From Candidatus Uhrbacteria bacterium GW2011_GWE2_46_68 (GTDB taxonomy: Bacteria; Patescibacteriota; Patescibacteriia; UBA9934; GWF2-40-263): a DNA stretch of 64,000 bases. The notes below the pieces were generated by a model. The model worked only from the letters and a program-made list of their open reading frames with translations. It was not told where the DNA came from and searched no databases. The DNA lies in assembly GCA_001002765.1 (NCBI GenBank), contig LCMS01000004.1:68775-132774 (forward strand), in the 5' to 3' direction. This document shows, piece by piece, positions 1-64,000 of the stretch; positions within the stretch are counted from its first letter, which is position 1, and the number at the start of each line of letters is the position of its first letter. The position numbers and the translations under genes were made by a program.

Positions 1-858
1 TTTTTCCAAGTGGTATCACTCAAGATATCAAACAGGACGTAGCCTCGCGGGTCTCCCACCTCGTTTCCTTCCAAACAAAGATGAACCGTCTGATGCGCAT
101 CTTTCCAAAGGAAAAAAAGTTTTCCCGCCACGTCAAAAAAGGTGTTTTTTATAATGGCTCCATAGCCATCTTCTTTGCCCATAATAGATCCGTCGGCGCG
201 TAAAAGTTTACTGTTTTCCCCGGGCATTTCCGCAAAAAGAATAGGTTTACCCCCGATATTCAATATTTGTCCTTGGGAATATCCTTTCGGACTCCCCAAT
301 ACACGCCCGTGATAGCGGAAGAAAAGAGTGCGATCATTTTCAAGCGGGTGTAAAGCAAGACGGTACCCAAGTCGTCCATTGATATTTTGCAGTTTATCTA
401 TCTCCATATTCGTTTCTGGAAAGGATTCGATAAGCTGCCCATTTTGATCCACTATTTTTGCATGATCTTGATCCTCAAAGACTGCCGCGAATTTTCCTTG
501 GAGATCTTGTACTCTTACGTAAATCAAATCAGACGGAACGGGGAGCGTATATTCTTTTTCATCCACAGATTCGATGGGAAGTTCTTTATGTTCGAGCAGA
601 TATTTTATTTTGTCCATGAGGACACAGACACGTTCGAGGATCTCTATCGTAGGGGTCGGTTGTGCGGTTCCTAATTCTTTGGGGTGCTTCACTCCATGCG
701 CTTTGCAAATTTCAAGCACTTCTTCCACATACGCATTAAAAAAAGAAAGAACATCTTTTGGCATGTCTTGGCGATAACTCATGGCATATTCGGCAAAAAA
801 AACATCTGGTTGAAAAGGGGGAGACGCTTGGTGTTCTCGAGAAGAAAAATTGAACATA
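1..858 (-). CDS. hypothetical protein (partial; N-terminus at 858, runs off window start)
   Basis: Reverse-strand translation from ATG 856-858 gives a continuous protein-like ORF (MFNFSSREHQASPP...FAEMPGENSKLLRADGSIMGKEDGYG...) with no stop before position 1. It is absent from the ORF track only because it is incomplete. No confident family assignment. Confidence 0.45.
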
Positions 859-901
859 CAGAGGGTGATTCGCCTCTTATCGTACAGGAAACCGGAGGAT
901 T

Positions 902-2398
902 TTAGAATCCGATTTCTTCGGTGGGCGGGCCAAAATCGGCAGGTGATGGCTCGCCGCTTGGATGGGGATCCACAGGCGGGGGAGAGATGGGACCCATGGG
1001 AGGGGCTGGAATGGTTTGTGAAGGGCCGCGTTGTTGTGGCGCAGGAGAACGATCAAGATTAAGAAACGAAGTGCGGCGAGAATCAAAAAACATACGCACC
1101 ATGCCCGTAGGGCCGTTACGATGTTTGGCTACATGAATTTCGGCGATATTGCGTTCCTCGGGCGAGAGATCGTCTATTTGATAATTGCGATCCGAAGATT
1201 TGCGGTAGATGAACATGACCACGTCGGCATCTTGCTCAATGGAACCGGAGTCGCGAAGGTGGGAGAGACGGGGGATGGCGGGCTTGGTCATTTCCACGGC
1301 GCGTGAAAGTTGAGCAAGCGCAAGAATGGGAAGATCGAGCTCACGCGCGATTTGTTTAAGGCCGCGAGAAATTTCGGAAACTTCTTGTACGCGGTTTTCC
1401 ACGGACGAAGATCGCGAGCGACCTTCCATGAGTTGAAGATAATCAATCACAATGAGACCGAGTTTGTGTTCTGCCTTGAGTCGTCGCGCCTTGGTGCGTA
1501 ATTGCATGATATTGAGCATGCCACTATCGTCAATAAAGATCGGGGCTTCAGATAAATCGCCAAGGGCTTTTCCGATGCGGGGGAAATCATCATCGCGGTC
1601 GGAAAGCCGCCCGGTGCGCAGCTTCCACAAATCCACATTGGCTTGGGCGCAGATCATACGATCCACCAATTGTTCCTTGGACATTTCAAGAGAAAAAACC
1701 GCTACGGGTATTTTACTTTTCACACCGACATGACGGGCGATATCAAGGGCTAAACTTGTTTTTCCAACCGAAGGACGCGCAGCTAGAATTAACAAATCGG
1801 ATCGTTGCATACCACCGAGGAGATGATCGAGTTCGGTGTATCCCGTGGGAACGCCGCGTAATTTTCCTCGTTCGCGATGAAGCTCGTCAATACGTTCAAA
1901 CGCACCAGACAATACACTGCGCAAAGGAACAAAAGAATTTTTATTGAACTTTTCAGAGACGTTAAAGAGCGTATGCTCGGCCGCATCCATGGTTTGTTCG
2001 ATATCATCTTCTTCTTGAAATCCCAGTCGTGTGATTTCCGCTGCCGCGCCCAACAGTCGCCGTAAAGTTGATTTTTTTTGCACGATGTCCGCGTAGTGTG
2101 CCACATGTGCTGATGTGGGAACCATATTGCTCAACTCGACCAAATACGCGCGCCCACCGATTTTTTGCAAAATTCCTTTTTCCTCCAATCGATTTCCCAT
2201 GGCCAGAATATCCAAGGGCTCATGACGTTCGAATAGATCAAGCATGCAATCAAAAATCAACCGGTGCGCATCACGATAAAAATCTTCGGGATGCAAACGG
2301 TCGGCGATATTCATCATGCTCTCTTTATCAATCAAAATACTTCCAAGAAGAGATTGTTCAGCTTCAAGATTATGGGGAGGAATGCGCTGTGTGCTCAT
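902..2398 (-). CDS. dnaB: replicative DNA helicase DnaB, with proline-rich C-terminal tail
   Basis: N-terminus MSTQRIPPHNLEAEQSLLGSIL; Walker A GKTSLALDIARH; RecA-like core. Unusual ~45-aa Pro-rich C-terminal extension. Confidence 0.9.
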   Translation of the reverse strand: MSTQRIPPHNLEAEQSLLGSILIDKESMMNIADRLHPEDFYRDAHRLIFDCMLDLFERHEPLDILAMGNRLEEKGILQKIGGRAYLVELSNMVPTSAHVAHYADIVQKKSTLRRLLGAAAEITRLGFQEEDDIEQTMDAAEHTLFNVSEKFNKNSFVPLRSVLSGAFERIDELHRERGKLRGVPTGYTELDHLLGGMQRSDLLILAARPSVGKTSLALDIARHVGVKSKIPVAVFSLEMSKEQLVDRMICAQANVDLWKLRTGRLSDRDDDFPRIGKALGDLSEAPIFIDDSGMLNIMQLRTKARRLKAEHKLGLIVIDYLQLMEGRSRSSSVENRVQEVSEISRGLKQIARELDLPILALAQLSRAVEMTKPAIPRLSHLRDSGSIEQDADVVMFIYRKSSDRNYQIDDLSPEERNIAEIHVAKHRNGPTGMVRMFFDSRRTSFLNLDRSPAPQQRGPSQTIPAPPMGPISPPPVDPHPSGEPSPADFGPPTEEIGF

Positions 2399-2464
2399 AG
2401 TGCCCTCATCTTATCACGGCGCTCGCGCGCTTCAACCAAAAAGAGGGGATGACCTGTGATATAA

Positions 2465-3628
2465 TTGGGGAGAAGTATGTCGCCGTATTCTTTTTCTACC
2501 ATTCGAGCCGTTTTTATTTTGATTGGTTCTATCGTGGGGGCCGGTGTTTTTGGGGTTCCTTATGCTTTGGCGCAAAGCGGACTTTCTTTAGGCCTTCTTC
2601 TTTTGTTTGTTATGGGTGTTCTCATGACTGTATTGCTTCTCATGAACAGTGAAGTGATTCTTCAGACCCCCGGTCGTCATCGTATCGTCGGTTATTCCAA
2701 GATTTATCTCAAAGGTCGTTGGTGGATATTGGCGTTTTGTGGATTGGTTGCCACTGCGTGGGGGGCGATGTTGGCTTATTTGCTGGTGGGGGGGGATTTT
2801 TTGTCTTCTCTTTTTTCTTTGGGTGGATGGCAAGTTTCTCCTTTTTGGTGCGCATGGATTCTTGCGATTTGCGCAGGGTACGCCATTTTTCGGGGTCTTC
2901 GTTTTGCTTCCAAAGCGGAAGTGGTGGTCATCGGACTTATTCTTTTCCTTTTCCTTTTCGTCGTACTCGCTTCCGCTCCTTTCGTTCAAGCCCCTCATCT
3001 TTTTACCACCCATTGGTCTCAAGTTTTTTTCCCTTACGGTGTATTGCTTTTTGCTCTTTCCGGAAGCGGAGCTATTCCGGAGATCAAAGATGTATTGGGG
3101 AAAAAAGCCAAAAGTCTCATGGGTTTTGTGATTCTCAGCGGGATGGGAACCATCATTCTTTTATATGCGCTTTTCAGTTTTGCGGTTGTTGGGGTGACAG
3201 GATCTTTGACCACACCCATTGCTTTTGATGGGCTTATTCCACTATTGGGTAGTGCATTTCATTTTCTCGTGTCCTTGATAGGTTCTTTGATCACCTTGTC
3301 TATTTTTATGATGATCGGCGTAGAGATTAAACATTTGTTCCGATACGATTTTTCCATGCCCAATGGTTGGTCATGGGCACTGGCGCTCTTCCCTCCTTTT
3401 TTGTTGTATCTGGCCGGACTGCGCGAGTTTATTGCCATCATTGGATTTGTCGGAGCGGTTTTTGGTGGCATCCTTGGAATCATGAGTGTGGGGATTTATG
3501 AACGGATGCGACAAAAATTAAAAAAAGAACATCATCAGTGTTTTTGTGTTCCCAAGTGGGTGAGTGTGTTATTGATCCTCGTATTTTTATCGGGGATGGT
3601 GATGGAAATTACAAATCTTGTGCGATAA
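2465..3628 (+). CDS. amino acid permease (Trp/Tyr permease-like, ~11 TM)
   Basis: Polytopic membrane protein; N-terminal motif IGSIVGAGVFGVPYALAQSG resembles the aromatic/hydroxy amino acid permease family. Confidence 0.45.
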   Translation: MGRSMSPYSFSTIRAVFILIGSIVGAGVFGVPYALAQSGLSLGLLLLFVMGVLMTVLLLMNSEVILQTPGRHRIVGYSKIYLKGRWWILAFCGLVATAWGAMLAYLLVGGDFLSSLFSLGGWQVSPFWCAWILAICAGYAIFRGLRFASKAEVVVIGLILFLFLFVVLASAPFVQAPHLFTTHWSQVFFPYGVLLFALSGSGAIPEIKDVLGKKAKSLMGFVILSGMGTIILLYALFSFAVVGVTGSLTTPIAFDGLIPLLGSAFHFLVSLIGSLITLSIFMMIGVEIKHLFRYDFSMPNGWSWALALFPPFLLYLAGLREFIAIIGFVGAVFGGILGIMSVGIYERMRQKLKKEHHQCFCVPKWVSVLLILVFLSGMVMEITNLVR

Positions 3629-3642
3629 AAAATCTCGGAGCA

Positions 3643-4476
3643 TTATTCCGAAATTTTTTGTTGCTGATAGGCGGCAAGGACATTGATGAGAAGGAGAGCG
3701 ACGGTCATGGGTCCAACTCCTCCGGGGACAGGGGTCATCCATCCCGCAACTTCGAGGACATCGGGCATCACATCGCCCACAATTTTTTGTTCCACCTTGG
3801 TGGTTCCCACATCAATCACAACAGCTCCTGCTTTGACCATTTCTTTGGTGATGAGGCCTGGGTGACCGACGGCAGAAATAAGAATGTCAGCGGTGATCGT
3901 TTTTTGAGAGAGGTCGGAATCACTAGCGGAGATAACGAAACTTTCTATTCCATAAGTACTGAGAAGATGTGCCAGTGGTTCGCCAAACAGATGGCTTCCG
4001 ATAATTACCGCGTGTTTTTTTGGGAGATCAAGATGTGTAGCTTCGATGAGTTTCAAAATTCCCAAGGCTACAGCCGGAGCGAGGGTGGGTTTCCCTTGGC
4101 GCAAACGTTCCAGATTTTCGGGATGAAAACCATCTACATCTTTTTTGGGATCAATGGCAGTGATGAGCGGATTTGGATTTTGTCCGGGGAGAGGAAGTTG
4201 CACCAAGATACCTGTGATATCAGGACGCGCGTTTAACCGTTGTATACGATCCATGAGTTCTTGCTCACTGACAAAAGTTGGATAGGCAAACAGTTCAAAA
4301 CCAATTCCCACTTCTTGGCATGCCAGTTGTTTGAGGTGCACATAGGTGTGTGACGCCGGATCTGTACCAACTAAAATCACGGCAAGTTTTGGTTGTGTCT
4401 TGCATGATTTTATTTTTTCCATCACACGTTGCCGTTCTTGCTGAGCCAACGATTTTCCGTCAAGGAGTATACCCAT
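3643..4476 (-). CDS. folD: bifunctional methylenetetrahydrofolate dehydrogenase/cyclohydrolase
   Basis: MGILLDGKSLAQQ..., conserved YVHLK and PVPGGVGPMT motifs, 277 aa. Confidence 0.9.
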   Translation of the reverse strand: MGILLDGKSLAQQERQRVMEKIKSCKTQPKLAVILVGTDPASHTYVHLKQLACQEVGIGFELFAYPTFVSEQELMDRIQRLNARPDITGILVQLPLPGQNPNPLITAIDPKKDVDGFHPENLERLRQGKPTLAPAVALGILKLIEATHLDLPKKHAVIIGSHLFGEPLAHLLSTYGIESFVISASDSDLSQKTITADILISAVGHPGLITKEMVKAGAVVIDVGTTKVEQKIVGDVMPDVLEVAGWMTPVPGGVGPMTVALLLINVLAAYQQQKISE

Positions 4477-4532
4477 AAAGTGTGGTCATCATAACATGAC
4501 TTTTCGTTCATCTCAATGAAACAGATTAAATT

Positions 4533-4746
4533 GGTGTCAGGTCGGACTTTGGACTTTTTGTTTCTCAGTAAACAGAAAGAGAGAAAATTATTTCTAAAAA
4601 AAAGAAGGAAGATTCGCACTTTTTTAAATTCCTTTTTTGATTTCAAACATATCAAAATAACCCTTGTACACAAAATATATTTTTCATCAATTGTAGGACA
4701 ATATTTTTTGATTTTTTCAAAAAAGTCCAAAGTCCGACCTGACACC
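4533..4746. repeat. REP-related palindromic element: perfect 27-bp inverted termini (GGTGTCAGGTCGGACTTTGGACTTTTT) around an AT-rich ~160-bp core
   Basis: 4533-4559 is the exact reverse complement of 4720-4746. The terminus core GTCAGGTCG is shared with REPs at 13155, 32719 and 56388/57280. Confidence 0.7.
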
Positions 4747-4784
4747 ATAGCGTGTGACGATGGCCCTCGCAGACACCCACTGGT

Positions 4785-5948
4785 TTGAATATCTTTCCTC
4801 TTTTCCTGTATGCTGGAAGCATCTTGAGTTATTTTTTTATGAAATCACATTCTTCATTCGTCCTATTTGCTATTGTTTGCGGTATTGTTGCCGTGTTTGC
4901 CTATTTTTTGGTGTTCTGGTATCCGATGATTGCGGATCAGTTTGTTCAAGATAGGGAAGCGGAACAGACACCGGTCATAGAAACACAGGTGGAAGATATC
5001 GTGGAAGAAACAGCAGCAAGTGTTACTGATCTTTCCACATCTCGTTTTTTAAATCTCAAAGTCGTTTCTGTTTCCGAAGTGTCTGACGTGAGTGTTCGCA
5101 TGCGCACCGGATGGATCGAAAATCCCACACGCAGTGTGAGACAAAGCGTGCGCATTCACGAGCCCATGAATCTGGAATCCGAAACCTATCCAGTGGTGAT
5201 TTTTGTTCCTGGAGGTTGGAACAATGGTCGTTCGTTTGATCAGGGTCAGGATGGAGATTATTCCGACGCGGATTATTTGGCTGCCGAAGGTGTGATTGTG
5301 ATCACTTATTCTCCTTTGGGAACCGAGGAAGATGACCCCGAGCCTTTGGATTATGAAGGTTTTGCTGATCAAGATGGGCTCGCTGCCATCATCACAGCCG
5401 CTAAACAACTTACCAATGTTGATTTGGAACAAATCGGTGTGGCAAGTTTTTCTTATGGCATTACCGGTGCCGCGGGCGTTCTCTCACGCTATCCTGATTT
5501 GGGAGTGAAGTTTTTAGTGGATTGGGAAGGGCCATCGAGTCGAGAATATACGACCGTCGGATGCAAGGAGCATAAGCCCATGCCCGAGGGCGAGGAAGAT
5601 AATCGTCTCACATCTATTTCTTGTGAGGATGAATCTTTTTGGAGGGAACGTGAAGCCGCTTTGATGATTGCGACCGCCGACATAGAATATTATCTGCGCG
5701 TTCAATCCATCAAAGACCATGTGCAATCCACCTATGGGCACACGTTGGAAATGGTATCTGCCTCGGTGGGAAATATTCCTTGGGTGCGCGTCAATGACGG
5801 GGCAGTGAATGCAACCTATGAAACTGATGACGACATTCCTACGGTCTCTGAAAGTCCATCCTATTTTACCTCTTACGGTTTGTCTTTTATCTTAGAGTTG
5901 ATTGCCGCCCCTTCTACCGCAGCTGAATGGTTTGAGGAGGAGAGGTAA
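4785..5948 (+). CDS. membrane-anchored hypothetical protein, possible alpha/beta-hydrolase (esterase-like)
   Basis: N-terminal TM helix; VVIFVPGGWNNG and VASFSYG (GxSxG-like nucleophile elbow) suggest a hydrolase fold. Weak. Confidence 0.35.
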   Translation: MNIFPLFLYAGSILSYFFMKSHSSFVLFAIVCGIVAVFAYFLVFWYPMIADQFVQDREAEQTPVIETQVEDIVEETAASVTDLSTSRFLNLKVVSVSEVSDVSVRMRTGWIENPTRSVRQSVRIHEPMNLESETYPVVIFVPGGWNNGRSFDQGQDGDYSDADYLAAEGVIVITYSPLGTEEDDPEPLDYEGFADQDGLAAIITAAKQLTNVDLEQIGVASFSYGITGAAGVLSRYPDLGVKFLVDWEGPSSREYTTVGCKEHKPMPEGEEDNRLTSISCEDESFWREREAALMIATADIEYYLRVQSIKDHVQSTYGHTLEMVSASVGNIPWVRVNDGAVNATYETDDDIPTVSESPSYFTSYGLSFILELIAAPSTAAEWFEEER

Positions 5949-7290
5949 TATGTCTCTTTTTCGATCAAGTTTAGAATCTTCTCCGTCTGCTATCCCTGCG
6001 GAGGTAGGGGGCCAACGTACTTCAGCAAACCTAAGCGAGGCCATCATGGATTCGGTTTCAAGTGTCCGTGATTCTTTGCCAAAAGAACACCGCACACACT
6101 TTGAAACTCTGCGACAAGAGATCATTGATTTTACAAAAGCTCATGGGATTCCAAAAGAATCTCTTGGCAGTCCCGACCTCCTGCGCGAGGCTACAAAAAA
6201 ACTTTCTACCCAAGACCTTGAGCGACTTGCTCTCCTTCTTGAACGCTTTGAGCATCTACTTACTCACAAAGAGCCTCGTCGGGAAAAATCGGAAGCGCTT
6301 GAGTATGCCGATGAGTGGTATAACCTTTCCGAACGATACGCGTTTCAAATGAATTTTTTAAAAACACTAGGCATATACTTCCTGCATGAGAGAAACAAGA
6401 CATTCAATGAACGCATAGCAAATTTAAAGAACTTGCTTGGATCCTTATTGCCTTTTGGAAAGAAAAAACGCGAGGTGCCTTCGGCGTCTGAATCCATGGA
6501 AGATTTTTTCCTTTTGGATGTATTGGGAAGAAAGTATTCTGTTCCCACCTTGGAACAAATCGCCGCGCGTCTTTTTGAACGTCGCGAGGAACTTGAAACC
6601 AAACACGATCAAGGTTTTACTCATCTTCTTTTTGTTCCTTTTGCCGTTGAGACTGATCTTTTCATGCTTGCTTTTGGAAAATTTCTTCAAGATCGCGATA
6701 TGGAGAAAACGTTAGTGTCCCCGGTAGCTTATGCAAGTACCACTCGTTCGGTGATGTCACGCTTACGATATTTTCCGCAATCTTTTGACGCGAAAGGAGG
6801 TGATAGAGGTAAAGACAAGATGGACATTTTGAAGGAATTATCTGAACAGGCAAGCTCTTTTCTCGGGTGGAGGATCCTTCTTCTTCAAACTCCTCATGGT
6901 CAAAAAAGAGGATTCCGCGGTATCTCAAAGGATGGAGACCAAAAGAAATCATTCACCCGTCCGGAATTGGAAGTGGGGAAGACGCCTTCGGAATACCTTT
7001 CTCTCCAGAGAGACGAAACATCGCCTTATGATGGAGAATCGAGTATGGTTCTTGAAGATTGGATTTGTGCTTTTATGATTCATTATATGGAAACACGATC
7101 TTGTCTTGACGATATGGAATCCGGGGGAAATGCAGCTTCTTATTTGACAGGAGTATCACTTCCTGGGGATTTTACCGGATCTCAAATGGTGATAGCTGTA
7201 AAGTATGCACACCAAGATATCTTTTTTTATTGCCATTCTCCTCATCACAAAGATGAACAGATTGGTGCGCGTTTTGTCGTAGAGGTTTGA
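5949..7290 (+). CDS. paralog family protein of unknown function (copy 1 of 3 in window)
   Basis: Starts MSLFRSSLESS at ATG 5949, right after the upstream TAA and a GGAGG RBS. Homologous over its full length to 62365..63663 and 63675..>64000 (shared LPKEH..F..LRQEIIDF..HGIP..L..PDLLREA..L...DLERLA.LLE, LLPFGKKKR, DQGFT.LL.VPF, SPY.GE...EDWI.AFM.H, IGARF.V). Confidence 0.6.
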
Positions 7291-7343
7291 TGGGTGACCA
7301 TTATGTAGAGATGAAAAAACAAGGGTGAGAGCCCTTGTTTCGT

Positions 7344-8375
7344 TTATGCGTCGTGATCTTGGGAACAGTGGAACCAATCTGAAACCGTTTGGATATGCGT
7401 CTGGTGTACGATGAGGATCGGACATCCGGGCGCTTGCACATCATAGATGTCAATCGTGTAGGGGAGAGCCTTGAGGATGCGGTCATCTTGGATCTCCAGA
7501 CGTAGTGGAACATACCCCAGTCGCTCGCTGATACCCATGACCGGCGCCCAGTCCCATGGTTGATTGGGGTTATTACCAAGAAGCAGGACACCGCCAATCT
7601 CACCTTTCCACAGTCGAGCAAAGCTCAGTCCGATGCTTCCACCTTCGATCTCAAAGTCTTTGAAGAGATTCTGTTTGCGGTCGGCACGCGGGATGAACTT
7701 TTGGCGGATCGCGGGAGCGAATTCCCACGGATTTTTACGTACGAGGAGATATTGATCCGAAAGCGGGCGTGTGGGATCGAGAAGATCCAAACGCAGACGT
7801 GCTCCTACACGATCCATACGATGCACTTTATAAGAACCCGGACGGAAATAATAAATCTCTCCTGTCATCACATCTTCGATACAAACGCTAATGACGTGTT
7901 TTTCTTCCAGAAGTGCGATCATGGTTCCGATGCCATGCGATTGCATGCGTCCAAACGCTTTGGTGCCATCAAGCGGATCCACGATCCAGTAACGCTTAGG
8001 CCAGCTGCTCTCTTTGGGTTCAATGCGCAAGTCTTCTTCTTCAGCGACAATACCATAGCTTGGGGTGGTGGTCTGGAGCACTCCGAGAATAGCCGCTTGC
8101 GCAGCTCTGTCCGCAGACGTCACAAGATCAGTGAGGGTGCCATCATACGAACACTTTGGCTCACGTTCAAAAACAAAACGTTCCAGTCGCACAAAATTTG
8201 CCGCGCGATTGGTGGCTTCACGGATGATGAGACCAAGGGCAGCGTCAGTGAGAGTTTCACATCTTTCGGTTTTGGTCACGGGGACCTCCTGCTTTGGAAA
8301 GAACGGACTTAATTTTTTACGTGAAAGAAGACTGATTGTCAAACCCCCTTGGAAAAACGTACAATAGAACGGCAT
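7344..8375 (-). CDS. inositol monophosphatase / FBPase-family phosphatase (CysQ/SuhB-like)
   Basis: WIVDPLDGTKAF matches the IMPase metal-binding motif DPxDGT. The first ~30 codons look non-native, so the true start may be downstream or non-ATG. Confidence 0.65.
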   Translation of the reverse strand: MPFYCTFFQGGLTISLLSRKKLSPFFPKQEVPVTKTERCETLTDAALGLIIREATNRAANFVRLERFVFEREPKCSYDGTLTDLVTSADRAAQAAILGVLQTTTPSYGIVAEEEDLRIEPKESSWPKRYWIVDPLDGTKAFGRMQSHGIGTMIALLEEKHVISVCIEDVMTGEIYYFRPGSYKVHRMDRVGARLRLDLLDPTRPLSDQYLLVRKNPWEFAPAIRQKFIPRADRKQNLFKDFEIEGGSIGLSFARLWKGEIGGVLLLGNNPNQPWDWAPVMGISERLGYVPLRLEIQDDRILKALPYTIDIYDVQAPGCPILIVHQTHIQTVSDWFHCSQDHDA

Positions 8376-8407
8376 GGGAAATAAATTCCCAAATTTTCAA
8401 TTCCTCT

Positions 8408-9694
8408 ATGACCCTTCACACTATTGATCCGGAGATTGCCGCGGATTTACAAAGCGAACTTACGCGTCAGCGAGAAGGTTTGGAAATGATTCCTTCCGAG
8501 AACTTTGTCTCGCCGGCTGTGCTCGAAGCTTTGGGATCCATTGGCACCAATAAATATTCCGAAGGCTATCCCGGCCGACGCTATTATGGCGGATGCCAGT
8601 ATGTCGATCGCATTGAACAAACGGCGATTGATCGCGCTAAAAAACTTTTTGGTGTGGATCATGCCAATGTGCAACCCTATTCCGGATCTCCGGCAAATCT
8701 GGCTGTGTATTATGCGCTTTTAAATCCTGGTGACACGGTCATGGGCATGCACTTATATTTTGGCGGTCACATGACCCATGGGCTCAAGGTGAATTTTTCC
8801 GGAACATTGTATCGTTCTGTTCAATATCAAACGCGCCCGGACGGCTATTTGGATTTGGATGCCATGGATATACTTGCTCAAACGGAAAAACCAAAAATGA
8901 TTGTGGTGGGGGCAACGGCGTATCCGCGACAATTTGATTGGAAGGCGCTCAAAAATATCGCCGATCGTGCAGGAGCATTTTTGCTTGCGGATATTTCTCA
9001 TATTGCCGGACTTATTGTGGGAGGCGAGCATCCTTCTCCCGTGGGTTTTGCCGATGTGATCACCACAACTACGCACAAAACCTTGCGCGGACCTCGTGGT
9101 GCCATGATTTTATGTAACGGCAATCCGTCTACTCCGCTTAAAAAAGTGGAGCGCACACGAGAAAATTTTCCCACCTTGATTGATCGCGCGATTATTCCTG
9201 GTCTTCAAGGTGGGCCGCATAATCATCAAACCGCAGCGATTGCCGTTGCGCTCAAAGAAGCTGCTTTACCCGAGTTTAAAACATACGCTCATCAGATTGT
9301 TCTCAATGCGAAAGCACTTGCCGATCGCCTGCTTGAACATGGGTTTGACCTTGTGACCGGCGGCACGGACAATCATTTGCTTCTTGTGGATTTACGACGT
9401 AAAGGTGTGACGGGTACACAAGCGGAAAAAGCATTGGATGCATCCGGGATCACATGCAATAAAAACACCATTCCTTTTGATCCGCGCCAACCGTTTGATC
9501 CTTCGGGGATTCGATTGGGAACTCCCGCTCTCACCAGTCGTGGAATGAAGGAAGAAGAAATGAAGCAAATTGGGGATTTTATATTAGAAGTTGTGGAGCA
9601 TTGGGAAGATGCGGATCGTCTTGTATTGATTCGCAGTCGTGTAAAAGAGATGACGGATTGCTTTCCTCTTTATCAAGGAATTCATTATGTTTGA
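8408..9694 (+). CDS. glyA: serine hydroxymethyltransferase
   Basis: MTLHTIDPEIAADL...LEMIPSENFVSPAVLEA...TTTTHKTLRGPRG (PLP-Lys region). Start moved to the internal ATG at 8408 by homology with the canonical N-terminus. Confidence 0.9.
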   Translation: MTLHTIDPEIAADLQSELTRQREGLEMIPSENFVSPAVLEALGSIGTNKYSEGYPGRRYYGGCQYVDRIEQTAIDRAKKLFGVDHANVQPYSGSPANLAVYYALLNPGDTVMGMHLYFGGHMTHGLKVNFSGTLYRSVQYQTRPDGYLDLDAMDILAQTEKPKMIVVGATAYPRQFDWKALKNIADRAGAFLLADISHIAGLIVGGEHPSPVGFADVITTTTHKTLRGPRGAMILCNGNPSTPLKKVERTRENFPTLIDRAIIPGLQGGPHNHQTAAIAVALKEAALPEFKTYAHQIVLNAKALADRLLEHGFDLVTGGTDNHLLLVDLRRKGVTGTQAEKALDASGITCNKNTIPFDPRQPFDPSGIRLGTPALTSRGMKEEEMKQIGDFILEVVEHWEDADRLVLIRSRVKEMTDCFPLYQGIHYV

Positions 9695-11045
9695 TTCCAT
9701 TAACAACGTTCATTTGGTCGGAATCGGAGGGATTGGAATGTCCGCGCTTGCAAAATGGTTTTTGACACAAGGAAAACACGTGAGCGGATCTGATTTTGTT
9801 TTGTCCGCAATCACTCAAGAGCTGATGGATCGTGGCGCGCATGTTTCTGAAGGGCAAGGGGAAGATCATGTAAGCGAAGATGTGGATTTGCTTGTCTATT
9901 CTTCTGCTGTGCCAGAAGAGAATGTTGAGCGTTTGAAGGCACGTGCATTGGGGATTCCCGAAATGACCTATGCTCAAGCGCTTGGAGAAATTTCAAAACA
10001 ATACAAAACCTTGGCCGTGTCCGGCACCCATGGAAAGAGTACGACGACCGCCATGTTGGGACTGATACTGGAGGCCGCAGATTTGGACCCTACCGTGATT
10101 GTGGGATCTCGTGTGCCAACGTTTGTGGAAAAAAATCTTCGCGTGGGAAAGGGGAAATATTTTGTGGTGGAAGGGTGTGAGTATCGTGCCAATATGCTTT
10201 CCCTTCACCCCGCAATGATAGTGCTTACCAATATTGAAGAAGATCATTTGGATTATTATCGTGATCTTGATCATATTCGTGAAACGTTTCAGACCTTTGT
10301 GGATCAAGTTGGAGAGGGAATGGTTGTGTGGAATGCGGATGATCAGGAGTCGAAAAAACTTATCATGGCCCATGGCGTCAGTTATGGTTTTGGAGATGGA
10401 GCAAAGTATAAGGTAAGGAATCGACAGACAGATCAAGGAATACAAAAAGCCGAGGTGTGGAAAGGAGAACAGAAGCTTGGAGAGATCCGGTTGCGTATTC
10501 CAGGGGCGCATAATATGGCAAACGCGCTGGCGGCGACTGCAGCCGCCATGGAGGTGGGAGTGTCTTTTGATGTGTGTGTAAGAACGTTGGTGGATTTTCG
10601 TGGAATTTGGCGCAGGTTTGAGATTCTTGGGACATGGAGGGAGGCCATGGTTATTTCCGATTACGGTCATCATCCCACCGAGATCAAAGCAACCTTGCAA
10701 GCGGCACATGAATTTTACCCTGGACGACGTTTAGTTCTTTGTTTTCAACCCCATCAACATGCACGCACACGCGCACTTAAAAAAGAACTCGCTCAAGCGA
10801 TCTCAGGATTTGATTTCGTCATCGTTCCCGAGATTTATGAGGTCGCCGGGCGTACTGAAAGCGAAACTGTTTCAAGTAAAGATTTGGTGAAATTGGCTCA
10901 AAAGATTGCTCCGAAAAAAAAGTTTTTATTTGCGCAAGATTTTGTGGAAGCGCGACGTTTGCTCGAAGCCAATATCCAAAAAGATGACATAGTGATTATT
11001 CAAGGTGCTGGGGACATTGATGACCTTGCACGATCCCTTGTATGA
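9687..11045 (+). CDS. murC: UDP-N-acetylmuramate--L-alanine ligase
   Basis: VHLVGIGGIGMSALA, GTHGKSTTTAM and Mur ligase central/C-terminal domains. Overlaps the glyA stop by 8 nt. Confidence 0.9.
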   Translation: MFDSINNVHLVGIGGIGMSALAKWFLTQGKHVSGSDFVLSAITQELMDRGAHVSEGQGEDHVSEDVDLLVYSSAVPEENVERLKARALGIPEMTYAQALGEISKQYKTLAVSGTHGKSTTTAMLGLILEAADLDPTVIVGSRVPTFVEKNLRVGKGKYFVVEGCEYRANMLSLHPAMIVLTNIEEDHLDYYRDLDHIRETFQTFVDQVGEGMVVWNADDQESKKLIMAHGVSYGFGDGAKYKVRNRQTDQGIQKAEVWKGEQKLGEIRLRIPGAHNMANALAATAAAMEVGVSFDVCVRTLVDFRGIWRRFEILGTWREAMVISDYGHHPTEIKATLQAAHEFYPGRRLVLCFQPHQHARTRALKKELAQAISGFDFVIVPEIYEVAGRTESETVSSKDLVKLAQKIAPKKKFLFAQDFVEARRLLEANIQKDDIVIIQGAGDIDDLARSLV

Positions 11046-12007
11046 ATACTCTTACCCTTCAATCTGTTGTGAAGCGTCCGATCAAAGAGCAGGAGCCATT
11101 GGCTCCTTATACAAATTTTCGCATTGGCGGTCCGGCAACATGGATGGTGGAAGTCGAGGATGCAGAAGAATTGCAAGCTGTCTTGGTGATAGCAACACAA
11201 GAACAAACTCCGTACGTTATTTTGGGGGGAGGATCCAACATGCTTGTCAGCGATCGGGGATTTGAGGGGATCGTGATTCGTGTATTGTTACGTAATTATA
11301 AAATCAAAGGGAATAAAATATGGGCACAGGCTGGGTTGCCTACGGTTGCGGTTGCCCGTGCCGCAGGGGAAGCAAGACTTACCGGACTTGAATGGGCTGT
11401 GACTTTGCCCGGAACCATTGGCGGCGCCGTGCGAGGAAATGCAGGATGTTTTGGCGGAGAGATCAAGGATGTTTTGGTTTCCGCGACCTTGTTGCGAGAG
11501 GGAGAGATGGTGGAGATAGGGAAGGAAGATTTTTATTTTGGATATCGGGATTCTGTTTTAAAACACAGAAAAGATATTCTTTTGGATGTGACGTTTGAGC
11601 TTGTGCCCGGGGATCATGAGAAGATTTTGGAGAAGATGCAAGTGTGTTTGCAAAAGCGTCGCGAGTCTCAACCAACCTCTGGAGGATCTGCCGGATGTTT
11701 GTTCAAAAATTATCAGATCAAAAATGAGGGAGAGCTTGTGCGTTTGCAAAAAGTTTTAGAGCTTCCGCCCGTGACGATCGAGAAACGTTTGATCTCGACC
11801 GGATGGCTTATTGATCAAATGGGACTTAAGGGGTTACGGATTGGAGACGCTCAAATCAGCGAGCAACATGGAAATTTTTTGTTGAATATGGGAAAGGCCA
11901 CGGCAGAGGAAGTGATGCAACTCATCTCTTTTATCAAAATAAAAGCGCAAGAGAAATATGAGATCGCGCTTGAGGAAGAAATTCAGTTGATTGGGTTTGA
12001 GGGTTGA
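11042..12007 (+). CDS. murB: UDP-N-acetylenolpyruvoylglucosamine reductase
   Basis: FAD-binding N-terminus (FRIGGPA, ILGGGSNML) and MurB C-terminal domain. ATGA overlap with murC. Confidence 0.85.
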   Translation: MNTLTLQSVVKRPIKEQEPLAPYTNFRIGGPATWMVEVEDAEELQAVLVIATQEQTPYVILGGGSNMLVSDRGFEGIVIRVLLRNYKIKGNKIWAQAGLPTVAVARAAGEARLTGLEWAVTLPGTIGGAVRGNAGCFGGEIKDVLVSATLLREGEMVEIGKEDFYFGYRDSVLKHRKDILLDVTFELVPGDHEKILEKMQVCLQKRRESQPTSGGSAGCLFKNYQIKNEGELVRLQKVLELPPVTIEKRLISTGWLIDQMGLKGLRIGDAQISEQHGNFLLNMGKATAEEVMQLISFIKIKAQEKYEIALEEEIQLIGFEG

Positions 12008-12074
12008 CGATTTGTAGGGGTTTACATAGGAGTTCGTGTTACAATAAAAACAAGAATCACTAATCTTTGAATTT

Positions 12075-12419
12075 ATGCGTATCATCTCGTTTCTTGGATC
12101 CAATATGGAGATTACAGATGCGATCAGAAGTTTTGTGGAAGAAAAGGTACAGGTCTTGGAAAAAATGACAGGAAATTGGGAGCCGGCGGAATTGCGAATC
12201 GAAGTGGGAAAGACCACCAATCATCATGCCAAGGGGCCGTATTTTAAAGCCGAGATGCAGCTGAGTATTCCGGGGGAAGTATTGCGAGCCGTGGAAGAAG
12301 CGGAAGATTTGTATGAATCAATAGATAAGGTGCGTGATAGTTTGCGACGGCAACTCAAAGAATATCAAGAGCGTCAACAAGATCGCAGTCAGCGTGGAGG
12401 CCGTCCGGATAAAGAATAA
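12075..12419 (+). CDS. hpf: ribosome hibernation promoting factor (HPF/RaiA family)
   Basis: N-terminus aligns with the E. coli Hpf start (M..I.G.N.EITDAIR.FVEEK); 114 aa. Confidence 0.8.
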   Translation: MRIISFLGSNMEITDAIRSFVEEKVQVLEKMTGNWEPAELRIEVGKTTNHHAKGPYFKAEMQLSIPGEVLRAVEEAEDLYESIDKVRDSLRRQLKEYQERQQDRSQRGGRPDKE

Positions 12420-12494
12420 AAAGATCACCCTATGGATAGATGAACCGTGGAGTGTTAGGGAGAGCTCTTCTCATGTTCATTTGGAGGAAACGCT

Positions 12495-13100
12495 ATGCAT
12501 GTTCTTTTTGCAACAACGAACAAAGCAAAGTTGGGGCGCATGCGTGCTTTGATGCGGGACACGACCATTATTTTTCTTTCTCCGACCGAGGAGGGTTTGA
12601 TTGTTGATGAAACGAAAGAGGGAAGTGATATTGCGCACAATGCGTGGGTAAAAGCCTTGGCTTATTTTGGGAAAACCAAACTTCCCATCTTGGGACAAGA
12701 TGCGGCTTTCGTGATTCCCGGGGTGGATTTAGATCCCGCACAAGTCAAAAGAAATGCGCTGGGGAATCATGATGAGTTTTTGATGTCACAAGGAGAAATC
12801 GCGCAAGCCATTTTGAATTTTTATCGGGCATTGGTAAGAGAACGTGGTGGACGCATGTCAGCGTATTGGGATGACGCGTTTGCTCTCGTTTTTCCAGACG
12901 GGACGATTCGTGAGGCACAGGCGAAACGCCCGGTGATTCTTACCGACGAGATTCGTGGAGAGATGAATCCTTATTTTCCATTACGATCTTTGTATATTGT
13001 GGAGCCGACAGGGAAATATGTATGTGAGCAGACTTTGGAGGAAGAATGGTTGGAACTCCGTCCGGTTCGGGAAGCCTTGCGAACATTGTTTGATCAATGA
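12495..13100 (+). CDS. non-canonical purine NTP pyrophosphatase (Ham1/RdgB family)
   Basis: MHVLFATTNKAKL matches the RdgB start VLATGNxGKL; central and C-terminal blocks are also alignable. Confidence 0.6.
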   Translation: MHVLFATTNKAKLGRMRALMRDTTIIFLSPTEEGLIVDETKEGSDIAHNAWVKALAYFGKTKLPILGQDAAFVIPGVDLDPAQVKRNALGNHDEFLMSQGEIAQAILNFYRALVRERGGRMSAYWDDAFALVFPDGTIREAQAKRPVILTDEIRGEMNPYFPLRSLYIVEPTGKYVCEQTLEEEWLELRPVREALRTLFDQ

Positions 13101-13152
13101 TAAATGAACGTCCAGTCCAAGATTGGCGTTTTTTTTTGCATGTATGTCATGG

Positions 13153-13205
13153 TAGGGTCAGGTCGTGCTTCGTGCTTTTTATAAAACTATCTGACCCTAT
13201 GACCC
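13153..13205. repeat. REP-like palindromic unit pair (GGGTCAGGTCGTGCTTCGTGC ... CTGACCCTATGACCCC)
   Basis: Intergenic. GGGTCAG/CTGACCC inverted arms. Core identical to the REPs flanking the rayT gene. Confidence 0.6.
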
Positions 13206-13262
13206 CAAAACTCCACAAAAGAAAAAGACCCTTGGCGTAGGGGTCTTTTGGTGATGTGCTTT

Positions 13263-13793
13263 TTACTCCGGATTTTCTTTGATAGGAGAACTTGCCGCAT
13301 CTCGAATGATACGAAAAAAATTTTTTGCTTCTGCTTTGGAGCGGAAGAATGCGATGGCAAGAACGTGCGTTGAAATTGATCCTTCTCGAAACGGAAATTG
13401 CGGATAGTGCGCGATAGGACGATCATTTTCCCTAACAGGAATATCAAACCATTCTTGCCGATAGCTATTGAGAGGAGAGTCTTTCTGTGAGGCTTCAATC
13501 CATCGAGTAAATACTTTTCTTCCATCTTGTCTGATCAACAAAGAAATACCACGGATGTGGTACCAGTAGTCCTTGGAAAGAGGGAATAAAAGAGGGCGGC
13601 GCTCATGTGGCCCAGCGATTTGCGCATCTGTATTAGGGGTTTTTTGCACGCGGTAATAAAAGATAACACCCCAAGCAGGTGCGGCGCCACATCTCCCCTG
13701 ATTTTCCGCAAGTCCGTTTTCGATATCCTTTACTGCTTGTGAAGCTCTCTCAAGAACTGCAAGTGCCAACCGAAGCTCATGGTTTGGACGCAT
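13263..13793 (-). CDS. hypothetical protein
   Basis: 176-aa ORF with plausible coding composition; no recognisable motif. Confidence 0.4.
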   Translation of the reverse strand: MRPNHELRLALAVLERASQAVKDIENGLAENQGRCGAAPAWGVIFYYRVQKTPNTDAQIAGPHERRPLLFPLSKDYWYHIRGISLLIRQDGRKVFTRWIEASQKDSPLNSYRQEWFDIPVRENDRPIAHYPQFPFREGSISTHVLAIAFFRSKAEAKNFFRIIRDAASSPIKENPE

Positions 13794-13958
13794 GTAGCAC
13801 CTCGTTTTTTTGGAAGGAACAAGATCATATTTCTACATAAACCTCTGAAAAAGTAAAGGAAAAGTGTGCAAAAAGTGGAAAGCTTGATTGACACTCGGGA
13901 CAAACTTCCGTAGGGTTTCAGTAGCTCTTTCCATCACCAGTGTCCAAGGAGACTTTTC

Positions 13959-15047
13959 ATGGAATCTCAAGCACAAGACTCTGTTCGCCGTCTCATTGTC
14001 CTCTCCGGCATTCGTCCCACAGGTCCTTTGCATCTCGGGAATCACCTGGGTGCGGTCAGGGATTGGGTGGATCTCACCAATCGCGGAGAGTATGATTGCT
14101 ACTTCTTTCTTGCCAATCTGCATATGCTCACCACACGTTCTGCCGCCTTGCATACCGAAGGAAAGAAGAGCGGTGTGGATCCCAAGGAGCTCTATGATGA
14201 TCAGGTCGGATTGGTTCTTGACCTCATGGCTGCCGGGATTGATCCCAACAAGGCGCTCATCTATGCGCAAAGCACGATTCCGGAGCTGACCGAACTCATG
14301 TGGCTTCTGGCTACGTTTACGCCTGTTTCCAGACTCGAGGGCATGCATCACTTCAAGGAAAAGAAAGGCAAGCTCGAAGAAGAAGGTGTCGGTGCCAATG
14401 CAGCTCTTTTGACCTATCCGGTTCTCATGGCCGCGGATATCCTGGGTGTGCAAGCAGACATCATTCCCGTGGGGGAAGATCAAAATGCACATGTTGAGTA
14501 TGCGCGTGACATGGCCCGCGCGTTCAACCGCGAGTATGGCGATCTTTTTCCTGTGCCAGATGTGTGGCAGACAAAGGCTCTGCGTGTCCCTTCGATCGAC
14601 TGCTCAGGAAAGATGGGGAAGAGTCATCCCGAAGGATCAGTGTTCTACACGGATTCCGAAAAGGTGATTCGTCAGAAGTTCAGTAGGGCCGTGAAGGCTA
14701 CAGCGAATCCTCCGCGCACACAAAGCGATTGGAGGAATGATCCAGGAGATCCAGCCACTTGCAATGTCTTTTCTTTTTTTGACCTCGTAGGGTCATCTGA
14801 AGACAAGTCGTGGGCAGAGGCCGGATGTCGTGGTGCCACTATTTCCTGTGGAGAGTGCAAGGCACGTGTGGCTGTCTTGGTCAACGAGATCATGGCTCCA
14901 ATTCGCGAACGTCGATTGTCCCTCGAGACCGATATCGGCCGCGCACAAGCGGTTGAGATCTTGCACGAGGGTGGCAAGAAGGCGCGCGGTCGTGTCCAAG
15001 AGATCGTGACCCGTGCCAAGGAAATGGTGGGGATCCCTGCGTTCTAG
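13959..15047 (+). CDS. trpS: tryptophan--tRNA ligase
   Basis: Class I aaRS: LSGIRPTGPLHLGNHLGA (HIGH-type) and SGKMGKS (KMSKS); length and motif spacing typical of TrpRS. Confidence 0.8.
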   Translation: MESQAQDSVRRLIVLSGIRPTGPLHLGNHLGAVRDWVDLTNRGEYDCYFFLANLHMLTTRSAALHTEGKKSGVDPKELYDDQVGLVLDLMAAGIDPNKALIYAQSTIPELTELMWLLATFTPVSRLEGMHHFKEKKGKLEEEGVGANAALLTYPVLMAADILGVQADIIPVGEDQNAHVEYARDMARAFNREYGDLFPVPDVWQTKALRVPSIDCSGKMGKSHPEGSVFYTDSEKVIRQKFSRAVKATANPPRTQSDWRNDPGDPATCNVFSFFDLVGSSEDKSWAEAGCRGATISCGECKARVAVLVNEIMAPIRERRLSLETDIGRAQAVEILHEGGKKARGRVQEIVTRAKEMVGIPAF

Positions 15048-15068
15048 CTCGCTTTTGCGAGCTTTTTT
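15046..15068 (+). terminator. rho-independent terminator after trpS
   Basis: AGCTCGC-tttt-GCGAGCT hairpin followed by a T-run. Confidence 0.6.
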
Positions 15069-15199
15069 GTACGCTATTTTCTGAACACATTTTGGTTTCA
15101 AGATAGGATCGTTGGGGATAGCTCGATTGACTTTTTCATCTCGCGTCGTACCATCTAGCCAGTTCCTTTCAACCTCTCTCCTTAAGGAAGGAGTCCATC

Positions 15200-16606
15200 A
15201 TGTCCGAAGCTCAAGGTGATGCGTGGCGTTGGCCCCTTGAAGGTTCTTGTGACCAAGCGCGCATCGCGCGCATCGAACACATCACTTCCCCCTATGAGAG
15301 CAGTCCTCCGCCCATCTGCTACCCAGGCACCCCGCTTGATCGCGAGATGATCGCGATGGTTCCCGAACTCATGCGAAAGCAGTTGAATGGCATCGGGTTT
15401 CACACTCCCAATGGCATCGGGGAAGGCGGGTTTGATTCGACTCAGAAGATGGAAAGCGCCGCCGTTCACATGGTCGCCGGCATGCTTGGGGGCACACCCC
15501 AAACCGTGGATGGCTACTTCTGCGGCGGCGGAACTGAGGCAAATTTGGAAGGGCTGTATATCGGCCGTCAATGGCTTCGTTGCTTCGCTGATCCACAAAA
15601 AAAGGGAATCGCCGTTCTCTGCACCCCTCTTGCACACTATTCCATCTTTTTTAAGGGGACCAATATCCTGGGACTGACCAATCAGTTCCGATGGACCGAG
15701 TGTCCCAAGTGTCATCGAGCCCACAAATTGCCCAAAAACGAAAACACCGAGCATCTGCGTTTGGTGGGGGTAGATATCAATGGCAAGATGCATTTGCCAT
15801 CTTTGGAACAGATTTTTCTCAAGGCCTACGAGGAAGGGTATCGTCAGTTTCTTCTGGTAGCGACAGCGGGTACCTGCCTCATGGGTTCGATTGACCCCAT
15901 TTCCGAGATCGGCCAGTGGATGAAACGCACGAAGCGTGAATATCACGTAGAATTCTATTTTCATGTGGACGCCTCATTTGGCGGTTTTACCATTCCTTTT
16001 GCAAGTGAAGGTAAAGAACATATCGGATTTGATGTTCCAGAAGTCATGTCTGTAACCGTGGACGCGGACAAGATGGGCCATCTTCCATACCCGGCTGGTG
16101 TTTTCCTGTGCCGTAAGGGGTTGCAGGAGCATGTCGGACTGGAAGTCGCCTATATCCGCGGGCATGGAGATTACACCATTTCTGGTTCACGCAGTGCGAT
16201 TGCTCCTGTTCTCGCGTGGGACTATTACCAACGTTTGGGTGTGGATGGTCAGACACGGTATGTGAATGCGTGTTTGGAAGCTCGTGACCATCTGCTCCGG
16301 AAAATTTTGGAACGATTTGAGAGAAACAATCATGTGTATCCGCTTTCATGTTCTCCTTTCGTGAACTTCCTTCCTTTGGTCATCGACCTTGTGGACGGAA
16401 GTGTGCCCGAAGATCAGATTGAGCATGGGCCACTGGCTCCCTATCATCTGCGTAGTGATGGAATTCCCACCGAACGGATGGATCCACTAAGCTGTCCCAT
16501 GATTGCCTACAAGTTGTGCATCATGCCGCACACTTTCGGCTTTCTTGATCGTTTCGTGGATGACCTCGAGACGGTTGTCCGCGCGGCCGGAAAATTCGGC
16601 TCCTAA
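15200..16606 (+). CDS. PLP-dependent amino acid decarboxylase (group II; MfnA/GadB/aromatic decarboxylase-like)
   Basis: GYFCGGGTEANLEGL is a group II decarboxylase signature. Candidate PLP lysine in TVDADKMGHLPYPAGV. Strong AAGGAAGGAG RBS. Confidence 0.7.
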   Translation: MSEAQGDAWRWPLEGSCDQARIARIEHITSPYESSPPPICYPGTPLDREMIAMVPELMRKQLNGIGFHTPNGIGEGGFDSTQKMESAAVHMVAGMLGGTPQTVDGYFCGGGTEANLEGLYIGRQWLRCFADPQKKGIAVLCTPLAHYSIFFKGTNILGLTNQFRWTECPKCHRAHKLPKNENTEHLRLVGVDINGKMHLPSLEQIFLKAYEEGYRQFLLVATAGTCLMGSIDPISEIGQWMKRTKREYHVEFYFHVDASFGGFTIPFASEGKEHIGFDVPEVMSVTVDADKMGHLPYPAGVFLCRKGLQEHVGLEVAYIRGHGDYTISGSRSAIAPVLAWDYYQRLGVDGQTRYVNACLEARDHLLRKILERFERNNHVYPLSCSPFVNFLPLVIDLVDGSVPEDQIEHGPLAPYHLRSDGIPTERMDPLSCPMIAYKLCIMPHTFGFLDRFVDDLETVVRAAGKFGS

Positions 16607-16610
16607 CGAA

Positions 16611-16633
16611 CCTGCCCCACAACGGCAGGTTTT
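16611..16633 (+). terminator. rho-independent terminator after decarboxylase
   Basis: CCTGCC-ccacaa-CGGCAGG followed by TTTT. Confidence 0.6.
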
Positions 16634-16653
16634 CTGTTTATCAACACCCCCGG

Positions 16654-16682
16654 TTGACCGCAAAAAAATATCTCGATAGAGT
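16654..16682 (+). promoter_or_regulatory. sigma70-type promoter (TTGACC-17 nt-TAGAGT) driving the T-box leader
   Basis: Near-consensus -35 and -10 with 17-nt spacer immediately upstream of the leader. Confidence 0.55.
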
Positions 16683-16689
16683 AAAGGCA

Positions 16690-16975
16690 CAACATCGTTG
16701 ATCCAGGAAGAAGTACCTTTGGCAAAACCGGTAGAAGCGAGCAGGGGATCGTGAAAGCCCTGTACGGCACCGAAGCGAAATTGGGCCTGGTGAGATGCTT
16801 GCTGCACTACGTGGCAAGCCGGAGAGCCTCCGTCATCATGGGCAAACGCATATCCTTTGGGAGTGCGCACAAGCGCCTATCTTTGAAGATAGGAAGAGAG
16901 GTGGTACCGCGAGCATGAGTCCTCGTCCTCTCAAGTCTGTTTTGTATACAGACTTGTGAAGACGAGGCCTTTTTG
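16690..16975 (+). promoter_or_regulatory. T-box riboswitch leader, probable Trp (UGG) specifier
   Basis: T-box core AGAGGUGGUACCGCGAG at 16897-16913 (consensus AGGGUGGNACCGCG). Stem I elements GAUCCAGGAAGAAGUAC, an AGCGA bulge and distal CGUGAAAGC (compare B. subtilis glyQS). Specifier-loop 3' side AAU-UGG-G closed by a CCAGG/CCUGG helix. Terminator CCTCGTC...GACGAGG+TTTTT at 16921-16975, which can alternate with an antiterminator involving the T-box. Confidence 0.6.
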
Positions 16976-16983
16976 TTAGGGTC

Positions 16984-18402
16984 TTGAAGCCGTTCTTTCC
17001 ATCTACACAGGAGTTTCACACCATGGGGCGTCCACTCACGCAGGTTCATTTGGGCGAAGGGTATTCGGGGAAGATTCGTATGCGCGAGGCGCTGTACACC
17101 GAACCCATTTTGACCGATGCTCATCGGCGATTTTTCGATGAAGGGCGAGCCTATACTTATCGTGGTCTTACGGCAGCTTCTCTGCAGAGATCCCTCAAGG
17201 TCAAAGAAGCGTTCATTCTTATGTGTTATGCCCTTCGAGCAACCAATGGTCGTTTGGCAGATGGTCTTCTTTCTGATCTGGAGTCTTTCGGAGCAGAGGG
17301 TGATCGTATGGCAGCCAGAGAATTTCTCTCCGGCTATGCCGTGAAGGAAGCATGGGCCGGGATTACCCCCAAAGAAGTGGCAGGCATGGTGACAGCCACG
17401 ATGCTTGATATCATGCGGTTTCCTGAATATGGCAAGCGCGTGATTGAAACGTGCGGAATGGGAGGTGATCGAGGAGTTATTGTTGATGGGGAAGGCAAGG
17501 CTCGCAAGACCATCAATGGTTCCACTCTTTCCGCTCTTGTTCTGGCAAGCCTTGGAGTGGTGACAGCCAAACACGGATCTTATGGAAACACTTCGCCTGT
17601 AGGGTCTACCAATGCGATTGAAGATTTGGGAGTGGTCGTAGATATTCCAGATGTGCTTATTCAGCAACGATTGACAGAGGAGGGATTTCATTTTACGGAT
17701 GCGCATGCATGGAAGACGGTTCATGATCTCTCTCATCTGCAGCCGCGTCGCGAGACGATCAACCACGTAGTGGGTCCTATGACTCCGCCGATCTCTCCAA
17801 GCACACGTTTGGACAAGATTTTGGGAGTGAATGACAAGTTGCCTCCGTGGATTGTGGCTGAAGCCTACGTCATTCTTGCAAATATCGGTGTCTTCAATGT
17901 TGGAAATGTTGCCGTGGTCGCTGGACTCATTGATCGTCCTCATGAGGAAGGGATCATCGAATCTCGCGAATGGTTGCGTGACAACATCCGCCTGGATGAA
18001 TTGTCGCCCGTCGCTTCAGCAGTGTCATTTGTCCACGGGAGCCGTTTTCTCGGAACCCACTTGCTTATCCCCGGTGATTTTGGTCTTGAATTTTGGCATC
18101 CCCATGCCCCCTATATTCCCAATGAGAGAGAGGCGATCCGTGAAGCAAATGAGCAAACGCTTCGGGGGGAAATGGATAATCGACAACTGGTAGAACTCCT
18201 GTCTATGAATGCTGCCCTGGGATTGTATCTCGTACAATACATGGACGATGATACGACGCTCGAGGATCAGGGACCTGATCGTGATGCGCTTAAGGATTGT
18301 TATCAACGCTGTCTCGATCAAGTGGCAAGCGGAAGGGTATTTACTTACCTGGAGGCTTATGCCAGACGCACGCGAGATTTCGCAAGGGGCGTGTCCATGT
18401 GA
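16984..18402 (+). CDS. anthranilate phosphoribosyltransferase family protein (TrpD/glycosyltransferase family 3) with N-terminal extension
   Basis: TCGMGGDRG...INGSTLSALVLASLGVVTAKHGSYGNTSPVGSTNAIEDLGV matches the TrpD motifs GTGGD / KHGNR..SS.GSAD.LE.LG. Confidence 0.7.
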   Translation: MKPFFPSTQEFHTMGRPLTQVHLGEGYSGKIRMREALYTEPILTDAHRRFFDEGRAYTYRGLTAASLQRSLKVKEAFILMCYALRATNGRLADGLLSDLESFGAEGDRMAAREFLSGYAVKEAWAGITPKEVAGMVTATMLDIMRFPEYGKRVIETCGMGGDRGVIVDGEGKARKTINGSTLSALVLASLGVVTAKHGSYGNTSPVGSTNAIEDLGVVVDIPDVLIQQRLTEEGFHFTDAHAWKTVHDLSHLQPRRETINHVVGPMTPPISPSTRLDKILGVNDKLPPWIVAEAYVILANIGVFNVGNVAVVAGLIDRPHEEGIIESREWLRDNIRLDELSPVASAVSFVHGSRFLGTHLLIPGDFGLEFWHPHAPYIPNEREAIREANEQTLRGEMDNRQLVELLSMNAALGLYLVQYMDDDTTLEDQGPDRDALKDCYQRCLDQVASGRVFTYLEAYARRTRDFARGVSM

Positions 18403-18436
18403 CGCCCTTTTTTCATAAAAACAAAAAATTTATTGT

Positions 18437-19261
18437 ATGGTATTTCATGCTCCCACTTTTTCTGTCATAGGCATGATTCATTTTTCTCCTTTGGAAGGAG
18501 CACAGGGGTATACTGACCGCGATAATGTGTTTAAAAGAGCGACTCAAGATTTGAACGCTCTTTTACAAGGAGGAGTTGACGCGGTTATGTTTGAGAATAA
18601 TTTTGATACTCCTAAATTTGCACAGCTGCCCGCATCGAACGCTCTTCATTTCGAAGAGCTGGTGGCAGCTTTGGCACCACAGACAACCGTTCCTTGGGGA
18701 CTTTCTCCTTTATGGAATGATTATCGTTTGGGATTTCGTTTGTGTAAAAAATATGGTGGGCAGATGGTACGTGTTCCTGTGTTCGTGGATTCTGTGGAAA
18801 CCGTGTATGGAGTATTTGAAGCAGATCCGCAGTCTGTTCTCAAAGCTAGAGAAGAAGAAAATGCAAAAGAGATTCAATTATGGGCAGACGTGCAAGTAAA
18901 ACATGCGAAAATGCTTCATCCGCGTCCGTTTATTGAATCAGTGACAGATGCTATGACCCAAGGAGCCGATGGAGTGATTGTGACGGGAAATTGGACAGGC
19001 GATCCTCCCTGTATTGAACAATGCAAGGAAGCGTACGAAACAGTTCAAGGACGTGTCGCTATTTTGACAGGAAGTGGAATGACGCCGGAAAACATTTTTT
19101 CTTTTCGTCCATATTTGAACGGATGTATTGTTGGAACAGCATTTAAAGAAGATACTTTCATTACCGATCATCAAGGTCCGAATATTGTAGGTCCAGAAGT
19201 GCGGTATGATGAGCGAAAGATCCAGAAGTTTGTGGAGGCTGCACACAAAAAATCCCCCTAG
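18437..19261 (+). CDS. BtpA/SgcQ family TIM-barrel protein
   Basis: IGMIHFSPLEGAQGY...GVDAVMFENNFDTP matches the BtpA family N-terminal signature (MIHL.PLPGSP ... EN..D.P). Confidence 0.65.
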   Translation: MVFHAPTFSVIGMIHFSPLEGAQGYTDRDNVFKRATQDLNALLQGGVDAVMFENNFDTPKFAQLPASNALHFEELVAALAPQTTVPWGLSPLWNDYRLGFRLCKKYGGQMVRVPVFVDSVETVYGVFEADPQSVLKAREEENAKEIQLWADVQVKHAKMLHPRPFIESVTDAMTQGADGVIVTGNWTGDPPCIEQCKEAYETVQGRVAILTGSGMTPENIFSFRPYLNGCIVGTAFKEDTFITDHQGPNIVGPEVRYDERKIQKFVEAAHKKSP

Positions 19262-20232
19262 AGTAAGGGGGGAGTCGGGAGTCGTCGTTTGACTCCAGCA
19301 AAGAGCGTGACGATGATGGCGCCGACTACGGTCAGAACAAGACCAATGTAGTGTCTTGATACAAGATGTTGGTGTGACATCGTAAAGAAGGAAAGGGGAA
19401 TCATTCCTATGCCTAAAGTGAAAAATGGTCCCAGACAATTGATACTTTGTGTGATAGGAATGGAGAGCGAATCTTCTGCCTTGTTAAAAAGGATATTTGC
19501 AATAGCCGTTGGCACGATTCCAAGGTATATCACAGCGATCCATTCCCTTGTGGTGAGCCATGGAGAAACACGATGCATTGATATATCGATAAGCACCCAA
19601 CACAGTGAGAAGATAACCGCGGCAGTGAAGGTACTGCGAACAGCATTTGCCGGATCGACATGAAACGTATTGCGATAACGTTTACGCACCGTTGCATCTA
19701 TAGAACTAAGAACGGTTGCACAAAGGCTAAACATTGTCACGGCATCCAGAGAATTTCCTTTCCATTCCCGCAACAAGTCAAGACGATAAAGGATGAGGCC
19801 AAACAAAGCGAGTGTCGTTCCTATCCAATAGGCTGACCATCTTTGGCAGGAATCTCCAGCAATGAAATATCCCACTATTGTTGTGAGGGGAGCACGGAGA
19901 ATCATGATAGCGATAACAGTAAGAGCTACTCCTGTCTGTTGTTGCTTGAGTGCGGTGAGCGTACAGGAGAATGAACAGCAATAGAGTAGAATGTCGGTTA
20001 GAAGCCACCTATAGCCACCTTGGTGCAGAGACTCTGTCCATTTCTGTTTCGGGTGGAAGAATGCCCAGCTGGCAAGGCAAGCAAAACAGGAAAACCAGAA
20101 GAAGCTCACACTTGCAGGAAGTCGCCGTGTTTCATTGGCAAAGACAAGATAGGCGCTGCTGAAGAATGCGACAGCCAGAAGAGCCAATCCAACACCACGT
20201 AAACGGTTGGAAACAAAAAGATTCGTTTTCAT
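19258..20232 (-). CDS. EamA/DMT-family membrane transporter (10 TM)
   Basis: Polytopic membrane protein with two repeated 5-TM halves. Start set at internal MKTNLF (ATG rc 20230-20232). Confidence 0.45.
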   Translation of the reverse strand: MKTNLFVSNRLRGVGLALLAVAFFSSAYLVFANETRRLPASVSFFWFSCFACLASWAFFHPKQKWTESLHQGGYRWLLTDILLYCCSFSCTLTALKQQQTGVALTVIAIMILRAPLTTIVGYFIAGDSCQRWSAYWIGTTLALFGLILYRLDLLREWKGNSLDAVTMFSLCATVLSSIDATVRKRYRNTFHVDPANAVRSTFTAAVIFSLCWVLIDISMHRVSPWLTTREWIAVIYLGIVPTAIANILFNKAEDSLSIPITQSINCLGPFFTLGIGMIPLSFFTMSHQHLVSRHYIGLVLTVVGAIIVTLFAGVKRRLPTPPLL

Positions 20233-20335
20233 GAAGTCACCTTTTTTTGGAAAGAACACCAAGGTCTTTGTAAATGTTAAGTGATCATTTGTCAATGAGG
20301 TTATAAAAATCGTAAACTATTCTTGGAGGAGTTCT

Positions 20336-21328
20336 ATGTCTTCATTTTCTCTCCCTTCCCATATCTGTCATCTCAAAGGTGTAAATCAAGATGGTCCTAC
20401 GGTGGTCATTTTGGGTGGCACCCATGGTGATGAACGAACGGGAGTTGTGCTTGTCAAACGTCTTTTAAGCGATCTTGATCTTTCCACCGAAATACCAAGT
20501 GGCGAACATCTTCGTGCAGATATCATCGGAAATCTCTATCTGGGTTTTGGAAATCCAAAAGCCATGGACATTGAGAATCGTATGGCTTCGGATCGACGAG
20601 ATTTGAATCGCTCTTTTCAAACAACCGATCTTTTCGATTCGTCCCAAATTTGGGAAGATCTTGAGCGTGCGCGTGAACTGGTTCCACTTTTCGTGCATAC
20701 GGATTATCTTTTCGATATTCACGCTACCAATTTTGATTCCCCACCTTTTGTGTGTTTTGGACATGATGATCCAGAACATCGCGAACTCTATCAGCATATT
20801 CCTGTACCCTTTGTGTTGACCGATCCAGATACACGACTATCCGCAGACATGGGACTCACGGAACTTGCGACCACAGATTATTTTGTAGATACCTTTGGAG
20901 GAAGCGCTTGGGGCGAGAAAAAATTCGGACGCAAGCGTGGAGTGGGGCTGTGTTATGAAACAGGACAGCAACAAGATTTGAGCCGTGTGGAAGCCGCACT
21001 TCGAACCATGCTTCAGCTTATGTTGCAAGTAGGAGCGATCACTTCGGAATTTTTGGAAGCGATTCATGAGACTCCTTCACATAATCCACCTGTGATGCCC
21101 AAAGTCCATGCTCTTACTACGGGAGAAATTACCAGAGATTGTCCATTTAGTTATGACCAGGGAATGAATCAAGGATGGGTGCCGATTACCAAAGGGACAC
21201 GGGTAGGAGTATATCAGGATGGACAAGAGGTTTTTGCAAAAGAAGATGGTATGCTCATCTTGCAGCGCGCGCCGGAGAAAATGATTCCCGGTCATCGCAT
21301 GTTTTTTGTGGCCAAAAGAATCGGTTAA
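20336..21328 (+). CDS. succinylglutamate desuccinylase/aspartoacylase family zinc hydrolase
   Basis: VVILGGTHGDERTGV matches the AstE/AspA zinc-binding motif (GGxHGNE). Confidence 0.65.
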   Translation: MSSFSLPSHICHLKGVNQDGPTVVILGGTHGDERTGVVLVKRLLSDLDLSTEIPSGEHLRADIIGNLYLGFGNPKAMDIENRMASDRRDLNRSFQTTDLFDSSQIWEDLERARELVPLFVHTDYLFDIHATNFDSPPFVCFGHDDPEHRELYQHIPVPFVLTDPDTRLSADMGLTELATTDYFVDTFGGSAWGEKKFGRKRGVGLCYETGQQQDLSRVEAALRTMLQLMLQVGAITSEFLEAIHETPSHNPPVMPKVHALTTGEITRDCPFSYDQGMNQGWVPITKGTRVGVYQDGQEVFAKEDGMLILQRAPEKMIPGHRMFFVAKRIG

Positions 21329-21610
21329 AACAGAAACGATATCCTCGGTGAGATCCGGGGATTTTTTTGTTGAAAAAGAAAAAGCCTTCTCAAAGGAGAA
21401 GGCCGCGTGGCTCGAGACGAGCGAAGGGGCGATGGGAAAAAGGACAAAAAAGCTCAGTGGCAGGAAGGCTCATGGCAGGAAGGGAAGGAACAGGGGCACA
21501 AGGACCAAAATGGTCCGTAGAGGAACGAGAGGATGGGAAGAGATCCTCTCACCGCAGTTGAGCTTGGGGGAAGAGGGTGTGAAACCCAGCGTGCGGTGAG
21601 GGGATGGGGG

Positions 21611-21687
21611 TGGCGGGCGTGACAGGAATCGAACCCGCAGCCTTCGGATTTGGAATCCGCTGCTCCACCTAATTGAGCTACACGCCC
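21611..21687 (-). tRNA. tRNA-Trp (CCA)
   Basis: Reverse complement folds as GGGCGTG-TA-GCTC-aattaggtg-GAGC-a-GCGGA-TTCCAAA-TCCGA-aggct-GCGGG-TTCGATT-CCTGT-CACGCCC-G-CCA. Anticodon CCA, discriminator G, encoded CCA end. Confidence 0.9.
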
Positions 21688-21808
21688 ACCAAAACGGAAA
21701 ACAAGGAAATGAACGTGCCAAAACAGTAGTCTTCCAGGTTTTTTTTGTCAACAGCTTTTGATCGTTTTTATTGCTTTTTCGCATAAAAAAAGGCATACTT
21801 TTTGGCAT

Positions 21809-24568
21809 ATGGCATCTTTACTTCAACGTCTTTTCGGAGATCCAAACGCAAAAGTGCTTACACAATTGCGTGAGGAAGTTGAGCGAATTAATGCCCTCGA
21901 ACCATACATTCAATCGCTTTCCGATGAGGGATTGAGGGATAAAACAAAGGAGTTTCAATCACGTCTTAGTCAAAAAGAAGATAAGGAATCCATGGTCCAT
22001 GAGGCGTTTGCAGTTGTGCGCGAAGCGGCTCGTCGTACCTTGGGGCAAAGGCATTTTGATGTACAGCTTATGGGAGGGTTGGTTTTGCATCGAGGAGGCA
22101 TTGCCGAAATGCGCACAGGAGAAGGAAAAACTCTGACTTCCACCGCACCTATTTATGTGAACGCGCTGACAGGGAAAGGCGTTCATGTCGTAACCGTCAA
22201 CGATTACCTCGCTCGTCGCGATACCGTCTGGATGGGTCAGATTTATCATGCCCTCGGACTTACCGTGGGATGTATTCAGCATGAAGGCGGGTTTGTCTAT
22301 GACCCGACGTTTTTACATGTACAAAAAACCGAAGAGGAAAAAGATACAGAGCGCGACACCACGGGTTCCTTCCGTGTTCAGACAGATTTTTTACGTCCGG
22401 TTTCTCGTCGTGAAGCCTACGAGACAGATGTCACGTATGGCACAAACAATGAATTCGGTTTTGATTATCTTCGTGACAACATGGCACCGGTTATGGAAGA
22501 GCGTGTCATGCGTGAACATCTTGCCTACGCGATTATCGATGAAGTGGATTCCATTTTGATTGATGAGGCACGCACTCCGCTTATCATTTCCGCTCCGGCG
22601 GAAGCGTCCAATCAGCTTTATCAGCAATTTGCGCAAATCGTTCGATCACTCACCGAAAATGAAGATTATAATATTGATGAGAAAATGCGTGCGGCAACGT
22701 TTACCGAATCCGGCATCGCCAAAATAGAAAAAGCACTGGGGATTGAAAATTTGTATGCGGTTGGAGGAAATAATTTACAACACTTTGCCGAGTCAGCGCT
22801 TCGCGCGCGCGCTCTCTATCAACGTGATGTACATTATGTGATTCGCGAGGGAGAGATCATGATTGTCGATGAGTTTACCGGACGCCTGATGCCTGGCCGA
22901 CGATTTTCCGAAGGTATCCATCAAGCGATTGAGGCTAAAGAAGGCGTGCAAGTTAAACGCGAAAGTCAAACGCTCGCCACGATCACATTTCAAAACTATT
23001 TTCGTATGTACGAGAAGCTCGCGGGTATGACCGGTACGGCCGTGACCGAAGCGGAAGAGTTTGGAAAAACCTATGGACTTGAGGTGACCGCCATTCCCAC
23101 GCACAAACCATCCACGCGTTTGGATCTTCCTGATCGTGTGTATAAAAACGAAACAGGAAAATTCAAAGCTGTGATTCGTGAGATTAAAGAACGCCAAACA
23201 AAAGGACAACCTGTGCTTGTAGGAACAATTTCCGTGGAAAAGAATGAATTGTTGAGTGCGCTATTGTTGCAAGCCGGAGTGAAACATGAAATTTTGAATG
23301 CGAAAAATCACGCGCGTGAAGCCGAGATTATTGCACAAGCCGGGCATCGAGGATCAGTCACGATCGCCACCAATATGGCCGGTCGTGGAGTGGACATTGT
23401 CCTTGGAGGAAACCCTGTAGATCCCAAAGAGGCGGAAGAAGTCAAAGCGCTTGGGGGGTTACATGTGATCGGCACCGAACGTCATGAGTCGCGTCGTATC
23501 GATAATCAATTACGCGGACGTTCTGCCCGTCAGGGTGATTCCGGTTCTACTCAATTTTATGTGTCCATGGAAGATGATGTGATGCGTATTTTTGGATCCG
23601 ATCGTGTCAAAGGCATTATGGATAAGCTTGGGATTCCCGATGATATGCCCATTGAAAACAGCATGGTCACTGGTTCGATCGAAAAAGCACAGCAGCGTGT
23701 GGAAGGGCATTACTTTGATATTCGTAAACACCTGCTTGAGTATGATGATGTGCTCAATAAACATCGCGAAGTTGTGTATGGTCGTCGTCGTCAGTTACTT
23801 GAGTTGTATCGTGATCAACCGATGGAACTTAAAGATCATCTTTTGCGTTTGATCGAAAACGAGGTGGAACAAGTGGTGTTGTTTCACACAGGAGAGGAGA
23901 TGCAGGAAGGAAAGGAAAAGAAGGTGGGGGATTGGAACCCCAAAGAAATTGTGGAGGTCGTGCATTCCATTGTGACATTGACCGATGCACAGCGTGATGC
24001 TCTTATGCAAATGAGTTTTGCACTTTCCAAAGATAAGTTAAACACGATTGAACAGCGTACGGCGATCATTGAACGTGTGATGGAACTTGTGCGTGAGGAA
24101 TACACCAAGGTGGAACAAGGATTTTCTGAGCCCACCATGTTGCCGAACATTACGCGCGCGGTGATGCTTCATTCAATTGATACATTATGGATTGATCATC
24201 TGGATGCTATGAGTCAGTTGCGCCAAGGGATTGGGCTTCGCGGATATGGTCAACAAGATCCGCTTGTAGAGTACAAGAAAGAATCGTATTTCATGTTCCA
24301 ACATTTGCTCACGAGCATTGACCATGAGATTGTTTATTTCTTTTTTAAGCAAGCCAAACACGCGCTGAACTATAAGATTCAACAAGAAATGGTGAACCGA
24401 TCATTGTTGCGGCGTATCGGGATGCAAATGAGTGGAGCCGTGAAAAAAGTCGGCGAACCGTCAGTGCCCGGTTCTGCCGGCGTGTCTGCCGAACCCAAAA
24501 TTGGCCGCAACGACCCCTGCCCCTGTGGATCTGGGAAGAAGTATAAGAAGTGTTGCGGGGAAGCATAA
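21809..24568 (+). CDS. secA: preprotein translocase ATPase SecA
   Basis: MASLLQRLFGDPNAKVL start (internal ATG of ORF 21758); DEAD motor motifs; C-terminal zinc finger CPCGSGKKYKKCCG. Confidence 0.9.
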   Translation: MASLLQRLFGDPNAKVLTQLREEVERINALEPYIQSLSDEGLRDKTKEFQSRLSQKEDKESMVHEAFAVVREAARRTLGQRHFDVQLMGGLVLHRGGIAEMRTGEGKTLTSTAPIYVNALTGKGVHVVTVNDYLARRDTVWMGQIYHALGLTVGCIQHEGGFVYDPTFLHVQKTEEEKDTERDTTGSFRVQTDFLRPVSRREAYETDVTYGTNNEFGFDYLRDNMAPVMEERVMREHLAYAIIDEVDSILIDEARTPLIISAPAEASNQLYQQFAQIVRSLTENEDYNIDEKMRAATFTESGIAKIEKALGIENLYAVGGNNLQHFAESALRARALYQRDVHYVIREGEIMIVDEFTGRLMPGRRFSEGIHQAIEAKEGVQVKRESQTLATITFQNYFRMYEKLAGMTGTAVTEAEEFGKTYGLEVTAIPTHKPSTRLDLPDRVYKNETGKFKAVIREIKERQTKGQPVLVGTISVEKNELLSALLLQAGVKHEILNAKNHAREAEIIAQAGHRGSVTIATNMAGRGVDIVLGGNPVDPKEAEEVKALGGLHVIGTERHESRRIDNQLRGRSARQGDSGSTQFYVSMEDDVMRIFGSDRVKGIMDKLGIPDDMPIENSMVTGSIEKAQQRVEGHYFDIRKHLLEYDDVLNKHREVVYGRRRQLLELYRDQPMELKDHLLRLIENEVEQVVLFHTGEEMQEGKEKKVGDWNPKEIVEVVHSIVTLTDAQRDALMQMSFALSKDKLNTIEQRTAIIERVMELVREEYTKVEQGFSEPTMLPNITRAVMLHSIDTLWIDHLDAMSQLRQGIGLRGYGQQDPLVEYKKESYFMFQHLLTSIDHEIVYFFFKQAKHALNYKIQQEMVNRSLLRRIGMQMSGAVKKVGEPSVPGSAGVSAEPKIGRNDPCPCGSGKKYKKCCGEA

Positions 24569-24576
24569 TAAGGAAT

Positions 24577-25080
24577 ATGCGAAAAAAGGAAAATAATTTC
24601 GCTTTCATTGATAGTCAGAATTTGAATCTTAGTATTCGCGCTCAAGGTTGGAAATTAGATTTCAAACGTTTCCGAACATATTTACTCGATAAATATAACG
24701 TGAAAAAGGCATATCTCTTTATTGGTTATATTAGTGGAAATCAGGCGCTGTATGCAACGCTGCAAGACGCAGGTTTTACTTGTATATTCAAGCCAACATT
24801 ACAATACAAGGACGGGACGACCAAAGGGAATTGTGATGCAGAACTTGTTCTTTGGTCCATGATCGATTTTTTTCAATATGAAAAAGCGGTGATCGTCACG
24901 GGCGATGGCGATTTCCATTGCCTCATCGATTATCTGTTAAAACAAGAGAAACTCAAATGTGTCTTGATTCCAGATCGAAATCGATTTTCAGGATTGTTAA
25001 AGCTTAAGCAATTCCGTCCCAACCTTCGATACATGAATGATTTACAAGGAAGACTCTCAAAAAAAGAAAAGGCCCTATAA
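24577..25080 (+). CDS. NYN domain (LabA-like) predicted RNase
   Basis: FAFIDSQNL...AYLFIGY...VIVTGDGDF...IPD matches the NYN/PIN-like nuclease signature. Confidence 0.6.
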   Translation: MRKKENNFAFIDSQNLNLSIRAQGWKLDFKRFRTYLLDKYNVKKAYLFIGYISGNQALYATLQDAGFTCIFKPTLQYKDGTTKGNCDAELVLWSMIDFFQYEKAVIVTGDGDFHCLIDYLLKQEKLKCVLIPDRNRFSGLLKLKQFRPNLRYMNDLQGRLSKKEKAL

Positions 25081-25134
25081 GGACGGAACCTTAGAGGGCT
25101 TGTTTTCCATTGGTGATATCTGAATAATATCAAG

Positions 25135-25488
25135 TTGTACCGACTTTTGTCAATTTTTCATCTTCGTATGCTCAAAACACATTCTTCCACAGTTTATCAT
25201 GTTGTGTTTGTTCTTGTGTGCGGTTTTTTGTTCACTCTTTTTGCCTCGTTCGTTCCTGTTGGAACAGAATGGGCACTGACAGGATTTTGTGACGATGGAT
25301 GTTTTGAAAAGATGACAAAGCTGGGATTTCCTTTTGTTGTTTTTCACCCCGACGGTCTTAATTCGGTTTCATGGTTTTTTTCCGAATGGGCATTTGTTGC
25401 AAATTTTATCCTTTTTGTTTGCGTTGTCCACACGGTTATCTCTCTTATTGCCTACGGAATCAAACAAATAAGTCAGAAGAAAATATGA
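25135..25488 (+). CDS. small membrane protein (3 TM), hypothetical
   Basis: Hydrophobic 117-aa ORF; ATGA overlap with the next ORF. Confidence 0.3.
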   Translation: MYRLLSIFHLRMLKTHSSTVYHVVFVLVCGFLFTLFASFVPVGTEWALTGFCDDGCFEKMTKLGFPFVVFHPDGLNSVSWFFSEWAFVANFILFVCVVHTVISLIAYGIKQISQKKI

Positions 25489-25958
25489 GAAAAATATTAT
25501 CACGGTGTTTATTTATTTTTTTAGCAGCACTCATTCTTGTTGTACTGGCCGCATTTTTTCCATGGCCGGGCACATATTCTTTTGAAGGAGCTTGGCGCTA
25601 CGATGCAAGTGAGAATCGTTATTGTTCGGGAGATCGCATCTATCTTTCTTTTAGAGATGAAACATTTTTTTATCGTGTGTCAGATGGCGGAACAAGCCCT
25701 TGCAGTTTTTTGTCAACAAATCCATTAGCCATTCCTTATGTCCTCAATTCTCAATCAGAAGAGAAGGAAGGACCTTCCACCTATGTCCTTACTTTGGATG
25801 CAATGGATGTACCTTCGCCGCTGGAATTAACTTTTTGGCCTGGTAGCGATTCACTTAATGTTTTCGGTTGCTCTTTTAAAAGGCTTACTCTTTTGGAAGA
25901 AATTTTGATAAAAATTTTGCCCACGACCCTTGGAGGGGCCATGATTTTTACGCCGTAA
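25485..25958 (+). CDS. secreted hypothetical protein
   Basis: Start at MRKILSRCLFIFLAALILVVLAAF (signal peptide/TM), internal ATG of ORF 25371. Confidence 0.35.
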   Translation: MRKILSRCLFIFLAALILVVLAAFFPWPGTYSFEGAWRYDASENRYCSGDRIYLSFRDETFFYRVSDGGTSPCSFLSTNPLAIPYVLNSQSEEKEGPSTYVLTLDAMDVPSPLELTFWPGSDSLNVFGCSFKRLTLLEEILIKILPTTLGGAMIFTP

Positions 25959-25988
25959 TTTTTATAGAAAGAAAATGGAAAATGATCT

Positions 25989-26354
25989 ATGGAAGAATCC
26001 GCATCGTTTCAATTAGCTAAACAATTTTTGGGAAAAGAGGTAGAGGTTTTGATGGATAGGCCTTTGGGCAGTCTTCACCCAAAATACGGTTTTGTGTATG
26101 AGGCGAACTATGGATATCTTCAGGGGGTAAAGGCTCCGGATGGTGAAGATTTGGATGCGTATTATTTGGGAGTGGACCAACCGATAGAAAAAGGGAAAGG
26201 GATTGTCAGAGCGATCATTCATCGTTTGGAAGATGATGACGATAAACTGGTTGTTTTTCCCGAAGGGGTTACCATGACGGACGAAGAAATAGAAAAAGCG
26301 GTCGCGTTTCAAGAACAATATTTTATACACGAGATTTTAAGAGATCATTCATAA
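25989..26354 (+). CDS. short inorganic pyrophosphatase-like protein
   Basis: YEANYGYLQGVKAPDGEDLDAYYLG resembles the family I PPase core (Y.NYGFIP.T...DGDPLD), but 121 aa is shorter than canonical Ppa. Confidence 0.4.
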   Translation: MEESASFQLAKQFLGKEVEVLMDRPLGSLHPKYGFVYEANYGYLQGVKAPDGEDLDAYYLGVDQPIEKGKGIVRAIIHRLEDDDDKLVVFPEGVTMTDEEIEKAVAFQEQYFIHEILRDHS

Positions 26355-26355
26355 T

Positions 26356-26682
26356 ATGTCCCTTACTCCAGATCAAGAATGCGCGTTGATCGCCGCAGCA
26401 GAGGAAGGCGTGCGACATGCGTATACCGAGCATCAAAGCCCGGATGATTTTCGTATTGGCGCTGCTGTTCTTGCAGAGAAAGGTCATATTTTTTCCTCGG
26501 GTCAATATCGATCGGATAGCGGATCACTCACCCTTCATGCCGAGCAATGTGCGCTTGCCTATGCCTCTGCACATGGAGAATATGGTATCGTTGCGCTTGC
26601 AGTGACGTGGAACGAAAAGGCCGCTTCAAAAAGCGAAGGGGAGTCCATATATCCTTGTCACATGTGTAAGCAACTTTTATGA
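26356..26682 (+). CDS. cytidine/deoxycytidylate deaminase family protein, C-terminally truncated duplicate
   Basis: HAEQCAL...PCHMCKQLL zinc-binding motifs. About 95% nt identity to 27703-28030, but the stop falls right after CKQLL, where the inserted gene begins. Confidence 0.6.
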   Translation: MSLTPDQECALIAAAEEGVRHAYTEHQSPDDFRIGAAVLAEKGHIFSSGQYRSDSGSLTLHAEQCALAYASAHGEYGIVALAVTWNEKAASKSEGESIYPCHMCKQLL

Positions 26683-27659
26683 AAAATTCTTATAATAAAA
26701 TTTTGATTATTTTTAGCGGTTTAGTGGTTTTAGGTTGTTTGTTTTTTGTCGGTTCGGCTTATTTTTTACCGTCCGCTTCTCAGGCCGACATCCAGACAGT
26801 TCCGGCCATTCTTTATTTAACCACTATGACCCATTTAGAAGACGCTTGGGGAGAGGCGGCCACGCAAGAAATGTATTTTAAGAGGGTGGCCGAGGAAGTG
26901 CGTTATGGAATGGATTTGGCCGAAGACTATGACGCTATTTTGACTATTGAAACCGGTCTGCCGTTTGCCGAAGGGTGTGTTAATTTTAATGATAATGTTA
27001 TGGCCGAAGTTTTAGAACGAGGTCATGGAGTTGGTGTTCATCCTGATTTGCCGGCTAAAAAAGTTTTACCAATCGAATTAGCGACCGATTTTATTAAAAA
27101 ACGGATCGACGCCTTAAAAAATCTGGTTGACACTGATATTATCGGTTGTTCTGGGGTTAGTGCAAAATCCGATTGGTATACCGCCAGTCTTCAAGCCGGT
27201 TGTAGTTTTGTTGATGGGACGGTGGCTTTCGCTTATCTTTCCATGCCCATGGCCCCGCTTGGTGACGAACGCTTTTATCCTTTTTGGATAAATTCATGCG
27301 AAGATTTTGTTCCAGACGAAGACGGTGATTTACTTTTGGGTTCCGGAGAAACTTTTAGTCTTGCCATGTATGCCGAGATCGGTGATCGTAACGGTGTCCA
27401 CCCGGAGTGTGGCAACGAATGCCCTCTAACGACGGACGACGTCGAAATTTTTGTCAGAGAAATTACCGATTTTGCCAACGGTCGTGATACGGCGAGAATC
27501 GCAAAATTTAATGTGTACTTTCCGGCGAATCTTTTTGTCCCGGAAAATAAAAAAGTTTTAGAGCTTTTTTTCAAAGAAGCTCAAAAATTACAAAACAGCG
27601 GAGTTCTTCAATGGGCCAGTCAGGCCAAAATTTATGAAGTCATGGTAGCTGACAGATAG
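26679..27659 (+). CDS. exported hypothetical protein (compositionally atypical; possible NodB/deacetylase-like)
   Basis: N-terminal TM/signal. Codon usage (CCG, GCC, TTA, GGT rich) differs from neighbours. HGVGVHP and KSDWY weakly recall polysaccharide deacetylase motifs. Confidence 0.45.
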   Translation: MKNSYNKILIIFSGLVVLGCLFFVGSAYFLPSASQADIQTVPAILYLTTMTHLEDAWGEAATQEMYFKRVAEEVRYGMDLAEDYDAILTIETGLPFAEGCVNFNDNVMAEVLERGHGVGVHPDLPAKKVLPIELATDFIKKRIDALKNLVDTDIIGCSGVSAKSDWYTASLQAGCSFVDGTVAFAYLSMPMAPLGDERFYPFWINSCEDFVPDEDGDLLLGSGETFSLAMYAEIGDRNGVHPECGNECPLTTDDVEIFVREITDFANGRDTARIAKFNVYFPANLFVPENKKVLELFFKEAQKLQNSGVLQWASQAKIYEVMVADR

Positions 27660-27702
27660 AAAATTTTAAGATGCAGATAAAAATCATAGAGGAATTCATG
27701 AT

Positions 27703-28143
27703 ATGTCTCTTACTTCAGATCAAAAACTCGCACTGATTGCTGCGGCAGAGGAAGGCGTGCGACATGCGTATACCGAGCATCAAAGCCCGGATGATTTTCG
27801 TATTGGCGCTGCTGTTCTTACAGAGAAAGGTCATATTTTTTCCTCGGGTCAATATCGATCGGATAGCGGATCACTCACCCTTCATGCTGAGCAATGTGCG
27901 CTTGCCCATGCCTCTGCACATGGAGAATATGGCATTGTTGCGCTTGCGGTGACGTGGAACGAAAAGGCCGCTTCAAAAAGCGAAGGGGAGTCCATATATC
28001 CCTGTCACATGTGCAAGCAACTTTTGTGGGAAAGTCATTTGCATTCAGGATTGGATATGGAAATTTTGATTGTGGAGAAGGGGGAAGTTCTGGAACAGAT
28101 CCATTTACAAAAACTTGTCGGCGACTACACCTGGCCGAAATAA
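27703..28143 (+). CDS. cdd: cytidine deaminase (full length)
   Basis: 146 aa; H-A-E and PCxxC zinc ligands; full-length copy of the duplicated gene. Confidence 0.7.
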   Translation: MSLTSDQKLALIAAAEEGVRHAYTEHQSPDDFRIGAAVLTEKGHIFSSGQYRSDSGSLTLHAEQCALAHASAHGEYGIVALAVTWNEKAASKSEGESIYPCHMCKQLLWESHLHSGLDMEILIVEKGEVLEQIHLQKLVGDYTWPK

Positions 28144-28158
28144 CAACACCAATTTTTT

Positions 28159-28692
28159 ATGGATCCACTTTCATGGAAAGAATTGTCACGCGAGATTGCC
28201 TATAGTGGGCCTCGAGAAAAAATTATTGAGAAAGTGATGTACGAACTTCCCAACGGTAAGGTATCAGATTTTTATCTTCGTCGCGTAAAAAATACGGTCG
28301 TTGTCCTGGCGCTTACCACGGATCATCAGGTTGTTTTGGCCAAACAATTTCGTCCGGGGAAAAAGAGAGTTTTATTGGAGCTTCCCGGTGGTAGTATCGA
28401 GGAAGGACAAACACCGGAGCAAGCCATTCATCACGAGCTTTTGCAAGAGACGGGTTATGAGGGAAACCTTCACTTTGTGGCAGAATCTTTGCGCGACGGA
28501 TATTCAAACTGGATCTCCTATTGTTTTGTCGCTACAGATTGTAAAAAAGTTTCCGCACAACAACTTGATCCGCATGAATGTATTGACGTGACTCTTTTAT
28601 CTTTGGAGGATTTTAAAAAACTCGTCCGTTCTGGCCAAATGACAGACATTGATGCGGCGATGCTGGGTTTGGATTATCTGGAATTGCTGTAA
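28159..28692 (+). CDS. NUDIX hydrolase
   Basis: Nudix box PGGSIEEGQTPEQAIHHELLQETGYE. Confidence 0.75.
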   Translation: MDPLSWKELSREIAYSGPREKIIEKVMYELPNGKVSDFYLRRVKNTVVVLALTTDHQVVLAKQFRPGKKRVLLELPGGSIEEGQTPEQAIHHELLQETGYEGNLHFVAESLRDGYSNWISYCFVATDCKKVSAQQLDPHECIDVTLLSLEDFKKLVRSGQMTDIDAAMLGLDYLELL

Positions 28693-28746
28693 GAATGAGA
28701 TAAGCTTTTCTGCTATACTATTCTCAAGACTCCTTATTCTTTTTTT

Positions 28747-28962
28747 ATGATCGAGCCAGGGATTTACAAACATTACAAAGGCAATGAATATCAAGTCCTT
28801 GGGGTGGCGAAACATTCCGAGACGCTTGAGGAATTAGTGGTGTATCAGGCGCTCTACGGCAGCGAGGAGATGTGGGTGCGTCCATCGGCGATGTTTGAAG
28901 AACAGGTGGAATGGAATGGAAAGCGTGTGCCAAGATTTCAATGGGTCGGACGCGGAGTGTAA
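28747..28962 (+). CDS. DUF1653 domain protein
   Basis: YKHYKGNEYQVLGVAKHSETLEELVVY...WVRPSAMF matches the DUF1653 signature. TGCTATACT extended -10 lies ~25 nt upstream. Confidence 0.55.
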   Translation: MIEPGIYKHYKGNEYQVLGVAKHSETLEELVVYQALYGSEEMWVRPSAMFEEQVEWNGKRVPRFQWVGRGV

Positions 28963-28964
28963 CT

Positions 28965-29387
28965 ATGTCTGATTCTCACGCAACATTTTCCGCCGGAGGA
29001 GTGGTTCTTAATGTGCAAGGGCAGATTTTAGTGGTGAATCAAAAACATAATTCTTGGTCTTTGCCCAAAGGTCACATTGATCCAGGAGAAACTCTCATAG
29101 CTGCAGCGAAGCGGGAAATTTACGAAGAGTCCGGTCTTTGCGATCTGGTGATGATACGAGAACTCGGAACGTATCAGCGTTTCAAAATCGGCAAAGATGG
29201 AGTAGGGGAAGATCAAAGCGAATGGAAAACGATCACCTTCTTTTTATTTCGTACATCAGAACAAAACCTCGTTCCTGTGGATCCTGAAAATCCTGAAGCG
29301 CGATGGGTGAATAAAGAAGATGTGGTTGTTCTCCTCACTCATCCCAAAGACAAAGAATTTTTCTTGAAGATCAAAGAAACAATATGA
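28965..29387 (+). CDS. NUDIX hydrolase
   Basis: Nudix box LPKGHIDPGETLIAAAKREIYEESGL. Start ATG 28965 follows the upstream TAA. Confidence 0.75.
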   Translation: MSDSHATFSAGGVVLNVQGQILVVNQKHNSWSLPKGHIDPGETLIAAAKREIYEESGLCDLVMIRELGTYQRFKIGKDGVGEDQSEWKTITFFLFRTSEQNLVPVDPENPEARWVNKEDVVVLLTHPKDKEFFLKIKETI

Positions 29388-29782
29388 CCCGAGCATTATT
29401 AGAACAAGTGCGCAATTTGCAGATTCCTTTGGGATCGTATGTCTTGTTTGGTAGCGCACCTATGGGGGTGCGGGGTATGAGGGAAATAAAGGGCGTTGAC
29501 ATAGTTGTGATTCCCGAAGTATTTGAAGATTTTAAAAAAAAGCCAGATTGGGTTTTTGAAATAAAGCCAAACGGATCAGAATGTTTGCGTCAAGGATCGC
29601 TCGAGATGTTTCATGGATGGTGGCCGGGGGAGTGGGATGTGGCAAAACTCATTGCCGAGGCTGATCTATTGGAAGGGTTGCCATTTGTGCGATTGGAAGA
29701 AGTGAAACGATGGAAGCAGATGAGAAATTCCGATAAAGATAAAGTTGATCTTCAGCTCATCGCGTCTTATCAAGGTCTATGA
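29384..29782 (+). CDS. nucleotidyltransferase-fold protein (hypothetical)
   Basis: LFGSAPMGVRGMREIKGVDIVVI resembles the hG[GS]...D.D minimal NTase motif. Weak. Confidence 0.35.
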   Translation: MTRALLEQVRNLQIPLGSYVLFGSAPMGVRGMREIKGVDIVVIPEVFEDFKKKPDWVFEIKPNGSECLRQGSLEMFHGWWPGEWDVAKLIAEADLLEGLPFVRLEEVKRWKQMRNSDKDKVDLQLIASYQGL

Positions 29783-30222
29783 AAATTACGATTTGCGGGA
29801 GCATCGCTTTTTTTGAGGAGATGTTAGTTGCCAAAGCGCAACTCGAAACAAGCGGACATGAAGTGAAAATGCCACCCACTCATGTGGCGGATGAAAACGG
29901 TTCTCTGATTCCCATTGCTGAATACTATCGCCTCCGTAAAGCCGATCATCCTGCTGATTGGATTTGGGAGCGCAAGTGTGAAGCCATGAAGTGGCACTTT
30001 GAAAAAATAATGTGGGCTGATGCCGTTCTTGTGCTTAACCATGAAAAGAAAGGAATTCCGGGTTATGTGGGTGCTAATACACTCATTGAAATGGGACTTG
30101 CCATGTATCTTGATAAACCCATTTATTTGCTTCATCCGATCCCGGAGATGGACAGTAAAGAAGAACTATTAGGCATGAAGCCCATTATTTTAAATGGCAT
30201 ACTATCTTCCCTATGCGTGTAG
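29779..30222 (+). CDS. nucleoside 2-deoxyribosyltransferase-like protein
   Basis: MKITICGS start and overall pattern resemble the NDT/Rcl-like fold. Weak. Confidence 0.35.
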   Translation: MKITICGSIAFFEEMLVAKAQLETSGHEVKMPPTHVADENGSLIPIAEYYRLRKADHPADWIWERKCEAMKWHFEKIMWADAVLVLNHEKKGIPGYVGANTLIEMGLAMYLDKPIYLLHPIPEMDSKEELLGMKPIILNGILSSLCV

Positions 30223-30479
30223 TCCATAAAAAAGTTTGGCCTGTTTATTTTGAAAGCCTTTTGTCCGGTAAAAAAACGTTTGAGTTACGGTTGAATGATT
30301 TTGAAATCGAAGAAGGTGACACCTTGGTCTTGGAAGAATGGGATCCGCAAACAAAAACATATACTGGTCGCACTTTGGAAAAAGTCGTGACTTATGTGGG
30401 GAAATTCCGTATAGACGATTTGTTCTGGCCCAAAGAGGAGATTGAAGAAAAGGGATTGCAGATCATTTCCCTTCAATAA
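30213..30479 (+). CDS. ASCH-like DUF3850 domain protein
   Basis: HKKVWPVYFESLLSGKKTFELRLNDFEIEEGDTLVLEE matches DUF3850 (ASCH superfamily). Confidence 0.5.
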   Translation: MRVVHKKVWPVYFESLLSGKKTFELRLNDFEIEEGDTLVLEEWDPQTKTYTGRTLEKVVTYVGKFRIDDLFWPKEEIEEKGLQIISLQ

Positions 30480-30482
30480 AAA

Positions 30483-30518
30483 AACACCCCGATTGATAAG
30501 TCGGAGTGTTTTTTTTGT
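30483..30518. terminator. bidirectional rho-independent terminator (nucleotide operon / copA)
   Basis: AAAAACACCCCGA-ttgataag-TCGGAGTGTTTTTTTT; A-run and T-run flank the hairpin. Confidence 0.65.
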
Positions 30519-30541
30519 TTTCCAAGACGAACAACACTTTT

Positions 30542-32713
30542 TTATCTTCGTAGTCGCAGCGAATTAAGCACAACGGAGACCGAAGAAAATGCCATGGCTG
30601 CGGAGGCGATGATCGGGGTCAAAAATCCAAGCGCTGCAAAGGGAATCGCCAACACATTATAGAGAAACGCCCAAAAAAGATTTTGTTTGATGATGCGATA
30701 AGTGCGTTGCGCCAGAACGATTGCTTGCGGAACTTTTAAAGGATCGCTTCCGATAATCACCATGTGTCCGGCTTCAAGCGCGATATCGGTTCCACTTCCC
30801 ATGGCGATCCCCAAATCCGCTTGTGTGAGCGCAGGCGCATCATTGATTCCATCTCCCACGAAGGCCACATGTTTTCCCTGTGCCTGCGCTTGCTTTACCA
30901 GATCAAGTTTTTGTTCGGGAAAAACTTGAGCGAAAATATGCGTCATACCCAATGGTTGTGCAATCGCTTCCGCGACTTCTTTTTTGTCGCCTGTCAACAT
31001 AGCTGTCTCGATATGACGCGTGTGTAATTCTTGCACCGTTTTTATCGCGGTGTCCCTGATCTGATCGCGAAGCGCAAAGAGACCGGCAATTTCTTGTTCT
31101 TTTGCAAAAATAAGAACGGTGCATCCTTCTTTGTGCCAGGCGCGTATGGTTTTTTCCAAAGCGGGAAGGATCGGGATTCCCATTTCTTCCATCCATGCGC
31201 GTTGCCCTAAGTGATAGAGATTATTTTGTATATTTCCCTGCACGCCCTTGGCTGTGACAGACAAGAAATGGTCGACAGGAAGCAGTGAAATTTTCTCTTT
31301 TTGTGCATGAGAGGCCAATGCCAAAGAAAGCGGATGAGAGGAGAAATGTGCAAGACTTGCAGCGTGCTGCAGAAGATCAGAGTCAGATCCCCGGAGGGTT
31401 TGCACGTGTACGATTGTGGGTTTTCCTTGGGTAAGTGTGCCCGTTTTATCAAAGAACACTTTTGAAATGTTTCGCGCGCGTTCAAGCGCCTCGCCGCTTT
31501 TGATAAGTATTCCTTGTCGCGCTCCATGTCCGGTTCCAACCAAGATGGCTGTGGGGGTGGCAAGACCCAAGGCACAAGGACAAGCGATAACCAAGACGGC
31601 AATGGCAGGAATCAAAGATGTGGTCACATCTTTTGTGATAAAAAACCAAACAATAAATGTCGAAAACGCAAGACCTAAAACCACGGGGACAAAGACAGCA
31701 GACACACGATCTGCGAGTGCTTGAATGGGCGCGCGTTTCATTTGCGCGTCTTGCATGAGTTTTACAATGCGCGCCATCAGGGTTTCTCCTGCGGGTTTTG
31801 TCACTTCTAAGGTCAGACTTCCGTCTTGATTGATTGTGGATGCAAAAACAGTATCCCCGATCTGTTTTGTTACGGGAATACTTTCGCCAGTGAGAGCAGA
31901 TTCATCCACGTTTGAGACTCCGGATTGCACCACAGCATCGGAAGGAATTTTCTCTCCGGGTTTGACCAACACACGATCTCCCACACGAATTTGTTCGGGT
32001 GGAATATCTCGTGTGCTACCATCCTGTTCAAGTAGATGTGCTTGCTTGGCTCCCAAAGAAAGGAGACCTTGCAAGGCTTCGCCAGCCTTTCCTTTGCTGC
32101 GGGCCTCCAGGGCTTTTCCCAGTAAGATGAAAAAAGTGATGATGGCCGCGGTTTCAAAATAGCGATGTGTCTCCACAAAAACCGCCCACCAACTTGAGAC
32201 AAGAGAAACAAGGGTGCCCAGCGAAATCAGAGCATCCATGCCGGCCGTGAATCGTCGCGCTTGTTGGAAAGCGACTTTATGAAAGATAAATCCCGTTCCA
32301 AGAACCGCAACAGAAGCGAGTATTCCTTCAAACCAAGGAAGGATCATTGAGGGGAGAGGAAGAAACCCCATAGCAGAAAGAAAAACGGGGAGAGCGAGTA
32401 TTCCCGAGAGTAAAGCGCGGCGATCGGCTTGTCTGCGCTCGCGTGCAAACGGGACGGCTCCATGATCATGTCCTTCCATGCCCGTATGTTTTTCTTGCGA
32501 AGCGGAATGAGAAGGAACTTGATATCCTTCTTGCTCGACTATTTTGTGTAATGCATGAATGTCTACGTTATCGTCTGCGTTGACTTGAGCTTGTTGCAAG
32601 GCATAATTTACACGTGCTTCTTTTATACCAGGATGTTTGGAGAGTTGTTGTTGAATGCGCACAGCACAAGAAGCGCAGTGCATACCTTCAATGGGAAAGT
32701 TGTAAGTTTTCAT
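30542..32713 (-). CDS. copA: copper-translocating P-type ATPase
   Basis: N-terminal HMA (GMHCASCAVRI), CPC motif (ACPCALGLATP), DKTGTLT, GDGINDAPAL. Confidence 0.9.
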   Translation of the reverse strand: MKTYNFPIEGMHCASCAVRIQQQLSKHPGIKEARVNYALQQAQVNADDNVDIHALHKIVEQEGYQVPSHSASQEKHTGMEGHDHGAVPFARERRQADRRALLSGILALPVFLSAMGFLPLPSMILPWFEGILASVAVLGTGFIFHKVAFQQARRFTAGMDALISLGTLVSLVSSWWAVFVETHRYFETAAIITFFILLGKALEARSKGKAGEALQGLLSLGAKQAHLLEQDGSTRDIPPEQIRVGDRVLVKPGEKIPSDAVVQSGVSNVDESALTGESIPVTKQIGDTVFASTINQDGSLTLEVTKPAGETLMARIVKLMQDAQMKRAPIQALADRVSAVFVPVVLGLAFSTFIVWFFITKDVTTSLIPAIAVLVIACPCALGLATPTAILVGTGHGARQGILIKSGEALERARNISKVFFDKTGTLTQGKPTIVHVQTLRGSDSDLLQHAASLAHFSSHPLSLALASHAQKEKISLLPVDHFLSVTAKGVQGNIQNNLYHLGQRAWMEEMGIPILPALEKTIRAWHKEGCTVLIFAKEQEIAGLFALRDQIRDTAIKTVQELHTRHIETAMLTGDKKEVAEAIAQPLGMTHIFAQVFPEQKLDLVKQAQAQGKHVAFVGDGINDAPALTQADLGIAMGSGTDIALEAGHMVIIGSDPLKVPQAIVLAQRTYRIIKQNLFWAFLYNVLAIPFAALGFLTPIIASAAMAFSSVSVVLNSLRLRR

Positions 32714-32718
32714 AAAAA

Positions 32719-32740
32719 GGGGTCAGGTCGTGAATCGTAG
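32719..32740 (+). repeat. REP element GGGGTCAGGTCGTGAATCGTAG (identical to rayT left flank)
   Basis: Exact 22-nt match to 56388-56409, in the 37-nt gap between copA and the HMA protein gene. Confidence 0.8.
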
Positions 32741-32750
32741 CGTTTATGTT

Positions 32751-34031
32751 TTAATCTTCGACGATAAGCGTCCCGCGCACCATGCCCATAGAGCAACTAA
32801 AGGTAAATGTTCCGGTACGATCCGGAGTAAAGGTGATAGTGTTTACTCCTTTTTGCAGGGGCATAAAGATATCGAAGGCAGAGAGGATAAGAGAATCTGC
32901 ACACCCTACGCGATCCGCGCGATCAATTTCCCATACCACGGGAATATTTTTTTTCACGGTGAATACATCGGGGTCATAGCTGCCATACGGAGTCACTTTC
33001 ATACGAATGGTTTGTGTCTCTTCCGTTTGTATCGCTGTTGTCGTTTCTCCCCATGTGGGCCAAGCGCTTAGGAGCAATAAACCGTTTTGCGCAGTTTGAA
33101 TGCTCAATGCCAGCGCGATTGCTCCGGCTCCTAACGTTGCCCACACGCGCACACTTCCCTTGATAGAGGTAAAAAAGATCCCAATTCCAAGGAGTGCCGG
33201 AAGCGTTCCCAAGACAAAAAGCCCAAGAGCAAGAGCTGAGAGCCACGGATTCCCAAGTGATAACGCATAGAGCTGCATGGCTTGAGTGAATCCGCAAGGA
33301 AGGAAAAAAGTGAGCGCTCCGGCCATCCATGCTCCTTTTGGATGCCCCAAAGGAAAGAGGCGTTTGATAAACATAGGGAAGGATGCAGGAGTTTTGAGGT
33401 GAAAAGACGGAGGCAACCACTGTACCAAGCGCAAACCGAGAAAGAACAAAAGAATGGCGATTCCAATGAGAAGAAAGCCGTTGATCGTTGGAGAGAGATG
33501 CACGGTAGATCCCAACGTGCCAATCAAAAATCCAAAAAAGACAAAGCTTGTCAGACGGCCTGCATGAAATTTAAGATGGAATTTCCACGGATGATTGAAC
33601 TTTGAGGCGGATCCCATGGCACTCGAGAGACTGGCAAGAATCCCTGCAAGCAAGGCGGAACAGGTGGAGAAAGAAGCGAGGATTCCTATACCAAGAATGC
33701 TTAATAACGGAAGAGTCCGTGATGGATCAAGAGAAGGAGAGGAAGTAAACGGAAGGAGAAACCAAAGAACGATCAAAGCCAGAACAAAAAGAATTCGTTT
33801 TGGCGATACGCGAAATTTTACGGGCGCGTTTGAGAGACGATACCCAAGAGGGGACAAGAGAGATTCAATCTCCTTTGATGTGTACACACGATCTGCTGTG
33901 AGATGAATTTGCTGAGTGTGAAGATTGACCGTAATTTCTTGAACGCTTGAAAGTGCACGCAAGGTTTGCGCGATGGTAATCTCGCAGCTGGAACAATGCA
34001 TGCCTTGGACATGAAAGATTTGTTTGGACAT
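32751..34031 (-). CDS. heavy-metal-associated (HMA) domain membrane protein with C-terminal cupredoxin-like domain
   Basis: N-terminal GMHCSSCEITI HMA motif, ~8 TM helices, C-terminal beta-rich VTPYGSYDPDVFTVKKNIPVVWEI...FSCSMGM cupredoxin-like module. Confidence 0.55.
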   Translation of the reverse strand: MSKQIFHVQGMHCSSCEITIAQTLRALSSVQEITVNLHTQQIHLTADRVYTSKEIESLLSPLGYRLSNAPVKFRVSPKRILFVLALIVLWFLLPFTSSPSLDPSRTLPLLSILGIGILASFSTCSALLAGILASLSSAMGSASKFNHPWKFHLKFHAGRLTSFVFFGFLIGTLGSTVHLSPTINGFLLIGIAILLFFLGLRLVQWLPPSFHLKTPASFPMFIKRLFPLGHPKGAWMAGALTFFLPCGFTQAMQLYALSLGNPWLSALALGLFVLGTLPALLGIGIFFTSIKGSVRVWATLGAGAIALALSIQTAQNGLLLLSAWPTWGETTTAIQTEETQTIRMKVTPYGSYDPDVFTVKKNIPVVWEIDRADRVGCADSLILSAFDIFMPLQKGVNTITFTPDRTGTFTFSCSMGMVRGTLIVED

Positions 34032-34493
34032 AAAAATGAATAGAAAAAAATAAAGATGCGCCCTTTTTTCTATTCACGTTTTTGAATCGCTAAATGACGA
34101 GAGAGAGTTGAAAGTGGCGGGGGGACGGCATCGGTAAAAAGAGGATCGAGCAAAGGAAGAAACGCATGGTGGAATACGACAGAAAATATCGAAGTTCTTT
34201 GGAAGAGGTGGAGGAGGACATCCGCTTGAGGAGGATTTTGATAGTCTTGAGAAAGACAATGAAAGAGACAATTCGTCGCCGGAGAAGGAGGTGGAGGGGT
34301 GTTTGATGTTTGGTGGCAAGAAGAAATGGGAGGAGGGGTTTGTGTATCTGCCGGGGCAGAGGCGGGAATCACTAAAAACCATCCTGCAAGATGCAGAGTA
34401 AAAGCCAAACAAAGAATCCAAGAGGTGTGGCGCATAAACAGAATTATATCGCAGAGAACGGTGAATGAAAAACGGAGCGTAAGTTTTGCTCTA

Positions 34494-34672
34494 TAGTCCT
34501 CACATCATGAAACAGGATTTATCCATCCAGAGGGATGGCGGTCTGCTTGTCTTTCGCGTAGAAAAATTCTCAATGTATCTACGGATACATCTGCGGTTTT
34601 TCTACGCTCCAAGACGGCGCATCCCATCCATTCCTCTGGCGTCTAAAGTCCCGTTTCATAATGTGAGGACTA
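34494..34672. repeat. 179-nt rod-like palindromic element (20-bp terminal inverted repeat, nested 11-bp inverted repeat, multiple complementary internal segments)
   Basis: TAGTCCTCACATCATGAAAC (34494-34513) vs GTTTCATAATGTGAGGACTA (34653-34672), 19/20 complementary. GCGTAGAAAAA (34556-34566) vs TTTTTCTACGC (34597-34607). GGGATGGCGGTCTGCTTG on the left pairs with CAAGACGGCGCATCCC on the right. Confidence 0.6.
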
Positions 34673-34709
34673 TGGAATTATTCCTCCCAGTTCGCTATGC
34701 TGGCAGCGT

Positions 34710-35906
34710 ATGAATACACAAACGTATCCAACGATCAGGCTGCGCGCAGAGCGCGAACGCAGCACCTTGGCCAGGCACCCATGGATTTTTTCACAAGCCG
34801 TCCATTCTTTGGATACCGAAGTGAGACACGGCGATCTTGTACAAGTGGAATCCTGGGAAGGAGAAGTGATTGGAGTGGGAACATTTTCCGAATCCTCTTC
34901 GATTGTCGTGAGGATTTTTTCTTTTACTCCCTGTACGATCGATGAAACGTGGATGGAGGAAAAGATTTTGGAAGCGGATGCGCGGCGCAAAAAAGCAGGG
35001 GTGACGGGTGAACACACCGACGGATATCGTGTGGTATTTGGAGAGGCCGACGATCTTCCGGGAATCGTTATTGACCGGTATCGCACGGTGTGTGTGTTGC
35101 AACTTTCAACTGCCGGAGCGGATCGTTTGCGCGAGATGATCGTGCAAGCACTTGAGAAAATATTTCATCCCGCAGCGATCGTAGAGCGCAGTGATATGCC
35201 TTCGCGTAAAGAGGAACGACTGGAACCCGTTGTTTCCGTTCTCCACGGGACACTTCCCAAGAAAATTCTTTTTTCTGAAGAGGGAATTGAATATCTGGCC
35301 GATCCCTTGGAAGGACAAAAAACAGGATTTTTTTTAGATCAACGACCTTTACGCACCTGGCTTCTTCAAAACGCTCATGGTCGTGTGCTTAATCTTTTCA
35401 GTTATTCCGGCGCGTTAGGCATTGCCGCGATCAAAGGTGGAGCAGCGTCTGTGTTGAACGTTGATGTCAGTGCTTCGGCTTTGGAACTCTGTAAAAAACA
35501 GGCGAAGCTCCACAAAATTGATCCGGACGTTTTTCAAACTGAAGAAGCGGACGTGTTCCAATACCTCGGAAAAACCACAGACGAGCTTTTTGATATGGTC
35601 GTTTTGGATCCGCCGGCGCTCATCAAATCACGTAAAGATATGGAGGAAGGACGTAAGGCCTATCACTTTCTCAATCGCGCGGCTATGCGCTTGGTCAAAC
35701 CCGGAGGCATCTTTCTTTCCTCGAGTTGTTCCTATTATTTTTCTTTTGAAGATATGTTTACAACTCTTCGTCGCGCTTCGCTTCAAAATAAACGCACGTT
35801 TCATATTTTTTCTTCCTTTCCTCAACCTGCAGATCATCCCGCTTCACTGTATTTTCCCGAGTCCGCTTATCTCAAAACGATTATGGGAGAGATGGGGGAG
35901 AGTTGA
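34710..35906 (+). CDS. rlmI: 23S rRNA m5C methyltransferase RlmI-like (PUA + class I SAM MTase)
   Basis: N-terminal PUA-like region; VLNLFSYSGALGIAAIKGG SAM-binding; DPPA motif (VLDPPALIKS). Confidence 0.7.
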   Translation: MNTQTYPTIRLRAERERSTLARHPWIFSQAVHSLDTEVRHGDLVQVESWEGEVIGVGTFSESSSIVVRIFSFTPCTIDETWMEEKILEADARRKKAGVTGEHTDGYRVVFGEADDLPGIVIDRYRTVCVLQLSTAGADRLREMIVQALEKIFHPAAIVERSDMPSRKEERLEPVVSVLHGTLPKKILFSEEGIEYLADPLEGQKTGFFLDQRPLRTWLLQNAHGRVLNLFSYSGALGIAAIKGGAASVLNVDVSASALELCKKQAKLHKIDPDVFQTEEADVFQYLGKTTDELFDMVVLDPPALIKSRKDMEEGRKAYHFLNRAAMRLVKPGGIFLSSSCSYYFSFEDMFTTLRRASLQNKRTFHIFSSFPQPADHPASLYFPESAYLKTIMGEMGES

Positions 35907-35951
35907 GAGAATGGGAGAAATAAAATTTTCAATTTTTAATATTCAATTTTT

Positions 35952-36275
35952 ATGAAAAAACTTTCTTTTCCTCTGACGGGGTTTTTGCAGGCATTGGGTG
36001 TGGTTGGTTATATCGCGCTTGTAGGTAGTTTTATACATCTTTTAGAATCCACCAACGTATCACAGACCCCTCCCGCCTTTATCGGTATCATGTTGATGTT
36101 ATTGCTGCTCGTTTTCTCCGCAGGAATCACGGGAACCCTTGTCTTTGGATATCCTGTCTATCTTGCTTTGCAAAAGCAGTGGAAGGAAGCTGTCTTGGTT
36201 ACTGCCTACACATTCGCCTCTTTATTCCTCATGGGTTTTTTGCTTGTGATATCCATGTTTTTATTTTGGTCTTAA
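35952..36275 (+). CDS. small membrane protein (3 TM), hypothetical
   Basis: Hydrophobic 107-aa ORF upstream of the ZIP transporter. Confidence 0.35.
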   Translation: MKKLSFPLTGFLQALGVVGYIALVGSFIHLLESTNVSQTPPAFIGIMLMLLLLVFSAGITGTLVFGYPVYLALQKQWKEAVLVTAYTFASLFLMGFLLVISMFLFWS

Positions 36276-36278
36276 TCT

Positions 36279-37064
36279 ATGCTCATCTCCATTCTTTTGG
36301 CTACGCTTGCGATCAGCTTTCTTTCTTTGATCGGCGTTTTGACTTTGGTGGTTTCCAAAACATCTCTGGATCGTCTTTTGCTTTTTTTGATCGCACTTGC
36401 GGCCGGAGGACTCATGGGTGGCGCGTTTCTTCATTTGATTCCCGAATCCATAGAACTCGCAGAGGAGATGACAGGAAACTCTCATGCTGCACTCGAGCAA
36501 GTGTTTCTTTTTTTAATCGGCGGGTTTTGTTTATTTCTTTTTTTGGAACAAGGCCTGCATTGGCACCATCAACATGGTCGCGTCCATGAAGGACATACGT
36601 GTGATAAAAAACCGCTTTCTTATCTTATTTTGTTTGGAGACGGGGTACACAATTTGATTGACGGGCTTGTCATTGCCGCTTCTTTTTTAGTGAGTCCTTT
36701 GACCGGATGGATCACAACCGTCGCGGTCGCTTTGCACGAAATTCCTCAAGAAATGGGAGATTTTGGTGTATTGGTGTATGGAGGATTCAAACGTTCGCGC
36801 GCGTTATTTTTTAATCTTCTTTCCGGTTTGACCGCGGTCTTGGGTGGAGTGATCGGTTATTTTTTTGCCGGACGATCAGAAGCTTTCATGCTCTATCTTC
36901 TTCCTGTGGCTGCCGGAGGATTCTTATATCTGGCGGCATCTGATTTGATACCCGAAATCAAGCATGAACATCAAGAAGGAAAGAAAGTGTTTGCTTATTT
37001 TTTGACGTTTCTTTTAGGGATCGCCATTGTTTGGATGATGCGATTTCTTCCGATCGAACATTAG
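36279..37064 (+). CDS. ZIP family zinc/iron transporter (ZupT-like)
   Basis: GDGVHNLIDGLVIAASF and HEIPQEMGDFGVL are ZIP signature regions. Confidence 0.75.
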   Translation: MLISILLATLAISFLSLIGVLTLVVSKTSLDRLLLFLIALAAGGLMGGAFLHLIPESIELAEEMTGNSHAALEQVFLFLIGGFCLFLFLEQGLHWHHQHGRVHEGHTCDKKPLSYLILFGDGVHNLIDGLVIAASFLVSPLTGWITTVAVALHEIPQEMGDFGVLVYGGFKRSRALFFNLLSGLTAVLGGVIGYFFAGRSEAFMLYLLPVAAGGFLYLAASDLIPEIKHEHQEGKKVFAYFLTFLLGIAIVWMMRFLPIEH

Positions 37065-37080
37065 CGTATAATAGTGACGT

Positions 37081-38973
37081 ATGTTTATACGTTCTTGGAT
37101 GCGTCATTGGTGGTTTTGGACCATGATCGTTGCGATCGCTCTTGTGAGCGTTGGTATCGTGTACGCATTTGTAAAACCGCAAGATGTTTCTTGGCAAACA
37201 CATCGCATCACTTTGAGCACATTCACTCAAACCGTGGAAGTTTCCGGAGAGCTTGAATCCATTGATGAAGTTGAGCTCTCTTTTGATTTATCCGGTACGC
37301 TCGATCAGGCTGTGGTGCGGGTGGGTGATGAAGTCCAAGCCGGAGATCTTTTGGCGTATTTGGAAAGCGATGAGTTGATTGCAGATGTGCAAAGCGCTTA
37401 TCAAGCCGTGCTGGTGGCGCAAGCAAACCTTACACAAAAACAAGCCGGTTCCACATCAGAGGCTATTGCCTTGGCACAGGCAAATGTGGTTTCTGCGGAA
37501 GCCGTGCAACAAGCCGCGCAAGTCGCTTTAGAAAATGCACTGGTGGATTTGATTCATGCGCAAGCGAAAGCCGCAGCTACGATCGCGAGCGCAGAGGCTG
37601 CGCTTCAGACAGCGACCGATACTTACACAAACACGGTAGACTCTTTGGAAGAAGATGTGGATCAATCCTATGAGGATATGGTGAATGCGCTCTGGTCTTC
37701 GATGATTGAGGTGCGTAATGCCATCTCGGATGCCGATGAAGTGTTGGGGGTGCAAAACTCTACAGGCAATGATGATTATGAATTGGCGCTTGGTGTTCTT
37801 GATTTGCAAACCGTGGGGGATGCGGAAACAGCGTTTTATTATGCGCAGGAAAGTCGCGATGCGATTGAGTCTACGGTTTTTTCTTTGACGTTTGACAGTG
37901 ATCGAGTGTTGATCGATTCCATGATTTTTTCTGTGCAAGAAGCGCTTGAGGATGCCGGGCTTTTGCTTTGGCACACCCGTCAGGTTTTAGAGGCCACCGT
38001 ACCGACCGCGGATTTTACAGCTGCCGAACTTTCCGCTCTTAAAGATACGATTGATGCCAGTCGCAATGCGATTCAAACCGATCAATCCGCACTTCTTGTT
38101 GCGGATCAAGCTTTGCAAAGCGCGCTGATCGCACAAGAGTCTGATAGGGAGGCTTCACAAAACGCATTAACCGAGGCGAAGCGTAATGAAGAAAGCGTGC
38201 GTGTTACGCAAGAAGGCGCAGTGGCGACAGCCGAGGCCGCTGTGCGAACATCCGAGGCAACGCTTGCGATACGCACAGCAGATGTGCTTTCCGCAAAAGC
38301 GTCTTTGGCACAAACTGAGGCACTTCCTCGCTCGATTGATCTGGCTGCCTTGGGGTCTGAAGTGGAGCGCGCACAGGCAACCTATCAGGCGGCCGAAGCA
38401 CGTTTGGCTAAAGCCGAGATTCGTTCTCCTATTGATGGAAAAGTAAGCGATATTGCGTATAAAAATGGCGAGCAAGTTCTCGCCGCTTCGGGGGTCGTGA
38501 CCGTGCAGACGGTGGGCGATCAATACCGTGTGGTGGCTTCAGTGACGGAATCTGATATTTCAAAAATTGAAATAGGAGATCGGGCACAGGTAACGTTTGA
38601 TGCGCTGGGAAATGATATTTTTTCTTCCGCAACCGTGACCGAAATTGATCCTGCAGAGACGATGATCGAGGGGGTGGTCTATTATGAGGTGACTTTGTAC
38701 CTCAACGACGATGCCTCTGCGTTTGCATTAAAACCGGGTATGTCGGTGGATATGGATATTCGTACTTTGGAAGAAACCGATGCGATTGCTGTTCCTCAGC
38801 GCGCGGTTTTAACAAAGACGACAGGAGAAAAATATGTACGCGTGGTGATAGGATCGGGATCCTATGAAGAGCGCGTGGTTACAACAGGTTCTTTGGGAGA
38901 TGCGGGAATGATTCGCGTTTTGTTTGGTCTATCCGCAGGAGAAGAAATCATCCTCAAGCTCAATGGAAAATAA
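37081..38973 (+). CDS. HlyD-family periplasmic adaptor (membrane fusion protein) with extended coiled-coil
   Basis: N-terminal TM, long Ala/Gln-rich coiled-coil, C-terminal beta-barrel (VTFDALG..., PGMSVDMDIRT). Operonic with the MacB-type ABC genes. Confidence 0.6.
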   Translation: MFIRSWMRHWWFWTMIVAIALVSVGIVYAFVKPQDVSWQTHRITLSTFTQTVEVSGELESIDEVELSFDLSGTLDQAVVRVGDEVQAGDLLAYLESDELIADVQSAYQAVLVAQANLTQKQAGSTSEAIALAQANVVSAEAVQQAAQVALENALVDLIHAQAKAAATIASAEAALQTATDTYTNTVDSLEEDVDQSYEDMVNALWSSMIEVRNAISDADEVLGVQNSTGNDDYELALGVLDLQTVGDAETAFYYAQESRDAIESTVFSLTFDSDRVLIDSMIFSVQEALEDAGLLLWHTRQVLEATVPTADFTAAELSALKDTIDASRNAIQTDQSALLVADQALQSALIAQESDREASQNALTEAKRNEESVRVTQEGAVATAEAAVRTSEATLAIRTADVLSAKASLAQTEALPRSIDLAALGSEVERAQATYQAAEARLAKAEIRSPIDGKVSDIAYKNGEQVLAASGVVTVQTVGDQYRVVASVTESDISKIEIGDRAQVTFDALGNDIFSSATVTEIDPAETMIEGVVYYEVTLYLNDDASAFALKPGMSVDMDIRTLEETDAIAVPQRAVLTKTTGEKYVRVVIGSGSYEERVVTTGSLGDAGMIRVLFGLSAGEEIILKLNGK

Positions 38974-38976
38974 TAC

Positions 38977-39693
38977 ATGTCTGTACCTCTCATTCAATTT
39001 CAAAATGTCACAAAGGAATTTGTGAATGGGGAAGTGGTGACGCCCGCAATTCGTGGCGTCACTTTTTCCATAGACAAAGGAGAATTTATTTCTATCATGG
39101 GACCTTCGGGATCGGGAAAGTCGACCCTTATGCATATCATGGGTTTTTTGGATGTGCTTTCAAGCGGTATGTATTTGTTTGGAGGAAAAGATGTGAGTCG
39201 CTTGAGCGAGGACGAGCTTGCACTTATGCGCCGCAAGGAAGTGGGATTTATTTTTCAGACATTTAATTTGCTCGCAAAATCCACGGTGATTGATAATGTT
39301 ATTTTGCCCATGGTGTATGTCGGTGTTTCCAAAACAGAACGAATGCGAAAAGCAAAAGCCGCACTTGAAGAGGTTGGACTTGGACATCGTCTCTCTCATT
39401 TTTCCAATCAACTTTCAGGGGGAGAACGACAACGCGTAGCGATCGCCCGCGCGTTTATTAATAAACCGTCGGTTGTATTTGCTGACGAGCCTACGGGAAA
39501 TTTGGATACAAAATCTGGGACGTTGATTTTGCAGAAGCTTCAAGAAATGAACGAGCAAGGTCACACTATTGTGATGGTGACGCATGAGGAGGAAGCGGCA
39601 CATTATAGTCGGCGTATTTTGCGCGTACGTGACGGAGAAATTTTAAGTGATATCCAAAACGGTCAGCCGCGCCACGGGGAATATCACAAATAA
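38977..39693 (+). CDS. ABC transporter ATP-binding protein (MacB/LolD-like)
   Basis: Walker [11 protein letters not shown], signature [14 protein letters not shown], Walker [13 protein letters not shown]. Confidence 0.85.
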
Positions 39694-39694
39694 T

Positions 39695-40927
39695 ATGAAA
39701 GCTCGCGATCTTCTCAAAACCAGTTCGGAATCGTTGTTGCGCAACAAATCGCGCACGTTATTGACGATTTTGGGAATCGTGATTGGGATCGCTTCGGTGA
39801 TTTTGATGTTGGCGATCGGACAAGGAGCCCAGGGAATTATTTTGAGTCAGGTCGCGGATTTGGGATCTGATCTCGTATTTGTGGAACCAAGTTCCGGAGA
39901 TCCGACATCAGGTCCACCCAATCCGTATATCGAACAAACCATCACTTTGGATGATGTGGGGGCGATTGAGAAGACAGATTATTTTTCTGTGGTGAGTCCT
40001 ATTTTGATGACCACCTATGCCGTCACTTGGGGAGATGAGAGCCAATTTGTGCAAGTGGAAGGATCCAATGAAGGGTATCCTTATATTTTTCCTGCGGATT
40101 TTTTGTATGGACGTTATTACACCGAGGCCGAGGTGGATTCTTATGCACGCGTGGCAGTCCTGGGAAATGAAATTGCGGAAGATTTATTTGGGGATCAATA
40201 CCCCATTGATCAAACGATCAAGATCAATAAAATGTCTTTTCGCGTCGTGGGAGTGTTGGATGAACAGGGGACGCGTTTTTTTCAAAATATCGACAAGTTT
40301 ATTTCCGTTCCCATTACCGTGTTGCAAAGGGATCTTATGGGAGTGGATCATGTCACCTATATTGTGATGCGTGCCAAAGGAGATGTGGATGAGGCAAAAG
40401 AGGAGGTACGCTTTGCTTTGCGTGCCACACATCACATTGATAATCCCGAGCAGGTGCAGGAAAAAGATGATTTTTTTGTTTCCTCTCAAGATGATGCTGT
40501 AGAAATCATCGGGGTTGTGGGAGGGGTGCTCACCATTTTACTTTCTTCAATCGCGGCGATTTCTTTGGTTGTTGGAGGTATTGGGATCATGAATATCATG
40601 CTTGTGTCTGTGACCGAGCGCACGCGCGAGATCGGACTGCGTAAAGCCATTGGCGCTACGCGACGAGAGATTTTAATTCAATTTTTGATGGAGGCCGTGA
40701 TGATCACCATGCTTGGGGGATTATTGGGGGTTTTGATTGGGGTGGTGATGTCTTTACTGACAGCAGTGGTGATGTCTCATTTTGTAGAAGGGTGGGATAC
40801 CGTGATCCCGATCGATGCGATTGTATGGGGAATCGTGGTTTCCACCACGGTTGGGTTGGTTTTCGGTATCTATCCCGCTCGTCGCGCGGCAAAATTGAAT
40901 CCGATTGATGCATTGCGGTACGAATAA
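39695..40927 (+). CDS. ABC transporter permease (FtsX/MacB-type)
   Basis: N-terminal TM, large periplasmic domain, C-terminal FtsX-like 3-TM region (GIMNIMLVSVTERTREIGLRKAIGA). Start ATG 39695 after TAA. Confidence 0.8.
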   Translation: MKARDLLKTSSESLLRNKSRTLLTILGIVIGIASVILMLAIGQGAQGIILSQVADLGSDLVFVEPSSGDPTSGPPNPYIEQTITLDDVGAIEKTDYFSVVSPILMTTYAVTWGDESQFVQVEGSNEGYPYIFPADFLYGRYYTEAEVDSYARVAVLGNEIAEDLFGDQYPIDQTIKINKMSFRVVGVLDEQGTRFFQNIDKFISVPITVLQRDLMGVDHVTYIVMRAKGDVDEAKEEVRFALRATHHIDNPEQVQEKDDFFVSSQDDAVEIIGVVGGVLTILLSSIAAISLVVGGIGIMNIMLVSVTERTREIGLRKAIGATRREILIQFLMEAVMITMLGGLLGVLIGVVMSLLTAVVMSHFVEGWDTVIPIDAIVWGIVVSTTVGLVFGIYPARRAAKLNPIDALRYE

Positions 40928-41070
40928 TTTTGTTGAGATTTTTCCTCACTTTTTGGAAGTTCATCAGGAGAATGACAGGGAGAAAATAACAGCTGAATGA
41001 TGACGAATTCGGATCAAGGAAACACAACAACCAATCATACGTTTTAGTCGTAGAAGGAAAAAATAAAAAA

Positions 41071-41101
41071 CACCCCATCTTTTGATCGGGGTATTTTTTT
41101 T
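41071..41101. terminator. bidirectional rho-independent terminator
   Basis: AAAAAACACCCCATC-ttttgatc-GGGGTATTTTTTTT. Confidence 0.6.
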
Positions 41102-41442
41102 GCTCCGTCGGCGAGACGAATGATCTGGCTCTCGTGATAGTTGGGAGGTCCCTTCTATGTGACCCGCATGAGCCTATACGGTCATCTAGTCGAAACCGGA
41201 TCGCCGTATCGGCCTTGTGCATTCTTCGCTTACGCAAAGAGGTTACCGCGGGGCTTTTACGCGCTCACCTCGGTGAACGCGGTTCTAAGCCCAAATCGTT
41301 CGTTAGCCCAAATTCGAATCGCCGTGGAGCATCTTTATCATAGCATGGGAAAGAGGGATGAGAAAAGGAAAGAGGGGGAGGAAAAAATCACCGATGGTTT
41401 TGGGACGATCTTTACTATTTATAATAACTTCAAAAAAGCAAA

Positions 41443-41847
41443 TCATCTACTTTCTAAAGCAGAAATATAGTAATGATCAGATGTTTCCAAGGCTTGAAGA
41501 AGTCTCCAAGACAGATCTTTTTTACCGTCTTCGTGTAGCGTCTCAGCGGTTTTTAAAATAGAATTTCTATACTTTTCTCGAGCTTCTTTGTCGGCCATCA
41601 CTTGCATGTATGCTTCCAAAATTTGAAAATCAACTAATCTTTCTTTTCCGAGTACAGAAACGGTTTCTACACCTGATCCGGCAATACGTAAATCAGTATC
41701 CAGTTGTTCTGCAAGCAAAGCAATTTTTTCAGGATCCGGATGAGCACTAAAATCGACCCTTACCTTTGGTAGATTTTCGCATCCAATAGTCAAAGCGGCC
41801 ACCGTCGTTGCTATTGCCATCTCTGGACCAAATCTTTTTGCGTACAT
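41443..41847 (-). CDS. hypothetical protein
   Basis: 134-aa ORF, no motif recognised. Confidence 0.35.
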   Translation of the reverse strand: MYAKRFGPEMAIATTVAALTIGCENLPKVRVDFSAHPDPEKIALLAEQLDTDLRIAGSGVETVSVLGKERLVDFQILEAYMQVMADKEAREKYRNSILKTAETLHEDGKKDLSWRLLQALETSDHYYISALESR

Positions 41848-41947
41848 ATTTTTGAGATTAAAATTTTTCCAAATCCATCTTACCCCCCCCTGTAAAATTA
41901 CAATTTTTTATGTGGGTAACTCGGTGATCTTTGTGTGAGTAAAGGGA

Positions 41948-42733
41948 TTAGGCGATTTTTCTTTTTGTGAATTTTTTTTGATTTTGAGGAAGGAGACTTG
42001 CCAGACACTCTCGCAGCATATCCGCTCCTTTTTGAAAGCGAATCCCCGCATTGAGCAGTTGTTCTTGTTCAATTTTGGAAAACTGTTCCCAAAGTTTTTT
42101 TTGCGTATCAGTTGATTGAAACCAAGCGCGATAGGCTTCGCTGTCTACGACATAATGGGTAGCACCTAAAGCGTCATTGAATTGTTGTGTTTCCGTATCT
42201 TTTGCCAGATACACGCGCAAGCGATTTTCAAAAGAAATCGTTTCACTTTCTTTGAGTTTTCCTTCGGTTTTCTGTGCAATTTCATCAATTGTTCGACCGA
42301 TTTCCACAATTTCACCAATGAGATTAACCGCTCTTTGCAAGGTTGCGGCATCCACGAACGTTTCCCATTGACGTTCCAAATTCACAAGCGCCTCGATGGT
42401 TTGTCCTGCGCTTAGGTGTCCGCTCAATATGCCGTCACGCATGACATTGATTTTTGTTTCCAAAAATTTCCGTTTTTCTCCCGCAGATCCTGGGGAATTT
42501 TTTAAGGATCCATATCTTTCCAAATAGGTTTCATATGCGCTATGGCGAGGATCAGATTGAGAAGACCCAAACCATTCTTTCTTTGTGACGCTAGCAGGAG
42601 ACGTCCCTTCCGCTTTGTCAAAAGGTTGTGAACGATCCACGCGATCGGGCAGTCTTGTTTGCACATCAGGAGCGGCTTGCTTTGGAGTTTTTCCAAACCC
42701 AAGGGTTGCGCTGAATTTTTCAAAAAATCCCAT
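41948..42733 (-). CDS. hypothetical protein
   Basis: 261-aa ORF, no motif recognised. Confidence 0.4.
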   Translation of the reverse strand: MGFFEKFSATLGFGKTPKQAAPDVQTRLPDRVDRSQPFDKAEGTSPASVTKKEWFGSSQSDPRHSAYETYLERYGSLKNSPGSAGEKRKFLETKINVMRDGILSGHLSAGQTIEALVNLERQWETFVDAATLQRAVNLIGEIVEIGRTIDEIAQKTEGKLKESETISFENRLRVYLAKDTETQQFNDALGATHYVVDSEAYRAWFQSTDTQKKLWEQFSKIEQEQLLNAGIRFQKGADMLRECLASLLPQNQKKFTKRKIA

Positions 42734-42840
42734 ACATGATTTGTGAAGGCTTCTTCTTTGATAAGAAGAGCGTGTTTAGTATTTTGTCCTTTATTATACC
42801 CACCTTGCGATTCGTTTGCACGCACGTGACAGGTGAGGAG

Positions 42841-44103
42841 TTAAGAAAAATATTTCCTATTTTTGAGAGACGGGGGAAGATACTCTTGTTTGGCATCGTT
42901 TGTATTTTCAAAGTCCGGCGTGTATTTATAGCCTTTGCTATAGCCAAGATTTTTCATGAGGTTAGTGGGAGCGTTTCGCAGATGAAGAGGAACAGGCTCG
43001 GTTGGCGTTTCTTGAATGTCTTTTTGTACAGCCATGTAGGCAGTATAGAGAGCATTGGATTTTGGCGCTTTTGCAAGATAGAGAACGCTTTGAGCCAGAC
43101 AGACATTACATTCAGGCATGCCAAGGAAATGGGCGGCTTGATAAGAAGCGATGGTTTGAACAAGCGCTTGGGGATCGGCAAGACCTATATCTTCGCTGGC
43201 AAAGCGTACAAGACGACGGGCGATATAGAGCGGATCTTCTCCAGCTTCGAGCATGCGTCCCAACCAATAAAGCGCAGCATTGGCATCCGATCCGCGCATG
43301 GATTTATGAAGAGCAGAAATAATATTGTAATGTTCCTCGCCCGCACGATCGTAGACGAGGTGCGTGCGCTGGAGCGCTTGTTTGATGGTTTCTTCATCAA
43401 CACACACCTGCCCATTAGCGCTCGCTTCGGATGATTGGACCGCAAGTTCCAGTGCATTGAGTGCTGTGCGCACATCGCCATTGGCCGCTTGAGCAAGAAA
43501 TGTGATCAGCTCATCGCTGATGGAAACCGACAGATTTCCCAAACCTTTTTTTTCATTTTTGAGCGCGTGCTTCAAGATGGTTTCAATATGATCAGAAGTA
43601 AGAGCCATCAGAACAAAAACGCGACAACGAGAAAGAAGAGCTGCATTGATTTCAAACGAAGGATTTTCCGTGGTGGCACCAATTAAAATAATGGTGCCGT
43701 TTTCGACCGAGGAAAGAAACGCATCTTGCTGACGTTTATCAAATCGATGAATCTCATCGACAAAAAGAATGGTGCGTTTTTGATAAAATTTTTGTTGTTC
43801 CTCCGCTTCCTTAATAATCTCGCGCACTTCTTTGACACCGTTGTGCACCGCGGAGAAATGGACAAAATGCGCATGGGTTTTTTGAGCAATGAGATGAGCC
43901 AGTGTTGTTTTGCCTGTCCCGGGTGGCCCCCATAAAATCATCGAAGGCACTTCGTCTTTTTCAATGGCTTTTCGTAAAACCGTTCCAGGACCGATAATCT
44001 GATCTTGGCCTAGGTAATCCCCAAAATCCTTAGGCCTCACCCGATCCGCCAGAGGAGAAGATCGAAAGCGATGTTCTTCTTGTTTGTGAGAAAAGAGGTC
44101 CAT
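42841..44103 (-). CDS. rarA: replication-associated recombination protein A (AAA+ ATPase)
   Basis: GPPGTGKTTLA Walker A, DEIHRF Walker B, MgsA C-terminal domain. Start set at MDLFSHKQ to avoid overlap with the upstream gene. Confidence 0.85.
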   Translation of the reverse strand: MDLFSHKQEEHRFRSSPLADRVRPKDFGDYLGQDQIIGPGTVLRKAIEKDEVPSMILWGPPGTGKTTLAHLIAQKTHAHFVHFSAVHNGVKEVREIIKEAEEQQKFYQKRTILFVDEIHRFDKRQQDAFLSSVENGTIILIGATTENPSFEINAALLSRCRVFVLMALTSDHIETILKHALKNEKKGLGNLSVSISDELITFLAQAANGDVRTALNALELAVQSSEASANGQVCVDEETIKQALQRTHLVYDRAGEEHYNIISALHKSMRGSDANAALYWLGRMLEAGEDPLYIARRLVRFASEDIGLADPQALVQTIASYQAAHFLGMPECNVCLAQSVLYLAKAPKSNALYTAYMAVQKDIQETPTEPVPLHLRNAPTNLMKNLGYSKGYKYTPDFENTNDAKQEYLPPSLKNRKYFS

Positions 44104-44108
44104 AATGG

Positions 44109-45014
44109 TTAGGTCGGAAGAAAGAGACGATGATGTTTTAGAGCGATCAATCCCTCCTTTTGCAGACGCACTATCATGGCTTTGATCCAAGCTTGATCCA
44201 GAGACAGATCAAAATGGGGATCAATCATGGGGCCGATTGTTTTGAGAAATGTCTCCGGATGTTCGCGAACAAATTTTAGAATTTTCCCGCGGTAGATACG
44301 ATCAGGATAAGGTTTATTTCTATGTCGAGATTCTTTTGCTTTTTTGATCATGATTTTTGGGATGCGGACGTGACCGGAGAGAAATCGAGGAGCCGATTTA
44401 CAGATGGCCTTCAGCGGGCAGGATGCACAGGCCGGAACTTTTGTGCAGGTGGATGTTGCCAGATCAAAGAGGGCTTGAGGTACATCATAAAATGCTCCGC
44501 GTTTTGGCAAGACAAAATCGGCAGATTGAACAATTTTTTTATCCATCTTTAAAGTTGGGTAGGGAATTCCAAATAAGACTCGTCCAAGAACGCGTCGAAT
44601 ATTGGTATCAATAGGGAGCGTTCGTTGATGTAGAGCAAAAGCACAGATGGCCGCGGCCGTGTAAGGACCAACCCCTTTGATTTTTTCCCAAGCTTCAGGA
44701 GTAGAAGGAACACCGTGCGCTATGATGTGTTTTGCAATATCTCGCAAGACTAAAGATCGACGATTATAGCCAAGTCCTGACCAGACCATGATCACCTGCC
44801 CATTGGTGGCTTCGGCGAGAGATTCCCAGGTTGGAAATTGTGTAAGCCAGCGTTTGTAAAAAATCATGACGCGCGAGACTTGGGTTTGTTGAAGCATGAT
44901 TTCGCTTACCAAAATTCGGTAAGGATCACGAGTTTGGCGCCAAGGCAAATCACGTCCGTGTTGACGGTACCATCGTAAAAGCGTGCTACTCAATCGTGGG
45001 GACATAAATGACAC
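44109..45014 (-). CDS. A/G-specific adenine glycosylase / endonuclease III family (HhH-GPD, 4Fe-4S)
   Basis: HhH-GPD region (IKGVGPYTAAAICAFA) and Cys cluster CTKVPACASCPLKAIC. Confidence 0.7.
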   Translation of the reverse strand: MSFMSPRLSSTLLRWYRQHGRDLPWRQTRDPYRILVSEIMLQQTQVSRVMIFYKRWLTQFPTWESLAEATNGQVIMVWSGLGYNRRSLVLRDIAKHIIAHGVPSTPEAWEKIKGVGPYTAAAICAFALHQRTLPIDTNIRRVLGRVLFGIPYPTLKMDKKIVQSADFVLPKRGAFYDVPQALFDLATSTCTKVPACASCPLKAICKSAPRFLSGHVRIPKIMIKKAKESRHRNKPYPDRIYRGKILKFVREHPETFLKTIGPMIDPHFDLSLDQAWIKAMIVRLQKEGLIALKHHRLFLPT

Positions 45015-45597
45015 CAGCGTCTACGAGTGCTTTATAGTGCTCTGGCGAATGGCGATACAGATACTCCAAAAGTTTTCCGCGAATATAATCAATCGAAAAT
45101 CCTTTACCTACGGCGTAGTCCACGAGTTTTTTTGCGGCTTCTTCTTTTTGATTTTCTTCGGTCATAATCTCTATTTCCGCCACTAAATAAGGATGACCAT
45201 CTCCAAGGTCACAGGAATCAAGATCAATGGAATAAGGTTCATCCTGATAGCGTTTTCGTGTGGTCGTGATGGTGCTAAAGGGGGCGTATCCGGCTTGCGC
45301 GAGAATCTCGTTTGTGAGCGTGCAGGGAGGAAGGTGAAGAACCTCACAAGTCTCTTCGTCCGTCTCGATTTCACGATATTGGGTGAGAGCCATTTTGTTT
45401 CCCAGAACATGGAGAGGAGTTTTGATTTCAAATCGACCGTTACGATTGCGCAGCCATATGTCTTTGCAAGTGAGAACAAAATCCAAAGTGTCGTAGTAGG
45501 TATCGGTTTGAATTTTTTCCCCAAGAAACGTGGCGCTTGCGATGATTTTTGCTTCTTGCTCTGGAGTAAAGTGAAACTTTTTCTCGATCTCGATCAT
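44986..45597 (-). CDS. CYTH domain protein (triphosphate tunnel metalloenzyme)
   Basis: MIEIEKKF start carries the CYTH ExExK motif. The longer track ORF up to 45783 would run through the tRNA exon and is rejected. Confidence 0.6.
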   Translation of the reverse strand: MIEIEKKFHFTPEQEAKIIASATFLGEKIQTDTYYDTLDFVLTCKDIWLRNRNGRFEIKTPLHVLGNKMALTQYREIETDEETCEVLHLPPCTLTNEILAQAGYAPFSTITTTRKRYQDEPYSIDLDSCDLGDGHPYLVAEIEIMTEENQKEEAAKKLVDYAVGKGFSIDYIRGKLLEYLYRHSPEHYKALVDAGVIYVPTIE

Positions 45598-45739
45598 AGG
45601 GGATATTGTTAAGGACGGGTTGATTGTAACATGACCATTGGTGCCTTGCACGGCATAGATTTCTTTGTTATGCTTTTGCCACGTTCTTTGGAAAAAAGAA
45701 TTATTCCGGGGTAGCTCAGTGGTTAGAGCGGCTGGCTGT

Positions 45740-46318
45740 GGCACACGCTTATAGGTATTATAGAATTCTATGGAATCCAACAAGCGATCCTATGCCCGAC
45801 GCGCGGAATATCTCAAAAAAGCAGTTGTACGCAGAAGGCGTGAAGTTCGAGAGAAGGCGATTGCTCACTTAGGTGGTCAATGTCAGATATGTGGTTATAA
45901 ACGTTGTGAGCAGGCTCTCGATTTTCATCACCGCAACCATAAGGAAAAAACATTCGGCATTTCCCAAAAAGGATATACAAGATCTTGGGAAAGAGTAAAA
46001 GAAGAACTAAAAGGTTGTGTCTTTCTTTGTGCAAATTGTCATCGAGAAATTCACGCAGGGTATACGCAGCTTCTGACAGAGATGTCAGAATGATCATAGG
46101 GTGAACTTCTGGAAGCCTACATCCGAAAGGATATGGTAATCAGAAGCCAAGCCCCACGAAGTTTAAGACAAGTGGGGAAGGTTCAGAGACTATCCGTTAT
46201 GACCCTCAAAAGAGAGGGGAGGAGTACCTCGCCAAAAGGCGGGGGAAGCGCCCTACATCCTCGCAATATGCAGGATGATGATATAGTCCACCCCTTTGGG
46301 AAACCAAAGGATGATGTG
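45740..46318 (+). ncRNA. group I self-splicing intron in tRNA-Asn anticodon loop (between nt 36 and 37)
   Basis: Catalytic-core element R (GTTCAGAGACTATCC, 46181-46195) and element S (GATATAGTCC, 46280-46289) form P7. 5' splice after U, terminal omega-G at 46318. Contains an HNH ORF. Confidence 0.7.
45770..46093 (+). CDS. HNH homing endonuclease (intron-encoded)
   Basis: CQICGYKRCEQALDFHHRNHKEK...CVFLCANCHREIHAG carries the HNH/zinc-finger motif. Located inside the intron 5' region. Confidence 0.75.
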   Translation: MESNKRSYARRAEYLKKAVVRRRREVREKAIAHLGGQCQICGYKRCEQALDFHHRNHKEKTFGISQKGYTRSWERVKEELKGCVFLCANCHREIHAGYTQLLTEMSE

Positions 46319-46382
46319 TAACCAGTAGGTCGTGGGTTCAAGTCCCACCCCCGGAGCCACAAAGATCCCTAGCAATTTGCTA

Positions 46383-46465
46383 GGGATTTTTGTTATCCGT
46401 GATAGAATGATCGTGAAGTTTCCGTGTGTACAAACAGAAAAGTCCGATGTCCGGACTTGACCCTG
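46383..46465 (+). repeat. 83-bp direct repeat copy A (T-tract + extended -10 promoter TGATAGAAT + 5'UTR with REP-like core)
   Basis: Identical over ~74 nt to 47925-48008. Preceded by hairpin CCCTAGCAA-tt-TGCTAGGG at 46367-46385. Contains GTCCGGACTTGACCC, related to REP rc CGACCTGACCC. Confidence 0.8.
46400..46408 (+). promoter_or_regulatory. extended -10 promoter box TGATAGAAT (within repeat A)
   Basis: TGnTAnAAT extended -10. The same 21-nt box T(T/G)TCCGTGATAGAATGA(T/C)CGT also occurs at 47942 and 49483. Confidence 0.5.
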
Positions 46466-46504
46466 TTTTCCATTGCCTCAAACGAGAACCATAACAATTC
46501 CACT

Positions 46505-47200
46505 ATGCAAAATCGTCCACATACAACACTTTTCATGCTCATGTCGATAGATGGCAAAATTACAAGCGGAGATTCGGACAGTCTTGACTCAGATCGTGAT
46601 TGGAAGCGTATTTGTGGCGTGAAGGAAGGGCTTTATCAATATTATGATCTAGAGAAACAAACCGATTTTTGTTTTCTACAAAGCGGTCGCGTTTTCGAAA
46701 AAATTGGCATGAATAATCGAGGACCATCAGTTGAAAAGATCCCTGTGACCGGGGTAGTCATAGACAACAAGCCGCATCTCAATGCAAAAGGCCTGCGCCA
46801 TCTTTCAACCTGGTTAGACCGAGTGATTATCGCCACAACAAATCCAAACCATTCCGCACATACTTTTGGAGGAAACGTACAGGTCATTCAATACAACAAC
46901 ACGATTGATTTCTCCGCTTTACTGACAGAGTTAAAAGAGAATTTTGACGTTGACCGAGTCACCATCCAAACCGGCGGTACATTGAATGGTCTTTTATTGC
47001 GTCAGGGACTCATTGACGAATTATCAATCATCGTAGCCCCACTTGCTGTTGGAGGAAAGGGAGTATCAACACTTATCGACGGTGAGGCAATCCATTCCGT
47101 TAATGATTTGAACAAGTTAAAGGCACTCGAACTTACATCCTGTGACGTATTGAAACATTCATTCCTTCATCTTCGTTATACAGTTTTAAACTATTCGTGA
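46505..47200 (+). CDS. dihydrofolate reductase-like / RibD C-terminal domain family protein
   Basis: MQNRPHTTLFMLMSIDGKITSG... with C-terminal GGTLNGLLLRQGLIDELSIIVAPLAVGG, typical of the RibD_C/DHFR-like fold. Start at internal ATG 46505, downstream of the repeat. Confidence 0.55.
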   Translation: MQNRPHTTLFMLMSIDGKITSGDSDSLDSDRDWKRICGVKEGLYQYYDLEKQTDFCFLQSGRVFEKIGMNNRGPSVEKIPVTGVVIDNKPHLNAKGLRHLSTWLDRVIIATTNPNHSAHTFGGNVQVIQYNNTIDFSALLTELKENFDVDRVTIQTGGTLNGLLLRQGLIDELSIIVAPLAVGGKGVSTLIDGEAIHSVNDLNKLKALELTSCDVLKHSFLHLRYTVLNYS

Positions 47201-47838
47201 TGAGGGTTGAAACTGTATACTGTTCAGGTATGAAGAAAGAAATAAAATTTCCGACAAAACAAGAAGTTGATGTCCACATAAATCAGAACAGGACGGAACT
47301 TTTTTCTGACCCAGACTTTCGGGAATATGAGGAAGTGGATATTATTTTTCTCGAACCAACACAACTTATTGCTTTGAGAGATTACCCTCCTCTGCACAGT
47401 CCCGAAGCTTTTACGGTGTATCGCAAGAAATTTGTAGCAGGTGAGAGAGTTGAACCCATTGTTGTTATTCCATCTCGAATTGTTATTGAATATTTAAAGA
47501 AGAATGAAGTTCGTGCTCATACGTACAGACAAGAACTTGAGCTGTTTCTTAATACACACCCACGAGCCACATACTTTATGCTCGGTGGCAAACATCGTTC
47601 GGCTGCAGCAACGATATTAGGTGTAAGAATTCCTTGCCTTGTGATCAGCAACGATGCTGATGTCGCTAAAATTAACGCTCTTATGGCGGAAGGTAAACTG
47701 ACAGGCATGCCGAGTGTTGGAGAAAATTTTAAAAGGACACTTTCCGAATTAGATGATCATTATTTTGAACACAAAGTTTTTTGGACCATGGATGAAAAAA
47801 CAAAAGCAATGATAGATCACGGGGACATTTCTCTTTAA
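47197..47838 (+). CDS. ParB/Srx-like nuclease domain protein
   Basis: LGGKHRSAAATILGVRIPCLVI resembles the ParB N-terminal domain core (GG.HR). ATGA overlap with the upstream gene. Confidence 0.45.
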   Translation: MMRVETVYCSGMKKEIKFPTKQEVDVHINQNRTELFSDPDFREYEEVDIIFLEPTQLIALRDYPPLHSPEAFTVYRKKFVAGERVEPIVVIPSRIVIEYLKKNEVRAHTYRQELELFLNTHPRATYFMLGGKHRSAAATILGVRIPCLVISNDADVAKINALMAEGKLTGMPSVGENFKRTLSELDDHYFEHKVFWTMDEKTKAMIDHGDISL

Positions 47839-47924
47839 AGTCAAATGAAAAAAATTTAGCGCTCGAATGGCTGTTTTTGAATGACTCATAACAGGGAATC
47901 GGCAAAATTCTTCAGCGAAGGCTG

Positions 47925-48008
47925 GGGATTTTTGTTATCCGTGATAGAATGATCGTGAAGTTTCCGTGTGTACAAACAGAAAAGTCCGATGTCCGGACCT
48001 GACCCTGT
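47925..48008 (+). repeat. 83-bp direct repeat copy B (T-tract + extended -10 promoter + 5'UTR)
   Basis: Identical to 46383-46465 except 1-2 nt. Preceded by hairpin CAGC-gaag-GCTG. Promoter box TGATAGAAT at 47942-47950. Confidence 0.8.
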
Positions 48009-48035
48009 CCTCCACCGTTTTCCTTTGGTCTCATT

Positions 48036-48233
48036 ATGAAAAAATTTCATGGAAAAATATTTTATTTTGTCTTCACCATATTGTTTGGTGCATTCACGTT
48101 CCTCTATGGGGAATTTGATGATAGCCCCGGTGGCCAATTGATAGGATTGGCGGCGGTTATTATTGGCATCATAGGTTCGATGCGTTCATTGCGCGCGGCA
48201 AGCCGCATGGGACGAACGAACAAAAAGTCATAA
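48036..48233 (+). CDS. small membrane protein (2 TM)
   Basis: 65-aa hydrophobic ORF immediately downstream of repeat B. Confidence 0.3.
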   Translation: MKKFHGKIFYFVFTILFGAFTFLYGEFDDSPGGQLIGLAAVIIGIIGSMRSLRAASRMGRTNKKS

Positions 48234-48240
48234 TAGTTTT

Positions 48241-49371
48241 ATGAAAATTGCAACAAACATTGGACGTGATGCTTTTGGTGGAATCACTATTTCCAACCTT
48301 GCCCTTTTTGATTGGCTCGAAGACAAAGAGGATACTATTGTTGGTATTGAATACGTAACTTCAAGACATTTTTTAGGGGCGGTAATCTTTCGTCGTTACC
48401 TTCCCTCGTTTTTCAGTCATCACATTATTAACGGTATAGATATTATTCCCCGTTTTTCTTGGGAGAAAAGTGGCAATCTCAGAAAACGTTGGAATATCTT
48501 AGTCGAGACAACAAAAAATGTTTTACGACAAGAAGCACCAGATATCGTTTTGATTAATGGGACATATTTTGCCCCTTGGATACTCGCTATTGCAGCACAC
48601 GAGCTCGGTATTCCCATTGTTTTACGATATGCGGGTGTGTTACAAAGAGAAGTAGGTCATAGACCTTTTTTTATTAAAAGACGTCTTTTGTCTTATGAAA
48701 GATGGTTGGCATCAGCGGCCAACTCTATCATTTTTCCCTCAACTCTTTGTCAGATGGTCGTAGAAAAGGAAATAGTAGGACATGCTGTGAGACACAGTGT
48801 CGTAATACCAAATCCAGCCACATCAGGTTTATTGCGCCATCAAAAACCAAACAGTCGTTATGTTATAGCCGCAGTCGGTCGTTGGTCACGAATAAAAAAC
48901 TTTCAGGCTTTTATCACGCTTCATCAATCGTTGTTAGAAAAGAAGTTTCCACACCAAGCAATCATGGTTACTTCGTATTGGGACAAAAAGTTCGGTATTC
49001 CAGAAACCATTGAATGTAAAGATCCCATGAGTCAAGAAGATCTTCAAAAGTTTTATCGATCAGTTGATCTTCTGATTGTTCCTTCACTTTTTGAAACTTT
49101 TTGTAATGTTGCGGCCGAAGCATTGGTGAATGGAAGTTCCGTTCTGGTTTCTAAAAATGTGGGTTTTGCCGAAATACTCATCAAGGCTGGACTTAAACGT
49201 ATGGTGATTGATTCGTTTGATTGTCCTGAAAAAGTTGTATTAGCGATAAAACGATTGGCTAAAATAAAACTTTCAGAAAAAGAAAGAAAAAGGGTCGTCG
49301 CTTTGCTCAATCCGCAAGAAATACATCAAGACATTCTTAAGACGCTTGTCGGAGTTGTGAAAGGAAAATGA
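48241..49371 (+). CDS. glycosyltransferase family 4 (GT-B fold)
   Basis: C-terminal IVPSLFETFCNVAAEALVNGSSVLVS matches the GT4 E-x7-E region. Confidence 0.65.
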   Translation: MKIATNIGRDAFGGITISNLALFDWLEDKEDTIVGIEYVTSRHFLGAVIFRRYLPSFFSHHIINGIDIIPRFSWEKSGNLRKRWNILVETTKNVLRQEAPDIVLINGTYFAPWILAIAAHELGIPIVLRYAGVLQREVGHRPFFIKRRLLSYERWLASAANSIIFPSTLCQMVVEKEIVGHAVRHSVVIPNPATSGLLRHQKPNSRYVIAAVGRWSRIKNFQAFITLHQSLLEKKFPHQAIMVTSYWDKKFGIPETIECKDPMSQEDLQKFYRSVDLLIVPSLFETFCNVAAEALVNGSSVLVSKNVGFAEILIKAGLKRMVIDSFDCPEKVVLAIKRLAKIKLSEKERKRVVALLNPQEIHQDILKTLVGVVKGK

Positions 49372-49482
49372 TGAATTGTATGAAAAAATATTTTTTAGCA
49401 CTCCCGAGTCACTGTTTTCAAATCACTTGCGATGTGGGTCCAGGAAAATTTTTCAGATTCGTCTGGAGATTTTCATTGTCCG

Positions 49483-49491
49483 TGATAGAAT
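49483..49491 (+). promoter_or_regulatory. extended -10 promoter box TGATAGAAT (third copy of conserved 21-nt box)
   Basis: TTGTCCGTGATAGAATGACCGT, preceded by a small hairpin plus T-tract, 30 nt upstream of the 49522 start. Confidence 0.45.
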
Positions 49492-49521
49492 GACCGTAAG
49501 TATTTTTAACCCATTTTTCCT

Positions 49522-50088
49522 ATGTCTAAACGCATCTTCTTTATTCCGCTCCTGGTTTTAGTTTTGATCGGTGCCGGATGCCAGACAAACACCATTCAAG
49601 ATGATAGCGACACCGAAACAACTCTGGGAATCACATCAGAAACATTTGAAAGTGAACAGGGAGATTTTTCTTATACACTTACGTGGAACACAGGCCTTCT
49701 TTCTTTATCTGAAAAAGTCTCTACCGAAGCTTCAGAGCATGCCCCTTCTTTTGCCGTTGTCGGCGGCGGAAACATTACGGTGGTCACAGGCCTCATGGAT
49801 TCGCCCGAATATCAAATGTCCACCTTTATCAATGATATGTATTATGAGGGGGATCGAGAAAAAATTTGGTTATCTGAAGTCGTTCCCTCAGAAGCCGGTA
49901 TGAATAATCCCGTTTATTTTTTCTCCCAACCAGTTGATTGGAACCCTGCATGTATCGTTCAATACGGTGCTATCAAAGGGTTGAACGAAGCCTTATTAAT
50001 ACGTTTGGAAGATTGTGAGGGCAATGATATGAAATCAAGTGAAGCATTTCATGATCTCTTGAGCGATCTGATTATCACGAGAAAATAA
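49522..50088 (+). CDS. putative lipoprotein
   Basis: Signal peptide MSKRIFFIPLLVLVLIGAGCQ with lipobox-like GAGC. Confidence 0.4.
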   Translation: MSKRIFFIPLLVLVLIGAGCQTNTIQDDSDTETTLGITSETFESEQGDFSYTLTWNTGLLSLSEKVSTEASEHAPSFAVVGGGNITVVTGLMDSPEYQMSTFINDMYYEGDREKIWLSEVVPSEAGMNNPVYFFSQPVDWNPACIVQYGAIKGLNEALLIRLEDCEGNDMKSSEAFHDLLSDLIITRK

Positions 50089-50225
50089 GTTTTACGAGAC
50101 AGGACACCACATGAGGTTCTCTTGGTGTGGAAAAAAGGACTGTGGAAAAAGCTGAAGGGGGTATTGTTGAGTTCATAGTATCTATGCTCTATGCTAAAAG
50201 CATTGAAAATGTATTATAAATCATA

Positions 50226-50600
50226 ATGATGAATTTTATGTTTAGAGAAAGAATGGTCACACAGGATTTGGGCTCAGAGATACCACACCATGATGTGGTC
50301 GATAGAAATTTAGAGTGTGGGGGAGGAGACGATAACGCAATCAGACGAATAAGAGAATTGATTCAGATCTATAATAATTTCAGTGATACTCAAAAGGGAG
50401 AAGAAGATATCAACAAAAATCCTGATTATCATGCAAAGCCCGGTGCAGAGCACGTAGATGAGATTTTGCGACTTATTGCCGGATTAGATAAGTCTTTGAA
50501 AAATGCAGAATCAATAGTCCTTGAACTCAAACGAGGAAATATTATGCCGCTTGACAGTTTATTGAATCCACGAGAAGTCCAGGGGCCAACCGAATTATAA
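50226..50600 (+). CDS. hypothetical protein
   Basis: 124-aa acidic ORF, no motif. Confidence 0.3.
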   Translation: MMNFMFRERMVTQDLGSEIPHHDVVDRNLECGGGDDNAIRRIRELIQIYNNFSDTQKGEEDINKNPDYHAKPGAEHVDEILRLIAGLDKSLKNAESIVLELKRGNIMPLDSLLNPREVQGPTEL

Positions 50601-50626
50601 TTTTTTTGTTTTATTATCCGAATGGT

Positions 50627-50653
50627 AAAAACACCGAACTAGTCGGTGTTTTT
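50627..50653. terminator. bidirectional rho-independent terminator
   Basis: AAAAACACCGA-actag-TCGGTGTTTTT. Confidence 0.6.
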
Positions 50654-50764
50654 ACGTAAGGATCCGAAAATGATTTATGCGGTGCGGGAGATATCTTCAA
50701 TAAAGGGAATTCCTTTTGCTTTGCAAATTTCTTTTTCCAAAGCGATACAAAGACGCGGATCCAT

Positions 50765-52237
50765 TCATGATGACACCTCGTCTTTGATGAGGGTGCCGAG
50801 ATCAAGGACGCTATCAAAGTGAATTTGTTTTACGAAGTCTTCGCTGTGACTTACAACAATCATGCAGCCTTTGTAGTCATTGAGCGCACGAGCGATGACA
50901 GGTAAATGGCGAAAGTTAATGTGATTGGTTGGCTCATCAAAAATAAGGAGATGTGGTTTTTGTAAAACGAATCGTGCAAAACAAAGCAACCCTTTTTGTC
51001 CTTCAGATAAGGCACCAATGGGGGTTGCAAGGACATCACCATTGAGAAGAAATTTTGCTCCTGTTCGGCGAATGGTTTCATTGTCCGGCACATCCATCGC
51101 GGTACACAGCGAGTCATAAGCGGTTTGTGTAAAATCGAGTCCTGAAAAATCCTGTTTATAATAACCCGTCTTTACACCTTCTGTGATAAGAGCTCCGGGA
51201 TTTTTTTCTTCGGCAAGCGCGCGAAGAAGCGTGCTTTTTCCAATTCCGTTTGGACCGGTAATGAGGAGATGATGACCGCGTCGGAGTATAAGATCAACGT
51301 TTACACAATGGGCTTCGTGATGACGAATTACTTTGACCGAGGTAAGACGCACGATAGGTTCAATGAAGGGTTCGGCAGGAATGGTAAAATCATCAATCGT
51401 ACGGTCATCGCGTCGTACATCCACCATATTTTCTTCCGCTTCCGCCACTTCCTCTTTTAATTTGCTTGCCAGTTTTCGCATCTTTCCTCCTTTGTGAGCA
51501 AAAAAGTTTACTTTGTCTTTGCGATCTTGAATGGTTTTGAGCAGTTGTGCATTTTTTGCACGATCACGCTCCACCCGAGCGGATATTTCTTCCACTGCAT
51601 CACAATAATTTCCATCATACTTTTCCACCTTGCCCGTAAAGATATCGAGATGTAAGACACCTTCGGTAAAACAGTTTAAAAAATCCGCATCATGAGAAAT
51701 GACCAATGCGGTTTTAGGATACAAGATAAGAAAGGCGGTGAGATGCTCGATGCCATCGCTATCAAGGTTGTTTGTCGGTTCATCCAGAAGCAAAATATCC
51801 GGCTCTTGAATAAGCGCATAGGCAAGAAGAAGCCTGGCTTGTTGACCGCCAGATAAACTACCGACGGTTTTATCAAGAGGTGTGGAAAAATTGACAGCTT
51901 CCAAAACATCATGAATGCGCTTGTCAAGATTGTAGGGAACCTGTGCAAACGCATGGGCAAAATAATCTCGTATGGTTTCGGGAAGATGTTCACGGGCCAT
52001 GACTTGTTTTGCAGTCGCGAGTGTCGCTCCTGGTAAAAGATGGATTTTTCCATGATGAGGTTTGAGCTCTTGGGTCATCAGTTTAAAGATGGTACTTTTC
52101 CCTGCGCCGTTTTGTCCCATGAGGGCGAATTTTGTATTTTCTCGCATGGAAAAACTCGCCTCATCTAACATAAGATTTTCCGCAGAGTAACCGAAAGAAA
52201 CTTCTTCAAAACGAATCACCACATTGTTTGATGTCAT
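50765..52237 (-). CDS. ABC-F family ATPase (EttA/Uup-like, two ABC domains)
   Basis: Two Walker A (GQNGAGKST, GPNGIGKST), two signature motifs (LSGGQQARL, LSEGQKGLL) and no TM domain. Start set at MTSNNVVIRFEEVSF. Confidence 0.85.
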   Translation of the reverse strand: MTSNNVVIRFEEVSFGYSAENLMLDEASFSMRENTKFALMGQNGAGKSTIFKLMTQELKPHHGKIHLLPGATLATAKQVMAREHLPETIRDYFAHAFAQVPYNLDKRIHDVLEAVNFSTPLDKTVGSLSGGQQARLLLAYALIQEPDILLLDEPTNNLDSDGIEHLTAFLILYPKTALVISHDADFLNCFTEGVLHLDIFTGKVEKYDGNYCDAVEEISARVERDRAKNAQLLKTIQDRKDKVNFFAHKGGKMRKLASKLKEEVAEAEENMVDVRRDDRTIDDFTIPAEPFIEPIVRLTSVKVIRHHEAHCVNVDLILRRGHHLLITGPNGIGKSTLLRALAEEKNPGALITEGVKTGYYKQDFSGLDFTQTAYDSLCTAMDVPDNETIRRTGAKFLLNGDVLATPIGALSEGQKGLLCFARFVLQKPHLLIFDEPTNHINFRHLPVIARALNDYKGCMIVVSHSEDFVKQIHFDSVLDLGTLIKDEVSS

Positions 52238-52325
52238 AGAAGGCCCAAAATCTATCATATAAACGTAAAAAAGACGAGAACACACTTGGAGAAACACCTA
52301 TCCAACCAAGCGCATTTATTTTTTG

Positions 52326-52334
52326 TGATAGAAT
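52326..52334 (+). promoter_or_regulatory. extended -10 promoter box TGATAGAAT upstream of GATase gene
   Basis: tttttGTGATAGAATaat. Confidence 0.4.
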
Positions 52335-52558
52335 AATAAAGTTAAACAAGACGAACGACGATTCCATGATTTTAAAATAATTTAGTCTTAATGCGTTTTT
52401 ATGGCCAAAGGAAAAGATGCGCGGAAGGAAGTAAAGAAACCAAAGAAGGATAAAAAGAAATAAGATGTTTGCGTGAGGAACTTCAGAAGCAGATTCAAAA
52501 AATCTCCTCGGTCAACACGAGGAGATTTTTTATGATAGACTGCCATTATCTCATTTTT

Positions 52559-53320
52559 ATGCGCATTTTACTGATACAAATTAGACAAGATGCAATTTTA
52601 CAGCACGAATATAAGGCGATTATGGAAAAAATGCAGTTGCGATCTTCCGAGTTGATTTCGTGGAATATTTTTATGTCATTGACTCCTCCGGAACCGATCG
52701 AAACATTTCAAGCCATTCTCATAGGGGGGAGTGGCGCTTATTGCGTTTCGCTGTGGAATATTCCACAGGAGCTCGAGGCGATTACTCAAGTTGTGCGGAT
52801 AGCTTATGCGCGAGGGATACCGGTGCTGGGTATTTGTTTTGGATGTCATTTGCTTGCTCACATATTCGGGGGAGAAGTACAGATGGATTCTTTTCGACAG
52901 GAAGTGGGCACTTTTGAAATAACGAGTACAACCATTGCGACAAGCGATACATTATTTTCTCAATTACCAAAAAAGTTTTGGGCTCAAGAAGGACACAAAG
53001 ATCATGTGGTGCGTCTTCCAAAAGGAGCTATTCATTTAGCTTCCAGTGCGCTATCAAAATATCAAGCGTTTAGATTATCGGAGGGGTGTCTCTATGGAGT
53101 ACAATTTCATCCCGAACTTTCCAAACAAGACGTTCTCGTTCGGTATCAGATGTATCATCAAGATTATCAAAAAAATCAGCATGATGGTTTTGTCTCTGAT
53201 GCAGGATCTTCAGATGGGCAGAATGATCTCAATAGTTTGGCAATGGGAATATGTGAGGCGCCTGATGCCGAACGTTTTTTGTTGCTTTTTAAAAAAAACA
53301 TTGGGAAAAAGTTTTTTTAA
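52559..53320 (+). CDS. class I glutamine amidotransferase-like protein
   Basis: MRILLIQIRQD start; GICFGCHLLAHIFGG catalytic Cys elbow; downstream His (VQFHPE). Confidence 0.65.
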   Translation: MRILLIQIRQDAILQHEYKAIMEKMQLRSSELISWNIFMSLTPPEPIETFQAILIGGSGAYCVSLWNIPQELEAITQVVRIAYARGIPVLGICFGCHLLAHIFGGEVQMDSFRQEVGTFEITSTTIATSDTLFSQLPKKFWAQEGHKDHVVRLPKGAIHLASSALSKYQAFRLSEGCLYGVQFHPELSKQDVLVRYQMYHQDYQKNQHDGFVSDAGSSDGQNDLNSLAMGICEAPDAERFLLLFKKNIGKKFF

Positions 53321-53345
53321 AATATTTTTGATCCATGTCCTCTCT

Positions 53346-53969
53346 ATGAAAAAAATAAGTGCGATCGGATTTGATTGGGGTGGGGTGATTCTTCAACACA
53401 TTGACGGAAGTTTTGCCCATGTGGCCGCTGAGTATCTCCATGTGGATCATGAGTGTTTTCGACGCGCCTATTTTCTTCATAATCACATGATCAATAAAGG
53501 AGCCCAGAGCAAAGCGTTTGATCAAGCGACGGAAATGTGGCAAAAGATTTTGTTGGAACTTGATCGGGTTGATCAGTTGGATGCTTTTATGACATTTGTT
53601 CAAAGTCGGCCTAAAGGTGACGTCAGTCAGGAAATGATCGCATTGATTCAACAATTGAAGAATCAAGGGTGGAAGCTGGGACTTTTAAGCAATGCTTCCT
53701 CTGAAGGTGCACAACGCATAAGAAATCACGCATGTCTTGCTTTATTTGATGTCGCACTTTTTTCCGCAGAGATGGATTGTATGAAACCGGAACCCGAGGC
53801 GTTTCAAAAGTTCACTTCCGCGCTTGGCGTTCCATCACCTGAACTTGTTTTTATCGATGACTCAACCTACAGTCTTTCCACAGCAGAGGAGATCGGATAC
53901 ATTCCCATTCTTTTTCAAAACACCAGCCTCTTGAAAGATCAACTAAAAGCGCTGGGCATTAGCGTGTAA
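53346..53969 (+). CDS. HAD superfamily hydrolase
   Basis: MKKISAIGFDWGGVI (motif I DxDG-like); LLSNAS (motif II); FIDDS (motif IV). The N-terminal 100 codons of track ORF 53046 overlap the GATase gene and are rejected. Confidence 0.6.
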   Translation: MKKISAIGFDWGGVILQHIDGSFAHVAAEYLHVDHECFRRAYFLHNHMINKGAQSKAFDQATEMWQKILLELDRVDQLDAFMTFVQSRPKGDVSQEMIALIQQLKNQGWKLGLLSNASSEGAQRIRNHACLALFDVALFSAEMDCMKPEPEAFQKFTSALGVPSPELVFIDDSTYSLSTAEEIGYIPILFQNTSLLKDQLKALGISV

Positions 53970-54019
53970 AATCAAAAATCAAAGGTGGGGACAGAAGCGT
54001 CCCTGCTTTTGTTTTGGCG

Positions 54020-54028
54020 TGATAGAAT
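54020..54028 (+). promoter_or_regulatory. extended -10 promoter box TGATAGAAT
   Basis: ggcGTGATAGAATtaa, 23 nt upstream of ATG 54051 (short leader). Confidence 0.4.
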
Positions 54029-54050
54029 TAAAACAAGATCAAAAATCAAT

Positions 54051-55355
54051 ATGACGGAACAATCACACGAAGGAAGAGGAAATTTACCCGAGAGAGCTGA
54101 TGGAGACACTCGCCAAAAACGTCTTGCATTTTTGCGAGAAAAAATGGAAAGACTTTTTGAAGGAGAAAAAAATAGCGAATTGCGTCAGCAGATAGAACGC
54201 TCATTTTCGGTTCCGCAATATGGGGAGTACCACAAGGAAGGTTTGTTCATGGATAGTCATTTGCGACTTATCTTTCATACGATAGAGGCCGTGCGACAAG
54301 GAAATATTCCCGATACAGTATCTGAAGCAACGGCCACATCGTTGCAAAAAGCGCTTGTGCAAGATCCGGATATGGTAGAGCGTTATGTTTTTTTACATGA
54401 TATCGCCAAAGCGGATTGTCTCACTGTGAAATTTGCGTCTCTTCAGGCGGCTCAAGAAGCAGAGAGAACAACGGAAACGCAGGAAGTGTGTATGACATGG
54501 GCGCAATGGAAGGACTTTTTGGGTCAGGATGAAGTGGAGGCGAAAGTGATGGAAGAAGACGAACGCGCTATGCAAGACTACCTCGATTCCAAAGAAGTCA
54601 TGGGCATTTCTTACTATCATCCAGATCGTAAACATGGGGATGCCGGATCACAGATGCTCCGAGAGTTGTACCCAGGGGTTGAGGCAACCACACTCATAGC
54701 TATCGAGCATCATGAGGATGCGTTTCAATTTCAAAAAGTGGACACCGAACGATATCTGTTGATGTATGAGGCTATGAATAAAGAGGAGCGCGATTTTGCT
54801 CTCCTGGCAAGTTATGTAGACACGGCTTCCTCTTTTCGTTCCGATGGACAGCCCGACCTTTTGAATTTTTTAGCGCTCTCCGCGTCAAAAGAAAAAGTTG
54901 GTGCTTTTATGCGTGTACTGGAAGGGTTAGATGCTTCCACTCAAATGATTGAAGAAGCTTTTCGTATTTTTGTAAAAAATCGTTTGGAGAAGCGTAATAA
55001 TCCTCGTGAACCTATCACACAATTGCTGAAAGCATTGGCACAAGGACGTTTTGATGCAAATAAACTTATCAAGACGTTTGATGATTGGTTTTTTGGTGAT
55101 CAGCCCGTCCGAATGGAAGAAGTTCCATTGTTCATAGAACGATGGAACAAAGAGTGTACGCTTCCTTCTTTTGATCGAGAACGATTGAAACATGGTTTTT
55201 TGACTCTTGTGGAAGGCGCCTTTACACAAGAAGACGCGATCACATTAACCGAACTGGCCTTGATGGACGCAAGTCAAATCGGAAGACAATTCGGAAAAAA
55301 ACTTGGATCCCGCATGGCACACGTGCGGGAAATTCTTGAGCAATCAAAAAAATAG
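54051..55355 (+). CDS. HD-domain containing hypothetical protein
   Basis: LIFHTIEAV ... YVFLHDIAK suggests an HD phosphohydrolase-like H...HD motif. Start at internal MTEQSH. Confidence 0.4.
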   Translation: MTEQSHEGRGNLPERADGDTRQKRLAFLREKMERLFEGEKNSELRQQIERSFSVPQYGEYHKEGLFMDSHLRLIFHTIEAVRQGNIPDTVSEATATSLQKALVQDPDMVERYVFLHDIAKADCLTVKFASLQAAQEAERTTETQEVCMTWAQWKDFLGQDEVEAKVMEEDERAMQDYLDSKEVMGISYYHPDRKHGDAGSQMLRELYPGVEATTLIAIEHHEDAFQFQKVDTERYLLMYEAMNKEERDFALLASYVDTASSFRSDGQPDLLNFLALSASKEKVGAFMRVLEGLDASTQMIEEAFRIFVKNRLEKRNNPREPITQLLKALAQGRFDANKLIKTFDDWFFGDQPVRMEEVPLFIERWNKECTLPSFDRERLKHGFLTLVEGAFTQEDAITLTELALMDASQIGRQFGKKLGSRMAHVREILEQSKK

Positions 55356-55369
55356 TAATCAAGTCCATT

Positions 55370-55822
55370 ATGAAACTTCCTTTTTCTTTTTTCCTCCTTC
55401 TCCCTCTGATTTTTCTTGGCGTCGGGTGCACCGAAGATCTTCCCGAAGATCAACAGATTGATTACGAGGAAGATGTGAAACCACTTATTGAAGAGACACA
55501 TCCCACAACCAAGGTGCGTGGAAGCTGCAATGTGATCGCAACAGCGAGTCATTGCGAGGATTATATCGGATCCATTTGGACAGATCAGCAAATGCAATTG
55601 CATTGCGGTGGGACAGGGACATTTAGTTTTGATGCATGTCCCTATAGCGAAAATGGTGGTTGCCGCACAGGGGCGGAAACAATCGCGGAAAATATGATTT
55701 GGTCATACAACTATGGTGGTCAGCCGATCACAGGAGAGGATTTATATTATGAATCTCAATCCTGCGATATTTTGGAAGGCGCCGAGTGGGTGCTGCCCGA
55801 AGATCTTTTGCATAAGCCGTAG
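55370..55822 (+). CDS. lipoprotein, Cys-rich
   Basis: MKLPFSFFLLLPLIFLGVGCTEDL (lipobox LGVGC); 8 Cys in the mature part. Confidence 0.45.
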   Translation: MKLPFSFFLLLPLIFLGVGCTEDLPEDQQIDYEEDVKPLIEETHPTTKVRGSCNVIATASHCEDYIGSIWTDQQMQLHCGGTGTFSFDACPYSENGGCRTGAETIAENMIWSYNYGGQPITGEDLYYESQSCDILEGAEWVLPEDLLHKP

Positions 55823-55860
55823 ACACACAACGCTTATCTTTTTTTACGAAATTTTAAAAT

Positions 55861-56388
55861 ATGGAAGGTGCAGAGCGACATCAAGAGGTCACAGAACGTG
55901 AATCTGTGCAGGAGAAAACAGTAGCCGCTATTTTATCAACGGCTGTTTTTGAACATGATGAGAATAATCCGCGTATATTTCGTGTGCATCTTGCATATGG
56001 AAGCAAGCGACTTGATTGTTATGTGCTTAAAGACACAAAAGTGGCCGGAGCCATGATCGAAAGCGAACAAACGAAAGAAAAAAAAGAGGGAGAAACCTCT
56101 CTTCTTTACCGTGCGTTGTATCATGTATTGCGTGGGGTGGCGAATCGTCTGGGAGAAGCTTTATCCTATACGTTTGTCACGGAAAATGAAAAATTGATTG
56201 CTTGGGCAAACACGCACGGGAATGAAATTTTTCACTGGAAAAAAACAACGGTGGATCACGAAAGCTCGCTTGGATCTTTCTCTTGTGAGATTTTTCCAAC
56301 AGTGTCAAAAAGAAAGGCTCAACAACGAAAAACACATCAGAAGACAGAAATTCTTTTATGGGAAGTGCGAGAATATTTTCCTGGCTAG
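55861..56388 (+). CDS. hypothetical protein
   Basis: 175-aa ORF; its stop overlaps the left REP of the REPtron. Confidence 0.35.
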   Translation: MEGAERHQEVTERESVQEKTVAAILSTAVFEHDENNPRIFRVHLAYGSKRLDCYVLKDTKVAGAMIESEQTKEKKEGETSLLYRALYHVLRGVANRLGEALSYTFVTENEKLIAWANTHGNEIFHWKKTTVDHESSLGSFSCEIFPTVSKRKAQQRKTHQKTEILLWEVREYFPG

Positions 56389-57301
56389 GGGGTCAGGTCG
56401 TGAATCGTAGTGTTCAACATTTATTTTTCTATGACAAGACCACTTCGCATTGAATATCCTGGAGCATTTTATCACATCATCTCCCGCGGAAACGCGCATC
56501 AAGATATTTATCTTGACAATAAAGATCGACAAAATTTTTTAATGAATCTTCAGCATTGCCTCCGGTCGCACTCTCTCCGATGTCATGCTTATTGTTTGAT
56601 GAACAATCACTATCATTTACTTTTAGAAACGCCTAGAGGGAATTTATCTCAAGCCATGCGTGACATCAACGGTCTCTACACTCAAAAATTTAACAAGAGA
56701 CATAAACGTATTGGCCATGTTCTTCAAGGGCGTTACAAAGCTTTCCTTGTTGAAAAGGACGCTTATCTTTTACAAATTGCTCGTTATATTGTCCTCAATC
56801 CACTAAAAGCCGGTATAGTCAATCATCCAAAAAAATGGAGGTGGAGCAGCTATTCCATTACAGCTGGTCTTAGAGAGTCTCCAACTTGGTTTGACTCAAG
56901 TGTTATTCTTGCTCTTTTTACATCAAATAAAAAAAGAGCACAAAAGTACTATCGTCGATTTGTATATGAAGGTGAAAATGAACCTTTTCTTTACGAGAAA
57001 GGAAAGGGGGGTGTGATTTTGGGTAGCCAAGAATTTGCAGATCAGATTCGGAGAGAGTTTAAAAATAAGAAAAGTTCAAAAGAAGTTGTCATTTCTGAAA
57101 GAGTGATCAGTCGTCCAAGTTTAGAAGATTTATTTTTTCAGATAGATAATCAAGAAGAACGGAACAAGATGATAAAATTAGCTAGAATAAAAGCCTTTTA
57201 TTCCGTTACAGAAATCGCGAATCATTTAGGTTTACACAGAACAACCGTCAGTAAAATTTTTAACGATAAAACATGAATGCTACGATTCACGACCTGACCC
57301 C
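56388..57301 (+). mobile_element. REPtron: IS200-like Y1 (RayT-like) transposase gene flanked by inverted 22-bp REPs
   Basis: Left GGGGTCAGGTCGTGAATCGTAG (56388-56409) and right CTACGATTCACGACCTGACCCC (57280-57301) are perfect reverse complements. The same REP occurs at 32719 and relatives at 13155, 4533/4720 and 46451/47991. Confidence 0.8.
56431..57276 (+). CDS. rayT: REP-associated tyrosine transposase (IS200/IS605-like Y1 HUH transposase)
   Basis: YHIISRGN...HAYCLMNNHYHLLLETP (HuH) and RYKAFL (catalytic Tyr region) match the Y1_Tnp (PF01797) pattern. ATG 56431 chosen over the GTG at 56410. Confidence 0.8.
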   Translation: MTRPLRIEYPGAFYHIISRGNAHQDIYLDNKDRQNFLMNLQHCLRSHSLRCHAYCLMNNHYHLLLETPRGNLSQAMRDINGLYTQKFNKRHKRIGHVLQGRYKAFLVEKDAYLLQIARYIVLNPLKAGIVNHPKKWRWSSYSITAGLRESPTWFDSSVILALFTSNKKRAQKYYRRFVYEGENEPFLYEKGKGGVILGSQEFADQIRREFKNKKSSKEVVISERVISRPSLEDLFFQIDNQEERNKMIKLARIKAFYSVTEIANHLGLHRTTVSKIFNDKT

Positions 57302-57306
57302 TTTTT

Positions 57307-58689
57307 ATGTCTAAACTTTTTCCTCCTCCGTTATCACTTCGCAAACTCATTGGCCCTAGTTTTTTGATTCTCGCGCTCGGGCTTGGATCGGGCGAAGTGA
57401 TCCTCTGGCCTTATCTTGCCTCCAACTATGGGCTGGGCATCGCTTGGGGGGCGCTCATCGGCATCACGTTTCAGTATTTCATCAATATGGAAATCGAACG
57501 CTATGCGCTTGTGAAAGGCGAAAGCGTGTTTGTGGGATTTACAAAAAAATGGAGCTGGACACCCTATTGGTTCATTCTTTCCACTTTTGTTGGATTTGGA
57601 TTGCCGGGGATTATCGCCGCTTCGGCAAAGGTGTTCAGTGCGATGGTCGGGGTTGAAGATTTTCGTTTCATCGCCATTCTTTTTCTCCTCTTGATCGGTT
57701 TCATTTTGAGCGCGGGTAAAACCGTGTACGGACTTATGGAACGGCTCACAAAGATCGTTATTCTTTGCGGTGTCCCATTTATTTTTTTATTGGCGATCGT
57801 GTTGAGCGATCCACAGGATTGGTTCATCCTTGGAAGAGGAATTTTGGGAATAGGGGAGGGATATCGTTTTCTTCCGGAAGGAATTATTCTCGCCACCTTC
57901 TTTGGGGCGTTTGCTTATTCCGGTGCGGGTGGAAATCTTAATCTCACCCAATCCATCTACGTAAAAGAAGAAGGCTATGGCATGGGGAAGTATGCGCAAA
58001 AAATTTCCGGACTTTTCAAACACCAGACAGTGCAAGAAATGAAACTGGAAGGAGAGACCTTTCCAATGAATGCCGAAGCAAAGAAAAATTTTTTCGGATG
58101 GTGGAGAAAAATTTCCCTAGAACATGCATTGGTGTTTTGGTTTGTGGGAGCACTCTCAATTTTTCTTCTCATGCTCCTTTCTTTCGTGACCTCGTTTGGT
58201 AATCCGGAAAATGCACAAGGGATCAGTTTTGTGATCACCGAAGGAGCTGCCATTGGAAGCCGAATTTTTCCCTGGGTCGGCACACTCTTCCTTCTGGTCG
58301 TTTCTATCATGCTCTTTCAGACTCAACTGGGAGTGATGGATTCCACTTCTCGTATTATGGCCGAGAATGCGGCGCTTCTCATCATGAAACATAAGCGCAC
58401 ACAGACAATCGCTCTTTCTAAAATCTATTTTTCATTTCTGTGGGCGCAAATAGCTTTTGGTATTTTGCTTTTCCTTCTGGGTATTTCCGAACCTAAAACC
58501 TTGATTGTGCTTGGTGCTTGTCTCAATGCCGTTGCCATGTTTGTCCATGTGGGACTTGTTCAAGTGCTTAATCATCATGCGCTTCCTAAAGTTTTTCGTC
58601 CTCGTGTGTGGAGAAAAATACTCTTGGCCGGCATTTTTCTTTTTTTTGGCGTCTTCAGCGCAATCGTTTTTATCGATCAGCTGTTCTAG
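57307..58689 (+). CDS. mntH: Nramp family divalent metal cation transporter
   Basis: N-terminal LGPSFLILALGLGSGEVILWPYLASNYGLGIAWGAL is the Nramp signature region; 11-12 TM. Confidence 0.75.
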   Translation: MSKLFPPPLSLRKLIGPSFLILALGLGSGEVILWPYLASNYGLGIAWGALIGITFQYFINMEIERYALVKGESVFVGFTKKWSWTPYWFILSTFVGFGLPGIIAASAKVFSAMVGVEDFRFIAILFLLLIGFILSAGKTVYGLMERLTKIVILCGVPFIFLLAIVLSDPQDWFILGRGILGIGEGYRFLPEGIILATFFGAFAYSGAGGNLNLTQSIYVKEEGYGMGKYAQKISGLFKHQTVQEMKLEGETFPMNAEAKKNFFGWWRKISLEHALVFWFVGALSIFLLMLLSFVTSFGNPENAQGISFVITEGAAIGSRIFPWVGTLFLLVVSIMLFQTQLGVMDSTSRIMAENAALLIMKHKRTQTIALSKIYFSFLWAQIAFGILLFLLGISEPKTLIVLGACLNAVAMFVHVGLVQVLNHHALPKVFRPRVWRKILLAGIFLFFGVFSAIVFIDQLF

Positions 58690-58692
58690 TCC

Positions 58693-59223
58693 GTGCTATA
58701 CTATTCCTATATGAGAAAAAAAACATCAAAAAAAATGGCAGAGCCCTTACGGGAAAGTTTGACAGAAAGTATTTTTACGTCTCGTATGAAGCGACAACGC
58801 ACTTTGACCGAACGTTGTGCAGATAGGCTGACCGATTCTTTTGGAACGATTTTTTTTCTGAATTTCAATCTTGCATTTTTTCTCATTTGGATCGTTTGGA
58901 ATATGGGGTGGATCCCCGGATTCCCCTTATTTGATCCTTATCCCTTTGTCTTGCTCATCACGGTTGTTTCTCTTGAAGCGATCACCCTTTCCACCATTGT
59001 GCTTATCAGTCAAAGGCGTGCAGCGAAAACCGCAGACATTCGATCCGAGGTGGATCTGCAAATCAATATCCAATCCGAAAAACAAATCGCCAAAGTGCTT
59101 GAGGAATTGCAAGAAATGCAAAATCGCATGAAGTTTGTTTTTCCCAATGACCCCGAGCTCGAGCGTTTAAAAAATCCGATGAACGTTGCTGAACTAGAAC
59201 GCAATGTGACGAAGAACCTATGA
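58693..59223 (+). CDS. DUF1003 membrane protein
   Basis: FGTIFFLNF...FDPYPFVLLITVVSLEAITLSTIVLISQRR matches the DUF1003 signature. Confidence 0.6.
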   Translation: MLYYSYMRKKTSKKMAEPLRESLTESIFTSRMKRQRTLTERCADRLTDSFGTIFFLNFNLAFFLIWIVWNMGWIPGFPLFDPYPFVLLITVVSLEAITLSTIVLISQRRAAKTADIRSEVDLQINIQSEKQIAKVLEELQEMQNRMKFVFPNDPELERLKNPMNVAELERNVTKNL

Positions 59224-59861
59224 AATCCCATCACGTTCCGTTTCGCCATTATTTTCTTTTGAACATCAATTTCGTCATTCGAATGCTCATCCTTTCTGAT
59301 GTGATTTGGGGCGGGGCGATCGGACTGTTGGGGCCCATCTTTGCCATTTTTATTGTGGACTTTATCGAAGGGGGAAATGCGGCTGTCGCTGGCGTCGCCA
59401 CGGCCATCTATCTGGTCATTAAAAGCGTGATGCAAATTCCGGCGGCATCCATTATTGATAAAATTCGCGGAGAAAAAGATGATTTTTGGATATTGTTTAT
59501 AGGCTCAATTCTCGGCGCTTTTATTCCTCTTTTGTATTTGGTCATTCACACCCCCGTGCAACTCTATCTGGTGGAGGCTTTTTACGGACTCGTCATCGCC
59601 TTTACCTTTCCTTCATACATGGCCATTTACACCCGTCATATTGATAAGGAAAAAGAAGCGACCTCCTGGGGCATGTATTTTACTTTGAATGATTTTTCCG
59701 CGGCGATCGCGGCTTCGATTGGCGGAATTGTTGCGGAATTAGTTGGCTTTCAGCCTCTGATCATTGGGGTTGTTTTCTTCAGTATCCTTGGTGTGCTTTT
59801 GATTTTTCCGATTCGTCCGTACATGCGTATGCCAAAAACGTCTTCTCAAAAAGGGGTATGA
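59220..59861 (+). CDS. 6-TM MFS-like (half-size) membrane protein
   Basis: Six predicted TM helices with MFS-like loop motifs. Weak. Confidence 0.35.
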   Translation: MKSHHVPFRHYFLLNINFVIRMLILSDVIWGGAIGLLGPIFAIFIVDFIEGGNAAVAGVATAIYLVIKSVMQIPAASIIDKIRGEKDDFWILFIGSILGAFIPLLYLVIHTPVQLYLVEAFYGLVIAFTFPSYMAIYTRHIDKEKEATSWGMYFTLNDFSAAIAASIGGIVAELVGFQPLIIGVVFFSILGVLLIFPIRPYMRMPKTSSQKGV

Positions 59862-60316
59862 AACGTCTTTTCTTTTTTTTCACATTGATTTTTTTGTTGG
59901 GGATTTTTTTCGCTTGGCACAGCCTGTCTACAAAAGAGTTCCCGCTAGACGTTTCAGAAATTTCCGGAGAAATTTATTATTCCAATACGTCGGAGGACGA
60001 AATTATTTTAGAAAATATTCATCCGGGAGAAATTATTTCTTCCCCACTTCTTCTCACCGGACGCGCACGCGGTTCTTGGTTTTTTGAAGCATCTGCTCCG
60101 GTCGTCCTTACTGATTGGGATGGACGTATCATTGCCGAAGGCACGATCCATACAACCGAAGATTGGATGACCACCGAGTTTGTTCCCTTTGAGGGAACCC
60201 TCACGTTTGAAACTCCATCCTATGGAGACATCGGTTCGCTCATTTTACAAAATGATAATCCCTCCGGTCTTCCCGCCTATGATAAGGCAATCGAGATCCC
60301 CATTCGTTATCGTTAA
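59858..60316 (+). CDS. Gmad2 immunoglobulin-like domain protein (secreted)
   Basis: GRARGSWFFEASAPVVLTDWDGRIIAEG...WMTTEFVPFEG matches the Gmad2/GerMN-type Ig-like domain. N-terminal TM. Confidence 0.5.
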   Translation: MKRLFFFFTLIFLLGIFFAWHSLSTKEFPLDVSEISGEIYYSNTSEDEIILENIHPGEIISSPLLLTGRARGSWFFEASAPVVLTDWDGRIIAEGTIHTTEDWMTTEFVPFEGTLTFETPSYGDIGSLILQNDNPSGLPAYDKAIEIPIRYR

Positions 60317-60319
60317 CGT

Positions 60320-60964
60320 ATGATTTCTCGTGCGTGGAAAAATAGTTTTCTCGTTATTTCCGGAGCCTTTGTGCTTCTGATTTTATTTTTTCCCTGTTTT
60401 GTTCTTTTCAAAACTTCTCGCCACATTTTCACCGAAGTGGTTTCCGCACCCATAACGACGGTTGCCATTGTCTTTGGCGCCGGACTTAATGCACTAGGTG
60501 GCCCTTCAGATGTTTTACAAGATCGTCTCACCGTGGCCGCAGATTTATATTATCAAGGAAAAATACAAACGATTTTGGTTTCTGGAGATAATCGTGTGGA
60601 AGGGTACAATGAACCACAGGTGATGTTTGAAACCTTGACGGAAGATTTTTACATTCCTATCGAAGATGTGAAGATTGATTATGCCGGACGTCGTACCTAC
60701 GACACGTGTGCGCGAGCAAAAAGTATTTGGGGTGTGGACCATGCGCTTCTTGTCACCCAGGCTTATCATCTTCCGCGCGCATTGTGGACATGCACAACCT
60801 TGGGGATCGAAAGCCAGGGGGTCTCTGCCACCTTGCAACCCTATCTTAAAGATCTTTGGTTTCGCGTGCGAGAACTCGGAGCGCTTTATCAAATGGCATT
60901 TGATCTGTATTTTTCCTCCCCATCATTTATCGGTGGCGATCCGATCATCGACCTCGATCTCTAA
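60320..60964 (+). CDS. DUF218 (SanA/YdcF/ElyC-like) protein
   Basis: TILVSGDNRVEGYNEPQVM...YDTCARAK...LLVTQAYHLPRAL is the DUF218 core. N-terminal TM. Confidence 0.6.
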   Translation: MISRAWKNSFLVISGAFVLLILFFPCFVLFKTSRHIFTEVVSAPITTVAIVFGAGLNALGGPSDVLQDRLTVAADLYYQGKIQTILVSGDNRVEGYNEPQVMFETLTEDFYIPIEDVKIDYAGRRTYDTCARAKSIWGVDHALLVTQAYHLPRALWTCTTLGIESQGVSATLQPYLKDLWFRVRELGALYQMAFDLYFSSPSFIGGDPIIDLDL

Positions 60965-61018
60965 AAAAATAGAATTTTCTACCCGCTTTTAAAATCACTT
61001 GAACATAATACAACGATT

Positions 61019-62233
61019 ATGCGTCCACTTTTCAGCACGCGTCTTGGTTTGATCATGATCGGGGTTTTTGCCACGCTTCTCCTTTTTTTGCCTGTGAGAC
61101 TTTATCAAACCTTTCCTTCCTTTTTTTCTTCCCTGTTTTATTCTTCTGATCGTTCAGTTATTACTTTGGGGAGTTCGGCATTCGGCAGTTTGGTGGCAAC
61201 CGACGAACCACAAACCGGTGACACCCTTGGCATGGGAGGAGGAAAGGAAATAACAAGTGAAGAGGCCGTGTTATCGAATGGTCTTTTGCCTGCGGAGTAC
61301 TATCCGACCATTTCGTATCGTTATGTGTATGAAGGAACCTTGCCCGATTTTTCCACGTTCCCAAGTTTTGTGTATAAACGTTCATCCATGATCGAAGCTC
61401 CCGAATCGATTGCGCGAGCCGTGAGTTCATCCACCATCGGTTCTTTTGATTTTTCTCGCCTCGGCAATCTCACGTTACAAAATATGTATTTGGCACAGGA
61501 AGGAGATAAGGGGTATGCCGTGGGCGTGGATTTCACTTATGGCAGTTTGTATATTAATCAAAATTGGAATACATGGACCGAGGATGTGTATACGCCGCTT
61601 GCTTTTTCCGATCTTCCGCCTTTTGAACAAGTGATCGCTGTCGCGGATGCATTTCTTGCCGACTTTGGATTGGATCGCACGGGGTATGGCAGCGGAGTGA
61701 TTACAGATGCGGATCTTTTTACGGAAAACTCATTGTATATCCCCGATGAGGCCACCGTGGTGTATCCAAAAAATTTGGAAGGCTACACGGTTTGGGATTT
61801 GTACGGTACTCCGCAAGGAATGATGGTGGGCGTAAATTTGCGTACATTGCAAGCGACACGCTTGAGTGTGGGATTGGATGGGCAGTTTGCGTCTTCTTCC
61901 TACCCCATGGTCACAGACGAAGCGTTGGTGCGTGGAGTGATCGAACGCGGGGGACTTTACGGTTGGAGTGATCCCTCCGCAGATACGATCTACACAGTGA
62001 AGGTGGGGGATCCGGTGTATGGACTTGCCCACTACTTTTTATATCAGGACGGAAAGACTGAGTATTTATATTTGCCGGCTTTGTATTTTCCGGTGATTGA
62101 AGTGCCCGAAGGAGCCGAGGTTTGGCAAGATGCAGTTGTTGTTCCGCTTGCGGAGGAAGTGTTGCGCGAGGTGGAGGAAGGGTATCCGATTTTATACGAC
62201 AAGTCCGTAGTCGAACTTATTACCGAAGAATAA
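61019..62233 (+). CDS. secreted hypothetical protein
   Basis: N-terminal TM/signal, 404 aa, no motif recognised. Confidence 0.4.
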   Translation: MRPLFSTRLGLIMIGVFATLLLFLPVRLYQTFPSFFSSLFYSSDRSVITLGSSAFGSLVATDEPQTGDTLGMGGGKEITSEEAVLSNGLLPAEYYPTISYRYVYEGTLPDFSTFPSFVYKRSSMIEAPESIARAVSSSTIGSFDFSRLGNLTLQNMYLAQEGDKGYAVGVDFTYGSLYINQNWNTWTEDVYTPLAFSDLPPFEQVIAVADAFLADFGLDRTGYGSGVITDADLFTENSLYIPDEATVVYPKNLEGYTVWDLYGTPQGMMVGVNLRTLQATRLSVGLDGQFASSSYPMVTDEALVRGVIERGGLYGWSDPSADTIYTVKVGDPVYGLAHYFLYQDGKTEYLYLPALYFPVIEVPEGAEVWQDAVVVPLAEEVLREVEEGYPILYDKSVVELITEE

Positions 62234-62364
62234 AAGAACGCCCCGTATGGGGCTTCTTTTGTGTATAAACAGGTCGCTTCCAATAGGAGGGTGCGCTATG
62301 ATGGTGTTGATCTATGAAACGTTTGTCTTTAGAGTCCGCTCCCTCCTTTCCCATTGAAATGCGC

Positions 62365-63663
62365 ATGGCTTCTTTTTCACGATCCTCTCTTCCCGAGCCT
62401 TATCGTGATCAATTTGATTTTCTTCGTCAGGAGATCATTGATTTTGCAGCATCTCACGGGATTCCAAGAGAGGCGCTTGCCAAACCCGATCTTCTCCGCG
62501 AGGCTGCAAACAAACTCCCCACCCCAGACCTCGAGCGACTAGCTGTTCTTCTTGAGCGTTTTAAACACCTCATCGTTCATCGTGAACCCTACAGAGAAAC
62601 ACAGGCTGAAATTTTGGAATACGCGGAAACATTTTATAACTTGAGAGAACAATACACACTCCAATGTGATTTGTTCAAACGTCTGAAGCTTTTACAGGTA
62701 GGGTATTTGTCAGAACCTGTAGACACGGAGCGCACACAAGGATTGTCCGCTCTTTTTCGCTCCCTGTTGCCTTTTGGGAAAAAGAAAAGGGTGCGCAAAG
62801 AGCCTCCAAAAAAAGGCAAAGAATTTTTCTTTGTCTACGGAATAGATGGAAAACAATATACGTTTCCCACCTTGGAAGAAGTGGCGGAGCGTCTTTATCG
62901 TCAACAAGAACGTTTGCATATCAAGCGCGATCAAGGTTTTACCAAACTCCTCCTTGTTCCTTTTGGCATGAGACTTGAAGATTTATTCTCTATTTATTTC
63001 AGAAAATTTTTAACCGGGTATCAAGAGGCTCATCCGAATTTCGGTCTCAAAGGAGATGGACTTATGAGCGGATATGACGATTTTGTCCATGTGGACAGAG
63101 GAAGTAATCCCCGTCTTTTTTATTACCCAAGGTTTTTTCGAGAAACGGATCATCAAGGAAAAACAAAACCTCAGATTTTAAGAGAACGAGTAGCACAAGG
63201 TGTCTCTTGTCCCGGATGGAATATCAGTCTTTTTCAACCGCTTGAACCTGATGACCTTTACTCCAAAGGGTTTGCTTCCATTAGCAGGCATGATTATACC
63301 CAAGGCAAAGAGTGCCTCCGTCCTTGTTTAAGCGTCGGTCGTCCTCCACACGAATATCTTTCCTTGCTCGAAGATGCTAAAGCAAATCCTGATTCTCCTT
63401 ATCATGGCGAAACGGGGATGACTCCCGAAGATTGGATAACCGCTTTTATGGTGCACCTTGAAGAAACAGGAAGACCACTTGATGATTTTCTAGGTCCTGG
63501 GGAATCTGAAGCTTATCTTTTGGGTTCCTTTTTTCCGGCGAATTATTGTTTTATGCCTTATGCGCGTTGGGATAACCATTTCGGCAAACCGGGAATGTCG
63601 AAGGGGACTATGCCCGCTGAATCATATGAAAATATAGGCGCTCGTTTTTTAGTGCAGATTTGA
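62365..63663 (+). CDS. paralog family protein of unknown function (copy 2)
   Basis: Start MASFSRSS (internal ATG). Homologous throughout to 5949..7290. Confidence 0.6.
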   Translation: MASFSRSSLPEPYRDQFDFLRQEIIDFAASHGIPREALAKPDLLREAANKLPTPDLERLAVLLERFKHLIVHREPYRETQAEILEYAETFYNLREQYTLQCDLFKRLKLLQVGYLSEPVDTERTQGLSALFRSLLPFGKKKRVRKEPPKKGKEFFFVYGIDGKQYTFPTLEEVAERLYRQQERLHIKRDQGFTKLLLVPFGMRLEDLFSIYFRKFLTGYQEAHPNFGLKGDGLMSGYDDFVHVDRGSNPRLFYYPRFFRETDHQGKTKPQILRERVAQGVSCPGWNISLFQPLEPDDLYSKGFASISRHDYTQGKECLRPCLSVGRPPHEYLSLLEDAKANPDSPYHGETGMTPEDWITAFMVHLEETGRPLDDFLGPGESEAYLLGSFFPANYCFMPYARWDNHFGKPGMSKGTMPAESYENIGARFLVQI

Positions 63664-63674
63664 TGTTTGATTTT

Positions 63675-64000
63675 ATGTCTTCTTTTTCTCGCTCATCTCC
63701 CGAATCCGTCCCATCTATTACTTTTCACGAAGCCACCCCCACGGAGGTGGGGGTCCAACGTACTTCGGAAATCTTAAATGAAGCCATCCTCTCTTCAGTT
63801 TCAAGTGTCCGTGATTCTTTGCCCAAAGAACATCATGGGCACTTTGACACTCTCCGACAAGAGATTATTGATTTTACAAAAGCTCATGGGATTTCCAAAG
63901 ATGCACTTTCCAATCCCAGCCTCCTTCGTGAGGTGACCGACAAACTCTCCATCCCAGACCTCGAACGACTCGCTCTCCTTCTCGAGCACTTTGAGTATTT
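63675..64000 (+). CDS. paralog family protein of unknown function (copy 3, partial at window end)
   Basis: MSSFSRSSPESVPS...VSSVRDSLPKEHHGHFDTLRQEIIDFTKAHGI. The 5' region is ~85% nt-identical to 5949-6200. Confidence 0.55.
   Translation, partial: MSSFSRSSPESVPSITFHEATPTEVGVQRTSEILNEAILSSVSSVRDSLPKEHHGHFDTLRQEIIDFTKAHGISKDALSNPSLLREVTDKLSIPDLERLALLLEHFEY

What the first reader, a model, noticed from the sequence alone, without database searches (positions are those of the whole stretch)
5949..7290. Three-member paralogous family of ~450-aa proteins of unknown function, two in tandem at the window end
Copies at 5949-7290, 62365-63663 and 63675->64000 share colinear conserved blocks: LPKEH..F..LRQEIIDF..HGIP, PDLLREA..KL...DLERLA.LLERF, LLPFGKKKR, DQGFT.LL.VPF, SPY.GE.....EDWI.AFM.H and C-terminal IGARF.V. 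The 5' ~250 nt of copies 1 and 3 are ~85% identical at nucleotide level. Short antisense ORFs 6058-6255 and 63801-63989 mirror this, which suggests recent duplication or gene conversion. I cannot place the family in a known domain. Tandem expansion of an uncharacterised family is a candidate lineage-specific system.
Basis: seen in the sequence. Interest (0 to 1): 0.65.

Follow-up and report, generated by a model that had tools for sequence, protein, structure and literature searches.

The report
Frozen copies of retroelement-diversified binding proteins
The three genes belong to a family of dozens of paralogs in a tiny-genome groundwater bacterium (Candidatus Uhrbacteria) whose tips are rewritten by a diversity-generating retroelement found elsewhere in the same genome, but these three copies have lost the rewritable segment.

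Summary
Copy 1 (5950-7290), copy 2 (62314-63663) and copy 3 (63675 to the window end) are full-length paralogs, 42% identical (E 1e-96). The family is far larger than three: 327 clusters at 90% identity, and at least 14 distinct genes in about 150 kb of this species.

Many paralogs share a roughly 115-nt 3' scaffold with interleaved NNC/NNT codons. A pattern scan found the matching template repeat next to a bAvd gene and a reverse transcriptase, beside one family member. This cassette is in the same assembly as the window (GCA_003519005.1). Six paralogs differ from the template at 101 of 168 adenine sites and 4 of 516 other sites (p 2e-69).

The three window copies no longer match the template (48-52 of 86 non-A mismatches). 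They are intact genes under purifying selection, not current targets. "Recent duplication" is not supported, because dS is saturated. This is a new member of a known kind.

The parts
5950..7290 (+). Copy 1, 446 aa. Intact family member, translationally coupled to the upstream membrane alpha/beta-hydrolase-like gene (its stop is at 5946-5948).
   Evidence: HMM of the broad family (A2) E 4.5e-91.
6043..6369 (+). Copy 1 N-terminal helical module, the best-conserved part of the family. This is the segment with about 80% nucleotide identity to copy 3.
   Evidence: dN/dS 0.19-0.21.
6496..7287 (+). Copy 1 C-terminal module of about 265 aa (C-type-lectin/FGE-like fold). All four invariant residues of the broad family are kept, as read from the three-copy alignment.
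7171..7287 (+). Copy 1 segment that corresponds to the variable repeat (VR) of targeted paralogs. It is degenerate: 50 of 86 mismatches at non-adenine template positions, and no IMH-like GGGGTGCGGTCTTCGGTG.
62314..63663 (+). Copy 2, 449 aa (equals P0001, NCBI DEP34_02800). First gene of the tandem pair.
   Evidence: AlphaFold model at pLDDT 91.3.
62362..62691 (+). Copy 2 N-terminal helical module (residues 17-126; helices 28-47, 58-65, 70-89, 97-123).
62821..63660 (+). Copy 2 C-terminal module (residues 170-449), C-type-lectin/FGE-like fold.
63544..63660 (+). Copy 2 VR-equivalent segment, degenerate (52 of 86 non-A mismatches). Only a faint remnant, TGCCTTATGCG..TTGG, is left. It is identical in four independent assemblies.
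63675..64000 (+). Copy 3, second gene of the tandem pair, cut by the window end. Only the N-terminal 108 aa are visible; the full gene is 425-429 aa in L009 11350/11362-12639. Its VR-equivalent, outside the window, is also degenerate (48 of 86).
1..857 (-). Gene running off the window start. It shares only the N-terminal helical module with the family (tblastn E 4e-7; module HMM E 7e-6) and carries a different, beta-rich repeat C-terminal part. It belongs to a second small paralog family.
6058..6255 (-). Antisense ORF of 65 aa inside copy 1. A by-product of the conserved N-module sequence, with no evidence that it is a gene.
63801..63989 (-). Antisense ORF of 62 aa inside copy 3. Same by-product.

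Best explanation
The three genes are members of the variable-protein (target) family of a diversity-generating retroelement (DGR) in Candidatus Uhrbacteria.

**Protein layout.** Each protein has three parts. There is a conserved N-terminal helical module of about 110 aa. A linker follows. The last part is a C-terminal domain of about 275 aa with a C-type-lectin/FGE-like fold, whose last ~35 codons form the ligand-binding variable region.

**The retroelement (shown).** Elsewhere in the same genome, between pheS and pheT, lies a cassette. Its order is family member with VR, then template repeat (TR), then bAvd on the opposite strand, then reverse transcriptase.

**How diversification works (established DGR knowledge, not tested here).** The TR transcript is reverse-transcribed with errors only at adenines. 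The cDNA then replaces the VR of any paralog that still carries a matching scaffold and 3' IMH.

**State of the paralogs (shown).** Six sampled paralogs fit the template perfectly except at adenines. Many others keep the scaffold but have drifted. The three window copies have lost it entirely.

**What the window copies are (inferred).** They are former or never-targeted paralogs with fixed binding specificity. They are kept by purifying selection as part of a repertoire of cytoplasmic binding or sensor proteins. The shared N-terminal module probably docks all of them to a common partner.
For: **Family and fold**
- Full-length homology of the window copies to the family.
- AlphaFold model at pLDDT 91.3, pTM 0.85.

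**Variable region**
- The codon alignment shows fixed codons identical even at synonymous sites, interleaved with NNC/NNT hypervariable codons.
- K/E/Q/M/W make up 4% of residues at 15 hypervariable columns, against 22% overall.

**Template and cassette**
- A TR sits 463 nt downstream of a VR. It is followed by bAvd (PF22296, E 4e-8). Then comes an RT (RVT_1 on both halves) with the IGNVTSQ and YGDD motifs.
- In the six best-matching paralogs, 101 of 168 TR-adenine sites differ, against 4 of 516 other sites (Fisher p 2e-69).
- In 25 distinct VRs, the figures are 494 of 800 against 271 of 2275.
- An identical cassette and TR are in GCA_003519005.1 contig DOXO01000028.1. That is the same assembly as the window contig DOXO01000020.1.

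**Window copies**
- 48-52 of 86 non-A mismatches, no IMH, and no TR-like partner in 534 kb of related sequence.
- dN/dS of 0.2-0.44 and all invariant residues retained.

**Location and partner**
- No TM segment in copies 1 and 2, and no hydrophobic N-terminal stretch in the aligned members. This agrees with Roux et al. 2021 (PMC8144416) on Patescibacteria (CPR) targets.
- The N-module is shared with a second family that has a different C-terminal domain.
Against: - The RT reading frame is broken at an 11-G run in all five cassette loci I read, so the element may be inactive in the sequenced population.
- Orthologous VRs are identical between assemblies, so ongoing diversification was not observed.
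- The three window genes do not themselves meet the VR/TR criterion. Their link to the DGR is by homology only.
- Ligand, cellular location and the role of the N-module are all inferred.
Confidence: 0.82

Rival explanations
1. The family forms an intracellular invader-sensing (immune-like) repertoire. The lectin-like domains bind phage or host molecules. The N-terminal module acts as an adaptor that relays binding to a common effector, as proposed for DGR-diversified sensors in MoxR/vWA and STAND conflict systems. This refines the best explanation rather than excluding it.
For: - No TM segment in copies 1 and 2, and no hydrophobic N-terminal stretch in the aligned members.
- Distant family members in other Patescibacteria are fused to MoxR/CobS-like AAA_5 ATPases. 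They sit one small gene (L002) or three genes (L014) after a vWA (CobT_C) protein, with AbiEii genes nearby, in two independent loci.
- The N-module is shared with a second family that carries a different putative sensor domain.
- Precedent: Dore et al. 2024 (PMC10907252).
Against: - In Uhrbacteria the paralogs lie between housekeeping genes (polA-holA, mur ligases, pheS-pheT, gyrA) with no conserved effector or ATPase neighbour.
- No PADLOC hit.
- No effector domain was recognised.
Confidence: 0.35
2. The proteins are displayed outside the cell as adhesins. They would attach the episymbiotic bacterium to host cells or substrates, like classical DGR targets (Mtd, TvpA, LdtA), and leave the cell by a non-classical route.
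For: - C-type-lectin-like fold shared with surface-displayed DGR proteins.
- The episymbiotic lifestyle of Patescibacteria and the attachment role usually proposed for their DGR targets (my own knowledge of Paul et al. 2017, which is not held in the library).
- A large repertoire would suit varying hosts.
Against: - None of the aligned N-termini shows a hydrophobic signal-peptide or lipobox-like stretch, by inspection; no predictor was run. Copies 1 and 2 have no TM segment: Kyte-Doolittle 19-residue maxima are 1.44 and 1.01.
- No secretion genes are nearby.
Confidence: 0.25
3. The C-terminal domain is an FGE/EgtB-like enzyme, and the family is a set of isoenzymes rather than binding proteins.
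For: - Four invariant residues (P216, Y270, K285, E372) and several nearly invariant polar residues occur across 136 diverse members.
Against: - No invariant Cys or His that could bind copper or iron as in FGE or the sulfoxide synthases.
- No Pfam FGE-sulfatase match.
- Hypervariability of the surface that forms the site in lectin-fold proteins, and targeting by a DGR, argue for binding diversity rather than catalysis.
Confidence: 0.05
4. The paralogs diverged by ordinary duplication and positive selection, and the retroelement is irrelevant to the window genes.
For: - The window copies show no TR match.
- The RT frame is broken.
- No between-sample VR variation was seen.
Against: - The adenine-specific mismatch pattern in many paralogs (p 2e-69 and 3e-159).
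- There is a continuum of VR decay from 0 to about 50 non-A mismatches within one homologous family. This makes descent of the window copies from targeted ancestors the simpler reading.
Confidence: 0.1

Closest known systems
DGR variable proteins with a C-type-lectin/FGE-type fold (Bordetella phage Mtd, Treponema denticola TvpA, Thermus aquaticus TaqVP)
   Same: - C-terminal variable region ending in a conserved last strand (IGxRxxV here; I recall FGE-type proteins ending in GFRCV, which was not compared).
- Adenine-only TR/VR differences.
- RT with the IGxxxSQ motif, and a bAvd accessory gene.
   Different: - No detectable sequence similarity to them or to Pfam FGE-sulfatase.
- A family-specific N-terminal helical module.
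- No signal peptide or lipobox.
- Dozens of paralogs, most of them no longer matching the template.
DGRs of the Candidate Phyla Radiation (Patescibacteria): Roux et al. 2021 clade 2, and the 'CPR set' of Wu et al. 2018
   Same: - Cell-encoded and from groundwater.
- Targets without TM segments or recognisable domains (PMC8144416).
- RT relatives at 45-57% identity are, where named, from Patescibacteria.
- P-loop NTPase-fused targets are already noted as category g1 (PMC5758913), matching the AAA_5 fusions seen here.
   Different: - Wu et al. report that CPR DGRs tend to have one target, and that the maxima anywhere are 8 in-cassette and 7 non-adjacent targets.
- Here at least 4 perfect targets lie on different contigs of one metagenome (three of them 117-158 kb, one 1.7 kb), alongside many decayed ones.
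- I could not check whether this exact element is in their tables (Paul et al. 2017 is not held).
Treponema denticola DGR with multiple remote targets
   Same: One TR serves several paralogous lectin-fold targets scattered in the chromosome.
   Different: - The Treponema targets are lipoproteins.
- Here the proteins look cytoplasmic, the family is much larger, and most members have left the system.
DGR-diversified sensors in MoxR/vWA 'ternary' and STAND conflict systems (Kaur et al. 2020; Dore et al. 2024, PMC10907252)
   Same: - Lectin-fold variable domain in a protein without export signals.
- Distant members of this family are fused to AAA_5 and lie near vWA proteins.
   Different: - The Uhrbacteria paralogs, including the window copies, have no ATPase, vWA, peptidase or TIR partner nearby.
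- The link is by analogy only.

Membership tests
DGR variable (target) protein: family level | A variable repeat in the gene and a template repeat elsewhere that differ only, or almost only, at template adenines | tested here: met
   Six paralogs have 0-3 of 86 non-A mismatches and 15-20 of 28 A-site mismatches. Pooled: 101 of 168 against 4 of 516, p 2e-69.
DGR variable (target) protein: family level | A DGR-type reverse transcriptase next to the TR | tested here: met
   RVT_1 on both halves of the ORF, with motifs IGNVTSQIFANIYL and YLRYGDDF. The closest relatives, where a source names them, are annotated as RTs from Patescibacteria. Caveat: the frame is broken at an 11-G run.
DGR variable (target) protein: family level | Accessory variability determinant (Avd) or equivalent | tested here: met
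   A 114-aa ORF between TR and RT on the opposite strand matches PF22296 bAvd over profile positions 5-106 of 107. E is 4.4e-8, but 34 bits is below the curated 40.
DGR variable (target) protein: family level | IMH-like element: the 3' end of the VR is identical to the TR, then diverges | tested here: met
   GGGGTGCGGTCTTCGGTG is shared by the TR and the cassette VR. After it the VR reads GTGGTTTA and the TR reads AAGGTTCAAG. The other best-matching VRs read the same way. Function was not tested.
DGR variable (target) protein: family level | Variable region carried on a C-type-lectin (or Ig) fold | tested here: inconclusive
DGR variable (target) protein: family level | Ongoing diversification (VR variation within or between populations) | tested here: not met
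   Orthologous VRs are identical across assemblies. Read-level data are not available with these tools, so this test is weak.
Current DGR target: the three window genes | 3' end matches the TR except at adenines, and keeps the IMH | tested here: not met
   Copy 1 has 50 of 86, copy 2 has 52 of 86 and copy 3 has 48 of 86 non-A mismatches. The local alignment scores of copies 1 and 3 fall within the shuffle range (maxima 35 and 26); copy 2 scores 32 against a shuffle maximum of 25, from its faint remnant. There is no IMH. They are homologues of targets, not targets.
FGE-sulfatase / EgtB-type enzymes | Sequence match to PF03781 and conserved metal or catalytic Cys/His residues | tested here: not met
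   No Pfam hit even at E 10. The invariant residues are P, Y, K and E, with no invariant Cys or His.
MoxR/vWA ternary conflict system | MoxR-type AAA ATPase, vWA protein and associated effector encoded next to the sensor | tested here: not met
   AAA_5 fused to the family module, with a vWA protein upstream, is present only in distant relatives L002 and L014; no effector was identified there. All three are absent around the window copies and other Uhrbacteria paralogs.

The most novel reading that the evidence does not exclude
A bacterium with a very small genome keeps a germline-like library of dozens of lectin-fold receptors. New specificities would be written by the retroelement into the paralogs that still match the template. 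Useful ones would be frozen by decay of the VR/IMH, as in the three window copies. Writing would itself be switched on and off by length changes in the poly-G run inside the reverse transcriptase gene (9, 10, 11 and 13 G are seen; only 9 or 12 give an intact enzyme). All receptors would plug into one partner through the shared N-terminal module.
Probability: 0.2. Interest if true: 0.8.

Novelty: new member of a known kind. Interest (0 to 1): 0.55.

Why it matters
- It assigns a hypothetical family with no domain annotation (327 clusters, no Pfam) to a known mechanism, targeted hypermutation by a DGR.
- One small genome shows the whole life cycle of such targets: perfectly template-matched, drifting, and fully frozen paralogs.
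- It runs against the published generalisation that DGRs of Patescibacteria have single targets.
- It offers a tractable case for an open question raised by Roux et al. 2021: whether their targets, which lack membrane signals, are genuinely cytoplasmic, and what they bind.
- The poly-G interruption of the RT, if real, would be a simple on/off control of hypermutation.

Tried and rejected
- **Sequence libraries.** Pfam, NCBIfam, PADLOC and PHROGs scans and PDB sequence and profile searches gave nothing for the family.
- **Other fold searches.** Foldseek against the PDB found nothing below E 1. afdb50 was not available.
- **McrC/nuclease idea.** Prompted by the AAA_5 fusions, this was dropped because the fold is lectin-like.
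- **FGE-type enzyme.** Rejected because no conserved Cys or His is present.
- **RT or TR in the window.** No RT-like ORF, and no TR in the window or the first 17 loci.
- **First metagenome scan.** It used a guessed template with adenines at all variable positions and found nothing. The guess was wrong at several constant positions.
- **Viral contigs.** A scan with the general pattern found nothing. The general pattern on metagenomes then succeeded.
- **Avd look-up.** The RT protein cluster gave the link to the assembly instead.
- **Between-sample VR variation.** Looked for and not found.
- **Literature.** Paul et al. 2017 and the supplementary tables of Wu et al. 2018 are not held. I could not check whether this element has already been catalogued.

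Full report
**1. The observation**

The three ORFs are real.
- Copy 1 starts at ATG 5950, behind a GGAGGAGAGG ribosome-binding site, and ends at 7290. It is 446 aa.
- Copy 2 spans 62314-63663 and is 449 aa.
- Copy 3 starts at 63675 and is cut by the window end. Its full length is 425-429 aa in other assemblies, where DeoC follows it, so the tandem array has two genes.

Copies 1 and 2 align end to end at 42% identity, E 1e-96. Copies 1 and 3 share 74% over the 89 aa that can be compared.

Nucleotide identity of the 5' parts of copies 1 and 3 is 79.8% over 257 nt. The two antisense ORFs simply mirror that similarity.

**2. Age of the copies**

Nei-Gojobori estimates give these values.

| Region | dS | dN/dS |
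|---|---|---|
| N-terminal module | 0.84-1.5 | about 0.2 |
| C-terminal module | above 1.4 or saturated | 0.38-0.44 |

These are old paralogs under purifying selection, not recent duplicates. The lower dS in the N-terminal module between copies 1 and 3 leaves room for some past gene conversion.

**3. Size and spread of the family**

The source organism is Candidatus Uhrbacteria. Copy 2 is NCBI DEP34_02800, on assembly GCA_003519005.1, contig DOXO01000020.1.
- The word-indexed search found 327 clusters at 90% identity. The best 120 are all 40-48% identical to copy 2, and none has a Pfam domain.
- The exhaustive search found 515 clusters at 50% identity. Most of these match only residues 174-449 of copy 2.

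The protein therefore has two modules: an N-terminal helical part found in Uhrbacteria, and a C-terminal part spread across Patescibacteria.

Multi-copy arrays recur in related sequence.
- Two full paralogs sit beside two genes that share only the N-module in L017.
- Three paralogs occur in L015.
- Six paralogs occur in L013.

The Uhrbacteria copies sit between housekeeping genes, with no conserved neighbour.

**4. Fold**

An alignment of 136 diverse members gave an AlphaFold model of copy 2 with mean pLDDT 91.3 and pTM 0.85.

The match is modest. Foldseek found nothing, and Pfam gives no FGE-sulfatase hit even at E 10.

The residues invariant across the broad family are P216, Y270, K285 and E372. 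There is no conserved Cys or His, which argues against an FGE-type enzyme.

**5. The retroelement**

The fold hits prompted a look at the C-termini. In the 44-sequence alignment, the last ~45 residues alternate between fixed positions and hypervariable ones (FF.S..VP.A.W.R..R.A.L....P......IG.R.SV.V). K, E, Q, M and W almost never occur at the hypervariable positions: 4% against 22% overall.

At the DNA level the fixed codons are identical even at synonymous sites, and the variable ones are NNC or NNT. This is the signature of adenine-specific mutagenesis of AAC/AAT codons.

A scan of JGI metagenomes with the scaffold pattern returned 29 loci. In two of them a second match lies 463 nt downstream of the first.

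L025 shows the whole cassette in this order:
1. the 3' end of a family member, carrying the VR;
2. a structured spacer;
3. the TR;
4. a bAvd-like gene on the opposite strand;
5. a reverse transcriptase with the IGNVTSQ and YGDD motifs.

From VR position 491 to 607, every VR/TR difference falls on a template adenine.

**6. How many paralogs are targets**

I compared 62 distinct family genes with complete 3' ends against the TR.

| Class | Genes | Non-A mismatches (of 86) |
|---|---|---|
| Perfect targets | 6 | 0-3 (with 15-20 of 28 A-site mismatches) |
| Scaffold kept, drifted | about 28 | 5-20 |
| Degenerate | the rest | 22 or more |

- Pooled over the six perfect targets, 101 of 168 adenine sites differ against 4 of 516 other sites (p 2e-69).
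- The three window copies are degenerate, at 50, 52 and 48 mismatches.
- Four of the perfect targets come from one metagenome and lie on different contigs, three of them 117-158 kb and one 1.7 kb.
- Wu et al. [quoted passage not shown]

**7. Link to the window's genome**

The RT cluster contains DEP34_04690 and DEP34_04685. The cassette, with an identical TR, is on GCA_003519005.1 contig DOXO01000028.1, the same assembly as the window. There it lies between pheS and pheT.

The window copies themselves have no IMH-like 3' element and no TR-like partner in 534 kb of related sequence. The 3' end of copy 2 is identical in four assemblies.

**8. Caveats on activity**

The RT frame is broken at an 11-G run in all five cassette loci I read. 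Cluster members imply runs of 9 G (an intact 322-aa RT in a related strain), 10, 11 and 13 G. This is either homopolymer sequencing error or a slippage-prone switch.

Orthologous VRs do not differ between assemblies, so current diversification is not shown.

**9. What the proteins do**

The aligned N-termini show no hydrophobic stretch, and copies 1 and 2 have no TM segment. This agrees with Roux et al. 2021 (PMC8144416) on targets in Patescibacteria.

In L002 and L014, distant members are fused to MoxR/CobS-like AAA_5 ATPases. A vWA (CobT_C) protein lies one small gene upstream in L002 and three genes upstream in L014, with AbiEii genes nearby. This recalls the DGR-diversified sensors of MoxR/vWA conflict systems described by Dore et al. 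2024 (PMC10907252).

The N-terminal module also heads a second paralog family with a beta-rich repeat domain. One member is at window 1-857 on the minus strand. That fits an adaptor role.

I therefore favour cytoplasmic binding or sensor proteins docked to a common partner. An exported adhesin role is the main alternative. Both are inferences.

**10. Verdict**

The finding is real, and the family can now be placed. It is the target family of a DGR, a known kind of system, in a previously unannotated and unusually expanded form. The three window genes are its frozen, non-targeted members.

Noticed in passing
window 1-857 (-); L017 3906-5285 and 5289-6671: A second paralog family shares only the N-terminal helical module with the finding's family. 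Its C-terminal part is beta-rich, with repeated G..EGY motifs and no Pfam hit. The two L017 genes (459 and 460 aa, 59% identical) sit in tandem directly upstream of two lectin-fold paralogs.
   Followed up: partly
L048 3431 (also L047 10550, L049 10346, L050 10346, L051 6106): The DGR reverse transcriptase ORF is split by an 11-G homopolymer in all five cassette loci I read. Protein cluster members imply runs of 9 G (an intact 322-aa RT), 10, 11 and 13 G. This is either a possible slipped-strand on/off switch or homopolymer sequencing error.
   Followed up: partly
L049 5252-13181 (same layout in L047, L048, L050, L051): The DGR cassette and two family paralogs are inserted between pheS and pheT, which are normally adjacent genes.
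   Followed up: no
L025 611-965, hairpin about 755-835: The spacer between the VR and the TR folds much better than shuffled sequence (z -4.8). It contains a long GC-rich hairpin (CAAUACCAACCAUC...GGCGACGACGACGC/GCGUCGUCGUCGC...GAUGGUUGGUAUG). There is no Rfam match.
   Followed up: partly
L002 1884-6822 and L014 2587-8238: In other Patescibacteria the family's C-terminal module is fused to a MoxR/CobS-like AAA_5 ATPase. A 660-720 aa vWA (CobT_C) protein lies upstream in both: one small ORF away in L002, and three genes away in L014 (DUF6922, AbiEii and a small ORF). L002 has its AbiEii gene just downstream of the fusion.
   Followed up: partly
L013 3446-10348: Six tandem paralogs of the C-terminal module (362-393 aa, 30-43% identical to each other) follow mraZ, rsmH and two further ORFs (95 and 491 aa, no Pfam) in an unidentified metagenome contig.
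   Followed up: partly
window 56410-57276 (+): A 288-aa gene with a Y1 (IS200/REP-associated type) transposase domain, PF01797. The annotation comes from the corresponding gene in L009/L010.
   Followed up: no
window about 6400-6500 (copy 1) and 62700-62830 (copy 2): An insertion of about 40 aa carrying LLPFGKKKR lies between the two modules. Among the 22 of 44 aligned rows that were displayed, it is present only in copies 1, 2 and P0002. It is the least confident part of the AlphaFold model (pLDDT 64-77).
   Followed up: no
window 4785-5950: Copy 1 starts 2 nt after the stop codon of an upstream 387-aa alpha/beta-hydrolase-like gene with a hydrophobic N-terminus, so the two are probably co-translated. 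Other paralogs do not have this neighbour.
   Followed up: no

What the first reader, a model, noticed from the sequence alone, without database searches (positions are those of the whole stretch)
16611..18402. Trp-specifier T-box leader controlling a TrpD-family gene, within a GC-elevated Trp-themed block (trpS, PLP decarboxylase, trpD-like)
A near-consensus promoter (TTGACC-17-TAGAGT) drives a leader carrying a T-box core AGAGGUGGUACCGCG, Stem I hallmarks (AGCGA bulge, GUGAAAG distal loop), a specifier loop reading AAU-UGG-G, and a terminator that can alternate with an antiterminator. The regulated gene is a TrpD/GT3-family protein with a ~90-aa N-terminal extension. The block ~13.9-18.4 kb is visibly more GC-rich than its surroundings, so long spurious antisense ORFs appear only there. 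It holds trpS and a group II PLP decarboxylase that could act on an aromatic amino acid. A lone trpD-like gene under tRNA-Trp control, without other trp genes nearby, is unusual. The T-box discriminator-pairing base is U (UGGU), pairing by wobble with the G73 of the tRNA-Trp encoded at 21611-21687.
Basis: partly seen in the sequence, partly recalled or inferred. Interest (0 to 1): 0.7.

Follow-up and report, generated by a model that had tools for sequence, protein, structure and literature searches.

The report
Tryptophan T-box controlling non-canonical TrpD-like enzyme
A tRNA-sensing RNA switch specific for tryptophan turns on a previously uncharacterised relative of the tryptophan-pathway enzyme TrpD in an ultra-small (CPR/Patescibacteria) bacterium, and the same switch-plus-gene module, usually with a BtpA-family partner and next to the tryptophanyl-tRNA synthetase gene, recurs across that whole radiation, pointing to an unknown route for securing tryptophan.

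Summary
Window 16689-16933 matches Rfam T-box RF00230 (90.0 bits, E 2e-20; 3 bits under the gathering score, so default annotation misses it). It has a promoter, a full Stem I, a UGG specifier, a UGGU bulge and a strong terminator overlapping the antiterminator. The tRNA-Trp(CCA) 4.7 kb away has G73. The 13.9-18.4 kb block is the most GC-rich stretch of the window.

The regulated gene (17023-18402, 459 aa) is not a canonical anthranilate phosphoribosyltransferase. It has the TrpD fold and keeps the PRPP/Mg motifs, but the residues that hold anthranilate are replaced. It belongs to a small, well-separated family found almost only in Patescibacteria.

In 63 genomes this gene is followed by a BtpA-family TIM-barrel gene in about 46 and lies within 6 kb of trpS in about 40. 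A T-box with a UGG specifier precedes it in 40. Some lineages fuse it to a HAD phosphatase and add a nucleoside hydrolase and a deacylase. No canonical trp genes occur nearby.

Best reading: a Trp-starvation-induced, PRPP-dependent module of unknown chemistry that supports Trp-tRNA charging. I found no publication describing it.

The parts
13959..15047 (+). trpS, tryptophan--tRNA ligase; followed by its own terminator-like hairpin (15046-15063); no T-box upstream
   Evidence: TIGR00233 248.8 bits (cut-off 176.75), PF00579; hairpin; no further T-box in window
15200..16606 (+). group II PLP-dependent decarboxylase-like gene (substrate unknown)
   Evidence: PF00282 62.9 bits; MfnA/HisDC models far below cut-offs; homolog present in 9 of the related loci
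16608..16640 (+). intrinsic terminator-like hairpin closing the decarboxylase gene
   Evidence: 9-bp stem, -13.8 kcal/mol, z -4.5, then UUUUCUGUUU
16654..16682 (+). sigma-70-type promoter TTGACC-17-TAGAGT of the leader
   Evidence: the Rfam T-box match begins 7 nt downstream at 16689
16689..16975 (+). T-box leader (RF00230 match 16689-16933, plus terminator)
   Evidence: 90.0 bits, E 2.2e-20, full model
16694..16800 (+). Stem I: K-turn base (UGA/GAG), specifier loop with AGUA/GAA S-turn, AGCGA bulge (16736-16740), distal loop GAUCGUGAAAG
   Evidence: Rfam alignment; RNAalifold on six orthologous Stem I: 22 pairs, 15 with compensatory changes
16782..16785 (+). specifier UGG (16782-16784) plus the conserved purine G16785, directly before the closing helix
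   Evidence: UGG+purine at the same place in all orthologous leaders inspected
16896..16932 (+). antiterminator with 7-nt bulge UGGUACC; UGGU (16902-16905) pairs with G73-CCA of tRNA-Trp (U-G wobble)
   Evidence: fold -13.3 kcal/mol; covariation in 21 orthologous antiterminators: 90% paired, 7 of 11 pairs with compensatory changes, 0/500 shuffles reach it
16917..16975 (+). intrinsic terminator, mutually exclusive with the antiterminator, followed by UUUUU
   Evidence: -30.0 kcal/mol, z -6.0, 0/200 shuffles
17010..17013 (+). ribosome-binding site GGAG, 9 nt before the ATG
   Evidence: sequence
17023..18402 (+). TrpD-like (TrpDL) gene, 459 aa: PRT type III fold, PRPP site kept, anthranilate site remodelled
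   Evidence: PF00591, TIGR01245 93.8 < 199 bits; AF2 pLDDT 93.9, all top PDB matches AnPRT, TM 0.85; alignments A1, A4
18384..18416 (+). terminator-like hairpin overlapping the TrpDL stop codon, then U-run
   Evidence: -18.2 kcal/mol for the stretch, z -3.0
18437..19261 (+). BtpA/SgcQ-family TIM-barrel gene, the conserved partner of TrpDL
   Evidence: PF03437 153.8 bits; downstream of TrpDL on the same strand in 46 of 62 loci; AF2 pLDDT 93.3, phosphate-binding barrel neighbours
19258..20295 (-). EamA-family transporter gene
   Evidence: PF00892; also in L001
20336..21328 (+). AstE/AspA-family (zinc deacylase-like) gene; homologs are inside the T-box operon in other lineages
   Evidence: PF24827; 15 loci; in L014 it lies between the T-box and TrpDL
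21611..21687 (-). tRNA-Trp (anticodon CCA, G73, encoded CCA), the presumed ligand

Best explanation
The leader is a class I (transcription-attenuating) T-box riboswitch specific for tRNA-Trp. Transcription starts near 16689. When tRNA-Trp is uncharged, its CCA anticodon pairs with the UGG specifier in Stem I. Its free G73-CCA end pairs with UGGU in the bulge, which stabilises the antiterminator, so RNA polymerase reads into the gene at 17023. When tRNA-Trp is charged, the -30 kcal/mol terminator forms instead. These steps are inferred from sequence, structure prediction and covariation, not shown by experiment.

The induced protein (TrpDL) descends from anthranilate phosphoribosyltransferase. 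It keeps the whole PRPP/Mg2+ binding apparatus but has a rebuilt, more polar acceptor pocket. It most likely transfers phosphoribose from PRPP to an acceptor other than anthranilate, or runs that reaction in reverse.

It works with a BtpA-family phosphate-binding TIM barrel. In some lineages it works with a HAD phosphatase, a nucleoside hydrolase and an N-acyl-amino-acid-type deacylase.

The module is switched on by uncharged tRNA-Trp in lineages from Uhrbacteria to WWE3 and Microgenomates, and it stays next to trpS. Its most likely role is therefore to raise the supply of tryptophan for TrpRS, by salvage or a non-canonical synthesis, in organisms that lack the classical trp pathway. The chemistry is not established.
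For: T-box:
- RF00230 at 90 bits, E 2e-20.
- Promoter, antiterminator and terminator.
- Stem I covariation and antiterminator covariation.
- A model of the antiterminator (R1) finds an element just upstream of TrpDL on the same strand in 40 of 63 genome loci; 19 of these were not in the seed. Elsewhere in 785 kb it finds only three valS leaders with E below 0.001 (plus a few marginal hits at E 0.07-0.9).
- Every bulge reads GGUGG(C/U)A, never A or G, as expected for G73.
- UGG plus a purine closes the Stem I loop in all leaders inspected, although Stem I itself varies greatly.
- The cognate tRNA lies in the window.

Protein:
- Fold matches are all AnPRT.
- Shared invariant residues are GxGGD, NxST, KHG, GS, DE and N396. 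These map to the PRPP/Mg residues listed in PMC9835598.
- KHGN becomes KHGS, and the Arg that holds the anthranilate carboxylate is not conserved.
- The family is small and separated from TrpD: 51 representatives at E<=1e-30, with canonical TrpD at about 1e-11.

Module:
- BtpA lies downstream in 46 of 62 loci, often overlapping by 4 nt. trpS is in 39-42 loci.
- TrpDL-HAD and BtpA-HAD fusions exist.
- Tight operons AstE-TrpDL/HAD-IUNH-(x)-trpS occur.
- No trp-pathway Pfam families occur in the window. No TrpB-like ORF occurs in 68 loci.
Against: - No experiment supports any step.
- The Rfam score is 3 bits under the curated threshold.
- 23 of 63 loci show no T-box upstream of TrpDL. Some are contig ends or archaeal-labelled bins.
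- In the window, a terminator-like hairpin separates TrpDL from BtpA, so co-regulation of the pair here is uncertain.
- The neighbour set in some lineages (nucleotidase-like HAD, nucleoside hydrolase, PfkB kinase) looks like nucleoside/ribose metabolism rather than amino-acid metabolism. With a phosphoribosyltransferase it would form a futile cycle unless the acceptor is changed while ribosylated.
- The absence of TrpB is known only for about 13-kb neighbourhoods and one 64-kb window, not for whole genomes.
- The BtpA fold comparison does not discriminate among phosphate-binding barrels.
Confidence: 0.75

Rival explanations
1. The gene is an ordinary, merely divergent anthranilate phosphoribosyltransferase. 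It would be a remnant or salvage step of the classical pathway: anthranilate taken from a host is converted to PRA, and the remaining trp genes lie elsewhere in the genome.
For: The closest sequences, HMMs and structures are all TrpD. The PRPP site is intact. T-box control of trp biosynthetic genes is the classical situation (PMC7778990). Source databases call some members 'anthranilate phosphoribosyltransferase'.
Against: - It scores less than half of the NCBIfam trpD cut-off.
- The Asn of KHGN is invariantly Ser, and the carboxylate-binding Arg is not conserved.
- It has about 110 extra residues, in three insertions plus N-terminal and C-terminal extensions.
- It is never next to trpE/G/C/F/A/B in 63 loci, whereas canonical trpD usually is (PMC5445326).
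- It has a constant BtpA partner instead.
Confidence: 0.12
2. The module is a nucleotide or ribose catabolic/salvage unit: a TrpD-fold enzyme acting as a nucleotide phosphorylase or base phosphoribosyltransferase, with a nucleotidase, a nucleoside hydrolase, a PfkB kinase and a BtpA barrel. Uncharged tRNA-Trp would serve only as a general starvation signal, a stringent-response-like use of a T-box.
For: Recurrent neighbours are a HAD domain most similar to pyrimidine 5'-nucleotidases, RihC-like nucleoside hydrolase and a short PfkB kinase. A DeoC and a PRPP-synthetase-like gene lie near the window end. CPR bacteria are known to rely on nucleoside salvage (general knowledge).
Against: - The specifier is UGG in every lineage, and the cluster stays beside trpS in about two thirds of loci. 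That is hard to explain for a general signal.
- The fold and sequence are nearer to TrpD than to nucleoside phosphorylases. There is no PYNP_C domain and no hit to thymidine/AMP phosphorylase models.
- Other neighbours are amino-acid-type enzymes: deacylases, a PLP enzyme, a racemase and a chorismate-mutase-like domain.
Confidence: 0.1
3. The module protects TrpRS from an inhibitor. An indole-type antimetabolite that blocks charging raises uncharged tRNA-Trp. That induces TrpDL, which phosphoribosylates the compound. The product is then dephosphorylated and exported by the EamA/SWEET-type transporters nearby.
For: A T-box responds to inhibition of charging as well as to starvation (established logic of the mechanism). 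Transporter genes (EamA here, MtN3/SWEET in L068) adjoin the cluster. The phosphatase is fused to the transferase.
Against: No precedent among T-box regulons. Conservation across a whole radiation of minimal genomes suits core metabolism better than a specialised resistance. The nucleoside hydrolase in the same operons would undo the modification.
Confidence: 0.03

Closest known systems
Class I (transcriptional) T-box leaders with Trp specifier, as upstream of trpS, trp operons and Trp transporters in Firmicutes (Rfam RF00230; TBDB)
   Same: The full architecture is present in the window: K-turn, specifier loop with S-turn, AG bulge and distal loop, Stem II/IIA-B, Stem III, a 7-nt UGGN bulge, and competing terminator and antiterminator. 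The specifier is UGG and the discriminator match fits G73.
   Different: The host is a Patescibacteria (CPR) genome. The target is neither an aaRS, a classical trp gene nor a transporter. The score falls just under Rfam's gathering threshold. The discriminator pair here is a U-G wobble; most relatives have C.
T-boxes with truncated Stem I (class II, actinobacterial ileS type)
   Same: Many orthologous CPR leaders have no distal Stem I platform. Stem I is a 5-7 bp hairpin whose loop (AGAAUGGG, GGAAUGGA, AGGGUUGGAA) carries the specifier.
   Different: The CPR leaders inspected that have terminators appear to be transcriptional, not translational. The window's own leader has a full-length Stem I. 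I did not test whether Stem II/IIA-B compensates as it does in the Mycobacterium ileS leader.
Anthranilate phosphoribosyltransferase TrpD (PRT type III)
   Same: Same two-domain fold (TM 0.85 to solved AnPRTs). Same GxGGD, NxST, KHG, GS and DE motifs that bind PRPP and two Mg2+.
   Different: 459 aa against 330-380. KHGN becomes KHGS. The helix alpha8 Arg is not conserved, and a His/Asp/Lys-rich motif DAHxxKTxHDLSH...ETxNH replaces the anthranilate channel. Insertions lie at 150-161 and 296-320. It is below the NCBIfam cut-off and has no trp operon context.
TrpD2 / YbiB DNA-binding proteins
   Same: A TrpD-fold paralogue outside the trp operon.
   Different: TrpD2 lacks the PRPP motif (PMC9835598), whereas TrpDL keeps it invariantly. 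The window protein gives no NCBIfam YbiB hit, and a fused family member gives only E 0.003. The neighbourhood is different: helicase genes for YbiB (PMC5445326).
Nucleoside phosphorylase family II, including archaeal AMP phosphorylase with an N-terminal extension
   Same: Related fold, N-terminal extra domain, ribose-phosphate chemistry, nucleoside-metabolism neighbours in some lineages.
   Different: No C-terminal alpha/beta (PYNP_C) domain. No sequence or structure match ranks above AnPRT.
BtpA/SgcQ family (PF03437)
   Same: The partner gene is a clear member (153.8 bits).
   Different: The family has no established enzymatic function. Its link to a TrpD-like gene, trpS and a Trp T-box is not in any paper I could find.

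Membership tests
T-box leader (RF00230) | Score at or above Rfam's gathering threshold | tested here: not met
   90.0 bits against 93; E 2.2e-20; full-length match. A near miss of a curated cut-off, not a lack of similarity.
T-box leader (RF00230) | Stem I with K-turn, specifier loop (S-turn, codon, 3' purine), AG bulge and distal loop | tested here: met
   Rfam alignment; RNAalifold on six orthologues gives 22 pairs, 15 compensatory.
T-box leader (RF00230) | Conserved T-box sequence forming an antiterminator with a 7-nt bulge UGGN | tested here: met
   GGUGGUACCGCG at 16900-16911. In 21 orthologues, 90% of cells are paired, 7 of 11 pairs are compensatory, and 0/500 shuffles reach this.
T-box leader (RF00230) | Mutually exclusive terminator (or sequestrator) downstream | tested here: met
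   -30 kcal/mol hairpin sharing CCUCGUCCUCUC with the antiterminator, followed by a U-run.
T-box leader (RF00230) | Cognate tRNA whose anticodon matches the specifier and whose discriminator matches UGGN | tested here: met
   tRNA-Trp CCA with G73 in the window. N is C or U in all 41 orthologous bulges.
T-box leader (RF00230) | tRNA-dependent read-through responding to aminoacylation | not testable with these tools
   Needs in vitro transcription or reporter assays.
Anthranilate phosphoribosyltransferase (TrpD, EC 2.4.2.18) | NCBIfam TIGR01245 at or above cut-off; length 330-380 aa | tested here: not met
   93.8 against 199 bits; 459 aa (PMC9835598).
Anthranilate phosphoribosyltransferase (TrpD, EC 2.4.2.18) | PRT type III fold | tested here: met
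   AF2 model pLDDT 93.9; the top 50 PDB matches are all AnPRT, TM(target) 0.74-0.86.
Anthranilate phosphoribosyltransferase (TrpD, EC 2.4.2.18) | PRPP/Mg site: GTGGD loop, N/S/T of helix alpha5, Lys of beta2, Asp-Glu of beta5-beta6 | tested here: met
   G145-x-G147-G148-D149, N165/S167/T168, K183 and D325/E326 are invariant in 31 family members and shared with TrpD.
Anthranilate phosphoribosyltransferase (TrpD, EC 2.4.2.18) | Anthranilate site 1: conserved Arg on helix alpha8 and Asn of KHGN | tested here: not met
   Asn is replaced by invariant Ser186. The Arg position aligns to H238 or to non-conserved R/M/G residues, and the segment is 4-5 residues shorter. This rests on alignment, not on a complex structure.
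Anthranilate phosphoribosyltransferase (TrpD, EC 2.4.2.18) | Genomic association with other trp genes | tested here: not met
   None in the 64-kb window or in 63 loci of about 13 kb. One IGPS-like fragment occurs in L068 only.
Anthranilate phosphoribosyltransferase (TrpD, EC 2.4.2.18) | Catalysis of PRA formation from anthranilate and PRPP | not testable with these tools
   Enzyme assay or trpD complementation needed.
TrpD2 (YbiB) | Loss of the PRPP-binding motif; nucleic-acid binding | tested here: not met
   The PRPP motif is invariantly kept. The definition is from PMC9835598.
Nucleoside phosphorylase II / AMP phosphorylase | C-terminal alpha/beta domain (PYNP_C) and closest similarity to DeoA/Pdp/AMPpase | tested here: not met
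   Only PF00591 is found. No phosphorylase model or structure appears among the hits.
BtpA/SgcQ family (partner gene 18437-19261) | PF03437 above gathering score; (beta/alpha)8 barrel | tested here: met

The most novel reading that the evidence does not exclude
TrpDL with BtpA (and, by lineage, a HAD phosphatase, a nucleoside hydrolase and an AstE/M20 deacylase) is an undescribed PRPP-dependent pathway. Through it, CPR/Patescibacteria, which are regarded as tryptophan auxotrophs, would make or recover tryptophan from a precursor other than anthranilate. The conserved Trp T-box is the cell's own annotation of that function. The CPR T-boxes with a hairpin-only Stem I are a further unrecognised structural class.
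Probability: 0.4. Interest if true: 0.85.

Novelty: new variant of a known kind. Interest (0 to 1): 0.72.

Why it matters
CPR bacteria make up a large share of bacterial diversity. They have minimal genomes, and how they obtain amino acids is largely inferred from missing genes. A riboswitch that reads tRNA-Trp charging is direct regulatory evidence that a particular gene set serves tryptophan supply.

That turns two families of unknown or mis-assigned function into a testable biochemical problem. One is a TrpD paralogue that pipelines label 'anthranilate phosphoribosyltransferase'. The other is BtpA, known only as a photosystem I stability factor. Both have defined candidate partners.

The finding also shows that T-boxes are widespread in Patescibacteria but escape standard Rfam annotation: 90 bits here and about 45 bits for the minimal-Stem-I forms, against a threshold of 93. 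Regulon reconstructions for these organisms are therefore incomplete.

If the gene were taken at face value as trpD, metabolic models would wrongly credit these organisms with a step of the classical pathway.

Tried and rejected
- A genome scan with the single protein found nothing. It worked only with the family alignment.
- An automated test for 'codon + purine + closing helix after a UGA' did not discriminate UGG from other triplets: 16 of 41 leaders for both UGG and AGU. I dropped it in favour of alignment and direct inspection.
- BtpA and the recurrent 346-aa neighbour have no sequence relatives in the PDB. The 346-aa protein has no Pfam or NCBIfam hit.
- TrpB search by tblastn was negative.
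- Literature searches combined T-box with Patescibacteria, CPR or Parcubacteria; BtpA with AnPRT; and AnPRT with Patescibacteria. All returned nothing. The library holds open-access papers only.
- Recent horizontal transfer as the cause of the GC shift: not supported by synteny with L001, but not excluded either.
- Considered and rejected: translational control (a strong terminator with a U-run is present), a TrpD2-type DNA-binding protein, and a nucleoside phosphorylase.
Full report
**What is in the sequence**

The stretch 16611-18402 contains the following features.
- A terminator-like hairpin closes the upstream gene (16608-16632; -13.8 kcal/mol, z -4.5).
- A promoter TTGACC-17-TAGAGT lies at 16654-16682.
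- A 287-nt leader follows.
- A 459-codon ORF runs from an ATG at 17023, preceded by GGAG.

A default Rfam scan of the window reports only a group I intron and a tRNA. With permissive filters the leader matches T-box RF00230 over the whole model at 90.0 bits. The E-value is 2.2e-20 locally and 2.8e-18 for the window. That is three bits under the curated gathering score of 93, and it is the only T-box in the 64 kb.

**Anatomy of the leader**

The Rfam alignment places these elements:
- the K-turn (UGA...GAG)
- the S-turn halves (AGUA and GAA)
- the AG bulge (AGCGA, 16736-16740)
- the distal loop (GAUCGUGAAAG)
- Stems II, IIA/B and III
- the T-box sequence GGUGGUACCGCG

Alone, the antiterminator (16896-16932) folds at -13.3 kcal/mol with the 7-nt bulge UGGUACC. 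The downstream hairpin (16917-16969) plus UUUUU folds at -30.0 kcal/mol (z -6.0; none of 200 shuffles does as well). It uses the strand CCUCGUCCUCUC that the antiterminator needs. This is the standard transcription-attenuation arrangement.

The specifier is UGG (16782-16784) followed by G. It lies directly before the helix CCAGG/CCUGG that closes the specifier loop.

A tRNA-Trp gene with anticodon CCA lies at 21611-21687 on the other strand.

**Is the specifier really UGG?**

Within one sequence the register is ambiguous: Rfam's own alignment pairs CCAG/CUGG and leaves GC unpaired. I therefore used orthologous leaders.

Six leaders of the same architecture give an RNAalifold Stem I of 22 pairs, 15 of them with compensatory changes. 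In this structure GAA-NN-UGG-R abuts the closing helix. The two bases before UGG vary (AU, CA, A), which excludes UUG or AUU as the conserved triplet.

In more distant relatives Stem I changes completely. Some are shortened stems. Some are bare hairpins of 5-7 bp with loops AGAAUGGG, GGAAUGGA or AGGGUUGGAA. UGG plus a purine still sits at the 3' end of the loop in every leader I inspected.

Rfam scores one such hairpin-type leader at only 44.7 bits, with 72 Stem I positions replaced by 6 nt.

A crude automated test of the specifier position was not discriminating, and I discarded it.

**How widespread is the element?**

I built a covariance model of the antiterminator from 21 orthologues. It has 11 pairs, with 90% of cells paired and 7 pairs with compensatory changes. 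No shuffle and no slid register comes close.

Searching 785 kb of related loci, the model finds an element on the coding strand just upstream of the homologous gene in 40 of 63 genome loci. Nineteen of these were not in the seed. Elsewhere it finds only three hits with E below 0.001 (plus a few marginal hits at E 0.07-0.9), and these precede a valS gene in Gottesmanbacteria.

All 41 bulges read GGUGG(C/U)A: C in about 32 and U in 9, never a purine. This is what a G73 tRNA requires.

**The regulated protein**

By HMM it contains PF00591. It hits the NCBIfam trpD model at 93.8 bits, under half the cut-off of 199. It gives no hit to thymidine or AMP phosphorylase or to YbiB models.

By sequence, the best solved relatives are AnPRTs at only E 1e-10.

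An AlphaFold model built on 31 family members is confident (pLDDT 93.9). Its 50 best PDB matches are all AnPRTs, with TM(target) about 0.85 and 18-24% identity.

It is nevertheless not a canonical TrpD. A full-library phmmer search finds 51 representatives at E<=1e-30. After a gap come the ordinary 330-350 aa TrpDs, at about 1e-11. Named members are Candidatus Uhrbacteria, Paceibacteria and 'Patescibacteria group'.

I aligned the family against canonical TrpDs. I then compared the result with the residue roles listed in the 2023 AnPRT review (PMC9835598).

Residues that bind PRPP and the two Mg2+ ions are kept invariantly:
- G145xGGD149
- N165/S167/T168
- K183
- G194-S195
- D325-E326

The anthranilate site is not kept.
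- The Asn of KHGN (Mtu N138) is invariantly Ser186.
- The helix alpha8 Arg that holds the carboxylate (Mtu R193) aligns to positions that are His or non-conserved R/M/G.
- The segment is shortened and replaced by the invariant motif DAH228xxK231TxH234DLSH238...E244TxNH248.

The family also carries an N-terminal addition of about 48 residues, inserts of about 28, 10 and 25 residues, and extra C-terminal helices.

From this I infer that it binds PRPP but uses a different, more polar acceptor. This is inference from alignment. I could not inspect model coordinates.

**Genomic context**

Scanning one genome per species with the family alignment returned 63 loci. Nearly all are labelled Patescibacteria lineages: Uhr-, Magasanik-, Azam-, Paceibacteria, WWE3, Gottesman-, Roizman-, Collier- and Blackburnbacteria. 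Some are evidently mislabelled bins, and two are labelled Woesearchaeota.

The window itself is contig DNYB01000010.1 of GCA_003506835.1.

By tblastn and ORF clustering:
- a BtpA/SgcQ-family gene lies downstream on the same strand in 46 of 62 non-redundant loci
- 38 of these are within 112 nt, and many overlap by 4 nt
- BtpA lies elsewhere in the locus in 8 more
- trpS lies within about 6 kb in 39-42 loci

In the window, the BtpA gene is 18437-19261 (PF03437, 153.8 bits). A hairpin with a U-run overlaps the TrpDL stop codon, and no promoter was predicted in the 35-nt gap. Co-transcription here is therefore possible but unproven.

Other recurrent neighbours:
- a short PfkB kinase (15 loci)
- an AstE/AspA-type deacylase (15 loci; in the window at 20336-21328)
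- an unknown 346-aa protein (15 loci)
- a chorismate-mutase-like domain fused to a SAM methyltransferase (10 loci)
- the PLP decarboxylase-like enzyme (9 loci)
- a RihC-like nucleoside hydrolase (9 loci)
- an M20 peptidase (7 loci)
- an Asp/Glu/hydantoin racemase (3 loci)

In seven loci without an adjacent BtpA gene, TrpDL is fused to or followed by a nucleotidase-like HAD phosphatase, and then by the nucleoside hydrolase. One locus has a BtpA-HAD fusion. Another has TrpDL-HAD-BtpA-PfkB.

In L014 the T-box precedes AstE-TrpDL/HAD-hydrolase-x-trpS, with the first three genes overlapping. In L052 TrpDL/HAD-AstE-hydrolase-trpS all overlap.

**Canonical trp genes**

I found none. No trp-pathway Pfam families (IGPS, PRAI, Trp_syntA, PALP-type TrpB, chorismate-binding) appear among the genes called across the window. 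tblastn found no TrpB-like ORF in 68 loci, with the caveat stated above. One 183-aa IGPS-like fragment occurs in L068 only.

The window does encode a Trp/Tyr-permease-family protein at 2465-3628. A PRPP-synthetase-like gene lies just beyond the window's end.

**The BtpA partner**

**Composition**

The 13.9-18.4 kb block has GC 0.518. This is the highest of all 4.5-kb windows (mean 0.451, sd 0.024). The rise is mainly in GC3 of trpS (0.567) and the decarboxylase (0.554), less in TrpDL (0.474). It ends abruptly before BtpA (GC3 0.335).

A relative with 69% identical TrpDL has the same order trpS-decarboxylase-TrpDL-BtpA-EamA and a milder version of the same pattern. The arrangement is therefore old in this lineage. 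The cause of the GC shift is unexplained.

**How it most likely works**

Inferred from sequence, predicted structure and covariation (no step shown by experiment):
- a Trp-specific T-box of the transcriptional kind
- induction of TrpDL when tRNA-Trp is uncharged

Inferred from conservation of the PRPP site, the fusions and the operons:
- TrpDL makes or breaks a phosphoribosyl linkage on a non-anthranilate acceptor
- BtpA, or HAD plus nucleoside hydrolase, processes the ribose-phosphate part
- deacylases act at the amino-acid end

Inferred from the T-box logic and the trpS linkage: the output raises Trp available to TrpRS.

I cannot name the substrate. A plain transferase-phosphatase-hydrolase series would be futile unless the acceptor is altered while ribosylated. 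This is the main weakness of any specific scheme.

**Comparison with what is known**

The riboswitch is a member of the T-box class in every structural respect tested. It falls marginally short of Rfam's score threshold.

The protein works like, and descends from, AnPRT but fails the membership tests that concern the acceptor, the length, the curated score and the context. It is not TrpD2, because the PRPP motif is kept, and it is not a nucleoside phosphorylase.

The 2023 AnPRT review lists only three homologue groups: NP-II, TrpD2 and a plant alpha/beta-only group. The TBDB paper does not mention CPR. Six targeted full-text searches found nothing on T-boxes in Patescibacteria or on a TrpD-BtpA link. 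I therefore rate it a new variant of known kinds: a known riboswitch class in an unreported host group and target, and an uncharacterised subfamily of a known fold. Subscription-only literature was not searched.

Noticed in passing
window 45705-46349 (+): A tRNA gene split by a group I intron of about 585 nt (RF00028, 87.6 bits at 45999-46310). The intron carries a 107-aa ORF (45770-46093) with CxxC...CxxCH, HNH-like motifs. The 5' half is TCCGGGGTAGCTCAGTGGTTAGAGCGGCTGGCTGT; the 3' half ends ...GGGTTCAAGTCCCACCCCCGGAGCCA. ARAGORN does not find it. Splice sites are undetermined; the anticodon could be GUU (Asn, fits G73), UGU or GUG.
   Followed up: partly
L026, L030, L034, L036, L039, L041, L043, L045-L048, L051, L053-L055, L059, L063 (about 150-250 nt upstream of the TrpD-like gene): T-box leaders whose Stem I is only a 5-7 bp hairpin with an 8-10 nt loop carrying the UGG specifier (AGAAUGGG, GGAAUGGA, AGGGUUGGAA). 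They have no K-turn-to-platform structure. Rfam scores one at 44.7 bits against a threshold of 93.
   Followed up: partly
L014:5779-7908, L019:4509-6653, L052:5836-7953; L011:7870-9318: Domain fusions. The TrpD-like protein is fused to a C-terminal nucleotidase-like HAD phosphatase (about 710 aa). In one locus BtpA is fused to a HAD domain (482 aa). These link the three activities.
   Followed up: yes
L045:107-2392 (-), also L043, L046, L047: A second T-box in Gottesmanbacteria loci lies upstream of valS (TIGR00422, 771 bits). T-box control of aminoacyl-tRNA synthetases therefore also exists in CPR.
   Followed up: partly
window 2465-3628 (+): Gene of the Trp/Tyr permease family (PF03222, 52.9 bits), 13 kb upstream of the cluster. 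No T-box precedes it.
   Followed up: no
window 18402/18437 boundary: GC3 falls from 0.47-0.57 (trpS, decarboxylase, TrpD-like) to 0.335 in the BtpA gene, although the two genes are a conserved pair. trpS, the decarboxylase gene and the TrpD-like gene each end in their own terminator-like hairpin.
   Followed up: partly
L011 and L028 (records titled Candidatus Woesearchaeota archaeon): The same cluster (trpS, PLP enzyme, AstE-like, TrpD-like, HAD, BtpA-HAD or nucleoside hydrolase) occurs in bins labelled as DPANN archaea, without a detectable T-box. This is either mis-binning or transfer of the module between CPR and DPANN.
   Followed up: no
L068:15732-16283 (+): A 183-aa ORF matching the middle of the IGPS (TrpC) profile (PF00218, 44.3 bits), 4.4 kb downstream of the cluster. 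It is unique to this locus.
   Followed up: partly
L064:12486-13637 (-), L068:8108-9328 (+), L050:9728-10870 (-) and 7 more loci: A chorismate-mutase-type II domain fused to a class I SAM methyltransferase sits between trpS and the TrpD-like gene. This is the position the PLP decarboxylase-like gene occupies in the window.
   Followed up: no
L019:3787-4512 (+): An Asp/Glu/hydantoin racemase family gene overlaps the start of the TrpD-like/HAD gene by 4 nt. Together with the AstE-like and M20 deacylases, it hints at processing of D- or N-substituted amino acids.
   Followed up: no

What the first reader, a model, noticed from the sequence alone, without database searches (positions are those of the whole stretch)
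26356..28143. Cytidine deaminase duplicated around an inserted, compositionally foreign exported-protein gene
About 330 bp of cdd (26356-26682) is repeated at 27703-28030 at ~95% nt identity. The first copy is cut exactly at the ATG/TGA junction, where a 326-aa ORF with clearly different codon preferences (CCG/GCC/TTA-rich) begins. The second copy is full length. This looks like insertion of a foreign gene with partial duplication of the target gene, and there is no IS or TIR. The N-terminal ~40 nt of the two copies are more diverged than the rest.
Basis: seen in the sequence. Interest (0 to 1): 0.6.

Follow-up and report, generated by a model that had tools for sequence, protein, structure and literature searches.

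The report
Borrowed gene splits duplicated deaminase gene
In one groundwater Uhrbacteria species, a gene for an exported deacetylase-like enzyme, taken from a neighbouring species, sits inside the cytidine-deaminase gene between two copies of that gene's first 343 bases; this is a clear but ordinary case of gene capture without any mobile element.

Summary
Bases 26347-26689 repeat at 27694-28036 (343 nt, 93.3%). Copy 1 is a 108-codon cdd stump whose TGA overlaps the ATG of a 326-aa ORF (X). Copy 2 is an intact 146-aa cdd.

The arrangement appears in at least 4 independent assemblies of this species (Ca. Uhrbacteria GW2011_GWE2_46_68 type). All sampled related lineages carry one uninterrupted cdd and no X: L015, L016-L020, L088, L091 and 41 metagenome loci. 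The arrangement is therefore derived.

X matches another Uhrbacteria species (UBA12432/GWF2_44_350 type) from its ATG to 12 nt past its stop (about 7% nt divergence). There the gene sits by rsmB and glycosyltransferases. GC and GC3 of X are ordinary. Its synonymous codon choice (CCG, GCC, TTA) fits the donor-type genome and lies outside all 52 window genes.

There is no transposase, TIR or short TSD. The junctions show microhomology.

Contig L091 carries a single cdd that equals the 5' end of copy 1 joined to the 3' part of copy 2.

The window's X lacks 20 residues, including invariant ones.

Verdict: horizontal gene capture with target duplication. It is well documented and modestly novel.

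The parts
25989..26354 (+). Upstream gene p121 (weak pyrophosphatase-like). Its stop lies 1 nt before the cdd start. It marks the native upstream context of copy 1.
   Evidence: PF00719, E = 0.005, below the cut-off. It is 96% aa identical to the L015 gene in the same position.
26347..26689 (+). Direct repeat, copy 1 (343 nt).
26356..26682 (+). cdd' stump: 108 codons that keep the HAE and PCHMC zinc motifs and end 4 residues after PCHMC. It is probably not a deaminase by itself. I infer that it serves as a leader ORF that delivers ribosomes to X.
   Evidence: PF00383, 37.9 bits; residue 108 aligns to about residue 93 of the 136 residues of B. subtilis CDA. Codon dialect is native (LLR -0.081).
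26398..26472 (+). 75-nt stretch identical in both copies (it equals 27745-27819). The switch from copy-1 to copy-2 sequence in the single-cdd contig L091 maps here.
26679..26682 (+). ATGA overlap: the start of X and the stop of cdd'. This is junction J1, which lies between 26678 and 26679.
   Evidence: Homology to the donor-type locus starts at 26678.
26678..27671 (+). Segment homologous to the X locus of the U-type Uhrbacteria (L008-L011, L021). It runs from the ATG to 12 nt past the stop, without the donor's upstream TATAAT or its downstream hairpin.
   Evidence: 86.7% with gaps, and 93.6%.. (7.3% mismatch over 1038 aligned nt).
26679..27659 (+). X: a 326-aa membrane-anchored, polysaccharide-deacetylase-fold protein. 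This is the allele with a 20-aa deletion.
27251..27252 (+). Site of a 60-nt in-frame deletion specific to this assembly. It removes SARPDGYTDEAILTDFYHRP, including the family-invariant R194, P195 and H209.
27663..27671 (+). ATTTTAAGA at the end of the X homology. It is identical to 26334-26342, just upstream of native cdd. The donor type reads ATCTTAAGA. Candidate microhomology for junction J2.
   Evidence: read from the sequence.
27672..27693 (+). 22-nt filler of unknown origin. It contains AGAGGA (27688-27693), 9 nt before the ATG of copy 2, which is a likely new ribosome-binding site.
27694..28036 (+). Direct repeat, copy 2.
27703..28143 (+). Intact 146-aa cytidine-deaminase-family gene.
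   Evidence: PF00383, 43 bits. (TIGR01354, 50.5 bits, below the cut-off). (280 homologues, about 140-150 aa)..
28159..28692 (+). Downstream NUDIX gene, the native downstream context.

Best explanation
An ancestor of this Uhrbacteria species (W; GW2011_GWE2_46_68 / GWF2_46_218 type) took up DNA from a co-resident Uhrbacteria lineage (U-like; UBA12432 / GWF2_44_350 type). That DNA carried a gene for an extracytoplasmic enzyme (X) with a polysaccharide-deacetylase fold.

A promoterless piece, running from the ATG to 12 nt past the stop, was joined by illegitimate recombination into the nucleotide-salvage operon. It landed at the novel junction of a 343-bp tandem duplication of the 5' end of cdd. 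Junction J1 joins cdd nt 323 to the X start codon. Junction J2 joins the X 3' flank to the region just upstream of cdd, with the motif ATTTTAAGA present on both partners.

The result is p121 - cdd'(108 aa) - X - cdd(146 aa) - NUDIX. X has no Shine-Dalgarno sequence or promoter of its own. I infer that it is translated by termination-reinitiation at the ATGA overlap with the cdd' stump, which now acts as a leader ORF. The intact copy 2, behind a new AGAGGA site, keeps the deaminase function.

Afterwards the repeats were partly homogenised by gene conversion (0-4% divergence in the body, 24% at the 5' edge). They can also recombine to delete X; contig L091 has exactly that structure. X stayed under purifying selection but with more amino-acid change than in the donor lineage. 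In some strains, including this window, it carries in-frame deletions of conserved residues.

Shown: the architecture, its derived state, the donor-type homology and codon dialect, and the fold. Inferred: the uptake route, the recombination mechanism, translational coupling and gene conversion.
For: Architecture.

Reproducibility: the arrangement recurs in independent assemblies. NCBI GCA_003506835.1, GCA_001002565.1, JGI 3300025152 and ENA ERZ27254852 hold the full arrangement. Three more contigs hold X plus copy 2.

Derived state: a single cdd is present in L015, L016-L020, L088, L091, L092 and the other metagenome loci.

Donor: homology runs from 26678 to 27671 only. X is 93-94% aa identical to the U-type protein, 77% to UBA12070 and 65-67% to L012. 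The native rsmB/GT context of X is shared by U and L012/L022. The window's GT4 orthologue (79% aa to the GT4 beside X in L012) has no X beside it.

Species distance: U's RsmB has no homologue above 75% outside its own cluster, and that cluster holds no W genome.

Codon dialect: LLR for X is +0.054. All 52 W genes are negative, all 10 U genes are positive, and the cdd copies score -0.081 and -0.057.

Clock: X has 19 (W branch) vs 21 (U branch) synonymous changes and 15 vs 6 non-synonymous changes, polarised by L063. Third-position divergence is 15% for X(W-U) and 12% for the cdd copies, which is compatible with one event.

No mobile machinery.

Operon: no convincing promoter or terminator lies between the genes.

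Plausibility of uptake: natural competence has been shown in cultivated CPR Saccharibacteria (PMC10633639).
Against: J1 has only 1 nt of strict microhomology, and the 22-nt filler at J2 is unexplained.

The uneven divergence of the repeats (23.8% in nt 1-42, as large as the distance to the sister lineage; 0% in nt 43-117; 3.9% in nt 118-323) does not fit a simple single duplication. It needs an added assumption, either gene conversion or a mosaic origin.

The U codon background rests on 10 genes of one glycosyltransferase-rich contig and may not represent that genome.

The distance between species W and U could not be measured on shared housekeeping genes. W's rsmB was not identified (one search found another genome).

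No W genome was searched whole, so a second, native X copy in W is not excluded.

Translational coupling and the activity of either cdd product are untested.
Confidence: 0.6

Rival explanations
1. Campbell-type integration. A 1,347-bp circular DNA carrying a cdd 5' fragment (-9 to +323) from a related strain, plus X, integrated by one homologous crossover inside resident cdd. On this view L091 is the unoccupied resident allele, and the unit can excise again as a recombinase-free, homology-addressed cassette.
For: The product architecture is exactly what a single crossover with a 5'-inclusive gene fragment gives. L091's cdd equals copy 1 for nt 42 and below, and copy 2 for nt 118 and above, with no private change. 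This places a crossover in the 75-nt identical stretch. Most differences between the copies are synonymous (12 synonymous, 6 non-synonymous), as expected if two functional alleles diverged before they were joined.
Against: It needs a prior event that had already fused a cdd fragment to X, which moves the illegitimate junctions elsewhere rather than removing them. No such circle or donor arrangement turned up in 61 genome loci, 41 metagenome loci, viral contigs or plasmids. L091 is equally well explained as a pop-out deletion or an assembler path through the shared 75-mer. It also does not explain why nt 1-42 are 24% diverged while the rest is under 4%.
Confidence: 0.2
2. No horizontal transfer. 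X is W's own gene, relocated or duplicated from its native rsmB/glycosyltransferase locus into cdd. The similarity to U then reflects a close species relationship.
For: The GT4 orthologue in the window (48241-49371) has no X next to it, unlike L012/L022. This fits a relocation. GC and GC3 of X are native-like.
Against: The codon dialect of X is outside the range of all 52 window genes and inside the range of U genes. No RsmB above 75% identity to U's, and no NCBI-sourced cdd above 65% identity to W's, exists in the database although several U and W assemblies are in it. This argues that the two species are not close.
Confidence: 0.1
3. Ancient paralogues. Two old cdd genes with a native gene between them, one copy decaying.
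For: The first 42 nt of the copies are as diverged from each other as from the sister lineage.
Against: Every related lineage sampled has one cdd and no X at this locus, including L015 with identical synteny. The body of the repeat differs by only 2.8%, against 15-16% to L015. Homologues of X live elsewhere in the genome.
Confidence: 0.03
4. Assembly artefact. Strain variants of cdd were chained by the assembler around an unrelated contig.
For: Several short contigs end in or near the repeat or inside X (L002-L006). The source is a metagenome bin.
Against: The same cdd'-X-cdd junctions recur base for base in assemblies from different groups, samples and assemblers (NCBI, JGI, ENA). The cdd'-X junction forms a clean ATGA overlap, and all three ORFs are intact.
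Confidence: 0.02

Closest known systems
Illegitimate integration of foreign DNA in naturally transformable bacteria: homology-facilitated or double illegitimate recombination (own knowledge, de Vries & Wackernagel-type events; HFIR is discussed in PMC6382021). Also tandem duplication with junction insertion by template switching (FoSTeS/MMBIR; own knowledge).
   Same: Foreign DNA is joined without a transposase, integrase or specific sites. Short sequence matches lie at the junctions. There is a small untemplated or unknown filler. The organism belongs to a group in which natural competence has been shown (PMC10633639).
   Different: The target is duplicated by 343 bp rather than deleted. No homologous anchor was found in the donor. 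J1 has only 1 nt of strict microhomology. The mechanism is inferred from the scar only.
Campbell-type insertion-duplication (single-crossover integration of a circle carrying a gene fragment), as used in insertion-duplication mutagenesis (own knowledge).
   Same: The layout is identical: a 3'-truncated copy behind the native upstream region, then the insert, then a second copy. It can be reversed by recombination between the repeats, and L091 has the expected empty-site sequence.
   Different: No vector or circle is known. The duplicated fragment includes the gene's start, so the second copy is complete and the gene's function is preserved.
Polysaccharide deacetylases of the CE4/NodB fold, closest to the HpPgdA / PuuE-like subgroup (PDB 3QBU, 3RXZ, 1Z7A); more distantly, GH57 enzymes.
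   Different: Identity is 11-14%. There is no Pfam or NCBIfam hit. The conserved motifs are its own (TTMTHxE, RGHGVGxHxD, CSG, RP...H) and were not mapped onto the CE4 Asp-His-His triad. The substrate is unknown.
Homotetrameric cytidine deaminase (B. subtilis CDA 1UX1, human CDA 1MQ0).
   Same: Copy 2 is about 146 aa, has HAE and PCxxC motifs, and matches PF00383.
   Different: It scores far below the NCBIfam equivalog cut-offs, and it has His rather than Cys in the first zinc motif. Copy 1 lacks everything after the PCxxC helix.

Membership tests
Cytidine/deoxycytidylate deaminase domain (PF00383) | Score above the Pfam gathering threshold (25 bits) | tested here: met
   Copy 1 scores 37.9 bits and copy 2 scores 43 bits.
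Cytidine/deoxycytidylate deaminase domain (PF00383) | Zinc and catalytic motifs (H/C)AE and PCxxC | tested here: met
   HAEQ and PCHMC are present in both copies (translations; alignment to 1UX1).
Cytidine/deoxycytidylate deaminase domain (PF00383) | Complete fold, including the strands and helix that follow PCxxC | tested here: not met
   This row applies to copy 1 (26356-26682), which ends 4 residues after PCHMC, at about residue 93 of 136 in B. subtilis CDA. Copy 2 is full length, like its 280 homologues.
Cytidine deaminase proper (NCBIfam equivalogs TIGR01354, NF004064) | Score above the curated equivalog cut-off | tested here: not met
   Copy 2 scores 50.5 bits against a cut-off of 113.65, and 43.4 against 74. 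The family assignment is sound but the substrate is unproven.
CE4 / NodB polysaccharide deacetylase | Match to a sequence model of the family | tested here: not met
   X has no Pfam or NCBIfam hit at E <= 0.01. No homologue carries a precomputed deacetylase domain.
CE4 / NodB polysaccharide deacetylase | Deformed (beta/alpha) barrel fold | tested here: met
CE4 / NodB polysaccharide deacetylase | Asp-His-His metal triad and catalytic Asp/His motifs | tested here: inconclusive
   Invariant H52, E54, E91, H121, D123, H209 and D233 exist. They were not superposed on the CE4 motifs.
Insertion sequence / transposon | Transposase or recombinase gene in or beside the insert | tested here: not met
   The insert holds only X. 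Of the neighbouring ORFs scanned, most are NYN, NUDIX or DUF1653, p121 has only a sub-threshold pyrophosphatase match, and the 156-aa ORF at 25488-25958 has no match. None has a transposase or recombinase hit.
Insertion sequence / transposon | Terminal inverted repeats and a short target-site duplication | tested here: not met
   The only inverted pairs are chance-level, 14-16 nt, and not at the ends of the insert. The duplication is 343 bp.
Integron gene cassette | attC recombination site after the ORF and an integrase nearby | tested here: not met
   Only 43 nt separate the stop of X from the start of cdd, with no inverted repeat there. No integrase was found among the ORFs scanned. The whole window was not scanned for integrases.
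Campbell-type insertion-duplication | Direct repeats of target sequence flanking the insert, and an empty-site allele equal to the 5' part of copy 1 plus the 3' part of copy 2 | tested here: met
   (L091).
Campbell-type insertion-duplication | Circular donor molecule carrying the target fragment | not testable with these tools
   This needs the raw reads. No such arrangement was seen in the loci fetched.
Microhomology-mediated illegitimate recombination | Short identical sequences shared by the partners at both junctions | tested here: inconclusive
   J2: the 9-nt ATTTTAAGA is present in the X flank (8 of 9 in the donor type) and upstream of native cdd, but it is separated from the repeat by a 22-nt filler. 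J1: 1 nt, plus patchy similarity.

The most novel reading that the evidence does not exclude
The 1,347-bp unit (cdd 5' fragment + X + filler) is a reversible, recombinase-free cassette. It inserts into and leaves the cdd gene by homologous recombination with the target fragment it carries, without ever inactivating the host gene. W strains with and without it (window vs L091) would then represent ongoing gain and loss of a cell-envelope enzyme in a CPR population.
Probability: 0.1. Interest if true: 0.6.

Novelty: new member of a known kind. Interest (0 to 1): 0.33.

Why it matters
It gives a base-resolved natural example of how an uncultivated CPR bacterium with a tiny genome acquires a gene from a neighbouring species without phage, plasmid or transposon. 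The ORF alone is grafted into an existing operon. The target gene is preserved by duplication of its 5' end, and the leftover stump probably supplies translation for the new gene.

The locus is also a candidate presence/absence polymorphism within one aquifer population. It could be followed in the public Rifle read sets to measure rates of gain, loss and gene conversion.

It also flags an unannotated family with a deacetylase fold that is linked to glycosyltransferases in Patescibacteria and Chloroflexota. This is a candidate cell-wall-modifying enzyme. None of this changes how such processes are understood.

Tried and rejected
(1) My first codon test (mean log relative codon frequency) gave z = +0.27 and suggested 'not foreign'. 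It is confounded by amino-acid composition. It was superseded by per-family fractions, a G-test and a two-genome likelihood ratio.

(2) I tried to calibrate the W-U species distance through RsmB. The 58% hit P0259 belongs to another Uhrbacteria assembly (GCA_000996715.1), not W. Only the indirect statement 'nothing above 75%' survives.

(3) P0059 (cdd, 64%) is not from a U genome.

(4) The afdb50 fold library was unavailable.

(5) Searches of viral contigs and plasmids found nothing.

(6) The promoter and terminator scan was at chance level (11 found vs 9.0 expected), with no site between X and copy 2.

(7) The inverted repeat I1 (27670-27685 / 28267-28282) was considered as a template for the filler. 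I estimated about 1.6 such matches by chance in 3.5 kb and dropped it.

(8) The 11-nt match AAATTTTGATT between X codons 7-10 and cdd codons 120-123, 16 nt out of register, was noted as a possible homeologous patch near J1. It is not relied on.

(9) An RNA-mediated (retro-copy) origin was considered because the copy starts at the ATG and the donor has TATAAT 8 nt upstream, which suggests a leaderless mRNA. I rejected it as unsupported. The copy stops 12 nt after the stop codon, before the donor's terminator hairpin, and no reverse transcriptase is known here.

(10) The metagenome scan did not return the W-type loci themselves, so it gave no population count of alleles with and without X.
Full report
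OBSERVATION. The repeat exists as described. The repeat finder reports a two-copy direct family at offset 1347. BLASTN extends it to 26347-26689 vs 27694-28036: 343 nt, 23 mismatches, no gaps, 93.3%. Over ORF 26356-26682, 307 of 327 bases are identical.
- Copy 1 is a 108-codon ORF that ends ...CTT TTA TGA.
- The ATG of a 326-codon ORF (26679-27659, here called X) overlaps that stop as ATGA.
- Copy 2 (27703-28143) reads TTG TGG at that point and continues to 146 codons.
- Both copies pass the Pfam threshold for the cytidine/dCMP deaminase domain and keep HAE and PCHMC.
- Both are far below the NCBIfam cytidine-deaminase equivalog cut-offs, so 'cdd' is a family-level label.
- Copy 1 stops 4 residues after PCHMC, which corresponds to about residue 93 of 136 in B. 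subtilis CDA. From the known CDA fold, it therefore lacks the last strands and the C-terminal helix.

SOURCE, AND WHETHER IT IS AN ARTEFACT. The window's X protein is identical to KKU41389.1 of Candidatus Uhrbacteria bacterium GW2011_GWE2_46_68. The same cdd'-X-cdd arrangement, base for base, occurs in GCA_003506835.1 (L001), GCA_001002565.1 = GW2011_GWF2_46_218 (L007), JGI 3300025152 (L003) and ENA ERZ27254852 (L004). Three further contigs hold X plus copy 2. An assembly artefact is therefore very unlikely. I call this species W.

ANCESTRAL STATE. The closest other lineage is L015 (cdd 87% aa; p157 and p121 95-96% aa). It has the same order p157 - p121 - cdd - NUDIX, with one intact 146-aa cdd starting 1 nt after p121. 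More distant lineages (L016-L019, L020, L088) also have a single cdd downstream of secA. All 41 loci from the metagenome scan have one cdd and no X. The split-and-duplicated state is derived and confined to W.

ORIGIN OF X.
- X has 50 database homologues, none with a Pfam domain of known function. Outside W, the nearest is P0003. It comes from UBA12432 (DOJV01) and the same aquifer, and occurs as fragments in GW2011_GWF2_44_350 and GWE2_45_35. I call this species U.
- Over aligned columns, X(W) and X(U) are 93-94% identical. Both are 77% identical to UBA12070 and 65-67% to L012/L022.
- In U, and in L012/L022, X lies beside rsmB and GT4/GT2 glycosyltransferases. That shared context marks the native home of the gene.
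- The window contains the orthologue of the GT4 gene that flanks X in L012 (48241-49371, 79% aa), but no X lies next to it.
- Nucleotide homology between the window and the U locus runs from 26678 to 27671 only. It begins at the ATG and ends 12 nt after the stop. U's upstream TATAAT and downstream hairpin are not included.

IS X COMPOSITIONALLY FOREIGN? GC (0.425) and GC3 (0.377) are ordinary. My first codon statistic was insensitive.
- CCG, GCC and TTA make up 0.57, 0.52 and 0.40 of Pro, Ala and Leu codons, against 0.23, 0.24 and 0.12 in 52 window genes. At most one gene is higher for any of the three.
- A G-test gives G/n = 0.367. Only 1 of 28 genes of similar length is as high.
- Ten genes of the U contig use CCG 0.40, GCC 0.47 and TTA 0.20.
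- In a likelihood ratio of U versus W codon models, all 52 window genes are negative (-0.088 +/- 0.044, maximum -0.013) and all 10 U genes are positive. X scores +0.054. The two cdd copies score -0.081 and -0.057.
- U's RsmB has no homologue above 75% outside its own cluster, which holds no W genome. No NCBI-sourced cdd is more than 65% identical to W's.
Together these favour horizontal transfer from a U-like lineage. Two caveats apply. The U background is one glycosyltransferase-rich contig, and the W-U distance was not measured directly.

AGE AND SELECTION.
- X(W) and X(U) differ at 7.3% of 1038 aligned nt and at 15% of third positions.
- Polarised with UBA12070 (L063), the W and U branches carry 19 and 21 synonymous changes but 15 and 6 non-synonymous ones. 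The rate looks clock-like, with purifying selection on both branches and looser constraint in W.
- The cdd copies differ at 12% of third positions. That is compatible with the duplication and the capture being one event.

THE REPEATS ARE A MOSAIC. With L015 as outgroup:
- nt 1-42 are star-like: 23.8% between the copies, and 21-24% from each copy to L015.
- nt 43-117 are identical.
- nt 118-323 differ by 3.9%, against 14-16% to L015. Five private changes lie on copy 1 (two of them non-synonymous, T40A and H69Y) and one on copy 2.
The clustering is significant (P = 2e-5; Fisher P = 0.006 against the copy 2-L015 pattern). Partial gene conversion of the interior, or a mosaic origin, is needed to explain it. 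Constraint on the protein alone cannot, because synonymous sites show the same contrast.

A SINGLE-cdd ALLELE IN THE SAME SPECIES. Contig L091 (ENA ERZ28564412) is close to identical to the window in the flanks. It reads p157 - p121 - cdd - NUDIX with no X. Its cdd is exactly copy 1 up to nt 42 and exactly copy 2 from nt 118 onward. It could be any of three things, which the available data cannot separate:
- the unoccupied allele;
- a deletion by recombination in the 75-nt identical stretch (26398-26472);
- an assembler path through that shared stretch.

JUNCTIONS.
- J1: cdd ...CAACTTTT | ATGAAAAATTC... X. The partners share one T, plus patchy similarity (cdd reads GTGGGAAAGTC).
- J2: the homology to X ends in ATTTTAAGA (27663-27671; U has ATCTTAAGA). 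The same 9-mer lies at 26334-26342, just upstream of native cdd.
- Between that motif and the start of repeat copy 2 lie 22 nt of unknown origin. They contain AGAGGA 9 nt before the ATG of copy 2.
- There is no transposase, no terminal inverted repeats, no attC-like structure, and no relative on viral contigs or plasmids.
The scar fits capture of a DNA fragment at the junction of a short tandem duplication by illegitimate recombination. A Campbell-type single crossover of a circle that already carried the cdd fragment gives the same product and is kept as the main rival.

WHAT X IS.
- The family alignment (48 sequences, Patescibacteria and Chloroflexota among others) has invariant H52, E54, E91, H121, D123, R194, P195, H209, D233 and others.
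- The N-terminus is a membrane anchor. In Chloroflexota homologues it is a lipoprotein-type LSAC signal.
- With glycosyltransferase neighbours at its native locus, a role in modifying envelope glycans is the best guess (inference).

STATE OF X IN THIS WINDOW. The window's allele lacks 60 nt at 27251|27252 that every other copy has, including distant homologues. The missing 20 residues include the invariant R194, P195 and H209. The GWF2_46_218 assembly has a different 24-nt in-frame deletion that removes the near-invariant CSG motif. The UBA, JGI and ENA assemblies carry the intact 346-aa form. The flanking sequence is otherwise identical. Either X is being lost in some strains or these two 2015 assemblies contain local errors.

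HOW IT PROBABLY WORKS (inferred). The genes from secA to beyond the NUDIX genes are tightly packed on one strand. No convincing internal promoter or terminator is present. X has no Shine-Dalgarno sequence, and its ATG overlaps the cdd' stop. Translation by termination-reinitiation from the cdd' stump is therefore the likely route. The stump is too short to be a deaminase. Copy 2, with a new AGAGGA site, supplies the enzyme.

VERDICT. The event is a well-resolved instance of a known kind of process: horizontal gene capture with target duplication and no mobile element. It occurred in a CPR bacterium and involves an unannotated family with a deacetylase fold. Interest is moderate to low. The most novel reading that remains open is a reversible cassette that carries its own target homology.

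Noticed in passing
window 27251-27252 (inside X): A 60-nt in-frame deletion relative to every other copy of the gene (L001, L003, L004, L007, L010, L012). It removes 20 residues, including the family-invariant R194, P195 and H209. The rest of the locus is 100% identical to L001.
   Followed up: yes
L007 6456 (= window 27134-27157): The GW2011_GWF2_46_218 assembly has a different 24-nt in-frame deletion in X that removes D-IIGCSGV, which contains the near-invariant CSG motif. There are thus two independent in-frame deletions in otherwise identical strains. Both come from the same 2015 study.
   Followed up: partly
L091 1630-2070 (ENA ERZ28564412 scaffold_83832): A W-type contig with a single cdd and no X. 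Its cdd is exactly the 5' part of copy 1 (nt 42 and below) joined to copy 2 (nt 118 and above).
   Followed up: yes
P0181 and P0180 (SRC, SRR3989339; partial proteins): Mosaic X alleles. P0181 has the U-type N-terminus and 16-aa linker, a W-type core, and a UBA12070-like C-terminal end. This suggests recombination among X alleles of different Uhrbacteria, or a donor closer to W than the sampled U.
   Followed up: no
L021 6363-6392 (U-type X locus; same in L010 about 5975-6003): TATAAT lies 8 nt upstream of the ATG of X and there is no Shine-Dalgarno sequence. The native mRNA may be leaderless. The copy in W begins exactly at this ATG.
   Followed up: partly
P0171-P0174 (GW2011_GWF2_44_350, GWE2_45_35): In two U-type assemblies X is annotated as two fragments (104+222 aa and 109+221 aa). 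This points to a frameshift or an assembly error in the native copy.
   Followed up: no
L088 6507-7178: In a lineage with a 64%-identical cdd, an IS200-type Y1 transposase gene sits directly downstream of cdd. In L092 (80% cdd), a NUDIX gene lies between p121 and cdd. Gene order around cdd is fluid among relatives.
   Followed up: partly
window 25164-28255 vs L015: Divergence from the sister lineage is uneven. The p157 and p121 genes are 95-96% nt identical, but the adjacent cdd is only about 84%, and secA about 90%. This suggests recombination mosaicism along the operon.
   Followed up: partly
window 45999-46310 (+), flanks about 45705-46359: Rfam finds a group I intron (87.6 bits). The sequence just after it (GGTCGTGGGTTCAAGTCCCACCCCCGGAGCCA) is a tRNA 3' half. 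ARAGORN in intron mode calls a tRNA-Thr(tgt) with a 579-nt intron. This is probably a group I intron in a tRNA anticodon loop.
   Followed up: partly
window 44986-50088: Genes in this glycosyltransferase region (44986, 46424, 47197, 49522) are among the least W-like in the U-versus-W codon likelihood ratio. ORF 46424-47200 has the highest codon-usage deviation of its size class (G/n 0.376). This may be another acquired segment, or an intron-associated ORF.
   Followed up: no
window 21470-21808 (-): The ORF listed here has aberrant codon statistics (z = -4.2) and overlaps tRNA-Trp (21611-21687, -). It is almost certainly not a gene.
   Followed up: yes
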